64,000 nucleotides of DNA. Source: Vicugna vicugna. Its lineage: Eukaryota. The notes under the pieces were generated by a model that was not told the origin of the DNA, did no database searches, and saw only the letters and a program-made list of their open reading frames with translations. The stretch spans positions 186,001-250,000 of the forward strand of contig MU057744.1 in the NCBI GenBank assembly GCA_013265495.1, given 5' to 3'. This document shows, one piece after another, positions 1 to 64,000 of this stretch (its first letter is position 1; every line of letters starts with the position of its first letter). The translations under genes were made by a program, and so were the position numbers.

Positions 1-3000
1 AAACACATTTTTATTTCAAATACTGTATTTAAGTATAATTTATCTTACTTTCAGTTTTCTATAACTTGTAATATGGAATAGAACTATTTTTACTTATTTA
101 AGAGTTTTATAGGTGAAATTTTAGAGTCTCTTTTCCCTTTTTCTTTAGCTTAAGGGTATTCTTTAATGCAGTTGGAAATCCTCAATACAAAAATAGTTCT
201 CTAATCAAATTCCCAACTCCCTGAATATTGAAAGCCAAAGTAAAAATGAACAGAGGAAGATAAATCAGCACTGATACATAATAAAATACTGACGTATTTT
301 AAATCCCAGGCCAAGTAGTCTAGAGAGTTCCAGCGCCAGCTGGACCACTGACCATGGAGAGCTGTCGCTGAACAAGAATGAGCCCAGCACACTCAGTTTA
401 CGGCTGGTGAATTTCAAAGCATAACTTTTTCAAACATCAATCTCATGCTTATGGTATGAACTAGAAGCCTGAGAGTGAAAGGATCAATTAGCTAATGATA
501 CTAAAAACTTCTATAAAATATTAACATCACTAAGAGAAATTAAAACAAATGTGACATGGAGCCTATGACTAAAGATCACTGAAGTATGACTATAATTTTT
601 AATGTGTGGAGATATATTTTTTAAAGACTACAAGAATACACTACAATATTAATAATGTTCTTTCCACTTTTATGTATTTCCCCATTTTTCTATATTGAAT
701 GCTATTTTTGATGAGTTTTTTAAAATTCTATAAAAAAGCATGGGGTGACCTAGTAAATGCTATAGTGTTGGACAGTAGTTTTATATATGGTCATCAATCT
801 GAAAAATTCTGTAGCAATATTACACCATTTATAAGCCATTATGTGGTTTAGGATCCAGAGTTCCAGCTATTTCTCATAAATTTCATGTAACCATGTAAAA
901 ATGCCTTTTTTCTCATTGTAGCAGTAAAAACCAAACTGGCCCGAACACTATTTTGTATAACAAAGCTTAACATTTTTAGTTGTGAACAGAAGTATAAATG
1001 AAAATTATATTAATGTAATGGTTTATACAGCACCTTAGAAAAAGGGAAAAGTGTAGAAATTACAAGAAAAATAGTATTTTTCTAATTAAGAAAGATAATT
1101 CTTATTATCTTGAAGAAAAATCTGTTTGCTGGAAAATGTTTCAGATCAAACAAAATGCACACAAACAAATCAAGCAAAATTTCCTGAACCACTATTGTAA
1201 TGAACGATCGCCCATGAAGATAAAACTAGTTTCATAACCTTCATGCATGAATCTTCATTTCTAACTGCGTATCTCTTAAGTGCAGATTCAGAGAGCAAGC
1301 TGAAGGTCCCCCAAATAACGGGAAAATAGTTGCAGAGCTGATGAGGATTTGCTGAGGGCCTCATTAGAGTAGCTTCAGACATGAAGGAGCAGCAAAAATC
1401 AGAATTACTGCTTATTCACCAATGAGACAGACTCCTTGGCTATTACTCCAGAGAGAGACAGGAATACCGTCATGTTGACTATACGGAAAGTAACCGCTTA
1501 GTCTACTGAGGTGCAAGCCTTTTCTCTATGATGCTGGTGTCTGCGGAGATCCTCCCTGCCCGTCTTCATCAAGGCGGTAAGTTTTCTTCTCTTGAAAGTT
1601 CATACCGTGCAAATGCTTGACTTGTCAGCAGTCGGTGGCATCCTCAGTAACACAGCGTGTCTTGCTGAGCTAGGTCTCACTTTCTTTTCTGTATTATTAA
1701 AAACTTGAATGCCTCGATTTAAGGTCTTCCCTCACCCTATCCACCCCTATCAATTTCAAAGCTAAACTGTAGAACATTCTTTATACCATCTAACATCCAA
1801 GTGCTCCTAGGATAGTGTTTCTCTTTCCTTTTGTCAATCTTCTCTGAACAAAACAGAAAGTTGTCTCTTAACTGCAGAATAATTTTCTAAAGGTCTCATT
1901 TCTTACACCTACTAAGCCTCTTCTGTTAAATGAAATAATTAATAGAAAATAATCAAGCCCTGTTTACAGAAAAGTTGGAGAACACCTAAATTCTATCCAT
2001 TCAGCACAGAATTTAAAGCATTTTATAAAGGCCACCAAGAAAGCTGTCTCATTATATAAACTAGCAAAGCTACTAGAAGAAAAAAAGTGAAAAAAGAAGT
2101 AAAAGATGATTTGGCTCTCATCTACCTTGTGGGCACTGCTCAGTACTAAGAATTTTTTTCTGCTTCAATCTTTCCTTCCTAATTTCACACTAATATATTC
2201 AACATTTACAATCACATCCTAGGCCAAAGTGGAACTCCCTCTACATTTATATTTAATAATCATTTAGTAAAATCAAAATGACTGCATAGCAAAGACTAGC
2301 AGCTGTATCTGAGATCTCAGGTATCTTCCTTTGAACCCGATCATTAACAGCCAGGCCTTCAGGGGAGGAACGTCATGCATCACCGAGGCAGCGCAAGGAC
2401 CAACGGCCAAAAGGATAAATCACCCGTAGTGTTCAAAGTGGTATCTGGGAAAGCTTATTTCATCAGGACAACACTGATGACAGGTATTCTTAAAATCCAA
2501 AACCGAATTCATCTTTTTGGTTAGAAATAATAAAGAAAAAATCCCAAACAAAACTCCTGAACATTTCCTTACTGGCTTAAGTTGCTATTTCCTTCCACGT
2601 TTCGGAATGGATCAGAACTGCACTTTTCTTAAATTAAAAACAGTAATCAGAAGAGACATGCCTCTAGAGCTTCCTGTTGCTGCAGAAGGTCAACACAAAG
2701 GTACTTTTGAGAAACAGAGAGTGTATTTTTTTAAGAAACAGGAGATTTGAGACGATGTAACTACAGAATACAACTGAACTGTAAAACAGAACTGTGTTCC
2801 TCCACGAAGACACTGGTACACCACAAAACCACCACTTAAAACTGCCAGGGTTACCTCTTCACCTCGGTCACAGGCTATATTGCAAACATAACATCAAACA
2901 TTCCAAAATAAATAAGGTTTTTCTTAAAAGACTTCTAAATAATCAGATCCCAAAACTGGTTTGCCAATTTTGGATAAAATTCAAATATAGAATTTCTCTG

Positions 3001-3713
3001 GACAAACCAGAGGAAATCTGTGTAAGAAAAAGGGTTAAGTCTTTGTACACAATCTAAAACCAAGCCTCAGGCTTGCTTTCAGTCCCCTAGGTTAAGCACC
3101 GGTCGGACCGTGCGCTCTGTTTCAGTCAAGCAGCCTTGCATTTCAATCATTTGTTTCAAACATAAACATAAATTTCTGGAGCTCCTGAACAAGGCTGTAA
3201 TGCAAGAGCTGTTAATGAAGAGATAAGGCCTTCTGGAAATAGCTAAAGCTTCTTAAGAAATCGCAACTTTAAAGTCCCTGCCTACTAAAGGAAAGAAACA
3301 CGATGACTTGAGAAGATTATAAAGAAGAGGTTACTGTGGCGAGGTAGCTGCGAACGCCAGAGAGCAAGAAGCCCGACAACTGGCTTGTGACATCAAGAAG
3401 CTCAAATCTCACCTTCTTAGGAAATTTTTCTATCAGTTCACCAGTAAGTTGCCTCTGTTAACCTACATGCATAATATAAAAGTCAACTGTGCAGACTTCA
3501 GTTTTCTAGACACTAAGGACATCTCCAAAGGACTGAAAGCAGTAAGAAGGAAGTCACTAAGCGAGGCATTTACATGCTAAAGCTCTGTGTTTTATATGGT
3601 ACACTACAACCTCAATCAGAATGCTAATAAAGCTGCAATTAATCAAATTTTAAAATAGAAAATTACTGTGTAAGGATTTTTAGGTAGTAATCACTAGCTA
3701 AAACTCAAGTTAC

Positions 3714-3965
3714 CTCACATTCCATCCGCAGTAATGCACCAAGTAAAGGACCTCTCCACCTTCGACATCAGAATCTTTAATACTAGCTTCATACATTTTT
3801 TGATTTTTCCCTCGTCCATACCGCACTTGGACTTTCATGCCTGGCGGGTAGCATTCAAACTCCTCTTCCTCGTTGTTGTCCTCATCATCTTCATCCTCTT
3901 CCTCCTCCTCCTCCTCCTCTTCTGCTTCTTCATCATCTTCATCTTCCTCTTTATTCGTTTCATCT
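3714..3965 (-). CDS. ARID4B: ARID4B coding exon (~exon 17), 252 nt, acidic tract plus N-terminal part of chromo-barrel (Tudor-knot) domain, [10 protein letters not shown]...[10 protein letters not shown]
   Basis: ctttcaag|AGATGAA...GTGAG|gtaact; phase 2-2; ORF 3710..4003. Confidence 0.95.
3859..3950 (-). repeat. Coding imperfect (GAG/GAA/GAT)n trinucleotide run encoding poly-Glu/Asp
   Basis: tcctcctcctcctcctcctc and tcatcatcttca runs on + strand inside exon 17. Confidence 0.9.
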
Positions 3966-6239
3966 CTTGAAAGGTTTAAAAAATTGCAGTTAATAAAAGA
4001 CACTTCATAAGCTTTTCAGTTCCAAACCACATAAACTGATTAAAATCGTGGCTGAGACTGTTCCGGGAACAGCAGGTTCCAAGTGTATGAAATTCTCTGA
4101 GTTTGAATTTAATATTAAAAACTAAACCTGTATAAGACGACCATGGTTACAGAAAGATACTTTCAGGGAAAATCAAAATTGGAAAATAAGTGTATTAAAA
4201 GAAAACTTCCAACAGCCAGAAGAACAGAAGTTGTGCTGATAGCAAGAAACTAGTAAGGGCGACTGTAATATTTTTCTTATGTTTTATTGTAAAAGTGTTT
4301 TACATCTCAGTTGACAAAAATAAAAATCATTACACTTCACAGCCATTTCCTGACTAAAAATTATTCCTCATTCAAAGACTTCCAGCCTCAGGATGTTACA
4401 AACAAAACTTTTAACTAGCCAATGGCTAATCTTAACAACTTTCAAAGATGCTCCAATCAAATTTTCAAATGTTGCACTAACTGAAATACCACCCTACCTC
4501 TCTCAGGAATCATCCTACGAAGTTCCCGTCAATATCACTGCACGTTTTTCTGTCTGTTCTAAACTCCATCACAAGTTCTGCCCTCTTTACCACATATTTA
4601 CTGAAAGTTGTCTTCTACCAAGTCTCTCAATCTGAAGTTCTGAAGAACAGGGATAAGAGAGGCCAGTTCCAAATCACATGAAACTGAAAGTCAGCTGCAT
4701 TACAGAAGCAGCAATGAAGCCATTCTGATCTCCTCATTATCCTGTATTTTTTAAAACTGAGCAATCATACTCATTTTATATTAGCCATAAGCTCTATTAA
4801 ATTAGAGAAAATCTTAAATAATAAATTTTTCCAAGCACTAGATTTATGAAAAAATATTAACTTCAATAGAAAACTCTTGACTGTATTGTTAAGCTCTGCT
4901 CTGCTCTGCAGTAGGATGCCTATACTCATGACAACAGTTATCTCTCAGAAGGAAGGCATCACTTTACAGCTGACAAATGAATACATGTCATAAAATAGAA
5001 CCACAAGATGGTTAAGTAATTAAGCTTTAAAAGTTAATGGATATAATGTTTATAGTCTTTCTCTACTGATAACTTCAGTCTTATACTCTTATTTGCACCC
5101 TTTTTAGCAATAACATACTTTACTGTTCCTAATTATGCAATTAAATAGGCAACAAAAATAATCTACAAATAGTGATACAAGCAGAACTGTGATGCTTTTT
5201 TATTTTTTATTTTTATTTTTTTATGCTCTTTCCTTCAATATAATGAGGCAGAAGAGATGAAGGGAAACTTAACAGACTTATGAAATTAAGTCTTGGTTCA
5301 CAAGTACCAAATGTGCCAATTTTCTCTGAAATAAATCACAGTCTGCAAAGATTGCTGAGAATTACTCCTATTTTAAAGACCCATTTACAGTCAAATTAAA
5401 TAGGTATTTAAAAAAACTGAACCAAACCAGGTGTAATCTGAGGTTTAAAACTATGATCTCTATTACTGAAAATATATTAACATTTCTATGAGGAAAAATT
5501 AGTAAGGCTAAAATAGCTAAGAAATTATCATGAAGAGTTTAATGAATGATAAACTATTAACAACTTTACATAAATCATATATTATATAGTACACATATGT
5601 AAATAAAAATTAATAGAGTTAAGACTTTCTTGGGAAGAATGCTAGTTGTTTGAATCATACGACTGTATCTCTGCAGAGCAGTAAGAAAAGGGAGTGTATT
5701 CTGGTGGCTACAACAGATGAAGAGATTTATCATGCTCCTGAGAATCATCATATAAGAGATAAAAGAGATACAGAATAAAAAGTCCAAAATTTTTAAAATG
5801 GAAACTAACTCTAAACTACATCTTATATAATGTGCACTAAGCACAACTGGTAAATGTCAGTAACAGCCAAGACAATCCTACTGTCCGCAGTAGCCAGGGC
5901 AAGCTTTTATTTAATCTGGAATAAAAATCTAATACTCTGTATTTTTAAAAACAATAAAAAATTAAATATTGAATCATTTAATATCAACCTCAGACACAGC
6001 CAAAATAAAATGAGAGTCACTCAAATAATACACCAAAGTATATAAAGAAGCAGACAACACAATTACTGGCTATCAGCCAAAGCAAATATTCTACTCCTCC
6101 CTCTAAACTTCAGTAGCAAAACGAGAAGATAATGCTCTAAACCAAATAGAACACACCTTGCCAAGGAAGACAGCATTTAATAGTATGAAATGCAATCGGC
6201 ATATAGGTTAAAAAAATTAAGCTGATGTATATCATAAGC

Positions 6240-6275
6240 ACACAGAAAACACACACATACACACACACACACACA
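6240..6275. repeat. (CA)n microsatellite, imperfect
   Basis: cacacacatacacacacacacacaca. Confidence 0.85.
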
Positions 6276-8031
6276 TTTTGCTAGTTATCTTTTAGAGAAC
6301 TACTTTTTGGAAACCAAAAGTATCAGCAAGGATTTTTCATGTGAACTCACAAAGAAATATTAAATTTTCCAAGTTTGATCTCATACTCCTTACTTACAAT
6401 GGAAAAAAACTTAAAAAAAAAAAGTTCATTAATATCTGCTATGAGCCAGGCACTTGAATCAGGCATTTTACATAAATTAATTACATAATCTCCCTTACCT
6501 GGACTATGGAGGAAGGACACTGAACGTTCTTGGCAGTAGCTAATCACATAAAGTTTATATACTAGAAAAATACTTTCACATTAATTCTTTATAATTAAAA
6601 AATTTTCTGTTGCACTTATAAAAGTCAGAAATCAATTTTGGACATTCTTAACACAGAATGCTTCTAAAGAACAGCTATAATATTAGGGCCGTCACAGCAG
6701 GAGAATTTCAGTTTGTGATATGATACATTTATAATTATCTATGGTAAATTAAACAGCCATATAGTTGAAGAGTTTTTATGAATCTACACAATACAGTTTA
6801 TATAAAAAAAAAAGCTGAAGTACCAACTTGAAAAATTAAGATAATTATCAGTAACAAAGAGAAAATATAGCCTTGTCACAGTGCCTTCCACACAGTAGAT
6901 GCTCCAGAAATATCTGCAGATCTAAAAATCAGATTTTTAGGCAAAAAGCTGAAATCCTTACTAAATTTATTTATAATTGAAGTAGCCTCCAGTGGCAGTA
7001 AGAGTACTTCAAATATACATTTACACACAGAGAAATATAACCAAGTATAATGAACAAACACTGCATTATGTTCATCTAAACCCAGTTTTGTTTTGCTTTC
7101 CCATGTTTATTTGCATGCTGTGGCCAAATTTCAGAAGAACACTAAAATGAGCAAAAGATTTTAGGCAAGAGCTGAATACTTACTAAGTTTCTTACTAGCT
7201 GAAATAACTTCCAACAGCAGTAAGGAGTATTTGAAATACACATTTGCACACACATATATTTATATATATATAAAAACAAAGTATGAAAAACAAAACCTTT
7301 TACTATATTCATCTAAGCATGATTTTTTCTCTTCCCTGCTTATGTGCATGTTGTGGCCATATTTCAGAAAAATATTAAAATGATTTTAAAAAATGTGGTT
7401 TACTTATTTATATGAATCACTAATAATGGAGATGTTTAAATTTTTTAAACCTCAGAAATAAAGATCAGATACTCAAGATCACCTATAAAATCCACTGTAA
7501 GGACATAAATCACACTGCTAAGTAACTCATCATGCCAAACTAACCAAAACAAGGAAACACTACTGTTACATAAAACACACATAACAATTTAGGCTTTTTA
7601 AAAACTAATTATTAGCACTTTTCCATTCTTATTTTCTGCTTAAGAAATGACTACAACTCTCAAGATCTACAGCCAACATGCCATCTACAAAACACTGGAG
7701 GAGAAAGCCGCCTCCCCAGTTTTTTATTATCTGGTTATTCAGCAGAGCTTAATGCAGTAAGAAATGCTTTTCTCTAGCTCAAAATTTCATAAGTTTCCAT
7801 GATGAGAGCAAGAAGAATGGATCAAGAGTATGGTCTTTTGCCACAAATTTGCATTAGTAGGGTCTCTGAAGCAGGCAAATGTTATTTACATAATAAATGC
7901 AAATTAAAATTACTCAATTATTTGATATTTTGTCAACCAAATTTAGATTCATACATACACACACATACAAAGGGCAAATGACGAGAATCCATTCAGCCAA
8001 AATGCATCTTAACCAAAAACAAATTTCTTAC

Positions 8032-8207
8032 CCAGATTTTGCTTTTTCTTCTTCAGCTTCTACCTTTATGCTGAGGGATTCATCCACCCTGGTTGTCTCA
8101 TCATCTTTATCTTCCAGATTTTCATTTTCTTCTGTTTTTTTCATGTTAATCTCTTTTTCCTGATCAGACTGCATAGGTATAGATTCTAATAAATTCTTTT
8201 TACTTCC
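8032..8207 (-). CDS. ARID4B: ARID4B coding exon (~exon 16), 176 nt, GSKKNLLESIPMQSDQEKEINMKK...EAEEEKAKS(G)
   Basis: tttttctag|GGAAGT...TCTGG|gtaaga; phase 0-2. Confidence 0.95.
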
Positions 8208-8520
8208 CTAGAAAAAGATCAGAGGAACTAAACCAACAAAAACAAAAGCTCTCGACCTAATTCCCTTATCTAACAGCTATCAAAGAGAGACACCAACCAA
8301 TACTAATACTGAGAAAGATTATTTTAAGAAACTTCTGCCATTTCTAAAAACACTAGACAAAAATAGTTAACAGCTATTTTAAATACAAAAGTAGCACTTA
8401 ATGAAAAAAAGCACGAACAGTGAAGTATAAAATTATATAATGAAGTATCCATGAAAACGTCACAGAAGATGTGGAAAATGTACAAAGCAGGCACAGGACT
8501 GTGAACAGTGTCTGATTTAC

Positions 8521-8764
8521 CAGAGAGGGCTGAGTATTGTCCTTTCTTTCAGTGCCCTCTTCAGTGGGCTTTTCTTCTTTTGGTATTACATTCTCCTCCT
8601 CTTCAATCTTTATTTCTTTGATCTCTGGTTCATTTTCCTCCTTAACTTTTATTTCTTTTACATTGTCACACTCCTTACATGGCTTATTAACAACTTTCTC
8701 TGGTAATGCCATCTGAAATTCAATATTGGCCGACCTACAGTACTCCTCAAAACCATATAAGTAT
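8521..8764 (-). CDS. ARID4B: ARID4B coding exon (~exon 15), 244 nt, YLYGFEEYCRSANIEFQMALPEKVVNKPCKEC...NTQPSL
   Basis: gtttccag|ATACTTA...TCTCTG|gtaaat; phase 2-0; ORF 8398..8712. Confidence 0.95.
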
Positions 8765-9039
8765 CTGGAAACATGAAAAGAGGTTATATTTGGGAAAACA
8801 TTTCAAAATGATACTGCAGAGTTGTGGTTTTTAAAATATGTATTCATTTCTTCTGTTTAAGTTCTCAGATACTGAGTCATCTTAATACTCTAATTTATTC
8901 TAGTTCAGTACTTCCCAAACTCTTTTACCTAAATAGAAACATTTTTCAAAGAAAAAAAGTTTTTTAAAACTATGCTGAAAGTGAAAAGATAGTCATAATC
9001 TTAAGCTCAGAACTGCAACAACAGGAGCTACTAGAAGTA

Positions 9040-9270
9040 TCAGTAATAGCATCGATTTGTTGAGCATTTCTTACATGCCAGGCACTGGACGTCTCAGTAC
9101 ACGTAAAATTTCACTGAGTCATCAGAGCAATCCTAGGAGGCAAATAGTACCAACTCTTTCTACAAATGAGAAAACTGAAGCTTAAGAGAACAGAAAACGG
9201 TCCAAGGGCACAAAGAGCAAATAACTGGCAGAACCAGGATTCAAACAGGGGTTTATCTGAATTTAAGACT
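9040..9270 (-). mobile_element. MIR SINE
   Basis: ttgagcatttcttacatgccaggcactg...tacaaatgagaaaactgaagct...ggcagaaccaggattcaaac matches reverse MIR core. Confidence 0.8.
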
Positions 9271-9499
9271 TTATCATTTCCCAAATTTACTTGGCCACAA
9301 AAACTTTCTTTACCTAATATCTCGTAGATCTAGTATTCATAGAATATACTCTAGAAAACACTATTATATAGTGATTACTCTAATAAAGCTTTCTTAATTT
9401 CTTCTAAGAAGAAATGATTAAGCCTCAGTTATCTGGTAAATTCCATCCTGCTTTGTAGGTAAAATACTGAATACAGCTATACCAAGCACATGGACTTAC

Positions 9500-9597
9500 T
9501 TTTTATAAGCACATTTAACATTGTATCCTGCAGCTGAATTTAAGACAGGGATTCCAAGATCTTGGTAGACTTGTTTCCAAACAGCTCCGCTTTCAAT
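9500..9597 (-). CDS. ARID4B: ARID4B coding exon (~exon 14), 98 nt, [32 protein letters not shown](K), ARID domain
   Basis: tccattag|ATTGAAAGC...AAAAA|gtaagt; phase 0-2. Confidence 0.95.
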
Positions 9598-9664
9598 CTA
9601 ATGGACAAAGTGAAACGAAAACTCACAAATTAAGAAGTGGGAATATACTAGAATTTTGATAAAT

Positions 9665-9692
9665 ATTATATATATATATATATATATATGTA
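9665..9692. repeat. (TA)n microsatellite
   Basis: tatatatatatatatatatatatg. Confidence 0.9.
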
Positions 9693-10514
9693 TTTTTTTT
9701 TATACTTACTGGCTCTAGTCTCAAGGAATGAAAAATAGCAATCTTGGTAAATTCTAAATCAAAAATTTGGTTTACAACAATATTTTGGTATTCTAACAAA
9801 TCTCACAGAATTACAAATGTTGAAAAACTAGGCCATTTGACTTTTAAATAATCTTGCTGTAGAAAATAAGAAAATATCCACATTCCTATATCAAAATCTT
9901 AATAAGGAGACAGACCTAAAATTATTTTATGGTCATGATTTCCCATAAAACTTTCAAGTTAATAAATCAAAGCAGTTTTATGGATCTCAGTAAAGCAGAA
10001 TACTTTTTTTTCCCTAGAATAGTCTTAACTAGATGAGCACCACACATCTTTGCAACCTTAAAATAGTTTCTTCAGTTCAACCAAGATTTCCAGCATGTTT
10101 TTACACATATACATCTACACACACACACACATATATATACACACATATGTAAGTAATGTTTTCTATATATAAAAAGCACAGTGGCAGAGATTTAAGGATA
10201 TGAAGAATATTAAGGTAGATTCCTGCTCTCAATGACTATACAGTCCAGTGGAAAAGAGACACAGAAAGAGAATCTCCACCAGCATGGCTGTGCTAAGCAA
10301 AAGTTTGAGAAACTTAACAATAAATCAGAAAACTCATTTTTAAAAATCTTTAATTAAATTTAAATTTGGTCTGAGGAAGGTAGCTGTTTCTAACCTGTAC
10401 TCTCTATTTTCCTTCCCTTTTATTCTTAGGTTCTTAGTAATAGACAATTTTAGCTAATTTTTAGATGAGAAAACATGTATGAAAAACATGTTTCACTTTG
10501 ATTGTAATACTTAC

Positions 10515-10609
10515 ATTATCAAATCCTCCAAGTTTGTGTACAAGTCTAAATAATTTAAAGAGATTCAAATTTCGATATCCAAGTACAGGTCGTTTGTTAA
10601 TAGGTGTGC
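10515..10609 (-). CDS. ARID4B: ARID4B coding exon (~exon 13), 95 nt, (G)[35 protein letters not shown] domain
   Basis: ctgtaatag|GCACACCT...GATAAT|gtaagt; phase 1-0; ORF 10461..10676. Confidence 0.95.
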
Positions 10610-11479
10610 CTATTACAGAAAACACAAAATATATTATAACCATGCTACATTTTCTTTTAATTTTGAAAAGATTCAAACATTACCATCAAATACATATAGT
10701 GTAAAGTATATACATATGAGAAAAAAATCCCTTGTTAATCAAAAACAGGTCTACTTCTTAAACCCATTTCATTTAAAAGAATGTTTCTCATACCAGATTT
10801 TTGAAACCTTATTTATATATTTCAATCCTCTTTCATTTCCCTGATCAGCAAAAGAATACTAAATAAAGCAAAATAAAATACCAACAAAATTTTTTTAAAT
10901 CCAGGGGAACAAGAGCAGCAGAAATGGACACAGCACTGCGATGACGGGCAGCTGCTCACCATGAGTCACTGTCACGGTTCCTTGATTTCACCACCGTACT
11001 GCTCTACACACGGACCTAGGGCTTTGCTTCACTTTAACATGTGGAAATCCAGAAGGGCACCATAACCCTCAAACCATTAGAAAGTCGTGGAAGAAATAGC
11101 AGCATAGAGACACACAGCCTAGGCCCTTTCCAAAACAATGTATGACTGGCATAATCTTATTTGTCACTCTTTTCTGGTATTAGCTTTTATTCACTTTCAT
11201 CACTTTTCATTTATGTTATACAAAAAAAAAAAAACACCCTAAGAAAAAGCCTACTTTCCTAGGCCAAGCCTCCATTCATACAGAGAAGTAATACAGGGTT
11301 CAAAGACATTTTTCACTGGAGAATAAAAAGACGCCTACGCTGCAGTAGCCACTACCATTTATGAAGCAAGAGAAGACCGAGAAGCTTCTGTCCGTCACGG
11401 AAGGTTCAATCCTGTTCATAGCTCTGCACGGCTGGGTCATGAGAAGAATTATGGCCCCTCTTAGAGAGTGGTCTCCCTC

Positions 11480-11512
11480 ACTCTCACACACTCACACACA
11501 CACACACACACA
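11480..11512. repeat. (CA)n microsatellite
   Basis: cacacactcacacacacacacacacaca. Confidence 0.85.
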
Positions 11513-11887
11513 GAGCCTGGGTACAGCAAACTGTGACTTTGAAGTGGCGGCTTTTCCACAGACATCTATGTAGACGCAGATAAAATGGTGCTGTGATTCC
11601 CACTCTGCCTCCGTTTTCTAGTGTAAGAGTTCTTTGGGTTCCCGTGGATGAGTGGGGGATAGGACAGAAAACAGGCATTTATGGGTCCATGGCCATCATA
11701 TCCATCAAAACACTGTCAAATTCCACATCCCACTTAGTAGGTGACAGACACTATGCTAGGGTGTTGGTGATGCTGGCAATCAAAAAGGCAGCCATCACTA
11801 CCAGTGAGAAACTTAATAAATAGAATTCTTATTTTTAAAGTATAAATTATGATAAATGACAGCATTAATGATAAATAAAAAACTCAC

Positions 11888-11960
11888 CTCTGTCTTCCAT
11901 AAATTTGTACAGCTGCTGAAGAAAGTTCTCCCTTTCCTCTGGAAATGGTTCTATTTCTTC
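11888..11960 (-). CDS. ARID4B: ARID4B coding exon (~exon 12), 73 nt, EEIEPFPEERENFLQQLYKFMEDR, ARID domain start
   Basis: aaattag|GAAGAAATA...AGAG|gtgagt; phase 0-1. Confidence 0.95.
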
Positions 11961-12669
11961 CTAATTTTAGTCACAGAAGAATAAAATATTATTTTCCTCA
12001 GTTAAGCATTTTAGTAACACAAGTCGATTTCCTGCCAACAGCAAACACTAGTACTCACCAGAATAGTTCAAAGGCTTTTTACCAAATAGAAGTTATTTCT
12101 TAATACTAAGTTGTTCAAAACCAGAAAGTCTAGACATCTTATGCTTTACAGAGAAATATGTCCTAAAAGGCATCTCAACAGTGACAACCTCAAATGCAAA
12201 TAAATGCTCATATAAGAAATGAGACCAGCAAGGTGGTTCATGAACTTTTTGCCACATCAGAGACCTAGTCTTCAAACCAGGGTCACAGGCTCAAGAATAC
12301 CTATTCTCACGTATATGGGTGCGGATTTAATATCAATACTGGCTCTATTATTGCTCCCCAAGGAATGATACAAGAGTGGGTGCCATTAGCTGTGACTACA
12401 AGTGTCCTTCATTATAAACAGCCCCACTGTACAGTACTTCAAGCTTATAAAATCAGTAAAGTGGGGAACAAACTTGATCTGCAATACCTGAAGATTCAGA
12501 CTTAGGGAAATCTTCAAGTAATAAAATAGTTCCCTGATTAAGCAATTACAAGGGAGGGACCAGCTTCTTGCTGCTGTGACCAGGGGCTGTGGCAGTAGGG
12601 AGCTGGTCCTGGAGCAACCTGCAAGGAGCAGGGTAGCAGGTGAGACTGAGGAACTCATCAGTTCAGTGA

Positions 12670-12780
12670 CGACCATCCATTCAGCAAACACTTAACGAGC
12701 ACCAGGCAGTGCAGGCACTACGCCAGGTGCTGAGGCAGGCAGAAGAGGATGCAGCCGTGGCGCCGGCCATTACAGTACAA
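12670..12780 (-). mobile_element. L2 3' end fragment
   Basis: catccattcagcaaacacttaacgagcaccaggcagtgcaggcactacgccaggtgctgagg. Confidence 0.6.
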
Positions 12781-13359
12781 GAGCAGGAGCAACTGCAGAG
12801 AACCTGAACCCAGTGTGCACCCGGCTGCAGCTACTCTGGCTGAAACAGATGTGCTTCTAATGGTAAAAGTTAGGAGCATACTTCTTAGCTAATAGTCTAA
12901 ATATATTTTAATTATAAAAATCATGTGCCTAAAGCCACTGTTTTAGTGAGACTTGCCTCTTTCTTTTAAAAGCTAGCAAGAAAAGGAAGGCAAGTTAAAA
13001 ACAACAAAAACTCATGCTGATAAACTATTATGCTTGCTAGCTGGGCAGAGAAGAACAAATGAAAATTATTCATTTGCAGATAATAAATCTGTATTTCTCA
13101 ACTTAAACACGGTCACAGAGGCTGGGTTTTGGTAAAGCAGCCAGATGAGAGTCTAAGGAAACCTGTTTCCTAGACGTTACTCCAGTATCCCCGTGGCACA
13201 ATACTTGACTTTCATAAATTGCCAAACTTACTCCTGTTGCAAAAATTTCTAAGCAAAATTTGTACCTAACTTAAAAAAATGTTTAAACTGGAAACCAGAT
13301 TTGCTTTTACAGAAGCATTTGTGAAACATAAATCTAAGCAACAAAAGTGTGGTAACTAA

Positions 13360-13940
13360 TATGCACTGCTCATCTGTTCCACATTGCACACCATGGCAGA
13401 CACTGAGCACCAGTAAGGCAGAGCCCCTACCCTCGAGGGACTTACAGATTAGTATAGAAAACAAACAGAAAATAAATATATGTGTGTGCGTATGTATGTG
13501 CGTGCGTACGTGCGTGTGTGTGGTAAAAATCTGTACAAGGAACAGTAGTAGTTCAGACTAGCAAATGGAGTGATTAACTTTCCTGAGGTGAGGAAGGTGA
13601 TGGTTGATGGAGAGTTCCACTTTACAGAGGGGCTGTAAGCAAGGTTTTAAACACTGAACAGGAGCGGGTCAGGCTGACTGGGGGGAAGGGAAGGGCACAG
13701 CAGGCAGGGGCACTGTACGTGCAAAGGTGAGCAGAAGCAAGGTGTGTAATTTGATACAGCTACAACACCAAGTTCAAAGTAGGAGGGTGTACTGAGAGAA
13801 GTGATAAAAAAAGGGCAGGGGTTGGACTGTAAAGGGAGGTTCTAAAAGTAAAGCTTGACTTCCACGATGATAAGAACCCAGTGAAGAAGTTTTAAGCTAG
13901 AGAATGATCGCTTATTTTAGCATTTTGAACGGAAAGCAGT
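13360..13940 (-). mobile_element. L2 fragment interrupted by an alternating purine-pyrimidine repeat
   Basis: gagcccctaccctcgagggacttacagattagt...gcaggcaggggcactgtacgtgcaaagg...ttttaagctagagaatga, typical of reverse L2. Confidence 0.55.
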
Positions 13941-14644
13941 GGGGGAAAGACTAAAGCCAGGAAACTTTCACACTACACACTGACATTGTAGATCACTGTA
14001 TTACAAAACAAACTCTAACACAACCCTGTATCGTTAATAGCTGTTTACCATTGTTAAATGGCAGAATTTCATAACTTATCTAAAACATTACATATTGACA
14101 TTAACTTACCTTAGTTTCCTAAAAACATTGAATACAGTTCACTTCATGGTCAAGTATAGTAGCCATCATTATCTGCACCATTCACTCAATAACTTTTATG
14201 CAGTCGTTCAACAAACCGTTCAAGAACACAGTGGTGCAGAGTAACTGCTAGTATCACGGACATCTGTTCTCGGTACTTGGCATTGGTAGACCTAAAGTAC
14301 CAGCTACAGTAAAATCTAAATTTAGCTCCCTGATCCATATAAACTCAGATGTCTTATTTATGACCTAATTGGAGCTATCTACCCATTTGTATTAGATAAA
14401 ATCATCCAAGATTTTCTGAATCAAAGAGACATTCATTTTTTTTTGCTGACATTTTTAATACTAGATGGAAGATATGTCTTCTACTTTATTAGGTATTTTA
14501 ATAAAATATGCAGACGTACATATTTTATGAGGTGACAACTGTCTACATGATGGTAAAAAGCATATGAAAGTAGAGTTCTGCTAGATTAGATGGGTGTTTT
14601 CTTAATTATCTGATAAACCAAAGGCACAGCAAGATTAAGAAACA

Positions 14645-14750
14645 TTTTTTTCTTTTTACTTTTTTAATTAAAGTATAGATGACATACAGTATTATATTAG
14701 TTTTAGGTATAGAGCACATTGATTTGACATTTATATTCATTCCAAACTGA
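14645..14750 (-). mobile_element. L1 3' terminal fragment
   Basis: T-rich tail then aattaaagtatagatgacatacagtattatattagttttaggtatagagcac. Confidence 0.65.
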
Positions 14751-14989
14751 AGACTGACATTTTCGAGGTTACTGGGATAACTATACTTAATATTTTTAGT
14801 TTTACAAGAGTGTAGTTGTTTTAAGGTAAGCAAACTACTTGATTATGATGAATACCACAAGTGTAACAGTATTATGAAATACTTCTAATACTAAAGATAT
14901 TTAAGTGATTAATGACTTCATGCCAAGTCCTAACTCACAAAGGAAACCCAACTGCTCTCACCCTTAAAGGCAGGAAGGGCTGCACTCAC

Positions 14990-15144
14990 CTCCTCTTCAC
15001 TGCTGTTGTCCTCCTTTTCTTTCTCATCGTCTTCCTCCTCCTCCTCCTCCTCCGCCTCACTGCTGGAACTATCTTCCTTCAGTTCAGTCTTCCAGTTTGC
15101 AGGAATGGTTCTACTTTTGTGAAATTCAAGAGCCTGGTCAAAGG
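14990..15144 (-). CDS. ARID4B: ARID4B coding exon (~exon 11), 155 nt, (A)[51 protein letters not shown]
   Basis: ctttccag|CCTTTGAC...GAGGAG|gtgagt; phase 1-0; ORF 14930..15214. Confidence 0.95.
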
Positions 15145-15224
15145 CTGGAAAGAGGCCATAAACTACATTACCTGGAGAAATTGAGACAACTAATTTCTCT
15201 AAAAATATTAACAAGATAAAGAAA

Positions 15225-15370
15225 TAAAAACTACTGCGCTACCACCACCGACACGTATGAAGTGTCTGCTGTGTGCAGGCACCGTGCTAACTGCTTTTCC
15301 GTGTAGCAACTCGTTCGATCCTAACAGTCTTAGTTACTTGACACCTATTTTATAGATGGCAAAACTGCTA
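15225..15370 (-). mobile_element. MIR fragment
   Basis: gtgtgcaggcaccgtgctaactgcttt...cctattttatagatggcaaaactg. Confidence 0.65.
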
Positions 15371-16084
15371 CCATTTGAAGGTGACAGGGTCAAACAAAAA
15401 CAAGAGAAAAGGGAAGTTTTCTTCTTTTAAACAAAAATCAAGAATGCCTAGTAAAAAAAATACTTTGAGATAGGTAAATCTTTCATTGTTTTAGCACACC
15501 CCCAAAATGATTATTAAACAGTATTATATACCAGGCACAGAGCCAATGTACTAAACATACAATATGTGAAAATATACTATAAATATATCCTCTACATTCC
15601 TAGTTAAACCTGAATTCAAATTATAACAATTAGATTAAATTAAAATTATCTAGACACAGCTATTCTCCCTCTACAACACATGGAAATAAATTCTAAACCA
15701 TAAATCCTTGATGATCTTTAACCAGTCTGCAGAGCACATTATTTGATTCGATGAAAATGGGCAAAGAAAAAACCACAGCTATTTACAATGCCAAAAATTA
15801 AGGAAGAAATGCAATTACAGCATATTCTACAATAAAATATAACTATTATATTATGACAAATGCCAAGTCAAAATTACTTTGATTCCTGTTTCTGCCATCC
15901 TCAGGAACTAATATTTTATTTACTAGGCAAAAGCCAGACTACAGTAATAACTGATAATATAATTCTTTCCCACTTTTAGATTATTACCCAAATATAAGCT
16001 AAAAAAGAAAGAAAAGAAAACCTATAACAAAAGACACGAGTTTACAAAAGTATAAGTCACACAGAACCAAACGTTAACTTTAAG

Positions 16085-16180
16085 TTTTTTTTTTTTTTTC
16101 AATAGAGAGACTGGGGATCGAACCCAGGACCTTGTGCAGGCTAAGCATGTCTCTAACACTGAGCTGTACCCTCCCCTCCC
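16085..16180 (-). mobile_element. tRNA-Ala-derived SINE (camelid Vic-1 type)
   Basis: Reverse strand reads GGGGAGGGTACAGCTCAGTGTTAGAGACATGCTTAGCCTGCACAAGGTCCTGGGTTCGATCCCCAG followed by poly-A; A and B boxes visible; flanking taactttaa repeat as probable TSD. Confidence 0.85.
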
Positions 16181-16300
16181 AATGTAACTTTAAAGACTTA
16201 ACTTAGGAAAAAAATTTTAAGAGCAAAAGAATATTTAATCTTCAAAAAATACTTCATCAGTTTTAAAATTAACTATAATCTGTTCCCGGAGGCCCCTTAC

Positions 16301-16377
16301 CTTGTTTTAATACAGCATCAGGCTTTGGTGCAGTATCACTAGTAATTTCATGGACATCCTTTCTTGGGACGGAAGTA
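16301..16377 (-). CDS. ARID4B: ARID4B coding exon (~exon 10), 77 nt, TSVPRKDVHEITSDTAPKPDAVLKQ
   Basis: aatgtag|TACTTCC...CAAG|gtaagg; phase 2-1. Confidence 0.93.
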
Positions 16378-17029
16378 CTACATTGTTTTTTAATTTCAAA
16401 GGAAAAAAACAACAAAAATACAATAGAGATTAACTGAGAGACAAATTACTCACCACAGAAAGAGAGTGAAAAAATGAGAACACTGACATTTACAATGAAA
16501 GTGATTACAAACAGGGTTGTAAGTCCCAAACAAAATGCTAAGCAGAATGTTAAAATATGTAATCATTTACAGATGGACCTCACCTTAAGAGAGGCTTTAT
16601 AAACAATAAGGTATTCTCAAATATCAAAGCGTCCTTGGCTAAATGCAGTATTAAAAATTCTGAAATACTAAAAATAATAAATGAAAATGTCTGGATACCA
16701 GAATGTTATCAATCCAATAAAAGAGTAAGTCAAATAGCAAGAATTTGATATCATCTTGGAATAATCACAAAATATTACTAGATTTAAGATTAGAAGAAAA
16801 TGGACTATTTTATAACATAAAATGTTCTTTTAACAATTTTTAAAAAATTGAATCCTAGATTTACCAGCAAAGTTCTAACATGTAATTTCAGGGTCTGTCA
16901 TAAGTCACATATATTTCCTATTTTACACTAATTAGTTATCATTCAGCTTTTCTGCATTTGGTTTGTATCAGTCGATCCACAAAAGCCTCAAAACTCTTCC
17001 AAATACATTTTTCAGCCTGCTTCTTAAAA

Positions 17030-17200
17030 AAATCTTTTACTAAAAATTTTCAAATATATACAAAAGTAGATAGACTAGTACAACTGTAACAGTCATTAAC
17101 TCCATTTACACCACTACCTATCTCCTCCCACCCCGACTGGTTTCTTCTGAAGCAAATCTCAGACATTATATAATTTGATTTATAATAGTTCATTGTGGAG
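17030..17200 (-). mobile_element. Old L1 (L1MC-like) 3' fragment
   Basis: aaaattttcaaatatatacaaaagtagatagactagtacaa...gaagcaaatctcagacattatataattt; similar to 52080-52270. Confidence 0.6.
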
Positions 17201-17898
17201 CTTTATATTTCAGAGTTCAAACTTTTCCATTTTGTGAAAATGAGTTGCATAGATTGTTTTAAAAAAACAACTTTTCAGAACTTGAAAACCCAAAACAGTA
17301 ATCTTAAACCATGATGATCCTTTTCAGGTATAGTCACCCAATTGGGCAAAATATAAAATACTTGTCTTTTCCAGTCACACAATTCTTAAAGGAAAAAAAA
17401 AACCCATAGAAATTCATAACTCAGTTCTGAAAAAGTTCTACATAAAAAATTACATTAATACTTAACATACATTTATAGTAACTCATTTTAATCCTCAGAC
17501 TACTGCAGAAGTTGAATGTTACACAACAGATTATCACTACAACCATTAAGACGTAATTAAAATTATTAGAATTCCTACTGAGATTTTTAAAAACAATTAA
17601 TATATCAACCAAGTATTACATGTGGTAGATACAATGAATTTTCCTCTACAAATCGTCAGCTATTAACAGGCAAATATTGAAAAATTAGACAGCACTGACA
17701 GTTTGGTTTACAAAAGACCAAAATGAGTAAGAAAAGACATAAGCCTACTCAACCTAAAGATAATACGAAAAACGATCATACTTTGAAACGTTCTGGATGA
17801 TGAAAAGGAAAAGCATAGGTCACTGCAAATAACTAATTTATAATTTACCATCAATTGGAAAAACAGCATATTTTTCATACCAAATGAGTTATACTTAC

Positions 17899-17978
17899 AA
17901 TTTGCCATCTTTGAAAGAGCGAACAAGAATATTGTCTTTTTTCACAGCAATTTCATCACTACAATCAGGACAAACCAC
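17899..17978 (-). CDS. ARID4B: ARID4B coding exon (~exon 9), 80 nt, VVCPDCSDEIAVKKDNILVRSFKDGK(F)
   Basis: tttttttaaaag|GTGGTTTGT...AAATT|gtaagt; phase 0-2. Confidence 0.95.
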
Positions 17979-20887
17979 CTTTTAAAAAAACGTGAAACTA
18001 TTATAACTAAAAGCACATTTATAGATAGTTACATAAGTATTAACTTTTTAAATCCTTTTTTAAAAGTTTCAGCTTAAAATCTGAAAACTAATTTTAGTTT
18101 GAGGGTAAAGAGTTGTACAAATATGTGGGCACACACAAGTAATTTTAAATTTATATCCTCTACCCTTCCAGCTCCCTGGATTACCCACATAGTTCACGAC
18201 CGTGGCCATGACTAGACTGAGGCTGTGGCCCTCATCCGAGGCAGAGGAGAAGCTGGAATGACAGGGATCCAGGGTGGGAAAGAGGGTCTTAATAAAAGGT
18301 CTGCGTCACGACTAAGAGAATGGCAGGGCCCAGAATGGGGTTAGGTATCAGAAGCTTAACCAGAGCAGTCTCTAACTTAAAAGACAGAAATGACATTTAC
18401 CTGCTATTTACATGCTAATGTATACTTGAACACACACTACAATTTCTTCCTAATATCATCCACTCAAAAAGTAAGCACTTTAAAGTGGGCACCTTCCTGG
18501 AGTCTGTATTAGATTTACTATTAACAAAATAAAAGATTTGTTTTATTTGAAGTCACCCCAGCTTTTAAAGTAAGGATAAAGCATGCCTTTCCAAAAGTAA
18601 TACTAATGCAAGACACCTATGAATTTTTATTATTTTAATCCCAAGATAGCTCACTATGTATACCAAGAACAACAGTGTTGTTACCATTTTTAAATAAAAA
18701 TGGGATGAATAAGTACAACAGGTCTGTCTTCAGACAGTCTCATCAGTTCTGAAAAATGACATGACGGTGATACAGGCATGTGACCGCCCCCACAGGTGTG
18801 AGAACAGCTACAAACAGGTAAGTTCTAATTCAGTCTTTAAAAGGTTCACAACTTCCATAATTACACTGCATTAAGCACTGCTTACATGTTGATGGCATTC
18901 TGAAATAATTCACTGATGAGAGACACGTATTAGTGCTAGGAAACCTTTCCTGTCATTTCAGGAAAGTCCTAAAGTAAATACTTAGTATTTGTTCATTCAT
19001 TGATTTATTAAGTCACTCTACAAACATTAACCCCTTTGGAGAGCACAGAGGCCAAGACAGTCACTGTTCCTCCCCACAGTACTGAACAGAGAGACGCCCA
19101 GGTCTGGAGCTCAGCACAGAGGCCTGAACTCTAAGACATAAACTTGGAAGTAAGGAGTCTAGTATCATGGGTCTAAAATTTGGGTCTAAGCCTGTGAGCC
19201 AAATCTGCCCATTTCTTCTTACTCATGGGCTCACCCAGGGCTGTGAAAACCACGCCAGCGGCAGGCAGCTCTGGCCAGCACCGAGGGCGGTGGGTGAGCA
19301 AGCGGGGCCACCGGACTACAGTCTACGTTTCACCTCCGTTCACCCTTGTCTGTCATTTTCTTGTCCCTAAGACATTTCAGTGTACTATCTCTGCAACCAG
19401 TGCTGTAAAGGGGACAGGATTACCCTGAAGAGAATACAGAGCAATAGATTCTGAACCCTGAATAACAACATTTAAAGCGTGGTCGGAGAGAAACAGTGAA
19501 GGAAACTGAAAAGGAGGCTTTGTGAGTCAGGGAAGCTAGATTCCCCACCTTAAAACGGGGGTAAACACCACTTACTTTTCAGCCCCAATTAGTATTAAAT
19601 GAGACTAAGTTCTTATGTGAACGAGCCAGCACAGCACCTGGCCAGCAGAAATGCTCCAAGCACAGCGGCTCTTCACAGTTCCTAGGAGCAGGCAATTATT
19701 CTCTAACATGAAAATGTTACCAAACACTTGTCAAATTTTACTCAATTTATAAATGCTAATTTCAAAAATAGAAACACAAACATTGTTTATGTGATTATGT
19801 CAAGACTGTTCGATTTAGAACACAATTTCACTCCAGTTGGCAAAAATTATTCATCACTACCCAAAAGATCTCAATTTGGTGGGGAGGATAATACACATAA
19901 ATAATGCTAAGATTTTTAAAATAATAATGAAACGTGGTTGACTAAGCAGGTTATGGATCTTTCAGTATTGTAAAGCTTTAAATATTTTTCTCATCCTCAA
20001 GAAAACTAGAAATTATGATGAGAGAATGTTAATACTGAAAATACTGACTGTGAAAATTTAAATGTTCCTATTGTTTTAGAAAAAGACACACAAAGCTCTT
20101 TTAAAACATATTTTCAAAAGAAATTCTTACAAAGAATCTTAGTGCTTTAGGAAAAAAGAAATGATCACATACACCGACACTGAAGTTTTCAGCTTACCAT
20201 TAACCCAAAGCTTGACGAGGCACTCAACCCTCGTAACACTCACTCTCCTCATCTCCAAACGAGGATAAAGAAGACACACCTCGTAATCCTTATAAAGATC
20301 TAGCACAGTCCTTGCACATAAGAGGCACCCAACAAATGTCGGATGGATACATGGATACAGGCAGAGGCAGGAAGGTATCAAAGTATTTACACTTATTAAA
20401 AGAAACAATTGCTCTCATTAGTTTTAATTATAATTTTATGAGCTGACATTTACTGGGCACTTAATTTGTGGAAAGCACTTAACTAAGCACTCAGGACAAA
20501 GAATACAAAACGTCCACTAAGAAGGATGACAAACAGACACCATCTGTAGACAACAGGAGAAAACAAGATTCTGCTCCTCTTGTGCAGCCATTCGCATGGT
20601 AGATTTAGAAGTTTAAAAACTTTGCATTAGGAATTTTTTTCTCTCTTCCCAAAACAGAGAGAGCAATGTAAACACACCTATCCTCTAAAATTATCATGAT
20701 TTTGCCTTTTTTGGTAGACTTCAAGAGCTCTTTGCACTCAATTTTTAAAGTAAGCTGTGTAAACTAAATGATGCTACAATCATTTCCTCATTTTGTACCT
20801 ATGAAAAATACTAATAAGAAGATAAACTGTTTCCTTCATGAACTTAAATAGTTGAAAATTAAACTCTCTCATACTGGAATTACTCAC

Positions 20888-21026
20888 CAATGCAGGAAAC
20901 CACAGTGCTTTCTTTTTATCCAAACTAACATAATCTACGCATACAACTTTTCCTAGTAGCTCATCAATCTGTTTCCTATCATCCTCGTCTTCATCACTGG
21001 AGGATGAAGAAGACTCTTCCTCTGGT
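20888..21026 (-). CDS. ARID4B: ARID4B coding exon (~exon 8), 139 nt, PEEESSSSSSDEDEDDRKQIDELLGKVVCVDYVSLDKKKALWFPAL
   Basis: tttccctag|ACCAGAG...GCATTG|gtgagt; phase 2-0; start of RBB1NT/PWWP-like domain. Confidence 0.95.
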
Positions 21027-22899
21027 CTAGGGAAAGAAAAAAAAATAATAAGATATTTCTATTCATCTTCACAAAGAATAAGCATAACAAGTTGATAAAT
21101 ATAGGTATCCTGTAAATCTTGCCCATTTCCTTAAATGTACAGAACAGCTAATTCAAATTTTTAAGTAGTTTTCTAAATTTTTAAAGAATAATTTTTTTAA
21201 AAGGTTATCATTAGAGGACAGCATACCAGTTTCCTAAAAATCTTTCAGGTTTACTGAGTGTTATTTTAAACAACTGAGAGGAAGATCAGAACAGAATTAC
21301 TCTGATCCCCAAATTCTCAAAAAGCTGAAGGCCCTGTATTAAACATCCCAGGACTGCACTAAAATATACCAGACCCTCCTCTCAGGTTAAAGGAATTCTG
21401 GAGATGGTTAATTTTACACTCCTGGTACAAAGCTAAATTTAAAAGGGGGAAGGCAGGTCCTTAATAACTGGAGGTCAGGGTAGGGAGGGGAGGCCACCTG
21501 GTAAGAGTCACCAGTGCTGTCTTTAATATCATATATACACAAACTATGTATTCACAAGATGCTCAATATGGTTCTTTTGTATTATGTTAAAAATTCTTTT
21601 CAGTCACACTGTCTGCTGGACGTAGTTAATCAGAAAGATGTTAACTGCCAGAAGAAAAAGGAACTAACCAAAACCATCCATCTGATGGATTAGAGAGGAA
21701 AGTACAGAAAACTAAAAAGGAAAAAAAAACACACAACAAAAATTCTGAATCTGGTTCCAAGAAGGCCCACAATCAAATCAGTGCTAACAACTGATTGTAC
21801 AAAATGCCCAGAATAAGTAAAGATACCAAGACATGTTGAATAAACAGACTGCAATGTATGTACTTTTTATAAAATAAAACAGAATAATGACTAGTATTGA
21901 TTATCTAAAGAGATGAAAACATTTTTGGGATAGATAGCCATGACTAAGTTTACTGACAAAAAAATGTAAATTGACAGATTATTTTAAAACTTTAAACATG
22001 TATTTGGTTGATTGGAACAGACTCAATATAGTATTTTAAATCTGTCTTTGATGCCTTTCTCAAGGGATGACATTATATTGTCATCTATTGTATTTATATA
22101 TTCCAATGTATATTTATATAGTCCAACATAAACATAAAGGAAGCAAAAACTACTATAATATTATTGAACATTTTAGAGTGATGGAGGAACACCATTTGAT
22201 TTCAATGGTCACTCAATTAACTTAAAACTTGTCTCCTGGTAAAAACAAAACCAAAGCTTTAAAGTCTGCCACTGAGTAGAACTACTGTACTTCAAATGAC
22301 ACTTAAGGCAGTTTAACCCCTACTTAGAAAGTAGCCAATGGTAGTAGGAAAAACCAATGTACCTTCGTTTTAGCAGAGCATGAACACTTACAAACAGGCA
22401 CAGAGCTCAGGGTAGCAATTACAGACTCCACAAATCTGATTTCTACTTGATTGGCAGAGCTTCAAGGACAAGGACTTTTATCTCTCCACTTTCTAATGAC
22501 TGTAGAACACAACCAACCTCAAAACCATCCTTCCTGCTTTTTCAAAGGAGTCAGAGAAGACTCATTCAGCGAGAGTTTTATGGACACCCTTGATGTCATT
22601 ATCATTAACAAGACAGAAAGTCGCAATGTCAGAGACAACATTCATCAATCAACTCTGTAAAACGCAGAAAGAGAGGACTGGGCTTTGTATGGCTAACAAA
22701 GTTATCTGTGACAGCATAAAGCTTCTAATTTCTTTCATAAGACTTAACAACTGTGAAGCCTTCAGACATGAGAAAATCATATATATGGGGAGGTGGGGAG
22801 AGAAGCCTGACTGGCTGCATAAAGCTGCCCCGGCGCCACTCCGAAGCCCTCCCCACCCCCAAGTGGGCCTTTGCTCCCGCAGCGCTGTTTCCTTCTCAT

Positions 22900-23412
22900 G
22901 GGTCAGTTCTTCTGTCTCTGCCAGAATGAGCCCCACCAGCAGCCTCACTTCTAACAACGTGCTGTTATTGCCCCACCTGAAAAAGCAAAACATCCCCTGA
23001 CCTCACTTTCTCCACCAGCCACTACCTCATTTCGTGACTCCTCTTTGCAGAAGAACAGCCTGGGATAAGCATCTTTATCTCCAAACATGTGGGAGCTCCT
23101 TCACCTGCTCTAAGTCTCTGTTCAGACGTCACCTCAATGCACTCACCCCGACCAGCTTATTCAAATTTACAGCCTCCCCCACCTTACTCTTGTTATTTCC
23201 ATAGCACTCAGAAATCTATCATACTATAAAATTTACTTATTTCTTATGCTTTTTCTTTATTGCCCACCTCCCCTCAAGAGGGAACGTAAGCTCCAACAGC
23301 AGAGATTTTACAACATCTGTTTTGTTCACTAACGCATCCCAAGTCCCTGGACAGTGCCTGGCACAGCGCAGATGCTCAGTAAGGATTTGTGGACTAAATA
23401 AATGAACTGAAT
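22900..23412 (+). mobile_element. L2 3' fragment
   Basis: aacgtaagctccaacagcagag...tgttttgttcactaacgcatcccaagtccctggacagtgcctggcacagcgcagatgctcagtaaggatttgtggactaaataaatga. Confidence 0.75.
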
Positions 23413-24211
23413 AGATTTCTTTCTTTCTACTATGGTACTTCTGATTTTTATTTCTCCTGAAATCACAAAATGTATACAATCAGTATAATGTATACAAGCA
23501 GTAACCATACAAGGCTCTTTTGACTTTTCCTTTTAGAAGAGTTTAGCCATGAAACTGTTTACATGAGACAAGTTCTCAAAAAACTGATACACTAAAATAA
23601 ATGAGCATCAAGCATATTTTAAGGGAGCAAAGGCAGAACAAGCAGAGAACCCACTTGGTTTTTACTCCCCTCTGACACTGCTTCTTTGGTATCGAGGTAC
23701 GTGGTTACAGAGCCACAGCCAAGTGAAGCCCTGGCTCTGAAATGCCATCTGACGGTGACACCGGCAACAAGGCCAGTTCACGTGGGAATGTTCACCACAG
23801 CAAACTGACAGCTCATCACCTAAAGCTGATCACACACCACTATTAACTGTCAATTAACTGTAAATCAAATAAGAACTTCAGACATGTCCTACAGAATACC
23901 AAATGATGAGGTGAAGCCAGCCACCTGAGCTGGGAACTTCGAGGCTCAATCTCTGACACACACTTCTGACTTCAATGTTCCTTATGCTTTCAAACAACTC
24001 AGCTTCAAATTTTGTACAGTAAATTGAAAATCTGTATTAATATCAGAATGGTTGTCAACATGTAGCTTCTTAGAGCTTAAAACATACAGAACATATGAAT
24101 GGGTGTAAGCTTACCGATAAATGGGTTTGGATTTCTTCCCAACATCTATTAAGAAGGAAACTAGAACCAAATTCTCACATCAAAATAAAGCAGCTAATAA
24201 TAAAAAGAACT

Positions 24212-24325
24212 AGAATTAGACAGTGGTGCTGGTAGCAAAATTTTGTGAATATACTAAAAACACTGAATACTGTATACCTTAAAGGGATAATTTTATATGT
24301 GACTTATAACTCAATAAAAAAGAGT
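24212..24325 (+). mobile_element. Old L1M 3' terminal fragment
   Basis: gacagtggtgctggtagcaaaattttgtgaatatactaaaaacactgaatactgtatacctt...actcaataaaaaag. Confidence 0.7.
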
Positions 24326-25869
24326 TTTAAAGATCTGCAGACCTGTAAATACCAGGTACACATCACTAGTTTATTGAGTCAGCCTTAGCTCTATCACCAG
24401 GCAGAAGCCGTGCTCACAAATAATCCCTAAGAGAAGTCACTGCGAGCCTCATCGCGCTTCCGCCTGTGTCTGAAGGAGGAGTAACAGCAAGGAGACGGCT
24501 CTCCTACTTTAGCAGCGCCAGGTTACTGCCAAAAGCTTTTGGCGGGGAGGGAGGGAGACACAAGTATTTCTCTACTCTGAGGCATTCGTTCTGTTCTTTA
24601 GGCAGAATCAAACAGTTATAAAGGCAAAATTCAATCACGCTACACGTTGATCAAAAGGATCAATAACTTGATTTAAAAAAAGTAACCAAGAGGATGGTAA
24701 TCTTTAAAAATGAAAGTATTTGAATCTATTAGGATTAATTAATTAAAAGCAGAATATAAGTAAAACAAGGGACAGTGTCAAAAACAATCAACTTTGGAAT
24801 AGCTGGAGGCAAACTGACTGATACGTGGATTAACAGTTGTCAAAAGAAAACAAAGGTAGTGATATGCCATTTCAACAATGGAGTCCAGAGAATTTCGGGA
24901 AGAGATAACCTAATTTATTTTTGTACAAATTTTACGTGGCAATCAGAGAACCATAATGAAGACCTTTTTGAGCTGAGTAATGGAAGAGGAAACGAGGTCA
25001 GATAAATGACCTTAAGATCCAGGTTCCAGACTGTTGCAGAAAATCACTCTCAAGATAGGGGAGAAGGAACGTTGAGGAAATGCAATTAAGGAGACAGGCA
25101 TTGCAAACTGTGGTGCTTTACACACCAAGGCTTAAGCACTAAGCAAGAATGTGACAATGTCTCCAGGCAGCGAGAATGACCCAGCGGTGAGGTGAAGGAA
25201 GAGCGAGCCAGACTACAGATGAGTGCCTGAATGCCCTACAATGCTAATTCTCCACCTCTCGTCTGCCTTCATACTCTGCACACGTACAGCATGATTCCAA
25301 CAGCAAACCTTCATACACAGAGATTCTCAACAGGAGAATCACCAACTTAGAATGTTTGCTAGAGTCTTTAGAAAGCAAAGATCAACTTTCTCAGTGACAA
25401 CTGCATGTGTTAGTCTCATATTCAAGAAGATACATCCTCAGCTAAGAGACATAACAGGCATTTTAACTGATCATAATTTTTGGTCATTTTTGTAGATCAA
25501 TCTATGTGCTATTCTATAAACTACCTGATTTTTAATTTATCTTTTTACTTCTGGATGATATTTATAGAAAGGGAAAATATGTCTAAATATTATATGTAAT
25601 GTTTTCAAATTTTTAAAAATATTGATATAAAAACTTTTCCCTGCAATACACATATAATATAAACAAAAGAATATTGTTTTTAAAATTCATATAACATAGC
25701 CAGAAACAGTCCTGCCTGTCAGACATACACACCAGTAAGCAGAATTTACACTCACATACAAACACATTCTTATATATAAATGAAATCATGTTACACACTG
25801 GTATTTCATGGAAGTTTTTTCATTCAATACATGATGATGATACCCAGTACTTACAGAGTGATTACTACA

Positions 25870-26060
25870 TAAACCCTTTAAATATATAAACTCATTTAAT
25901 CTATGCAACAACTCCAAGAGACAGGTAATACTATTATCTTAATTTTACATATGAGACTGAGGCATGAAAAGTCCAAAGTCACACAGCAAAGAAATGGGAG
26001 AGGCAAGATTCAAACCCACGCCATCTTCCTCCACAGTTCACACTCTTAACTACGCCACAC
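25870..26060 (-). mobile_element. MIR SINE
   Basis: ctcatttaatctatgcaacaactccaagagacaggtaatactattatc...gagactgaggca...tccaaagtcacacagc...ggcaagattcaaaccca. Confidence 0.8.
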
Positions 26061-27169
26061 CACTACTCTCAAGGGCTTGAGAAGTGGGAAATCTTGGCTA
26101 ATGAGATAATTTTACATTAAATACACCCCACCTCACTGTACTGACAACATCAATCATAGTTAAGAATTGACTATAAAGCCATGGGGAAGGTGCTAATGTC
26201 AATGGTGGACAAAATTTTAATTCACAGTTGAAGTCATTAATTTTCAAAGAGATATCAAAAGATTTAACTTATAAGTGGTACAGGGAATATTTTATGACAA
26301 TACAACAGCCCTCTGAAAAACAATATTAGATAACAGTAACATTTAACAATCACAACAGGACTCTTTCATACTAATAATGCCATTGTGCATTTTTCATTTA
26401 TTTTTCTTTCTGGCTACAACACTCAATTTTTTTTTAAGAATGCTCGATTTTTAAATGTAATATGATGAAGAGTAAATAATAGTTACAAATGGAGTATCCT
26501 AAAAATAATCAAGACACTGGCAAGCTACATCACAAAATAAATTATTCAGCTAGTAACTGAGAAAAACATTTTCTAAAAGATTGAGAGAGTTAAGGGAGAA
26601 AAACAATGTATGGTCCAAGTCACTTGTGGGAAAGTAAGTAATATTAAATTTTTTTTCAATGCAAAGATTAGTCTTTTAATTTCCTCCCTCAAATGAATCA
26701 TTATATTCTGTTAAAACTATCCTGACAAGTAACTGCTGTACTCTTTTATCTAAACAACAACAACAAAAAATCAATCAACTGAATGAGAAAAGGCCTACAG
26801 AACACGGTGAGTTCAAGACCTAGTCCTTTCCCTCCTCTGTTCCTTGGATTAGTTATTCCAAGGCCAATTTCCCCAATTTTTAATAGGGATTAAAAAATAA
26901 CACCCACCTTCATGAGTTTGCTGTAAGGCTGAACTAAACACCACGAGAGACAGGCTTACCCAATTTCCATCTCCAAAGCTCAGCCACTGCTACATTTAAT
27001 GCCTGATTGCATATTGTGAATGGAAGCATTCACTTACAATAAAGGTTTCAGTAATTCAACTCAGTATTCCTAACAGCTACTCTGACAATATTTGGCTTAG
27101 GCACATTAAATTTTAAAAAATTTTATCCGAGTAAAATACTCAAAATTGTTTTTAAAATAACCTTCAACA

Positions 27170-27720
27170 GAACAGATTAGAAACTAGTCTCCTGCCCATC
27201 CTTCCCAATTTTCTCCTGCTCCACGGAGACATCTGCTGTTAACTCTTCCGGCTGTGTCTCTGACAGTTAGCACCTTGTCTCTGAGTAATATTCTTATACT
27301 GCTACTTCTTTATTCATGCATTTTTAAACATTATTCTATTAACTCCCCATTTTGTTGTAATGACTTGACTTAAATATTTAAGCAACCTCTCTACCCTCCA
27401 TCTTACTAACACGGTTATTCTTTCTTATATAGTTTTTGAGGAGTTACTAACTGCGCCTTTGCTGTTTTTCTCTGTTTGTTATCACTGTATCATATCCCCT
27501 GCCTTGGGGGGGGTATGATACAAAGTCCTTTTTAATAGAAATGTCCCCTCCTTCATTCTGCATCCTGCTGTCTACGAGCACCTAGTGTTTCTGTGGAGAA
27601 GTCTGATGCCATTCCACCTTTCAGTCCTTTGCAATAAATTATTTTTCTTTCTGGAACTGTTTGAAGATTGTTGCTTTATCTCTAATGACCTGAAATTTCA
27701 TGACACTTTGATCCTATGAT
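27170..27720 (-). mobile_element. Old L1ME/HAL1-like fragment
   Basis: tagtgtttctgtggagaagtctgatgccattc...ctttatctctaatgacctgaaatttcatgac. Confidence 0.5.
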
Positions 27721-28389
27721 CCTTTTTAATTTAAAGCCTTTTGGAGTCTTGGCACACTTCACTGAAAGTAATTTGTTAAATATGTAGAATATGTGTCACA
27801 ACTGTAAGAAGACATAAAAATAAGACAGTCCCTGCTATCAGAAAGATCAAAATTATTAGGAAGAGAAAACAAACACTACAATGATAATAATAGGTGAAAT
27901 ACTATCTGTGACAGTACATAAATGCAAAGAATTCAGAGGGTTCAGAAGAGAGAAAAACATGTCTGTTTTCAAGGAAAGAGTGGGGAGACACAAAATGGTT
28001 CACATAAAGGCCAGAGCATTCCTGGCTGAGACATGAGTAAGTGAGACACTGGCATGGAAGGGTGGCATTTAGGGACAGAAAAAAAACCAGCATGGTTAAA
28101 AAGCATGATATCAGGAAAACAAAGGATGTTATCATTCAGGAAATACTGACTAATCCCATTTTGACAATGGCATCAGGATGTATTTAAGGAGAAATGGGAG
28201 GTGGATAAATACAGCTGTTGAGGTTGGCTGAGCACGGAGAACCTCAAGCACGCATGCCAAGGAGTCTGAAATTACTCTTAGATTCAGTTAGCATTTTGCA
28301 AATTACAATTTAAAATTCATAACTATTAAAACAATACTAGAAGGAGAAATGAATTCAGGTTCAACTAACAGTTATGAAAATGGACTTAC

Positions 28390-28481
28390 ATATGATTAGA
28401 TCTTCTTCCTCTATTTGTTTTCTTTCCTATGACTGGAGTGCCAAAATGTTCAGGGTTGGTGAGTGGGAGCTGGTCTAATGT
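28390..28481 (-). CDS. ARID4B: ARID4B coding exon (~exon 7), 92 nt, [30 protein letters not shown](I)
   Basis: cccacag|ACATTAGAC...CATAT|gtaagt; phase 0-2. Confidence 0.95.
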
Positions 28482-31400
28482 CTGTGGGTAGGAACATAAA
28501 CCCATCAAAAGTTATTACGTTGCAAGTTCTTTGTTTTTTTCTTTTTAAACCAAATCAGTTTAAGAATATGCTCAGATTTTGAGATTAAAAACTTCCCCCA
28601 AGGAAGACAAAAATACAACTTTCCTAAAGATAGAAAACTCTTGTTTCAAAGATATTAGGACAAAGATAAATGAGCCCATTACCAGAAAAGAAAAAAAGTG
28701 AAAAGAAATTTAGTTGTTCTCTCTAGATAATTTCATTATCTATTTGAAGGCTTGGCAGACTTCAAAGAATGATTAAAATACAAAACAAAACAAATACGGC
28801 TCAGTGGAAACATCTGAAAGATAAGGAACTTATAGGTAAGTACCTAACTCCTAGACTGGGGCTTTCTTTGCATATATGGAATCATAATCCATAAAACAGA
28901 AATCTCAGTAACAGAAAATTATCAGGATGAGCATCAACTGCTTGAAAAAAGGCTTCAGATAGGCTAGATTAGTACTTTGCAAACATTTTCTGCAATAAAC
29001 CTTTTTAAAGAAAATGTAGATATTAGTTTTTCTACATTTCATATTTTATTTTCCCTTCCTTTTTAATCTGAAGCATCCAATATTGTGCTTGGCAGGAAAA
29101 TAAGTCAACAAATAAACATTTCTTCCTTGTTATCAACTGACAGTTCATGTCAACCCTTTTGTCCCTCACCCCATTCAAAAATAATGACTTCCAGGGAAGG
29201 AATTAGTTGTAAGTTAAAAGCAGAGTAAAGGAAAGGGATTTTGGAATGCCTTTGTTTCTCGTATCGGAGACTTCTTGGATTTTTCTTGCCATTATTTCCT
29301 GAAAAGGCTTATACATCTAAAACGTTAATATCAACCTGAAGATGCTATCCCAACTAACTTAACTCTCTGAATATCAATTTTGATAATATTCTTACTTTTT
29401 CTGCATCCTAAAGACTTTGCATAGTTGCTATTCCTTTAATCCCTCCAAGAGCACCTTTGCTATTACAGATATTTTTATGAACATAAGGGGAACTAAAGAT
29501 CCCAGGAAACTGTCAGAATGGAAGCAAGGGTGAGGAACTACTCAGGATAAAGGCTTTTCAAAGTTATAAACACGAAGGTTATATGAAAGGATGTCCATCA
29601 ACTTCGGTGTAAAGATCAGACATCTAAATATAAACTAATGTTAATATTAAAAGAAAATTAACTTTTGTTTTTAAAATTGAGATAATTTTTTGAAACGATG
29701 AATTAAATAAAACATGAAAGAGGGAAGTATATTAATAACCTATTTTGCATATTTGCTTAAAATATACATACATATATTTAAGGCACATATATAGATACAT
29801 AGATATATATACCCAACAACAAAAAATAAAGCATAGGGAAAAGGTACTAGACATAAAGCATTAAATAAAAACTGATTTCTTGAAATGACAAAAACCATAA
29901 CTTTTATAGAGCTAAAATACCTAATCTTTCGAATTTAGTTTGTAAGTTGGACATTTTAAAATATTTTTAAAAATTTAAAACTATTTGGAGGCAAATGGCC
30001 CAAACACAGTAATACGCCAGACAAAACTCTTCAAAAGTCACTTGTCAGTAACTCCTAATTATGCTTCTTAAGGGCAAAAATTTCAAAGTACTATATTTGG
30101 TAAACAGGCAAAATAAGTTAATTTGGCTTCACTTTCCATCAAGTTAACAAAAGAATTAAATGTCCCTCCCTATTCCCCTAAAATTAAAGTTGCTCTCTTG
30201 AAAGGAGAGATTCTATCAAGTACTGTGACTTCTGTTTTAAGCATCAGCTGGTCATTTCACTTGTTAAAAGAAAAATACCCAGGATTTCTGAAGAGTTATG
30301 TAGAAACCCCACACAGGAATTCTCAAATAAACCATCATCTCTTCCTAGTATGTACTAAAGAATCAGAACAATCTACCCCTGGCCTCAGTCCACCTCCTGG
30401 AAAGCAAGTGACAGAAGAGACTAGGGGAAGCGTAGAATTTGTCTTGTCTTTTACCTGAAGGAAAAAACCAAAGACTCCTGCCTATGTTAAAAGCTCAAAG
30501 AAAATTCTGCAGGCCTTGGGGAAACACGCCTACAGCCTTGTTACCTACAATGCACTGAGGAGATGTGGAGCAGGATTTTATCTAAACTCTATGGAGTTTT
30601 CAACTGCATGGAGTAAATGCAAAGAGAGAATACCAGCTGGTAAAACGGCTTTTGGAAAACACTCAGATTGTGAATGCTCTGTAGACATACCAAAACACTC
30701 TAACAGCTGTCAGGAAGTTGGCACCATCCTCACTAAGCTGGTTACAGCTAGAACCAGTGATTTTGATGCTGGATTCAAACTGAATGAAGTTCTTATTGTG
30801 ATCTCTTATCACGAAAATATTGAATTTAAGTCTCTGGTTAGGTATGTAGCTTATTAATGGGATTAGTGGCCCAAAATACTGCCAGTATAATGTGGCTTTT
30901 CTTTCAAAGGCCAAACTTATATATAATAATAACAATGCTCTGTGCAAACTTCCAAAAAACTAAAACTGTCTTTTGAAGATATAAAAATTATCAAATAAAG
31001 GAAAGAATGCATAGATGGTAGGTTAAATACACTCCTGGTCATGTCTTCATAGAGCTTAATACCCTTAGAATTTTAAAATATTTTTGATTGATTAATGCTT
31101 TTTCTCCTCCAAAAGACAGTAAGTTACCCAAGGATAAATTCCATGTCTACTTAGCTTACCCCTGTGACCCCAGTACCTAGCACAGCACCTGGCCCATGGC
31201 AACAGGGAAAGGAGTAATAACACTAGTATTCCAATGTCCCTCTAGTAAAACATTGTTTAACATGTACAGACACGCACAGTGAAACAGATCCTTCTTAAAG
31301 TTAAGAAGGGTATACATGTCTTCACTTATGTGAAAAATCAAGTCTTCAAGGCCTCCATATTTGTTAACCAACTATAGTTATACATATGTTCTAACAAAGG

Positions 31401-32384
31401 GAAATGAAATTAGTTCTAAGAATTACATAAACTCAGAAAGAGTTCTATTACTTCACCAGTGTAAGAAGCCAAGTCCACTGTACTTGCCCCAAAGCTATAC
31501 GTATTAGCTATATTTAAACCTTCACAATTCACCAAATGTACTGAAGGCTTCTGTGCAGAAAACACTACTGGAAAAAGCGTAGCCTATCAAGATGACAGAA
31601 ACATGACTATTTCCCCAAAACAGCTTACAATTTTATAGAGAAAATGATAAAAGTAACCAAAAAGACCATAAAACAAAAATAAGAGAAGTACAAAAGGATT
31701 ACAGGATAAAGAGAGCCAGTCTGCTCAGAGAGCTCCTGAAAGACACCCTGAAGGAGGAAGCACTCAGTGGCCTGAGAGGAGCAGGGCTCAGCAGAAACCA
31801 GGAGAGCATGAGCCATAACCTTGAAATACCAAATAGTCTTACGAGGCCGAGGTACAGGTAAATGGTAGAATATGAGACGGAAAAGATAAGCTGGAATCAT
31901 AACAGAGAGAATACCTTAACTTGAAATGGGAATTCGGTCATGTAAGAGAAGGGAAAGTAACAACAAAGAAAAACATTAAAAATAAAGTCTAATAATTTAA
32001 AAAGCAGTATTAAAACGTCTCCACAGAAACACTGTTCTAAACAGTTACTAGAAAAAAGAAATCCTGGTTTGGCCACACTGTGCATTAATTAACATTTAGA
32101 CTGGACCAGATAAGACTATTTGTAACAATATGTCCGTTTTAAAAGTTCTGAGTTGCAAGTTACTAATCTAGAAAACTTTGTGAATTCCCTCCATTCTTAG
32201 GAACTTAATGACACCTTTCAATTTCAGAGCATGGTTTTGATGATAAAAAGTGCTGGCTTGAGAACCAGTTCTGACCATCAATACCATCATCTCTAAGTTG
32301 AACATCACAATCGCAATGACCCTCATGACGCTGTAAATGTAAGGTGTGTAGAAAGCACTGAGCAGAGTCCCTGGCAAATAGAAG

Positions 32385-32560
32385 CACTTCATTTATTCAT
32401 CCAACTAACATTTATTCAGTTCCTACTCTGTGCCAGGCACTGTTCTAGGAACTGGGAACAAAGTGGTGAAGAAAACATACAAAATCTCTGCTCTTTTGAC
32501 ACATTCTGGTAAGAAAGGCAGACAATAAACAATTAAGCACATATACATATTTTGGTGGCA
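32385..32560 (-). mobile_element. L2 3' end (preceded by a MIR tail at ~32250-32390)
   Basis: atttattcatccaactaacatttattcagttcctactctgtgccaggcactgttctaggaactgggaacaaagtggtgaa. Confidence 0.8.
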
Positions 32561-33064
32561 AAGAATAGTATGTGCTATAAAGAAAACTAAATCACCCTGA
32601 AGGGATTATGAGGAATGGAAGGAACTAGCGCGGAAAGGGCGGTCGGCAAGCCGTCTCCGAGGAGAGGCTACAAGCAGCAGTAGCAGGTAGGGCCTGCTTA
32701 CAGCATCTGCATTGCCTTTACTGATGGCGGGGCTGGCGTGGATCACATATCAGACACCTCTTTTCTACAGTTCTTCACAAACTAACGGAATCTATGTAAA
32801 AGCTGCCTAAAAATAATCATTAAACAGCCCCACAGTACTTTCTTCATGGGCAAACGCTAAAATACTTCTAGACAAAAAAGAATACTGAGCCTGGCACTCA
32901 AATGCAAGGCCTGAAACAGGTGTCACAGATGACACTATGGTGGTTTGGTGTATCAACGAGTTTTCCTGATTAACAAGTCAGCGGCTCTGGCTGGGAAAGG
33001 AAACCTTGCTGCCCGGATTCCGCGCACCCGGGCTGACGGCGGGCGCTGCGGGCGAGCCCCTTAC

Positions 33065-33144
33065 CTCGCTCTCGGCGAAGTGCCTCTCCCCCTTGAGGCA
33101 CAGCGAGGACCGCCGCAGCGTCTTCTCGTCCCCGTCGTCAAACA
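33065..33144 (-). CDS. ARID4B: ARID4B coding exon (~exon 6), 80 nt, (V)[26 protein letters not shown]
   Basis: ctcccgcag|TGTTTGAC...AGCGAG|gtaagg; phase 1-0; overlaps ORF 32978..33196. Confidence 0.95.
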
Positions 33145-33594
33145 CTGCGGGAGGGAGGCAGAAACGAAACCACTGAGCGGCTTTCAAGGTTAACAAGACG
33201 ACATGAACTACCGTCTAATTTTCTCAGCGCAAACAGAGCTGTTGTCTAAAAAGCCTGCTTCTGAAATCTGGTCCGCACTTTGTTTTCTAACGAACAACTT
33301 CCCACGTGGAGTAGTTTTTCCAGTCTCTAGCGGAACAGAAGTAACTGACATTGAAAAGAAAACCTGAAATTAAAACATCGTCCCTGGAACAGAAAACACC
33401 AAATAAAAATGAGAAGTTGGCATTTTCAGAAGAAACTTTTTAAATGCTAATTAATCCTTCTCAGTATGGTAAACAAAAGGCAAGTTTTCCTGCTGGTAAA
33501 TACTGACAGACTAACCTAGGAAACAGAAAATAAGAGTACCAATTTATATATTCAGACTACCCTTAAAAGATGACTCCATTTTTATTATTTAAAG

Positions 33595-33760
33595 CAACGT
33601 TCCTCAGCTTCAGTCCCAACACTGTGGACCAGATAACTGTCATGGGGGCCTGTGCCCTGCAGGACATTTAACAGCATCCCTGGCCTCCATCTCTAGATGC
33701 CAGTGGTACCCCCTTTTGCCCCCAGTTGAAAACTTACTTAAAGTACTAAAATGTCCCAGT
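33595..33760. mobile_element. MER20 (hAT-Charlie MITE)
   Basis: ggacatttaacagcatccctggcctccatctctagatgccagtggtacccc matches the recalled MER20 core. Confidence 0.8.
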
Positions 33761-34284
33761 AAACATTTATATATAAATAGAATATACGTATTTTTATGAC
33801 ATAATTTTAGCATATATTATGTTCCATACAAATCATGGAAAGGGAGTACCTCTACTTTAAATAAAGTCACCAGCCCTTGATTTTAGAAATAGTAGTTTTT
33901 GCCAAAAAAAAACACAAAACTAGGTTCTCATATGTTATATGTGACTTTACATTATGTGAGACTGGGAAAATACCTTTTACTACATCTTTTTAATGTTGTA
34001 ACTAAAATATTCTATGGTAAAAGTGCCACATTCATGAGACAACCACATTTAATTATCAACAAAACTTACTACATAGAATTGCTCACAGTCTATAACCTAC
34101 ACAGATTCAAATATTTCCTTATGTATCAAAATCAAATTTTCCCTCTCTTCACCAGGTTTTCTTCTCACCCCACAAAAATATACGCAAAACACATTTATAC
34201 TATTTCAAAGTTCCACCAAATTTTGACATCAACCAAAGACATTTTACTAGATGTTTATACTCATCTCTGAGGTCGTTAAAGAGC

Positions 34285-34520
34285 AAGAATTACTGCCATT
34301 CAATAAGTAATACTGGGATAATTACTCATATCTCTGCTATCAAAAAATACTATTTGATGATACTTCAGAATGTTCAAAAATTGTAGGTGAAGTAAAAAGC
34401 TTGTAAAACAAAAATAAAACTATAAATTGAAGAATACATTGGAAAATAAATGTATACCAATGGAAGGAAGAACTTAAAAAACAAGAATCAAAAGTAAAAC
34501 TACAAAGGACTGAAGATACT
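34285..34520 (+). mobile_element. Old L1M ORF2 fragment (host for younger nested L1 insertions)
   Basis: cattcaataagtaatactgggataatt...aaaaataaaactataaattgaagaatacattggaaaata; continues at 34840-34925 and after 41245. Confidence 0.55.
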
Positions 34521-34712
34521 ATTATATATAAAACAGCTAAACAGCAATGTCCCACAGTACGGCACAGGGAACTATACTCAATACCCTATGATAGCTTCTA
34601 ATGAAAAAGAACCTGAATAGGAGTGTATCTATACTCCTGAATCACTATGCTGTACACCAGAAACTAACACAGCATTGTAAACTGACTGTACTTCAGTTTT
34701 AAAAATGTTTTA
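34515..34712 (+). mobile_element. Short artiodactyl-type L1 3' end
   Basis: cggcacagggaactatactcaatacc...tgaatcactatgctgtacaccagaaactaacacagcattgtaaactgactgtacttca. Confidence 0.8.
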
Positions 34713-36064
34713 ATTACAAAGGAAAAGGTGACCATAGGAAAACTGACGGCAGAGGAGTAAAGCACAGAACACCTGCAGCTGAAGTGGCCACGGTTAACAG
34801 TCCCTTTATATATATACATATATAAACTCACACCCTGAAAATAAGAAAAAGACAACCAGTCCAAGAGGAAAAGAAAAAGCCTGGGAAGACACTATAAGCT
34901 GGTAATTCAAAAGAGAAAAAGAAACAGGGGATTACTGGATTCAAATGGTGGAGAAGAAGGATCCTGAACTCACCTCCTCTCATGAACACGATAAAATTAC
35001 AACTAATTGCTAAACAATCATCAATAAAAAAGAGGGGAACCCACCAAAAAACATCTTCTACATCAAAAGACATAAAGACGTAACCACAACGAAACAGTAG
35101 GAGGGGCACACTCACGATATCGTCAAATCCCACACACACTGGGGCGGGTTGGGGGGGGTGCAACTCACAAACTGGAGAATAATTATGCGGTACAAGTTCT
35201 CCCACAGGAGTGAGAGCTTCGAGGCCCACATCAGGCTCCCCAGCTCAAGGTTCATCACTAGCACAAGGAGCCTCCAGAGCATGTGGCTTTGAAGGCCAGG
35301 GGGGTCTGAATGGCAGGAGCCCCACAGGACTGGGGGCGGAGAGACTTTATCCTTAAAGGATGCGCATACAATCTCACCTGCACTGGGACCAAGGGCAAAA
35401 GCAGTAACTTCACAGGAACCTGGGCCAGACCTACCTGCTGGTCTAGGAAGGTCTCATGGGGAGGTGGGAAGCAGCTATGGCTCACCCTGGGGAAATAAAA
35501 GCTGGTGGTGGACATAACAGGGAGTGTTCATCTGCCTGAACTCTCCTGGAGGCTGACATCTTGCTTGGGTGGTTAGCACCAAGACCTGGCCCCACCCAAC
35601 AGCCTGCAGGCTTCTCAGGCCAAACAACTAACTGGGCAGGGACACAGCCCCACCCATTAGCAGAAGAGCTGCCTGAAGACCTCCTGAGCTTACAGTCAGT
35701 TGCCTCTCAACACATCCCTAGACAAAGCCCTGCCCACAAGAGGGCCAGGACCCAGTTCCACCCACCAGTGGGCAGGCACCAGTCCCTCCTGCTAGGAAAC
35801 CTGCACAAGCCTCTAGTCCAACCTCCACCCACCAGGGTGCAGACACCAGAAGTAAGAAAATAACAATTCCACAGCCTGTGGAAGAAGTCCACAAACCCAG
35901 GCCAAACTCTCCCCTGGGACCTGCTGATCCCTGGCCCTTGGGTGACCAGTGGGGAGTGCACTGCTGGGACACACAGATGTCTCCTACAGAGGGCTACATC
36001 TCCCAGGCTGAGAAACATAACTGATCCACACATACATAAAAATACAAATAGAAACTTACACAAA

Positions 36065-36947
36065 ATGAGGCAGCAGAGGACTATGTTCCAGACAAAGGCA
36101 CAAGATAAGAACCCAAAAGAAGTAAGTGATGAGGAGATAGGCAATCTACCTAAGAATGAGTTCAGAGTTATGATTCTAAGGTTGATCAAAGATCTCGGGA
36201 AGAGAATGGATAAACAGAGTGAGAAATTTGAAGTTTTAAGCAAAGAGTTAGAAAATATAAAGAACAACCAGAGTTGAAGAATCTAATAACTAAAATGAGT
36301 AACACACTAGGAGGAACCAAAGGTACACTAAATGAGGCAGAAGAACAGATCAGTGATCTAGAAGGCAGCAGTGGTAATCACTACCACAGAACAGAACAAA
36401 GGAAAAAGAACAAAAAGAAAAGAGGATAGTGTAAGAGACCTCGGGACAACATGAAGTGCACTAATATTCACATTACAGAGGCCCCAGAGGTAGAAGAGAG
36501 CGGGGAAGGACTTGAGAAAATATCTGAAGAGATAACAGCTGAAAACATCCCTAACTTAAGAAAGGAAATAGTCACTCAAGTTGAGGAAATGCAGAGAGTC
36601 CCAGATAGAATTAACCCTAAGAAGAATACATCTAGACATATTTATAATGAAATGACAAAAATTAAAAATAAAGACAGAATATTAAAAGCAACAAGGGAAA
36701 AGTAACAAATAACACAGAGTGGAACTCCCATAAGATTAGTCTTCAGCAGAAACTCTGCAAGCAACAAGGGAATGGCACGATATATTTAAAGTGATGAAAG
36801 GGAAAAACCTATAACCAAGAATACTCTTTCAGCAAAGCTCTTGCTAAAATTTGATGGAAGAAATAAAAGCTTTACAGATATGCAAAACCTAAAGAATTCA
36901 GCACCACCAAACCAGTTTTGAAACAAATGCTAAAGGAACTTCTATAG
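36065..36947 (+). pseudogene. L1 ORF1p remnant (stops and frameshifts)
   Basis: MRQQRTMFQTKAQDKNP...LPKNEFRVMI; NIHITEAPE...IT AENIPNL...RVPDRINPKKNTSRHI. Confidence 0.9.
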
Positions 36948-37408
36948 GCAAAAAAAGGCCACAACTAGAAACAAGAAAACTATGAAATGGAAAAGTTCAC
37001 TGATAAAGGTAAACATACAGAAAACACAGGAAATCACGCACACACAAACTACAAGGAAGGTTAAAAGACAAAAGTAGTAAAATCATCTATATCCACCCAC
37101 AGTAAGCAGTTAAAGGGATACACAAATAATCAAATGTAAAATACGGTATCAAAAACAGTAATCCTGAGGGGAGGGAAGTACAAATGCAGGGCATTTAAAG
37201 TGCATTTGAAATTAAGAGGGCAGCAACTTAAAGCAATCATGTGTCTATACATGGACTGCTATACCAAGACCTCATGCTAACTGCAAACCAAAAATACACA
37301 AAAGAGAAGACAGAATCCAAATGTACACTAAAGATAGTCATCAAATCACAAAAGAGAGCAAAAGATGAAAAAAAGACCTAAAAAACAAATTCAAAACAAA
37401 TTAACAAA

Positions 37409-40400
37409 ATGGCAGTAAGAACACACATATCAATAATTACCTTCAACATAAACGGACTAAATGCTCCAACCAAAAGATACAGACTCACTGAACGGATACA
37501 AAACCAGACCTGTATATATGCTGTCAATAAGAGACTCACTTCAGGGATAGAGACATACAGACCAAAAGTGAGAGGGAGGAAAAAGGTATTTCATGCAAAT
37601 GGAAACCCAAAGAAAGCTGGAGTAGCAATACTTACATCAGGCCAAACAGTCTTTAAAGACTGTTGTAAGAGACAAAGAAGGACACCACATAATGATCAAG
37701 GGATCAATCCAAGAAAAAGATACAACAATTGTTAATATATATGCACCCAACATAGGTGCACCTCAAAACAAAAGGCAATTGTTAACAGACATAAAGGGAG
37801 AAGTTGACAATAACACAATAATAGGGGGAACTTTAACACCCCACTCACGCCAATAGATTACAGGGACAGAAAAACAGTAAGGAAACACAAGCCTTAAATG
37901 ATACATTTGGGGCTTAACTGGTATTTACAGAGCATTCCATTCCAAAAGCAGCAGAATAAATATTCTTTTCAAGCGACATAGAACATTCTCCAGGATACAC
38001 CACATTCTGAGCCACAAAGCAAGCCTAGGCAAATTTAAGAAATCTGCAATTATATCAAGCATCTTTTCTGACCACAATGCTATGAGCTTAGAAATCAACT
38101 ATAAGAAAGAAAAAAGCAAAAATACAAATATGTGCAGCTAAACAACATGCTACTAAACAACCAATGGATCACTGAAGAAACTAAAGGAAAAATTGTGAAA
38201 ATACCTAGAGACAAATCAAAATAAAAACACGACAATCCAAAACTTATGAGATACAGCAAAAGCTGTTCTATGAGGGAAGTTTATAGCGATACAAGTTTAC
38301 CTCAGGAAATAAGAAAAATCTCAAATTAACAACCTAACCTTATAACCTAAAGCAATTAGAGAAAGAAGATAAAACAAAACCCAAAATTAGGGGAAGGAAA
38401 AAAGTCATAAAGATCAGAGAAGAAATAAATGAAAGATACTTAAAAAAAAAAGAAAGAAAAGATGAATGAAACTAAAAGCTGGTTCTTTGAAGACAAACAA
38501 AACTGATAAACCTTTAGCCAGACTCAACAAGAAAAAAAGGGAGAGGGCCCAAATCAATAAAATCAAAAGTGAAAAAGCAAATGTTACAACTAACACCACA
38601 GAAATACAAAGGATCATAAGAGGTTACTATGAACAACTATACGCCAATGAAACAGACAACCTAGAACAAATGGACAAATTCTTAGAAAGGCATAATCTCC
38701 CAAGACTGAGCAAGGAAATAGACTAATATGAACAGACAAATTACCAGTCCTGAAATTGAATCACTAATTTAAAAACTCCCAGAAAACAAATCCAGGACCA
38801 GACAGCTTCACAAGAGAATTCTACCAAACATTTAGAGAAGAGTTAATGCCTACCCTTCTAAAACTATTCCAAAGAACTGTAGAGGAAGGAGCACTTCTAA
38901 ACTCATTCTATTGAGTCCACCATCACCCTGATACCAAACCCGGACAAAGATACCACAAAAAAAGAAAATTATAGGCCAGTACCACTTATGAATATACATA
39001 CAAAAATCCTCAGCAAAAGACTAGCAAGCCAGCTCCCCAATGCAGTAAAATCCTGTAAGTGGGATTTATTCCAGGGATGCAAGGGTTTTTCAGTATCTGC
39101 AAACCAGTGTGACACACAAGACAAGGATGCCCACTCTTGCCACTTTTATTCAACACAGTTTTGGACGTCCTCGCCTCAGCAATCAAAGAAGAAAAGGAAA
39201 TAAAAGGGATCCAAATTGGAAAAGAAGAAGTAAAGTTGTCACTTTTGCAGATGACATGATCCTATAGATAGAAAATCCTAAAGATGTTACCAGAGAACTA
39301 CCAGAGTTCATCAATAAATCTGGCAAAGTTGCAGGATACAAACTTAATATACAGAAATCTGTTGCAACAAAATATCAGAAAAAGAAATTAAGGGAACAAT
39401 CCCATTTAACATCACATCAAAAAGAATAAAACAGAAATAAACCTACCTAGGGAAGCAAAAGATAGACACTCTGAAACTATAAGACACTGATGGGAGAAAC
39501 TGACGGAAAGGAATACCGAGTTCTTGAATGGGAAGAATCAATATTGTTAAAATGACCATACTATCCAAGGCAATCTACAGATTCAATGCAATCCCTATCA
39601 AATTACCACTGGCAATTTTCACAGAACTGGAACAAAAAAAATTTTTAATTTGTATGGAAACACAAAAGACTCTGAATAGCAAAAATAATCTTGAGAAAGA
39701 AGACCAGAGCTGGGGTAATCATGCTCCCTGACTTCAGACTATACTACAAAGCTACAATAATCAAAACAGTGTGGCACTGACCAAAAACAGACACACAGCT
39801 CAATGGAACAGCATAAAAAGCCCAGAAATAAACCCACGCACTTACAGGTCAATTAATCTACAACAAAGGAGGTTATACAATGGATAAAAGGCAGTCTCTT
39901 CAATAGTGGTGCTGGGAAAACTTGACAGAATGAAATTAGAACATTCTCCGGCACCATGTACAAAAATAAACTCAAAATGGACTAAAGATCTAGATACTCT
40001 AAAACTCCTAGAGGATAACATAGGCAGAACACTCTTTGACATAAATCACAGCAATATTATTTTCAATCTGTCTCCTAGAGTAATGGAAATAAAAATAAAA
40101 AACAGGCAAATGAGATTTTAATTAAATTTAAAAGCTTTTGCACAGCAAAGGAAACCATGAACAATACAAAGACAACCTACAGAATGGGAGAAAATATTTG
40201 CAAACGACAAGACTGGCAAGGGCTTAATTTCCCAAATATACAAAATAGCTCATACATTTTAATATCAAAAAAAAAAACAACCCAATCAAAAGATGAGCAG
40301 AAGACCTAAAAAGACATTTCTCCAAAGACATACAGAAGGCCAACAGGCACATAAAAAGATGCTCAATGTCACTATTATTAACTATTTGAGAAATGCAAAT

Positions 40401-40905
40401 CAAAACTACAATGAGGTATCACCTCACACCAGTCAGAATGGCCATCATTAAAAATCTACAAATAATAAACACTGGAGAGAATATGGAAAAAAGAGACCCT
40501 CTTACACTGTTAGTGGGAATGTAAACTGAAGTAGCCACTATGGAAAACAGTATGGAAGTTCCTTACTGTTACCATATAGTAAGAGTTAACATATGATCCA
40601 GCAATCCCACTCCTGAGCATATATCAGGAGTAAACAACTAACTCAAAAAGACACACGCACCCCAATGTTCATAGCAGCACTATTTGCAACAGCCAAGACA
40701 TGGCAGCAACCTAAATGTCCACTGACAAATGACTGGATGAAGAAGATGTGATATATATGCACAATGGAATGCTATTCAGCCATTAAAAAGAACAAAATGA
40801 TGCCATTTGCAGCAACATGGATGGACATGGAGACGGTCACTCTAAGTGAAGCAAGTCAGACAGAGAAAGACAAGTGTCAGGATATCACTTACATGTGGAA
40901 TCTAG
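37409..40905 (+). pseudogene. L1 ORF2p remnant (endonuclease, RT, C-terminal), fragmented
   Basis: ISIITFNINGLNAP endonuclease start, FADD codons near 39246-39257, [32 protein letters not shown]. Confidence 0.92.
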
Positions 40906-41244
40906 AAAAAAATGATATAAATGAACTTATTTACAAACTAGAAATAGACTCACAGACATAGAAGATAAACTATGGTTACCACAGGGGAAGGGGGAGCGGT
41001 AACTCAGGAGTTTAGGATTAACAAATATGCACTACTATATATAAAACAGATTAAAAAACAAGGACCTAGCATGCAGCACAGGTAACTATATTCAACATCT
41101 TGTAATAACCTATAACGGATCTTAAAAAGCATATATATTATAATATATATGTATAACTGAATCAGTTTGCTGTACACCTGAAACTGAGACAACACTGTAA
41201 ATCAACTGTATTTCAATAAAAATTTAAAAAATAAAAAAAAACTT

Positions 41245-41460
41245 AAAAAGACAGAAAATACAAATGAACAAATGCTCCTCTCATTAAACTTATGAAAATA
41301 TGCTCCATCTCATGATTACTCAAAACTAAGATACTATTTTCTGTCCAAATAGGCAAAAATTTTAAAATATTACTCACATCAAATTTGACAAGGACTGGGA
41401 AAACAAGTATACTCATACACTGTTCACAAGAGTGTAAATTAATATAATCTTTTAAGAAAG
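41245..41460 (+). mobile_element. Continuation of old L1M fragment after the full-length L1
   Basis: gaaaatacaaatg...aagatactattttctgtccaaataggcaaaaatt...actcatacactgttcacaagagtgtaaatt. Confidence 0.6.
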
Positions 41461-41961
41461 AGTTTTCATTACCTACTGAAGTTTTAAAAAGTACATTGCC
41501 CTTCAATCTATGCCTAGTTGTCAATGTACACACTATGAAAATACTGGAATAATGTGCATGTACAAAAGACATTCAACCCAGCATATATTTAAGAAAACTG
41601 GCAACACCATTGGTAATAGAAAATAAATTACATTATATCAAATATTATGAAACATATTACAACTAAAAAATTGATCTATTGCACGACAACATGAATATAC
41701 TTAACACTATTTAAATACACAAAGGTCTTCTCTAGGATATACTTTGAAGCAAAAAAAAAGCTAGAAATCCAATTATATAATATATACACTAATTTCGAAT
41801 TCTATTATGTATGTATTTATAAAATAAATGTTCTAAAGATCTGGAAAGATAAAAACCATTAACAGTAAGAACATCTGTGGCAATTACGGAAGTAAATGAA
41901 TAAAAATCTGCCTTATTTGTATTATCATTGAAATACACTTTTAAAAGATTTATTTCCTTAC

Positions 41962-42052
41962 CTACAGTGTACCAACTCGCATCTGTTAATTTATTGATTA
42001 CAGCTTCCTGATAGGCACCGTCAAGATTCTTCACTTCCACAATAGCTCCAAC
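41962..42052 (-). CDS. ARID4B: ARID4B coding exon (~exon 5), 91 nt, [30 protein letters not shown]
   Basis: tactttag|GTTGGAGCT...GTAG|gtaagg; phase 0-1; overlaps ORF 41789..42040. Confidence 0.95.
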
Positions 42053-42114
42053 CTAAAGTAATAAAAAAAAAAGTTACAAAAACTTTTAGAAGATGAATAA
42101 ACAAATCAAAAAGT

Positions 42115-42335
42115 GTCTTTTTTCCCCCGCTAATTGGGTACATGGCAGGTGAAGAATAAAATAACTGATCTGATTTGTGTTAATGTGCCAGCAGTTTTAC
42201 TTAACACTGTTTTTGTACCATTAATGAAAAAGTTAAATACTATCTAAGTATTATTATGAAAATAGCTTTTCCAGTATTATGTCCCTGAAAGAGCCTTGGG
42301 AACCCTTGGGGGTCTGAGGAACCCTGCCTGTGAAA
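42115..42335. mobile_element. Charlie1-like (hAT) terminal fragment
   Basis: tgatttgtgttaatgtgccagcagttttac...taagtattattatgaaaatag...ccctgaaagagccttgggaacccttggggg matches the recalled Charlie1 end. Confidence 0.7.
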
Positions 42336-42438
42336 TTTACTGTCTGAACCATATCACCACTTCTTTTTCAAGGAGGCTGGGAAGAGTAGGAAAAAATAAG
42401 AAATAACTTCGGGGTCTCCTTGAGAGTTAAACTGTACC

Positions 42439-42669
42439 GGGGGGGTGGGAAGGGACAGACTGGGATTTCAAAAGGTAGAATAGTTAAACAAGATTATACT
42501 GTAGAGCACAGGGAAATATATACAAGATCTGGTGGTAGCTCGCAGCGAAAAACAATGTGACAATGAATATATGTATGCTCATGTATAACTGAAAAATTGT
42601 GCTCTACACTGGAATTTGACACAACATTGTAAAATGACTATAACTCAATAAAAAAAGTTTTTTAAAAAA
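42439..42669 (+). mobile_element. Young 5'-truncated L1 3' end with perfect 14-bp TSD
   Basis: agttaaactgtacc at 42425-42438 and 42670-42683; L1 3'UTR body, AATAAA and A-tail. Confidence 0.92.
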
Positions 42670-42758
42670 AGTTAAACTGTACCATTAATGACAATCATTT
42701 AAAATAGCTTCATCTGATCAAGAAAATGCTGATGATTACATTCATATGGTCTTTATAA

Positions 42759-44281
42759 CTATATCAAACTCTTAACACTTCTGCACGGCAAAGAAAATCA
42801 TCAACAATTTGAAAAGGCAACCTACTGAATGGGAGAAAATGTATCTGCAAATCATGTATCTGACAAGGGGTCAAAAATCAATATATAAAAAGAACTCATG
42901 CAATGCGACAGTGTAAAAACAAAAACAGTCCAAGTGAAAAATGGACAGAGGTTCTCACATTATTTACAAAAATAATCTCCAAATGGATTAAATATAAGAC
43001 TGGAAACCATAAAGCTCCTAGAAGAAAATGTATACTCTTTGACATCACTCTTAGCAATATTCTTTGGATCTGTCTCCTAAGGCAAAGGAAAAAACGCAAA
43101 AATAAACAAATGGGACCTAATTAAACTTAAAAGCTTTTGCACAACAAATGAAAAGACAACTTACTAAATGAGAAAATATTTGCAAATGATATAACTGACG
43201 GGAGTTATTATCCAGAATATATGAACAGCTCACACAGCTCAATATGAGTAAAATAAACAACCTGATTAAAAAATGGGCAGAAGACCTGCATAGACATTTT
43301 TCCAAAGAAGAAAAGACATATAGATGGCAGACTGGTACATGAAAGGATGCTCAACATCACTAATCATCAGGGAAATGTAAATCAAACCCACAATGAGCTA
43401 TCTCCTAACACGTATTAAAATGGCTTATCAAAAAGACAAGAAAGAAAGTATTGGCCGGAATGTGGAGAAAAGGAAACCCTTGTGCACTGCTGGTGTAAGT
43501 TTAAACTGGTATAGCCACGATGGAAAACAGAATGGAGGGCCCTGAAAAATTAAAAATACAACTAGTATATGATCCAGCAATTCCACTGCTGGGTAGTTAT
43601 GCAAAGGAACTGAAAACACTAATTTGTAAAGATCTATGCACCCCCGTGTTCGCTGCAGCGTTAGGTACAACAGCCAAGATGATATGAAAACAATCTAAGC
43701 ATCCAATGACAGATGAATGGACAAAGATGCCTGTGTGTGTATAATTCAGCCACAGAAAAGAATTGAAACCTTGCCATCTGCAACAACATAGACCCTGAGT
43801 GCACTGCGCTGAGTGAAGTAAGTCAGACAGAGAAAGACAAGTACTATATGATATCACTTATATGTGGAGTTTAAAAAATGAGGAAAAAAACAAAACAAAA
43901 CAAAACTAAAAATATCAAGGTTACAGATACAGAGAGCAGACTGGTGGTTGCCAGAGGGGGAAGAAAGTAGAGGTGGACAAAACAGATAAAGGAGGTCAAA
44001 AGGCGCAAACTTCCAGTTATAAAATTAAAAGCCACGGTTATCACAGCATGGTGATTACAGTCAGTAATACTATATTGCATATTTAAAGAGTTGCTAAGAG
44101 GGTAAATCTTTAAAGTCCTTATCATTAGAAAAAAAATTCGCAACCATGTATGGTGATGGATGTTAACTAGACTTAATGTGGTGATCCTTCTGCAATGTAC
44201 ACAAATACTGAATCATGTTGTACACCTGAAACTAATAATGCAATATGCCAATTATACATCAATAAAAATAAAAGAAAATGT
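42759..44281 (+). mobile_element. 5'-truncated L1 (L1MA9-like 3'UTR) with an internally repeated ORF2 segment, bounded by a 15-bp direct repeat
   Basis: atatggtctttataa at 42744-42758 and 44282-44296; ORF2 C-terminal remnants, 3'UTR and AATAAA tail. Confidence 0.88.
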
Positions 44282-45049
44282 ATATGGTCTTTATAATGAT
44301 AACAGAAACAAAACTGTTCAAAGAGACTGTCAGCACAAATGCCCACAAGAGGGAATGAAATTCTAGAACTTTCACTAAATGACTACAGTCAACAAATACA
44401 TGGTTTAATTTTTTTATTTAATACTCATGTGGTCTAGTAGTATTTTCATGTGAACTCACTGAAAACATATTGAGATCAGACCATCACTCTTGGAGGCTTA
44501 TTTCCTCTAAGAGAAATATTTTATCCAAATGCTGATACTTTCTATCAGTTGACAGAAGGCTACAGAATGTATTAGGGAACAATCAAAAATCTACACACAG
44601 TCAATAAAAAAAAGTTAATTGAAAAATCTACATACAAAAAGAACTACAGACAGGAGAAATATTTTAACAATGTTGAGACCAAAATTTAATATACCTGCCT
44701 ATGTCAAAATCCAAATGGTCTTAAGCCCTAATCACAAAAAAAATTTTAATAAAATAAGAAAAACCAAAGAAGCAAAATAAATCAACTATGCCACAAAGAG
44801 GCTGGAGCAACAGGAGAGGAAGATGGCTTGATGATACAAAGTAACTGTCTTTCCTGTCCCTTGCAACACTGAACATTTTCTGTAGTTTCTACCAGCTGGC
44901 CTGTGCCAGGTGAACAGGGTAGTCAGGCACTGAAAAGCTGTGATGGTGTTATTATTAGGCAAACACACAAAAAAGGCATGAAGAGGTATGTGTTCTGATC
45001 ATCCAGAGGGCACTATGTTTAATTACAGGCTGTGAATCTACCAGAATTT

Positions 45050-45215
45050 TGGTTGTCATTACTGGCTCTAAAACCTTGGCCAGATAACTTTATCTCCCAC
45101 CTCCCTTCAGTTTCCTCTTCCATAAGGAGATGTTATGAAGATTACACAAGATAGTATGTGCGGAGGACTCAGTACAGTCCTAGCACATACTAAGTGCTAA
45201 ATGAATGGCAGCTAA
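45050..45215 (+). mobile_element. MIR SINE
   Basis: accttggccagataacttt...cttcagtttcctcttccataa...agtacagtcctagcacatactaagtgctaaatgaatg. Confidence 0.75.
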
Positions 45216-45588
45216 CATCCAATCATACACATGCGTGCTTTTGTCTTTTTGTCCCCACAAGTGACGTACATGTGCATGTAAGATGGCACCTACAAAACAG
45301 AAGGGCGGAAAATATTTTTACATGGAGAAATTTCAAAAACTTACAAATTTTAGGCCCCCACAGTACCTACTACTTATGCAAGGTACTAATGCCCTGGGGA
45401 TCCAATTAAGTTTTCAAATCAACCACAAACTGGCAGATACATACATCTATCTATTCTTTACAAAGTACAGCTTCATTAGGACAAGATACTTCATGCATCT
45501 GCAAATGCTTCTTCAGTTCTGTTAGCATTTCTTAAAATTCACTCAGCTAGGTCAACGTCCATTTCAGACACTCAAAAAGGCCAAAGAG

Positions 45589-45719
45589 AATATGAAAACA
45601 AATATATGTATGTACACGCATGACAGGGACACTGTGCTGTACACCAGAAACTGACACATGGTAACTGACTGTACTTCAATTAAAAAAAATGCATTTTAAA
45701 AATTAAAACAAAAAAAATA
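45589..45719 (+). mobile_element. Very short L1 3' end with TSD
   Basis: gggacactgtgctgtacaccagaaactgacacatggtaactgactgtacttcaatt plus A-tail; gccaaagag at 45580-45588 and 45720-45728. Confidence 0.8.
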
Positions 45720-46297
45720 GCCAAAGAGCACACAGCAGCTACCCACACACTCCCTTTAGCCTGCTCCCTAGTGGGAAGTAAAGCAGCGTGAACGTCACTG
45801 GCCAACGAAGAGAAACGGATGCAAAGAAATAAAACTCTGTACGTATGTCCTTGTTCATCATGTACAGCTCCCTGACAACCCTGAAACAATTTCATATGCC
45901 AGCAGCTGCTTTAAAGAATTAAAATGTCTGAGATTTTTTATATTTTTTTTGTTTTCTCACTTTTCATATCATCATGGAACTTACGTCACTTGATCCCCAG
46001 TTCACCTCCTATTAATTCTGGAAATTCCATCATTTTAGTATGTGAAACATAGTGAGACCAAAACAGGTGAGTAAACAGACAGCAATCAGTGCTTCCTTGA
46101 TGTTCATTTCATTTCTGAGCACAGTTAGGATATCAGGTTTTACTGAACACCATGTCTACTTTTTTCTATTAGTCTATTTAGAGAGAATTATGTATTTATC
46201 AATTCAATAACAAAGTAATCAATTAATTTTTAAAAGACCAAGCACAATTATTATTTCCCATTGAAGCATTAGAATTAATAGTGAATAAATGAATTAC

Positions 46298-46363
46298 CTT
46301 TAGCGGGCCCTTTATGTGGTCATCCTGAACTTCCACTGTTGAAGAATCATGCCTAAATGTTAC
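46298..46363 (-). CDS. ARID4B: ARID4B coding exon (~exon 4), 66 nt, VTFRHDSSTVEVQDDHIKGPLK
   Basis: tctctag|GTAACATTT...CTAAAG|gtaatt; phase 0-0. Confidence 0.95.
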
Positions 46364-46759
46364 CTAGAGATTATAAAGTTTATTAGCCAACAAAAAAGAA
46401 AAAAAAATCAAGCAACACAAGCTCATCAAATGAATCCATTTTTATTACAAGTAATCCAAACAGCTGCCTAGTTTATACAAAATCTCAATCCCTAAGTAGA
46501 TTAACTGAAAATTTTATTATTCAGACAGAAAAGTTCCCAGACTAACTAACTTACTTGATGTTTCACAGATCATATTTTATGCAATACTATTAGTTATTAG
46601 TTTAACTGTATAATTTCTTTTCCTAAAAAAACATGAGGGAAAAAGAGGTGGCAATCTTAGGCTGTTGTATGAGGTACTCCACCCTTTTGTGAAGGCCCAG
46701 CTCACAACAAGCAACAGCAACCCTCACTCAGAGAGCCTAGCATCAGGCTCAAGCATCAA

Positions 46760-46930
46760 ATATATAATCTTCACAACACCCTTATTAGGTAGGTATAATT
46801 ATTCCCATTATGTTGGTAAGAAACCTGAGGGACGGAAAGGTTAAGTGACTGGCCCAGGATCACAGAACTAGGACATGGTGGAGCTGAGACTGAAACTCAG
46901 GCCATCTAGATCCAGAACTCTGTATCACTA
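46760..46930 (-). mobile_element. MIR SINE
   Basis: aatcttcacaacacccttattaggtaggtataattattcccatt...aggttaagtgactggcccaggatcacagaacta...ggagctgagactgaaactcagg. Confidence 0.85.
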
Positions 46931-49073
46931 CAGAAATCAGAGAATGGAATACCAGACATGGAGTAACAATAAAGGGGTAAGTTTAAATATTTAATTAGTT
47001 GGTTAAAAAACAAAACAGCTTCCTGTGTTCAGTACAGAAAAGGTTGTTTTCCCTGTACAAAGCAGGAGTTCTTACAGGGACTGAACCATTAACGTGGTCT
47101 TATTTGATGTGCATGGTCATTAACTTAGGTAACAGACTCACAAACCAGGTATGAAAGGACAGATCCTATACTCACAGCATCCCAGGCATTTCTGTTTCAT
47201 ACAACAGCACTGTAACACTTTATTTAAATTATGTGTTTAGATGTCTGCATCTTTCACTCAGACTTAAGCCACTTAAGGATGAAAACAAGATGTAAATCCT
47301 AGAGTTTCAACACCTGACATAGTGCTTAGCACATAGTCAATGCTCAATAAGGGAAAACTGATGGGGAAGAAGTGTATCAACACATTGCTGAAAAATTTAT
47401 TAACTTTGAATCATAAACAAATTAAACTGGCACCGAAATATATTACGATTCTTGTTGAGAAAATCATTAGCTTTGAATTACAAGCAGATTTTTTCAGGGC
47501 AGCCACAAATACTAACAGCAAATTTCAGACAGTCAATATTTATAAGGCACAAGGTTCTGGTTGGCACTATCAGCAGAAGCAGTAGAAACTAACAGTTCTC
47601 GTCCTTTTACTGACACCAAGAAACAGCAGAGTTGCTACCTGCCATTTAGCTGGTTCACTCATTACCCAGAGCCCTCGAGCTGCGATTACCAGTCAGGGCC
47701 CGGAACTAACGCAGCACGGGGCCTGGCGCAGCGCTGCTCCGGCCCACGTGAAGCACCTTTCCTCACCCGCACGGAAGTGCTCACCTACAGGCCAAGCTCT
47801 GCTGAGGAAGGTCTCTACCGGAAGGGAGGGGTTTTGTCTAACTCACACGAAGATGTTACATGTGTGAGCAGTAGCTCTGTCTAAAAGAGTGAGAAAACTG
47901 ATAAAAAAAAAAAAAGCTTTCTCTTCATCTCTAAGATAGTAACGGCAAAAAACAAGTGCTCAGAGAACAGCAGTGTGTGAAGTCACAACAGGAAATGCCA
48001 CTGTAAGAGCACTGGAAGATGGTCAAACCACAAACGGCGCTCACAGGCACCAAGCACGTGCAAACTGACGGCAGGGTGGGGCACCGGGACCGACATCCTG
48101 CAGGCTTACAGTTCATTTAAAGGCCCGATCACAATGGCTCTGTGTAAGGGAGAATCACCCAGGCAGTTTTCTTCAACACATCCACGTGCAAGGAAGGAAC
48201 CTAGGCGTACAACGCACAGAAAAGGCTCCAAAGAGTCTCTGACACTCTCCCCTGGAAGTATATCACCTCCAAGGCCTGTTTAACTTCTGGTGTTCAAACC
48301 AACGTTTTGCAGGCCATCTGCTAATCTGGAATATAAATCCCTTGGAAACAGAGATCAGGTTATTCTCATACCCCCATCCTCCTTCCCATCTAACAGAGTA
48401 ACCTGCACAATTTGCCAATCAATAAATGATTAACAAAAGAATAAAGATCTACCTTGAAATCTCTCTCGTCTCATATTTTTCAACACTGAAAATTTACTAA
48501 AATGTAAAGAACTACATTTCTTTTTGTGCATTATCTGAGACAAAGCACAGATTTTTAGAAAGATTTTTCAGGAAAAGTAAAGGGTAAGGAATCCACAACT
48601 AGTTCCACGATCGTCAGTTATAAATCACATCCCAATCTCGTGGTTAAATCTGTAGGGGCGGGGGTGTCTTAGAACTGAGGTGCTATGGTCATTCCCATTC
48701 TGCCACTAATTTGCTATAATGACCCTGGAGAAATCACTAACCCTTTATGAACCTCATTTTTCTTACAATAAAATTAAGAAATTAAACCATATGACTTCTA
48801 AGTTCCTTTCCAGCTCTAAAAGGCTAATGATACAAACAGTAACAAGTCTGTGGTGAAACAGCATTGAAAATACCAGCTAGGATCATCTAATTTCATTCTA
48901 ACTGCAATACTTTAAAATCACAAATAATGCTTTGTTTTCAGGTATTTTTACAATCATCACTCCTAGAAACGAAATTCATCTTGCAGGAAAAAAATTCTTA
49001 AATACACTCACCAAATAAAAGTTTAATTATCAAGTACTAAACATGTAATTTATAAAATCTACACATACTGTAC

Positions 49074-49184
49074 CTTGACTTTGACAAGTCTTTTTGCTGT
49101 CTTGATCTTGGCTTCACAAAAGGCTCCTCTGTATTTCGCACTCACATCAGTGCCCACTGTCAAATAGGGAGGCTCATCAAGGGC
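49074..49184 (-). CDS. ARID4B: ARID4B coding exon (~exon 3), 111 nt, [37 protein letters not shown], Tudor
   Basis: ttttag|GCCCTTGAT...GTCAAG|gtacag; phase 0-0. Confidence 0.95.
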
Positions 49185-49954
49185 CTAAAAATGCAAAGAA
49201 ATATAATTAGATTTTAACTCTCCAATTCTTCTCCACAATCAGACCATAGATTGGAGGATCCAATCCTACTGTAGTTTTAAAAGTTGTAATAGATGGGTGT
49301 ATTTGTTAACAATAACAATCCATCAAATACTTTAACTTAAAAATAAGTAAGTATGTATCCTAAAGCCTGTGTAAATGTACTAAAATGTACATCACACAAA
49401 ACAAAGGCATCCTTTTTCTCTCTGTAAAATACATACGGTCCATGATGTGAATTAGCTCAAACACAAGTATATCATTCCATCCACCCCTCCATCTACCCAT
49501 TCATTCAAATATTTTTGTCCTAAACGACCACTGAAAGAGAAGGCAGATCCTTAGAGCTCAGTCTGAGAAAGTTCCAATATTTAGGCTATCTCTTGCCAGC
49601 CACTCAAATTCAGAATGGCTCTGTTATATCCCTATCTAGGCAATTCTATGGCAGACGAGCATGCGAGTGGCTGAGGAGGGACTCATGTACTCAAACTACT
49701 GGTGAAAACTAGATGAAGAAACTCAATCTAAAAAGTCTCCAGTAAAAATGAGCCACAATGTCTCCAATGCTTTGGCATGGGTTCACTGTTTATTTCCTAT
49801 CTATAATAAATATTAAGTTTCCTCACTTGTGATTTAATTCTTAACAGTCCTAATCTAGCTGCTCTTTTTATAATTAGGTGCTTTTCTTCACAGGATCTAT
49901 ATTTCTATGGAGGTCTATGTATATTAAACAACTTCATAGTCAAAGATTATGTAA

Positions 49955-50168
49955 GTAACTTTTCCCAAAGTGTTTTAAAAGAAATACTAACATCCCAAGA
50001 TGCTCCACCAGAAGGAGTTGGAAGTTTGGGAAAATCAGTTTATTGAATGAATTCCCACTCTGCCTCATCATTTTCCCAATCTATTTGTCCAAAGAACCCT
50101 TTTTTTCTATTAACATCTAGTAACATCCTGCAGAAATTCCGTACACCATAGGCTGAAAAATGCTGCTA
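49955..50168. mobile_element. Degenerate hAT-Charlie MITE (MER112-like)
   Basis: tttcccaaagtgt...gtttgggaaa and ttttcccaatctatttgtccaaagaaccctttttt...gaaaaatgctg nested inverted-repeat pattern; related piece at ~9275-9365. Confidence 0.5.
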
Positions 50169-51674
50169 TTCAGCAATAAATAATGAAAACATTCATTTCA
50201 TTTCAATCTTAAAATACATTCCCCCTTAATAGTTCTGGCTAATACACACAGAAGAGAAAGACCCTCCCTCAAAAAAAGATACTCTAATGCTCTAACAAAA
50301 GCGACCGTAAGTCTATCAAATAACTTTAATAACCCTTTTAAAGGTGGGGAGGCACCACAAACCACAAGGACGCTGCGGCCACCAGCGTCAGGCCGGCCTC
50401 CTAGTGGCCCCTGGCCTCCCGTTCTATGTACTCCATGAAAAGCATTTAAAAAAAAACTCAAAACATATCAAGTATATACTTTTTTAAATCTACTTAGGAA
50501 AGTGCCTGTATTTCAATTTATTTATGCCATAACAGAGGTGTATCCTCATAGAATGATAATCATATCTGCAATGCTACCTTTCAAATTTGTTGGTATCATT
50601 AACTACAATTTGATAGCTCTGTACTGTTCCTGCACACACTTCAAGTTCATAAATGCATTTCAACCTCATGCCTTAGCCCTCTTAAAATATCATTTTCCCT
50701 TGGTCAAAATTTTGATTAAATTTCAGACAAGCTAGTAGCTTTATTTTAGCAAGAATACGAAAGGGATTCACAATACTTCACTCATAAACTATGAAATTTT
50801 CAGTAAGACATCAATTCACTTTGTGGTTCAATTGATATTGTGTGTTATTGCTAGAAAAGCCCAAAGGGTATAGCACACTTCAGGGCCGCAAGGCTCATTA
50901 CTCTCCACAACTTGCAAGCTCTCCCATGAACACTTCCTGCCTTATTAGCCACTAAAAATTTATTTTCATAGACAAATAGTACAGTTAAATAAAACTAATG
51001 AGGAACCCAAAATTGTGAAATGTAGAAGAGAATAAGAGATCATTTAAAAGTTGCATGTGACAAATATTTCAGAAGCAATATTTTAGATATTTTTATTACA
51101 GAGACTTTTGAACAAAGAATAGTTTTGTGTTCCTAAAGTCTCATCACTAGATGAATATAATAATGAATTCTGTATACATCTGTTTAACAAGCCTATGTCA
51201 AAGAATTGGCGTTACAAAGCTGGTCAGAATGAGACACGATCATCTGGAACTGAAACTATGCCCCAAAGTACGCGAATTTCTAGAGAGAAACAAACGAAAC
51301 TCACAACCTACACGGTCAGGCTTGTATGTGTAATTCTGGTGGACCACGACGATCACTCTGTCACTAGCACAACGTGGGACCAAAAGCACAGGCTTTCAGA
51401 GCAGAATGACAGGGTCCTCATCCCAGCCCTCCTCCGTGTGCTAACCAGTGAGCCATCGGAGGCTGCTGAACCTTCAGTTTCCACATCAGGAAAATAGGGT
51501 CACCGTTAGAAAGTACTCCGTCATGAAGCCCAGAGTGTGCAGCCATTCAGTTACTATTAATATGATGAAACACTCAGTGTGGGCAAACAAGACATTGTAA
51601 TAGCCAATGCAAATTCAGATTTGACACGCTTCCTTTTTTTCTTTTTAAAATGGGAGAGGCAAAATCTCACTGTA

Positions 51675-51800
51675 TTTTGGGAGGGGGGAGGGGGGATTAG
51701 GGTTTTGTTTTGTTTTGTTTAAGAGGAGATACTAGGAATTGAACCCAGGACCTCGTGCATGCTAAGCATGAGCTCTATCACTTGAGCTATACCCTCCCCT
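51675..51800 (-). mobile_element. tRNA-Ala-derived SINE (Vic-1 type)
   Basis: Reverse strand reads GGGGAGGGTATAGCTCAAGTGATAGAGCTCATGCTTAGCATGCACGAGGTCCTGGGTTCAATTCCTAGTATCTCC followed by (CAAAA)n-CCTAAT-CCCC tail. Confidence 0.88.
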
Positions 51801-52079
51801 AAAAACTTCATTTTAAATGACTGCTCATCCTAAGTACATACAAGATGAAAATAAACCATTTTTCTCACTTTTATCAAAGATATCTATATTGTTATATATA
51901 CACACATATTAAAAATAAGAAGAGCTGTTAAAGAGGGATTAACTGATGAGAAAGGCACTGGAATAGAGTACGTACATGAAAATATTTTGTTCAAAGTAAA
52001 TCTTCCTGATTTTCTTTAAAAGTTCCTTTTTTTTGTTGTTTTTTGTTTGTTTTACAATTGGCATGTATTCTTTGCTTTT

Positions 52080-52270
52080 TAAAATGTATACTAAGGAACA
52101 TTTCAAACATATAAAAAAGATGACAGAATATATAATAAATGCTTCATATACTCATAACCTGGCTCCCACAATTATCACCTCAGATAATTTTGTCTCATCT
52201 ATACCCCTACCCACTCCTCCCAAACTCGGATTATTTTCAAGGAAACCCTAGATATTATATTACTTCACCA
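52080..52270 (-). mobile_element. Old L1 (L1MC-like) 3' fragment
   Basis: catttcaaacatataaaaaagatgacagaat...tttgtctcatctatacccctaccc...ggattattttcaaggaaaccctagatatta. Confidence 0.65.
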
Positions 52271-52384
52271 AAACAACAAAAAGTACTTTTATCGATTGTG
52301 ACTGGGATTATGGGCTATTCTGAATTTTCTTATTAACATTTTTCTACATTCTTCCATGCATATGGAATGATTTTATTAATAAGA

Positions 52385-52592
52385 GTCGGTGTAACACAGT
52401 AATTAAGAGCACAGGCTCTTGAATTAGATGCTTAGGTTCAAATCTAACACTTAGTAGCCAAAAGACCTTGCTTGCCTCTGGATGTCACAAATAGTGACTA
52501 TCTCACAGGGATGAGAATGAAATGTTACATGTAAAATGCTTAGAACAGGATCCAGCATACAATACCAAATAAAGGCTATTATTATTACTTAA
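52385..52592 (+). mobile_element. MIR SINE
   Basis: gtaattaagagcacaggctcttgaattagatgcttaggttcaaatc...atgtaaaatgcttagaacag...ctattattatt. Confidence 0.8.
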
Positions 52593-54079
52593 TTATCTGG
52601 GGTAAGGTTGTGAGTTTAAAACGTTTGTGATCTTATACAAAAGAGACTCCATATAACTAGAACAGTTGAAAGTATAATTATATGTATGGGGGGTAGTGTT
52701 TAAAATATCCCTCTTACCAGAAAAAAAGTAATCGTGTTGAATTCTAGCAGCGAGAAAGGTTAACCGTCCGTGGGGGCTCTCCATCAAGTCCACCACAGCC
52801 ATTTCGCGTCGCATAAAGACAACCAGACAACACACCTGTTCTGAGGCTACTGTGCTCTGACCCAACACAGAGGTTCACCCAAAGAACTGTGTCAGCAGGT
52901 TAACCAAGATTCCTTCCTGGTCAACACCAGCCCTGTTAGTTGTATATCACCAGAAAAAAACTCTTACTTTCTCTTTTTGTTTTGCTTCTCTGATTACAGT
53001 CAAAAATATAGACCATCTCAGAGGCTAAAACAAAATGCTTTTAAATAGCACCTCCATGCCAAAAGGGAAACTGAAACTACTAAATTATCATTCCTTTGTT
53101 TAGCAAACAGAACAGTATTCCAGTTGTCAAGGCAACAGCCACCTCACAGTTATCCCGGCACTGCTTAGACAATTATTTTTCTAGTCAATCTACCAAATGC
53201 CTGAACTGGCACCTGAAAACCACTGAATTCCATGGGAACACTAAAAAGCAGAAGCAATTTTTAAATTAGCTATTGGTGGATAATAACCCTTCAAGAAGCC
53301 AAAATGCCGTAGAAATATGTGGCATAAGCACCCAATCGAATCAACAGTAATATCTAATGTGACTTGGGCTACACCAAGTATGTAAAATAAGTTTTAGAAA
53401 GACTGTAGTTGAATCAATTCTCCAAATGGCTAATGTCGACACCGCCTAGGAAATATTCAGTTATTCAAAATCTATTTTTAAAAAAGCAAAACATGCTAGA
53501 TGACATTTTATCGAGGTAGGTTTTTAGAAAGAGTAAGCATTCGAACTGGTTACTAATAAGGCAGTGCCAATGCAGCCAGGAGAACCAGAAAACAAGAGTA
53601 TCAAATTTGATGCTAAAACCCTCAATAAATAAATGTATTTAAACACACGGTGTGACAATAAATCTAAGAAAACAATTTTTTTCTACATAACAATCTCAAA
53701 GAGGCATTAAAACAATAATGAAAATAATTCTAACGAATGAATGAAAAACACTCACACCCATATATCAAAGGGTATATATATCATTTTAAAACTAAGCTTA
53801 AAATTAAAATGCATGAGTTCTTGAGACATACTAAAGAATGAGTAGATTGAGGAAATAAAACTGTGTAATCTAACTTTAAAATCTTCTCTGGAGCCATTTC
53901 CTCTCCTCTTCATGTGGCTCTAAGGACACGGGGTAGTGAGGGGTCAGAACTGGGGACAGGAGGTAAGAGACACATGATGGGTATACAAGGCTGTGAGGGG
54001 ACCAGGTGGAAGCACAGCGAGCCCTGTGGCTGAGCCCGGGGTGAAGCTAAGAAAGGGTGGAGGAAATGAGGTACACAGC

Positions 54080-55560
54080 TGGAAGAGACGTTACAGCAAC
54101 TAAATAAGTAAACTGAACGATCAGATAAATCAATATCCTAAGGATAGCTGGGGTCATGCTTCTCACTGACAAATTTAAAAGGAAGGAAGGAGAAAGGTTA
54201 AAATGAAGTTTAGGGTACTGGACTCGAATTAGAAACATAAATTCATGGTTGTATTACATGCACACATACAAACACAGCAAAATGAACAAGTAGTTACAGG
54301 TGCATGTGTACAGGCATATGTACTTGTATGTGCATACATATACATCATATAGTTTTGTAACTATGTCCACCAAGAAGGCCTAAGAACAACTGACAGCCCA
54401 GTGACAAAAAGTGCACCAATGGCCTGTATATTTTTATTTCTAAAACTCATACAGAGATCCTTAGAGAAATGGCTAATTTCAAAGTTGAGCAGGGAAAGTA
54501 CAAGAAGAATCTAAAACATCTTGTACCAGAAAGTAAGGAAGTGCTCAGTGAATGATGGGGACATTTCAAAGGGACACAGGAGCCACACTGAAGGGGCTCC
54601 TACCAGCCAAATGGGGGGAAATTCGTGTATCATAATCAGTATTGGCTGTCCTGTTATCCCATTAGGCATATATGTATATGTCAACGCTGAATAACTTAAG
54701 ATGTGTGCACTCCACGGTAAGCAAATTATACTTCAGCTCTAAAAATTAATGATAATAACAAATTACAATCTATACAATAAAAATGGCATCCATGAGTCCG
54801 TATTGACAAATGAATGAAAGAATGATGAATAAATAAATAAATGCAGAAAATGGAAATGCAGAAAGAGGAAATCTCCCCCTTACAGTAAAATGTCAACAGA
54901 TGCAGCAGGAGTGATAGAAACAGAGTCATCTTTCGGCAACCATCATAAAGGTGACTGATTTCACAGAGTTATCAATAGATGCTAAATGGATGACTAAAGG
55001 TTGAAGAACAGGACACTGGCATATTCCTGGAACACTACTCAGTTATCAGAGGTGGAATGATGTGATGTACGGAGGACAAAAGAGCATCCTTTCTGCAGTA
55101 CACCTGCCAATGGAGACTTTAACAAAGAGAAAAATTGGGGAGATTTATAGAATGTAAGATGCGCATTCCTTAAGACTCTAAAGGATCTGAAAAATACGGA
55201 AAACTGGGAAAGAGTTTCAGATTGAAGCAGTCTGAAGAGACATCATAATCAAATGCAACTTGTATTCCTAGATTAAACATGGACCAGAAAAAAAAGGAGA
55301 CACATTATTAGGAGAGTTGGTAAAATTTGCAAGGGGTCTGAGAATAATGCCGACTTCCTAGATGCAGGACAGGTAGAAGAGTGCCCTTTTTGTTGGGAAT
55401 TACACTCTAGAGTATTTAGGGTGACAGGACATCACGTCTGCAGCTTGCTCTCAAAAAGTGCGAAGATAATGAGAACAGGCCCATCTACATGTACACACAT
55501 ATATATATGATATGAATTATTTGTACTGTAAATTTGAAAGTATATGAAAATAAATTTAAA
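54080..55560 (+). mobile_element. Old L1MC-type 3' region
   Basis: gatccttagagaaatggctaatttc...gcagggaaagtacaagaagaatctaaaacatcttgtaccagaaagtaaggaagtgctca...gggacacaggagcca resembles L1MC3-like 3'UTR. Confidence 0.75.
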
Positions 55561-55666
55561 GTAGTACATACTTATGGGGCATTTGCATATCTTTTTTTAT
55601 GAATTATTCATGTATGTTCATTACCTAACGAGATTGTAAAAGTTCTTGCATATTAAAAAAAAATCA

Positions 55667-55860
55667 CAAGGTCCTATTGTACAGCACATGGAATTATATT
55701 TAATATCTTTTAATAGCCTATAACGGGAAAAAATCTGAAAAAGAATATATATGTATATATATACAACACATATGCATATTGTACCTAAATCACTTGCTGT
55801 ACACCTGAAAAAAACACAACATTGTAAATCAGCTATACTTCAATAAAAATTAAAAAAAAA
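55667..55860 (+). mobile_element. Short artiodactyl-type L1 3' end
   Basis: caaggtcctattgtacagcacatggaattatattt...gctgtacacctgaaa...cattgtaaatcagctatacttcaataaaaa; ttaaaaaaaaatca-like repeat on both sides. Confidence 0.85.
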
Positions 55861-57409
55861 ATCAACCCTTCCCTCCAAACATAAAAATCTTCTCTAGATG
55901 CTACCAATATTTCCTAATAGTCTTTCTAAAATTTAAATTACTTTAAGGTAATAGAATCACAAATTATTCATAAGTAAATTTTTGACCCACATCTATTAAC
56001 CAGAGAGATACCTACATATTGACAGATACTAACAGAAGGGTGTCTGCATATTCCTGGACATTTAAATAACTCAGAAGAGACATTCTAACTAGAATGTTCA
56101 TCATCAACAAAGAAGTTAAAAGGACATTTATTAAGTGCCTGCTGTATTTAAGACATTATTCCATGCACCAAAGCTGCAAAGGCATTTTCCTCATGTAACA
56201 AAAAGGTAGCCAATTCATTCTGCCCTCAGAAGAGGTTAACCTTATTTGTTATCTTGTTAGTGAGGTCCAAACCTTATTCAAATGAATCTGCTTTAATGTA
56301 ACATCACTGGCAGAACATACTATGCTCATTTATAGTATTTAAACTTTAATAATCTGGAAATTAGAGGAGCCCTAGTGTACAGCCAGTTCAAAAATCAGAA
56401 TTACAAAGGAAAACCATGAACTGGCATTGTTACGGTTTATCTCTATCTCAGCATGTTAGTGATATCCACAGGCATGAATCAGGAGCAATGATAAGCAGGA
56501 CATTTTGAAATGTCACAAGCTGAGTCCTTAGCATACATCTAGAAAACATTTTCTATGAGTTTGCTTACTTATCAAGATCAATAATGATCCTTAAAACTCC
56601 CCATCAACTAGGTTTTTTAGGTGACTTAAAAATCTATTACACTTTTCTTCTACGACTAATAAAAATAATAACAGAAAACTTAGGGAAAAAATCAGATTAG
56701 CAAAAGCATCATTCTTCTGAGAGAGGACTATTAGCATACCATTCCAGACACTTTCCCCTGGCAAAATACTACCAGACAGATGCAGGTAGTTTGATCAACC
56801 ACTCTTACTTCGTTGTAAATTTTTATTTTTTGCTTAATAAAGCCTGAGTATTCCTCCGTATCTTAAATGTCATTGTATACAGCGATCACTAACCGCTATA
56901 TAGTTTGACTTGTGCTGCACCAACCTTTACGCACTTACTTCTTCATGACTGCAGTAAGAGCAACGCAGGTAGGAAGGAGTGAGAGAAGAGGGGTGGCTGG
57001 GACAGAGAATGACGAGGAGATGAGAATAAAGACAGGTGGGTGGTAGGGAGCAGAAGCAGAGAGAACAATGAAGAAGCAAATCCCGTGGGCTTGGGTTTGG
57101 GCCCTGGTCATCAGCTTTCTGGATGCAAGCCACCTCCTATTTGTCATACAGTTTCAGAGTGGCTGCTGTCTACATGAACTTCCCAACGTACAGTTTAAGA
57201 CCCTAGCAAATTTGAAAATTCTCTGGCTTTGGAACCAGAGAAATTGCAATTAATTTACTTAACAACTTTCTGTCTTGAAGTATGTCACCCCACCACTTCG
57301 GTCTTGGTTTCCTTTCTGTAGATGGATCTTGTAGGGTGCTTGCAAGTTTTCAATTAAATTAAGTAGTCTCTTTAGAAGACTGACAGGTCCTGGGTAAATA
57401 CTCAGCAAA

Positions 57410-57496
57410 TATTAGATTAAATCATATGAAATTGCTATTTTTTAATAAATCAGAAAAAGGCCAAATATTGGCAATTTTATATGGTTCAATCTAATA
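57410..57496. mobile_element. MADE2 (mariner-derived MITE) with terminal inverted repeats and TA ends
   Basis: tattagattaaatcatatgaaattgc ... gcaattttatatggttcaatctaata; arms match at 23/26. Confidence 0.88.
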
Positions 57497-58324
57497 CTGA
57501 TTTCTGATTTTCTCCATTTCTTTTAAGCAGCTGGGAAGCCAGAGACCAACACCCAAGACACGTCTAATAGTCCTGTTCCATGATCTACTCAGCCCCTGCT
57601 CCTGCTTTACTGCCCATGAGCAAGACCCAGCTTTGCACTACTGATCTCTCTGGGGCTCCACCCGTATTTCTCCCTGTTGCCGCCAGATCACTGGGCCACA
57701 AACTGAGCTCTGGGTCCTGGCCAACAACACTGGCCCCATTATACCACTAGAGGAGCCATGGCTAGTTTCTCCTACCTGCCGGCTGTCTGCCCACCAACCA
57801 AGCTTTTATCCTGTTTTATATTCTCAAGAACATGACCTTGAAAGAAGCCTTTGAAAGGAAACAATAATCTTTGGCCAAATCTAGTGGCCAAAAGAAATTG
57901 ACCCACATGGTATGTAATAAATATTTCAAGTCACAGAATTCACTTTAATTTCAGAGGGCTAATATATTAACCTCTTTTGTAACCAATGCCACAATACTCA
58001 TGGCTATTCTATAGACTGGCTTTGCTTGTCCTAAATGGATATAAACATTCTGTAAAGGTGAGTGTTTTACACTATATTTTAATGATTTGTATCTGTTTTC
58101 TCTTGTAGACTGAGCAACTTTAAGGCAGAAAGAACATCTTATGTATCTTTAGATGTCCTGTTCCTAGAATTACACTTACATATAGGAGGAATTTACAAAC
58201 CATTTATTGAACCAAAGTTACATACATATTAGTTAATCCCTGCTAAATGAGATTTCTCTTAAGGTAAAAATTATTTATATTTCAAAAACATCTTATACTG
58301 GGAGGTATTTTATATATTGAGAGA

Positions 58325-58465
58325 TCAAAAGCATAAACTCTGGTATCAAAAGTATCTGAGTCCAAACTCCAGGGCTGTAGCTTACTAGCTATATGAACTT
58401 TAGGACATGTTACTTAATTTCTCTGAGCCTAACTTCACATATGTGAAGTGTGGTTATAATAGCAA
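58325..58465 (+). mobile_element. MIR SINE
   Basis: ctgagtccaaactccagggctgtagcttactagctatatgaactttaggacatgttacttaatttctctgagcct. Confidence 0.8.
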
Positions 58466-59196
58466 TGTGAATGTATAATATGTATTTATATATGTTGTTT
58501 ATGTAATATGGATAAAATATATAATAAAGTTGTGACCTGTTACATACAAAATTACATCATATGCTAATAAATTTAAAACGCTATTTATAACTTATCAGAT
58601 GACCAAATTCTTACAATTAAAAAAGTCCACACAGTTTTATGAAGAAAATGCTGCTAATGTGACAAGAATCAATTACCAGATTATTTCTCTTAACAAAGAG
58701 ATACGTTCTGGCAATACGCTTTGCCAACAAGAAGCTGATTATACCGACAGCCATCCACCTGATCCAAACTGTGCCAAACAGGCTCCCTGTCCCAGGGATT
58801 TAAAGCTAAAATGCTTATCACTTTGTCAGCAGAGCAAGGTGATACAGCCTGTGCTAGCCATTTTCTGACACATGTAGGGAGAAGCAGAGAAAATTGGTCT
58901 GCAAAGAGGAAGAGAAATAAAGAAAAACAAAAGAATAAACAGATGTGTAGAGAAAAAAAGGAACACATACGAGACTGTGTGTCCTCTGCGTGACTGAGAG
59001 AACAGCCAGCCTCAGTTCCTGCTAGCTGCCCAACTCTGAAGTTCAATTTCTCCTCAAATTTGACCAGGCTTTCTGCTCTCGGGTACTCGGTACCTATCAT
59101 ATAAATTCTCTTTTCTGCTTTTGATAATCTGAAATGGTTTCTATTATCAATAACCAAAATGGTCTTGATTAAAACCCATCAGAAACTTATCAAAGG

Positions 59197-59325
59197 TGGG
59201 GGACGATACAGCTCAGTGGTAGAGTGCATGCTTCCATGCACGAGGTCATGGATTCAATCCTCACTATCTTCATTAAATAATACATAAATAAACCTAATTA
59301 GTCCCCTCAAAAAAAAAAAAAACCA
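59197..59325 (+). mobile_element. tRNA-Ala-derived SINE (Vic-1 type) with 16-bp TSD
   Basis: gatacagctcagtggtagagtgcatgcttccatgcacgaggtcatggattcaatcc...aaataaacctaatta..ccc-A tail; agaaacttatcaaagg (59181-59196) and agaagcttatcaaagg (59326-59341). Confidence 0.9.
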
Positions 59326-60039
59326 AGAAGCTTATCAAAGGAGACAAGATGTAATCACCATCCTATAAATATTTATTGAGCATGAATAATGTCCTGGGCT
59401 ATTTAGGACTTAGATCCTATTTTTACAAATATTAAGCCAATTCCAGGTTAAAATTTTAAGCTAAATTTTCCCCATATACAAAATCCTAGCAGAGCAGTAA
59501 GGAACAATGAAATATGGACATACAAAGCAAAAACTACAGGTTTTTAAAAGGTCATCAGGTCACCACTATAGCAGTAGTAGCATTAGAAAACAGTAGTAAA
59601 ATACCACCTCTGGCTCCCAATTTTCAAAAATCAGCCTTTACTACATAGGTCTGGCCCTACAATATCAAATTACTAAAAATATATTTATACTTAAAGAAAA
59701 AAATCTCTATTTTCAACAGGCTCTTTTATTTTTCCCTTCAGATTTTTCAAAACTTAGAAATATCTTACCAAATCAGAAGAAAAAACAGAGCATTAACCAA
59801 GAATAAAGCAGGAAGAGTAACTGTTCAATAAAATGCTAGCTAAGCTGAATAAGTGAGCAAGCGAATCCATCAGTCAAACCAAGTCAAAACTGGACTGTCA
59901 GTAGGCAGTTCCTGGCTAGGTGCCCAGAACACTCAAAAACCAAAATATTTTTCCTGTCTTCAAAATTCATGGTTCAGTCAGAGAAAATAAGCAAAAGAAC
60001 ACATCAAATGTTTAAAGATAAGAGAATTTTCCCTCTATG

Positions 60040-60175
60040 AGTTCAAATTAATCTATTTATTCATTTACTAATTTTTTTATAGTCCACATATAAGTGATAG
60101 CATGCAGCATTTGTCTTTTTCTGTCTGATTTGTTTCTTTTAGCATAATGCCCTCCGGGTTCAGCCATGTTGTCAG
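60040..60175 (-). mobile_element. L1 fragment (ORF2 end / 3'UTR)
   Basis: tccacatataagtgatagcatgcagcatttgtctttttctgtctgattt...tagcataatgccctccgggttcagccatgttgtc. Confidence 0.8.
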
Positions 60176-61974
60176 AACGAACTTTTTAAAAACTAAGTCT
60201 TCAAGGTCTGTGATACTGTGAAGACTAATTGGCCACATTTAACATCATATGTTCCAGCTATAATTTGGATTGGGGGTGGGAAGTTGTCAAAGCCTTTAAA
60301 TTAAAATCTCAGAAACCTCAAAAGTAATTTGATATACAATTTTGAAAGATTGCACTAAAAGTAGGATTTTAATCTTATATGAAAAAATTAACTACTAGTC
60401 TATTAACCTACTACTCTTCTCACTGAACTGAATACTTCATGAATAATTAACCTAAATACTGGTTAACCAGAGTATATATATTTCATTATAATACAAAGTT
60501 AGCTACTTGGAATTGCTCTAGGAAAACAGTAATTTCAAAGAACGAAATCACAATAATACATTGTGCTTGCCTCCTATGGAGTCTCAATTTGTATTGAAAC
60601 TATCACTAGAACTGGAAAGACCTTTCTGATACATCTCACCAAAAGAATCCTCTTTTTATATTATAGGTTATTAGTCTACAACACAAGATAAACAGTGACA
60701 TTAAAAGCAACAATATATGAGGCTTTTTTAAAGCCTTATTTTTGAGTGTGCATATTTTAGGGAGTTTTGTGAGTGGGTGTGTTTTGTTTTGGTTTTAGTT
60801 CATTTGTTTTTCTCCTGATCATCATCCCAGCAACTTTCAAGTTTTTATTGGTGGCACCAAATGGCTTTACTTGGTTGGCCTCACACTAAATGGAGATTCT
60901 GTTTTGCAGAAGGTATTTATTCACCTAGGACCAAGAGAAATAATTTCAGAACAGGTGTACAGAAATACACTTAGGGCAAAATTCTATCTCCTGACTCTCC
61001 ACATGCACCCAATCTTACTGCTAGATCATACTGGTAGTCTTCTGAGTCACCAGAAATTACTGTTACACTAGAGCTGATAAACAACAGTTCCTCCTGCACT
61101 TTAAGAACTGAGTATTTCCCCTTTCCCCACCGCACAGTCAGTTAAGTAAATGAACACAAGGTATCGTTAGTGAACCCAGGGAGGAGGGTCACACTCTATG
61201 CAGGGTTGTATGACAGCCCCTCCAGGGTACTCGATTTTTGCCTTCTTTCAGTGGGTTCTGAGAACTAAACAGACTCAATCTCAAGGCATTCTAACACGAT
61301 AGCTTACATTAGATTGTTCATTATTAGACGTGGACTTTAAAAAAATTATACCAAAGAGTTACTAGGTTGCTTACCAACATAGGGATCCTAGGTGGATCAG
61401 AACACTCTCAGAATTTCATTATGAAACCTGCCTTCCAGCCTACTGTGATGACCATGGCCCCCTTGCCACCAGCTAAACTCTGCTACCTTAGGATTCTCTG
61501 ACTCCACTAAAGTCATGAAAAATATTTCAGCGGCACTCCCTTCCTTAAGCATTCCCAGCTGGGAAGAAAAGCCAATAAACCCCTTAAGTTCTAGCATTCC
61601 CTTGCTAACCCATGTTCCCCCAGAAAATAATGAAGAGAGAATATACCAGTCTGTAATTACCCAAGAGACATGATTAAATTCTAAGTGATATGGGGAAGAT
61701 TCACTGAGCACACAAAAATAAAGAATTTCATTTATATTAAAAATAGGTAAGTAAGCTTTTCTAATAAATATTTCTAATGTTCATCTTCATGAGCCATGTG
61801 TCCTACGAACATTCTGCGAGAAAAGCAGCAGGTGCACAACACACGGGAGTAGACGAAGGTGCCGTCAACTGTTCGCTCACTTTCAGTGCCCTGTGGTAGT
61901 CACGCCCTTCTATGTAAATTCTGATCATTCTTGCATATATAAGACTGTGGATTACACTATAAACTAGAAAAGAA

Positions 61975-62160
61975 GTTTTTAAAATGTGTCCTGAGGACCA
62001 ATAGTACCAATATCACCTGGGAACTTGTTACAAATGCAAATTCTCAGGCCCTACTCCAGGCATCCTGTATCAGAAACTTGGGGGAGGGAATCAGCAATTT
62101 GTGTTTTAGAAAGCCTTCCAGAGAGCTCTGATGCACCCCAGAGTTTGAAAATCAATGCCC
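61975..62160. mobile_element. MER5A (hAT-Charlie MITE)
   Basis: atcacctgggaacttgttacaaatgcaaattctcaggccctactccag...tcagaaact...tgtgttttagaaagccttccag...ctgatgcac..agtttgaaaa. Confidence 0.85.
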
Positions 62161-62504
62161 TAGAGGTTATTTCTCTAGGTCCTCACTGGAACTTGTAATA
62201 GATAAATGCAACAACTGTTTGGTTTCCAGACCAATATAATATGAGTACCATGGAAGGAATGGCGAAAGTGAAAGCCATCTGGGGGAGTTTGGCTACCATT
62301 TACCAACCTGAGAGATGATGGGAAGGTGATAATGAAAAAATATTTAATATACACACAGAATGAAATAAGACAATGAAAGCAGGCTCATTTAAAATAAAAT
62401 AATACAGAAAAATGGTTTAAGAAGATTATAGCAAAGAAATAAAAAACTGAAATAAAAATATCAACGCAAAAAGTAAAACTAAAAAAAGTGAAAGGCAAAA
62501 CTTC

Positions 62505-63039
62505 TCTACAGAAAAGAGTTACCGCAGCAGGCCTGACTGCTATTTTTGGCCTGCTTGCAAGGTTGGCCCTTGGATCACAACTGGGAATTTACGGGGATTT
62601 CAGGAGAGTTTCCACAATTAATAGACAAGAGCAGCTCACTGCGCCTACACTGTATGCACATGTGACACACTTTATGCTCAACACCCGCTTTCACTCTCAG
62701 AGTTGGGATCTGGGGTGTGCGTCAGGTACGGGGTCTCTCTGTGACTGGCTCCCCCTTAAAAGCCCTGGATGCTGTACCACTAATGAGCTTTCCTGTTGGC
62801 AACAGTTCTTCTATGTTGTCACAATTCATTGCTAGAGGACTTAAGTGTGCCTATGTGACTACTGAGAGAAGACTCTGGAAGCTTGCACCTGGTTTCCCCA
62901 AGACTTCACCCCAAACATCTTTTCCTTTCGCTGATTATACTTGGTGTTATTTTGTTGTAACAAACCACAGCCCAAGTACAACCACACACCGAGTCCTGTG
63001 AGTCCTCTCAGCCAAGTGGACTTGAGAACTCCCAACACA
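62505..63039 (+). mobile_element. Solo ERVL LTR, MER68-like
   Basis: cagaaaagagttaccgcagcaggcctgactgcta...ggcctgcttgcaaggttggcccttgg start and gagtcctgtgagtcct...cccaacaca end match the recalled MER68 consensus. Confidence 0.8.
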
Positions 63040-64000
63040 CTCTGACTTCAGTTATGAGTTCTCTGACAGTCACATGGCAGGGCTAAAAACACTGACCATC
63101 ACCAAATCTGACAGGCCTCTATTTTTCTTACTTGACCCATTAATACAAGATTTTAATATTACTTTATTTCCGTTTTCTTATTCTTTTTACCATATCCACT
63201 AAGTGTGACTTGAATTACATGCTCAGCCCTTGGCCAGTGAAGGGCAGGGCACCTACGCTGACAGTCCATCAGGGAACTTGGTATGCTGCCACCAAATGAG
63301 GGCAGAATACACACCAGGCAGGCCCAAATAGGAGACGACCGCTAAAACCAGGCTCTTCAGCAAACACAAAATTTACTTCAGGCATGTTGGGGAAGCACTT
63401 CAAAGAAGACAGTCATGATCTTCCACTTGAAACTAAGTTTATGGAGTCCTGAGTGACACCTAATTGTTAGTTAATATGTTAAGACATAAAAACAGAAAAA
63501 AACAAAGTGGTTTCATATGTAAAACCAAAATAAAAAGTCACAGGCTCTGGAGATAGGAGGGACGACTTGCCATCAGGCTGCTTCTCACCAGGGCAACCCT
63601 AAACAGCACACGTCTCGGTGAGCAGAATCTACTATGTAGCTTAGTGGTCGGCAACTCTGAGGAGGACGGGTAATATCTCATAAAAAGCTATTTTTTATAC
63701 CATTTAAAAGACCAAGGAGAAATGCTAGAAATATTAGAGACATACAAATGAAGAGAAAGTAATAGATTACAAATCATGTTAGATATCAATAATGTAATAA
63801 TTTTCAGGCACAAAAATGGCCCTTAAGACTTTCCTACTTGAGGTGAAATATCAGCCCAGGGATATACACCACGATTCAGGAGAAGAGGGATCTAATGTGA
63901 AACAAAGACAAACACTGAAATACTAGAATTAAGTGGCGTATTTGGAGGAGTCAAAGTCATCAAAAGCACAACCACTATGTAAAGCATAATGGTGCCTAAC

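What the first reader, a model, noticed from the sequence alone, without database searches (positions are those of the whole stretch)
33001..33190. ARID4B exon 6 is synonymously GC-saturated inside a local CpG burst (GC-biased gene conversion-like scar)
Seen: 26 of 27 codons in this exon end in G/C (only TTT does not), against 10/30 in exon 5 and 9/30 in exon 7. I count 22 CpGs in 33001-33180, 10 of them exonic, in an otherwise AT-rich, CpG-poor gene. The acceptor tract is C-rich (ctgcctccctcccgcag), unlike the T-rich tracts elsewhere, and the downstream intron is also nearly pure GC, so codon selection alone cannot explain it. The peptide matches human ARID4B as I recall it. Inference: a lineage-specific recombination hotspot drove AT-to-GC fixation across the exon while purifying selection kept the protein, possibly creating a new intragenic mini CpG island.
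Basis: partly seen in the sequence, partly recalled or inferred. Interest (0 to 1): 0.75.

Follow-up and report, generated by a model that had tools for sequence, protein, structure and literature searches.

The report
GC-saturated exon in ARID4B gene
One small coding exon of the chromatin gene ARID4B, with a few dozen bases of intron on each side, has been pushed almost entirely to G and C without changing the protein. This is most likely a scar of recombination-linked biased gene conversion, which is striking to see but is a known kind of event.

Summary
ARID4B lies on the minus strand. The exon is 33144..33065 (80 nt, aa 92-118 of the double Tudor domain), and its peptide is 26/26 identical to PDB 7dm4. 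G/C ends 25 of 26 full codons, against 188 of 525 in 14 other ARID4B exon segments of the window (Fisher p = 3e-10). The exon holds 52 G+C where its peptide allows 22 to 54.

It sits in the strongest CpG cluster of the 64 kb: 22 CpG in 33001-33180, observed/expected 1.05 against 0.26 window-wide. A 450-bp span meets CpG-island sequence criteria. The ARID4A paralogue exon in the same genome encodes almost the same peptide with GC3 10/26 and AT-rich flanks.

The patch is single-copy, non-repetitive and present in 14 DNA data sets. The GC-rich intron start is collinear with an AT-rich intron start in another mammal. In 18 read-through ARID4B sequences (pig, peacock, 16 unnamed), 17 peptides cannot encode an intron start as GC-rich as the window's and one can only equal it.

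A regional, derived, protein-preserving AT-to-GC shift is therefore the best reading (GC-biased gene conversion, about 0.6). I could not reach orthologous exon DNA from any other mammal, so polarity on the exon itself, the hotspot and the methylation state remain untested. This is a new member of a known kind.

The parts
33065..33144 (-). ARID4B coding exon (aa 92-118: end of hybrid Tudor domain 1 and start of the disordered linker). GC3 is 25/26, with 10 CpG. It holds 52 G+C where its peptide allows 22 to 54.
   Evidence: structural placement from PMC8038949 (passages read)
33145..33161 (-). C-rich polypyrimidine tract and acceptor (ctgcctccctcccgcag). The last 16 intron bases are 75% GC.
33020..33064 (-). 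Donor site and GC-rich start of the downstream intron (first 45 nt are 82% GC). This is the part that can no longer be aligned to the AT-rich intron starts of other mammals.
32960..33019 (-). Intron stretch still collinear with the read-through tail of the unnamed mammalian transcript P0121, with only a few differences. This shows the GC core arose by substitution and not by insertion.
   Evidence: (local alignment, score 39)
32884..33333 (.). Longest span with GC >= 0.55 and CpG o/e >= 0.65 (450 bp, GC 0.55, o/e 0.91, 31 CpG). It is a CpG island by sequence criteria, centred on the exon.
32601..32750 (.). Second, weaker GC/CpG patch in the same intron (GC 0.54-0.60, 8 CpG), single-copy in the genome. 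With it, the span meeting GC >= 0.50 and o/e >= 0.60 extends to 32592-33421 (830 bp).
32810..32894 (-). Ordinary AT-rich intron block matching the read-through tail of the pig isoform. It marks where normal composition resumes.
   Evidence: local alignment, score 77
41963..42052 (-). Upstream neighbouring exon (aa 62-91): GC3 10/30, T-rich acceptor, flanks 28% GC.
28389..28481 (-). Downstream neighbouring exon (aa 119-149): GC3 10/31, flanks 31% GC.

Best explanation
A short tract of about 140 bp was driven from A/T to G/C in this animal's lineage by GC-biased gene conversion at a recurrently used meiotic recombination site. The tract covers the acceptor polypyrimidine run, the whole 80-nt exon and the first ~40 nt of the next intron. 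A weaker halo spans about 450-830 bp.

Heteroduplex repair favouring G/C alleles fixed weak-to-strong changes at every site where they were tolerated: intron bases, third codon positions, and first positions of Leu and Arg codons. Purifying selection on the Tudor domain removed every change that would alter the peptide. The exon therefore ended at 52 of the 54 G+C its peptide allows. The same bias opposes CpG decay, so the patch now reads as a small intragenic CpG island.

Shown: the anatomy, the statistical excess, single-copy status, collinearity with an AT-rich intron in another mammal, and AT-rich flanks elsewhere.

Inferred: that the exon's synonymous sites were AT-rich ancestrally, that recombination was the cause, and that the tract is or was a hotspot.
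For: 1. The shift covers coding and non-coding bases alike. GC3 is 25/26, the acceptor tract is C-rich, and the first 45 intron bases are 82% GC. Selection on codons alone does not explain this.

2. The shift is near the ceiling. The saturation index is 0.94, against 0.19-0.56 in 14 other exon segments and 0.39 in the ARID4A paralogue exon. All 3 Leu codons are CTN and 2 of 3 Arg codons are CGG.

3. The peptide is unchanged: 26/26 against PDB 7dm4.

4. The same or nearly the same peptide is encoded with ordinary codons elsewhere. ARID4A in this genome has GC3 10/26 with a T-rich acceptor. Seven distant metagenome loci have 7-15 of 26.

5. The flanks appear derived. I picked 18 ARID4B-type read-through ORFs/isoforms by eye from the 80 proteins printed (pig, peacock, 16 unnamed). 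For 17 of them, the highest GC their peptide could encode over the intron start is below the window's observed GC. For one it is equal.

6. The change was by substitution, not insertion. P0121's tail aligns collinearly to intron offsets ~42-105. Over the full-length tail alignments, 20 sites are A/T in P0121 and G/C in the window, against 1 the other way. For P0122 the counts are 19 and 2.

7. The scale fits. The core is ~140 bp inside a 450-bp halo, and normal composition returns by 32894.

8. The patch is single-copy, with no donor copy in the 2.03-Gb genome. It has no tandem or direct repeats.

9. The sequence is real. All 232 sampled words are held by 14 DNA data sets of two organism labels in 5 studies. 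Four rows of one study are not flagged as a possible source.

10. The framework is published. PRDM9-independent hotspots at CpG-island-like, hypomethylated sites are active in most placental mammals and were detected through gBGC signatures (PMC11161765; abstract and passages read).
Against: - The decisive comparison is missing. No orthologous exon DNA of another mammal was obtained, so weak-to-strong polarity at the 26 synonymous sites is inferred from the flanks, the paralogue and the other exons.
- The outgroup flank evidence comes from back-translated peptides. Only codon positions 1-2 are determined.
- The first ~40 intron bases cannot be aligned reliably, so most of the 20:1 asymmetry reflects composition rather than site-by-site homology. 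In the reliably aligned part I count by eye only 3 such sites and 0 the other way (output).
- On the acceptor side the bound is weaker. In 4 of 15 genomic ORFs the maximum possible GC exceeds the window's.
- CpG o/e of about 1 would also be expected from a germline-unmethylated regulatory island, whatever made it.
- PRDM9-directed hotspots are short-lived, so saturation needs a long-lived or recurrent hotspot, which is not shown. PRDM9-type SSXRD exons with open frames exist in this genome.
Confidence: 0.6

Rival explanations
1. A newly arisen, germline-unmethylated regulatory CpG island (an internal promoter or enhancer of ARID4B or of an antisense transcript). Loss of methylation stops CpG decay, and selection or local mutation bias, not gene conversion, built up G+C. 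The exon is caught inside it.
For: The patch meets CpG-island criteria with o/e 0.91-1.05. Truncated isoforms ending just after this exon exist in pig and in two unnamed transcripts, and mouse has a short alternative form.
Against: Absence of methylation preserves CpG but does not by itself convert A/T to G/C at nearly every free site. Selection for a regulatory element would not be expected to saturate all 26 synonymous sites and the polypyrimidine tract alike. No promoter evidence was obtained. This rival is not exclusive of gBGC: hypomethylated islands are default hotspots (PMC11161765, abstract read).
Confidence: 0.14
2. The GC-rich exon is ancestral, shared by many placental mammals. Only the intron flanks differ between lineages, or pig and the others lost a GC-rich flank.
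For: No mammalian orthologous exon DNA was seen, so this is not directly excluded. ARID4B exons evolve slowly. Guide RNAs of human and pig that fall in neighbouring exons differ from the window at about 2.5-4% of positions (by eye). An ancestral state would therefore persist.
Against: 17 of 18 read-through sequences, of at least seven different flank types, cannot encode an intron start as GC-rich as the window's, and the pig's begins AT-rich right at the donor. An exon at 96% GC3 abutting AT-rich introns would need exon-specific selection, for which nothing speaks. The other ARID4B exons (36%), the ARID4A paralogue exon (10/26) and 7 distant homologues (7-15/26) are all ordinary.
Confidence: 0.1
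3. Selection on the exon itself, for splicing enhancers, mRNA stability or translation, drove G/C-ending codons.
For: GC3 is 25/26 with the protein unchanged.
Against: The enrichment continues into the polypyrimidine tract and about 40-60 nt of intron. A C-for-T swap in the acceptor tract has no codon meaning. The 14 other segments of the same mRNA show 36% GC3.
Confidence: 0.04
4. Non-allelic gene conversion or insertion from a GC-rich donor copy (a duplicate, retrocopy or foreign fragment), or an assembly artefact.
For: The tract is short and sharply bounded. tblastn extended weakly into the upstream intron, which I take for chance.
Against: The genome has only two places encoding the peptide, ARID4B and the AT-rich ARID4A. 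The patch DNA is single-copy. The intron part is collinear with another mammal's intron. The sequence recurs in 14 DNA data sets. The antisense ORF has no relative among 1.84 billion representatives apart from one 6388-aa protein at 27% identity, E 7e-7, which I take for a spurious match.
Confidence: 0.03

Closest known systems
GC-biased gene conversion tracts and biased clustered substitutions in mammalian genomes (phastBias-type tracts; human accelerated regions with weak-to-strong bias) - recalled from the literature, not read here
   Same: A short tract in which A/T bases were replaced by G/C regardless of coding status. The protein is held by purifying selection. The state is local to one lineage as far as the flanks show.
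   Different: Here the exon is essentially saturated (52 of the 54 G+C its peptide allows) with zero amino-acid change. The branch-specific weak-to-strong count that defines such tracts was not obtained for the exon.
PRDM9-independent recombination hotspots at CpG-island-like, hypomethylated sites in placental mammals (Joseph et al. 2024, PMC11161765; abstract and method passages read). GC peaks of the dog genome (PMC4053742, seen in a search listing only)
   Same: A CpG-island-like patch with a gBGC-type composition. Such hotspots are comparatively stable, which would allow saturation.
   Different: Those hotspots are mostly promoter islands shared between species. This one lies on an internal coding exon of an AT-rich gene and seems absent from pig and other sequences. 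No recombination or methylation data exist for it here.
Fxy/Mid1 of Mus musculus after its move into the pseudoautosomal region (recalled, not read here)
   Same: A dramatic rise of GC3 and intron GC in part of a gene, attributed to intense recombination.
   Different: Fxy involves kilobases, a chromosomal relocation and many amino-acid changes. Here only about 140-450 bp are affected, there is no sign of rearrangement, and the peptide is intact.
ARID4A (RBBP1) paralogous exon in the same genome (G000:C3202:6929099-6929176, locus L003)
   Same: Same exon structure and 24/26 identical peptide.
   Different: GC3 10/26, a T-rich acceptor, 35% GC and 8 CpG in the surrounding ~1 kb. It serves as the internal control for what this exon looks like without the shift.

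Membership tests
ARID4B orthologue, Tudor-domain exon | Peptide identical or near-identical to ARID4B and closer to it than to ARID4A | tested here: met
   26/26 to PDB 7dm4 (ARID4B) against 24/26 to 2mam (ARID4A). The other 14 exon segments of the window follow ARID4B in order.
ARID4B orthologue, Tudor-domain exon | Canonical splice sites and a reading frame continuous with the neighbouring exons | tested here: met
   AG at 33146-33145 and GT at 33064-33063. The phase-1 start is completed by the G that ends the upstream exon, and the phase-0 end joins the next exon.
GC-biased gene conversion tract | Composition shift affects synonymous and non-coding sites alike over roughly 0.1-1 kb | tested here: met
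GC-biased gene conversion tract | Excess of weak-to-strong over strong-to-weak substitutions on a defined branch | tested here: inconclusive
   Tested on the intron flank only, against back-translated peptides: 20 vs 1 (P0121) and 19 vs 2 (P0122). Only 3 vs 0 fall in the reliably aligned part (by eye). Exon sites were not testable and the branch is not defined.
GC-biased gene conversion tract | State absent from outgroup species | tested here: inconclusive
   Flanks: 17 of 18 read-through sequences cannot be as GC-rich, but only pig and peacock are named. Exon DNA of outgroups was not reached (20 guide RNAs read, none in the exon).
GC-biased gene conversion tract | Coincides with a present or past recombination hotspot | not testable with these tools
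   No recombination map, DMC1 or population data.
CpG island | At least 200 bp with GC >= 0.50 and CpG observed/expected >= 0.60 | tested here: met
   450 bp at GC 0.55 and o/e 0.91; 830 bp at GC 0.50 and o/e 0.81
CpG island | Unmethylated in the germline, or promoter-like chromatin | not testable with these tools
   No methylation, CAGE or chromatin data at hand
Repeat-derived or RNA-gene-derived GC patch | Multiple genomic copies, tandem structure, or a match to an RNA family or tRNA | tested here: not met
   Single-copy. No tandem or direct repeats. 3 Rfam matches, all far below their gathering scores and none in the GC core. No tRNA.

The most novel reading that the evidence does not exclude
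A CpG island was born de novo on a constitutive coding exon. In this reading a long-lived, PRDM9-independent recombination site arose inside the AT-rich ARID4B gene body of this lineage and drove about 140 bp to G+C saturation. It thereby created an unmethylated island that now sustains its own hotspot activity, and perhaps an internal promoter or the 3' end of a Tudor-only short isoform. That would be a natural, datable example of the proposed hotspot-hypomethylation-gBGC feedback, caught on a site where the ancestral sequence is pinned by a fully conserved peptide.
Probability: 0.2. Interest if true: 0.6.

Novelty: new member of a known kind. Interest (0 to 1): 0.42.

Why it matters
If the polarity holds, this exon is an unusually clean gBGC case. 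The peptide is invariant, so every tolerated site can be scored, and nearly all of them went to G/C within about 140 bp of an otherwise AT-rich, slowly evolving gene.

It would warn against reading such exons as codon-usage or positive-selection signals. It would also offer a small, well-bounded locus for asking whether biased conversion can create a CpG island inside a gene, and whether that island becomes a stable hotspot or a regulatory element. If the state proves ancestral, or the island proves methylated and cold, the finding is just a local compositional oddity.

Tried and rejected
**Outgroup exon DNA**
- A degenerate back-translated pattern of 21 codons scanned metagenome contigs. It gave 7 loci, all distant ARID4-type genes by their peptides and flanks (my reading: fish or invertebrates), none mammalian. 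Genome contigs gave 0 and viral contigs gave 0.
- CRISPR guide tables: pig libraries (3 guides; 5 of 10 guides visible in a cut file) and human libraries (2 guides with sequence; 10 guides; one search gave names only). 0 of 20 guides lie in the target exon. They served only as a by-eye control on neighbouring exons.

**Sequencing runs**
- The look-up of sequencing runs gave presence only.
No variant, splice-joint or relative-species comparison was therefore possible.

**Protein searches**
- The three protein-database searches found no ORF with the window's own GC-rich flanks.
- The search of representatives with the 86-aa antisense ORF found one spurious long protein.

**Earlier findings and literature**
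- Earlier findings of this scan: nothing on this sequence, place, genome or gene name. Word hits concerned other organisms.
- Literature: 'ARID4B' with 'biased gene conversion' gave 3 papers, none relevant by title or abstract. 'biased gene conversion' with 'camelids' gave 3 listed, none relevant. 'PRDM9' with 'camel' and 'recombination hotspots' gave nothing on point in the listing.

**Readings considered and dropped**
- Insertion of a GC-rich element after the donor. The pig isoform suggested it, because pig lacks about 110-135 nt there. P0121 is collinear with the window, so I dropped it.
- Remnant of the previous exon upstream of the acceptor (the weak tblastn extension). Judged chance.

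**Not completed**
I stopped that step and used the counts and a by-eye count on the output.
- PRDM9 status: only two SSXRD-type exons were located. This was not pursued.

Full report
**What is there**

The window carries the 5' half of ARID4B on its minus strand. tblastn with a pangolin ARID4B protein finds 15 exon segments, from aa 3 at 49184 down to aa 612 at 3713.

The flagged exon is 33144..33065 (80 nt). It has an acceptor AG at 33146-33145 and a donor GT at 33064-33063. It starts in phase 1, completed by the G that ends the upstream exon.

Its 26 full codons give [26 protein letters not shown]. This is identical at 26/26 to residues 93-118 of the ARID4B double Tudor domain in PDB 7dm4, and at 24/26 to ARID4A in 2mam. 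According to the structure paper these residues cover the last strands of hybrid Tudor domain 1, a short 3-10 helix at Arg103-Ser105, and the start of the disordered linker (PMC8038949, passages read).

**Checking the observation**

- G or C ends 25 of 26 full codons, or 26 of 27 with the split GTG. TTT is the only exception.
- The two neighbouring exons have 10/30 and 10/31. The 14 other exon segments together have 188/525 = 36% (Fisher p = 3.3e-10).
- The exon holds 52 G+C where its peptide allows between 22 and 54. That is a saturation index of 0.94, against 0.19-0.56 for the other segments.
- There are 22 CpG in 33001-33180, 10 of them exonic. GC is 0.68 and observed/expected CpG 1.05, in a window with GC 0.363 and o/e 0.26.
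- This is the highest 190-bp CpG count in the 64 kb (23; 99th percentile 8; next peak 13).
- The acceptor tract is C-rich, while the acceptor tracts printed for the other exons are T-rich.
- The first 45 intron bases are 82% GC.
- The longest span with GC >= 0.55 and o/e >= 0.65 is 32884-33333 (450 bp, 31 CpG). With looser criteria it is 32592-33421 (830 bp), which takes in a second, weaker patch at 32601-32750.

**Is it real and local?**

- The patch DNA is single-copy in the 2.03-Gb assembly.
- The peptide is encoded at only two places, ARID4B and its paralogue ARID4A.
- There are no tandem or direct repeats, no tRNA and no Rfam match near a gathering score.
- All 232 sampled words of 32000-34200 are held by 14 DNA data sets under two organism codes in 5 studies. 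Ten rows may be the assembly's own source; four rows of one study are not so flagged.

An assembly artefact or a donor copy is therefore unlikely.

**Internal controls**

The ARID4A exon of the same genome encodes 24/26 of the same residues with GC3 10/26, a T-rich acceptor and 35% GC around it.

Seven distant homologues, fetched by a degenerate pattern from metagenome contigs, use 7-15 G/C-ending codons of 26. The peptide therefore has no intrinsic need for G/C codons.

**Is the state derived?**

I could not obtain the orthologous exon DNA of any other mammal. Pattern scans of three collections gave only those distant loci. None of 20 pig and human guide-RNA sequences read in paper supplements lies in this exon.

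By eye, the guides that fall in neighbouring exons differ from the window at 8 of 203 positions (human) and 4 of 160 (pig, 3 distinct sites), compared. ARID4B exons are therefore normally about 96-97% identical between these species.

What could be tested is the flanks. The protein database holds ORFs and isoforms that read from this exon into the intron. From the 80 proteins printed I picked by eye the 18 that carry the ARID4B-type peptide with such a tail. I left out the ARID4A-type rows and those whose peptide departs from the ARID4B type (...KGARHF... and similar variants, fish by their named members). The 18 comprise one from pig (UniRef A0A8D1L836), one from peacock and 16 unnamed.

- For 17 of them, the highest GC content their tail could possibly encode is below the window's observed GC over the same length. 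For one it is equal.
- On the acceptor side the same bound holds for 11 of 15 genomic ORFs.
- Pig and two unnamed spliced transcripts start the intron with the same AT-rich reading (VSNHLM, VSNHLM, VSHHLT).
- The tail of one of these, P0121, aligns collinearly with the window's intron from about 42 to 105 bases after the donor.

The window's GC-rich intron start is therefore the same DNA changed by substitution, not an insertion. The pig isoform lacks about 110-135 bases there, which at first suggested an insertion in the window; P0121 argues against that.

Over the full-length tail alignments, sites that are A/T in the other sequence and G/C in the window outnumber the reverse by 20 to 1 (P0121) and 19 to 2 (P0122). 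Most of these lie in the first ~40 bases, where the alignment is not reliable. In the reliable part I count 3 to 0 by eye.

Composition returns to normal by 32894, where the window matches the pig tail well.

Among named ARID4B proteins at hand, the window's variable exons are closest to sperm whale (131/140), then other whales, hippopotamus and felids (128/140). Pig is therefore a reasonable relative.

**Mechanism**

The pattern has four features. It is a short core of about 140 bp. It covers intron and synonymous sites alike. It is pushed nearly to the limit the peptide allows. It has no amino-acid change and no CpG depletion.

This is what GC-biased gene conversion at a repeatedly used recombination site produces, and I hold that as the best explanation at about 0.6. 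Published work shows that CpG-island-like, hypomethylated sites act as PRDM9-independent hotspots in most placental mammals, that they are relatively stable, and that they leave gBGC signatures (PMC11161765; abstract and passages read). This would allow saturation. Conversion-tract sizes, phastBias tracts, accelerated regions and the mouse Fxy case are recalled, not read here.

The main rival is a newly unmethylated regulatory island built by other forces (0.14). It is not exclusive of gBGC. An ancestral GC-rich exon (0.10) is not directly excluded, but fits badly with AT-rich flanks that begin right at the donor in pig. Codon-level selection (0.04) and a donor copy or artefact (0.03) fit the data poorly.

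**What remains open**

- The polarity of the exon's own synonymous sites.
- The age of the tract. Two organism codes share it identically.
- Whether a hotspot exists.
- The methylation state.
- Whether the island has any transcriptional role.

**Verdict**

This is a real and statistically extreme local anomaly. It is most likely a lineage-derived gBGC scar that has produced a small intragenic CpG island, which makes it a new member of a known kind. It is of moderate interest, chiefly as a very clean example.

Noticed in passing
window 47584-47872: The second-highest CpG cluster of the window (13 CpG in 190 bp) lies in the intron between the aa 3-40 and aa 41-62 exons. By eye it contains an ETS-like ccggaagt-type motif and a cacgtg E-box. 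It could be an intronic promoter or enhancer.
   Followed up: no
window 35000-36050: A 54% GC but CpG-poor stretch reads by eye like the 5' end of a LINE-1 element. It is followed by about 6 kb with strong A-over-T skew on the plus strand.
   Followed up: no
window 32978-33064 (minus strand) and proteins P0015, P0121, P0122, P0137: Transcripts that fail to splice after this exon, or splice to an alternative end, exist in pig, in two unnamed mammals and in mouse. They give Tudor-only proteins of about 90-155 aa. In the window, read-through would add 28 residues before a stop at about 32978. A short isoform ending here may be conserved.
   Followed up: partly
window 32895-33005 versus pig isoform P0015: The pig read-through tail jumps from the donor almost directly to the block that lies 170 nt into the window's intron. 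Pig therefore lacks about 110-135 nt that the window and P0121 share. This is either a pig deletion or a different transcript structure.
   Followed up: partly
window 32000-34200, RNA runs X15-X18: RNA-derived contig sets hold 0.32-0.39 of the sampled words of this 2.2-kb stretch, far more than an 80-nt exon would give. This hints at intronic or retained-intron RNA.
   Followed up: no
G000:C4951:30966-31058 (L011) and G000:C9436:1645027-1645107 (L012): Two open-frame matches to the SSXRD domain (66.6 and 51.9 bits, both over the Pfam cut-off), the domain found in PRDM9/PRDM7 and SSX proteins. Whether a complete PRDM9 exists in this genome was not examined.
   Followed up: no
window 49184 and upstream: The aa 3-40 exon starts right after an acceptor (tttttag), so the first two codons of ARID4B lie in a further upstream exon that was not located. 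No promoter-type CpG island is seen anywhere in 49-64 kb.
   Followed up: no
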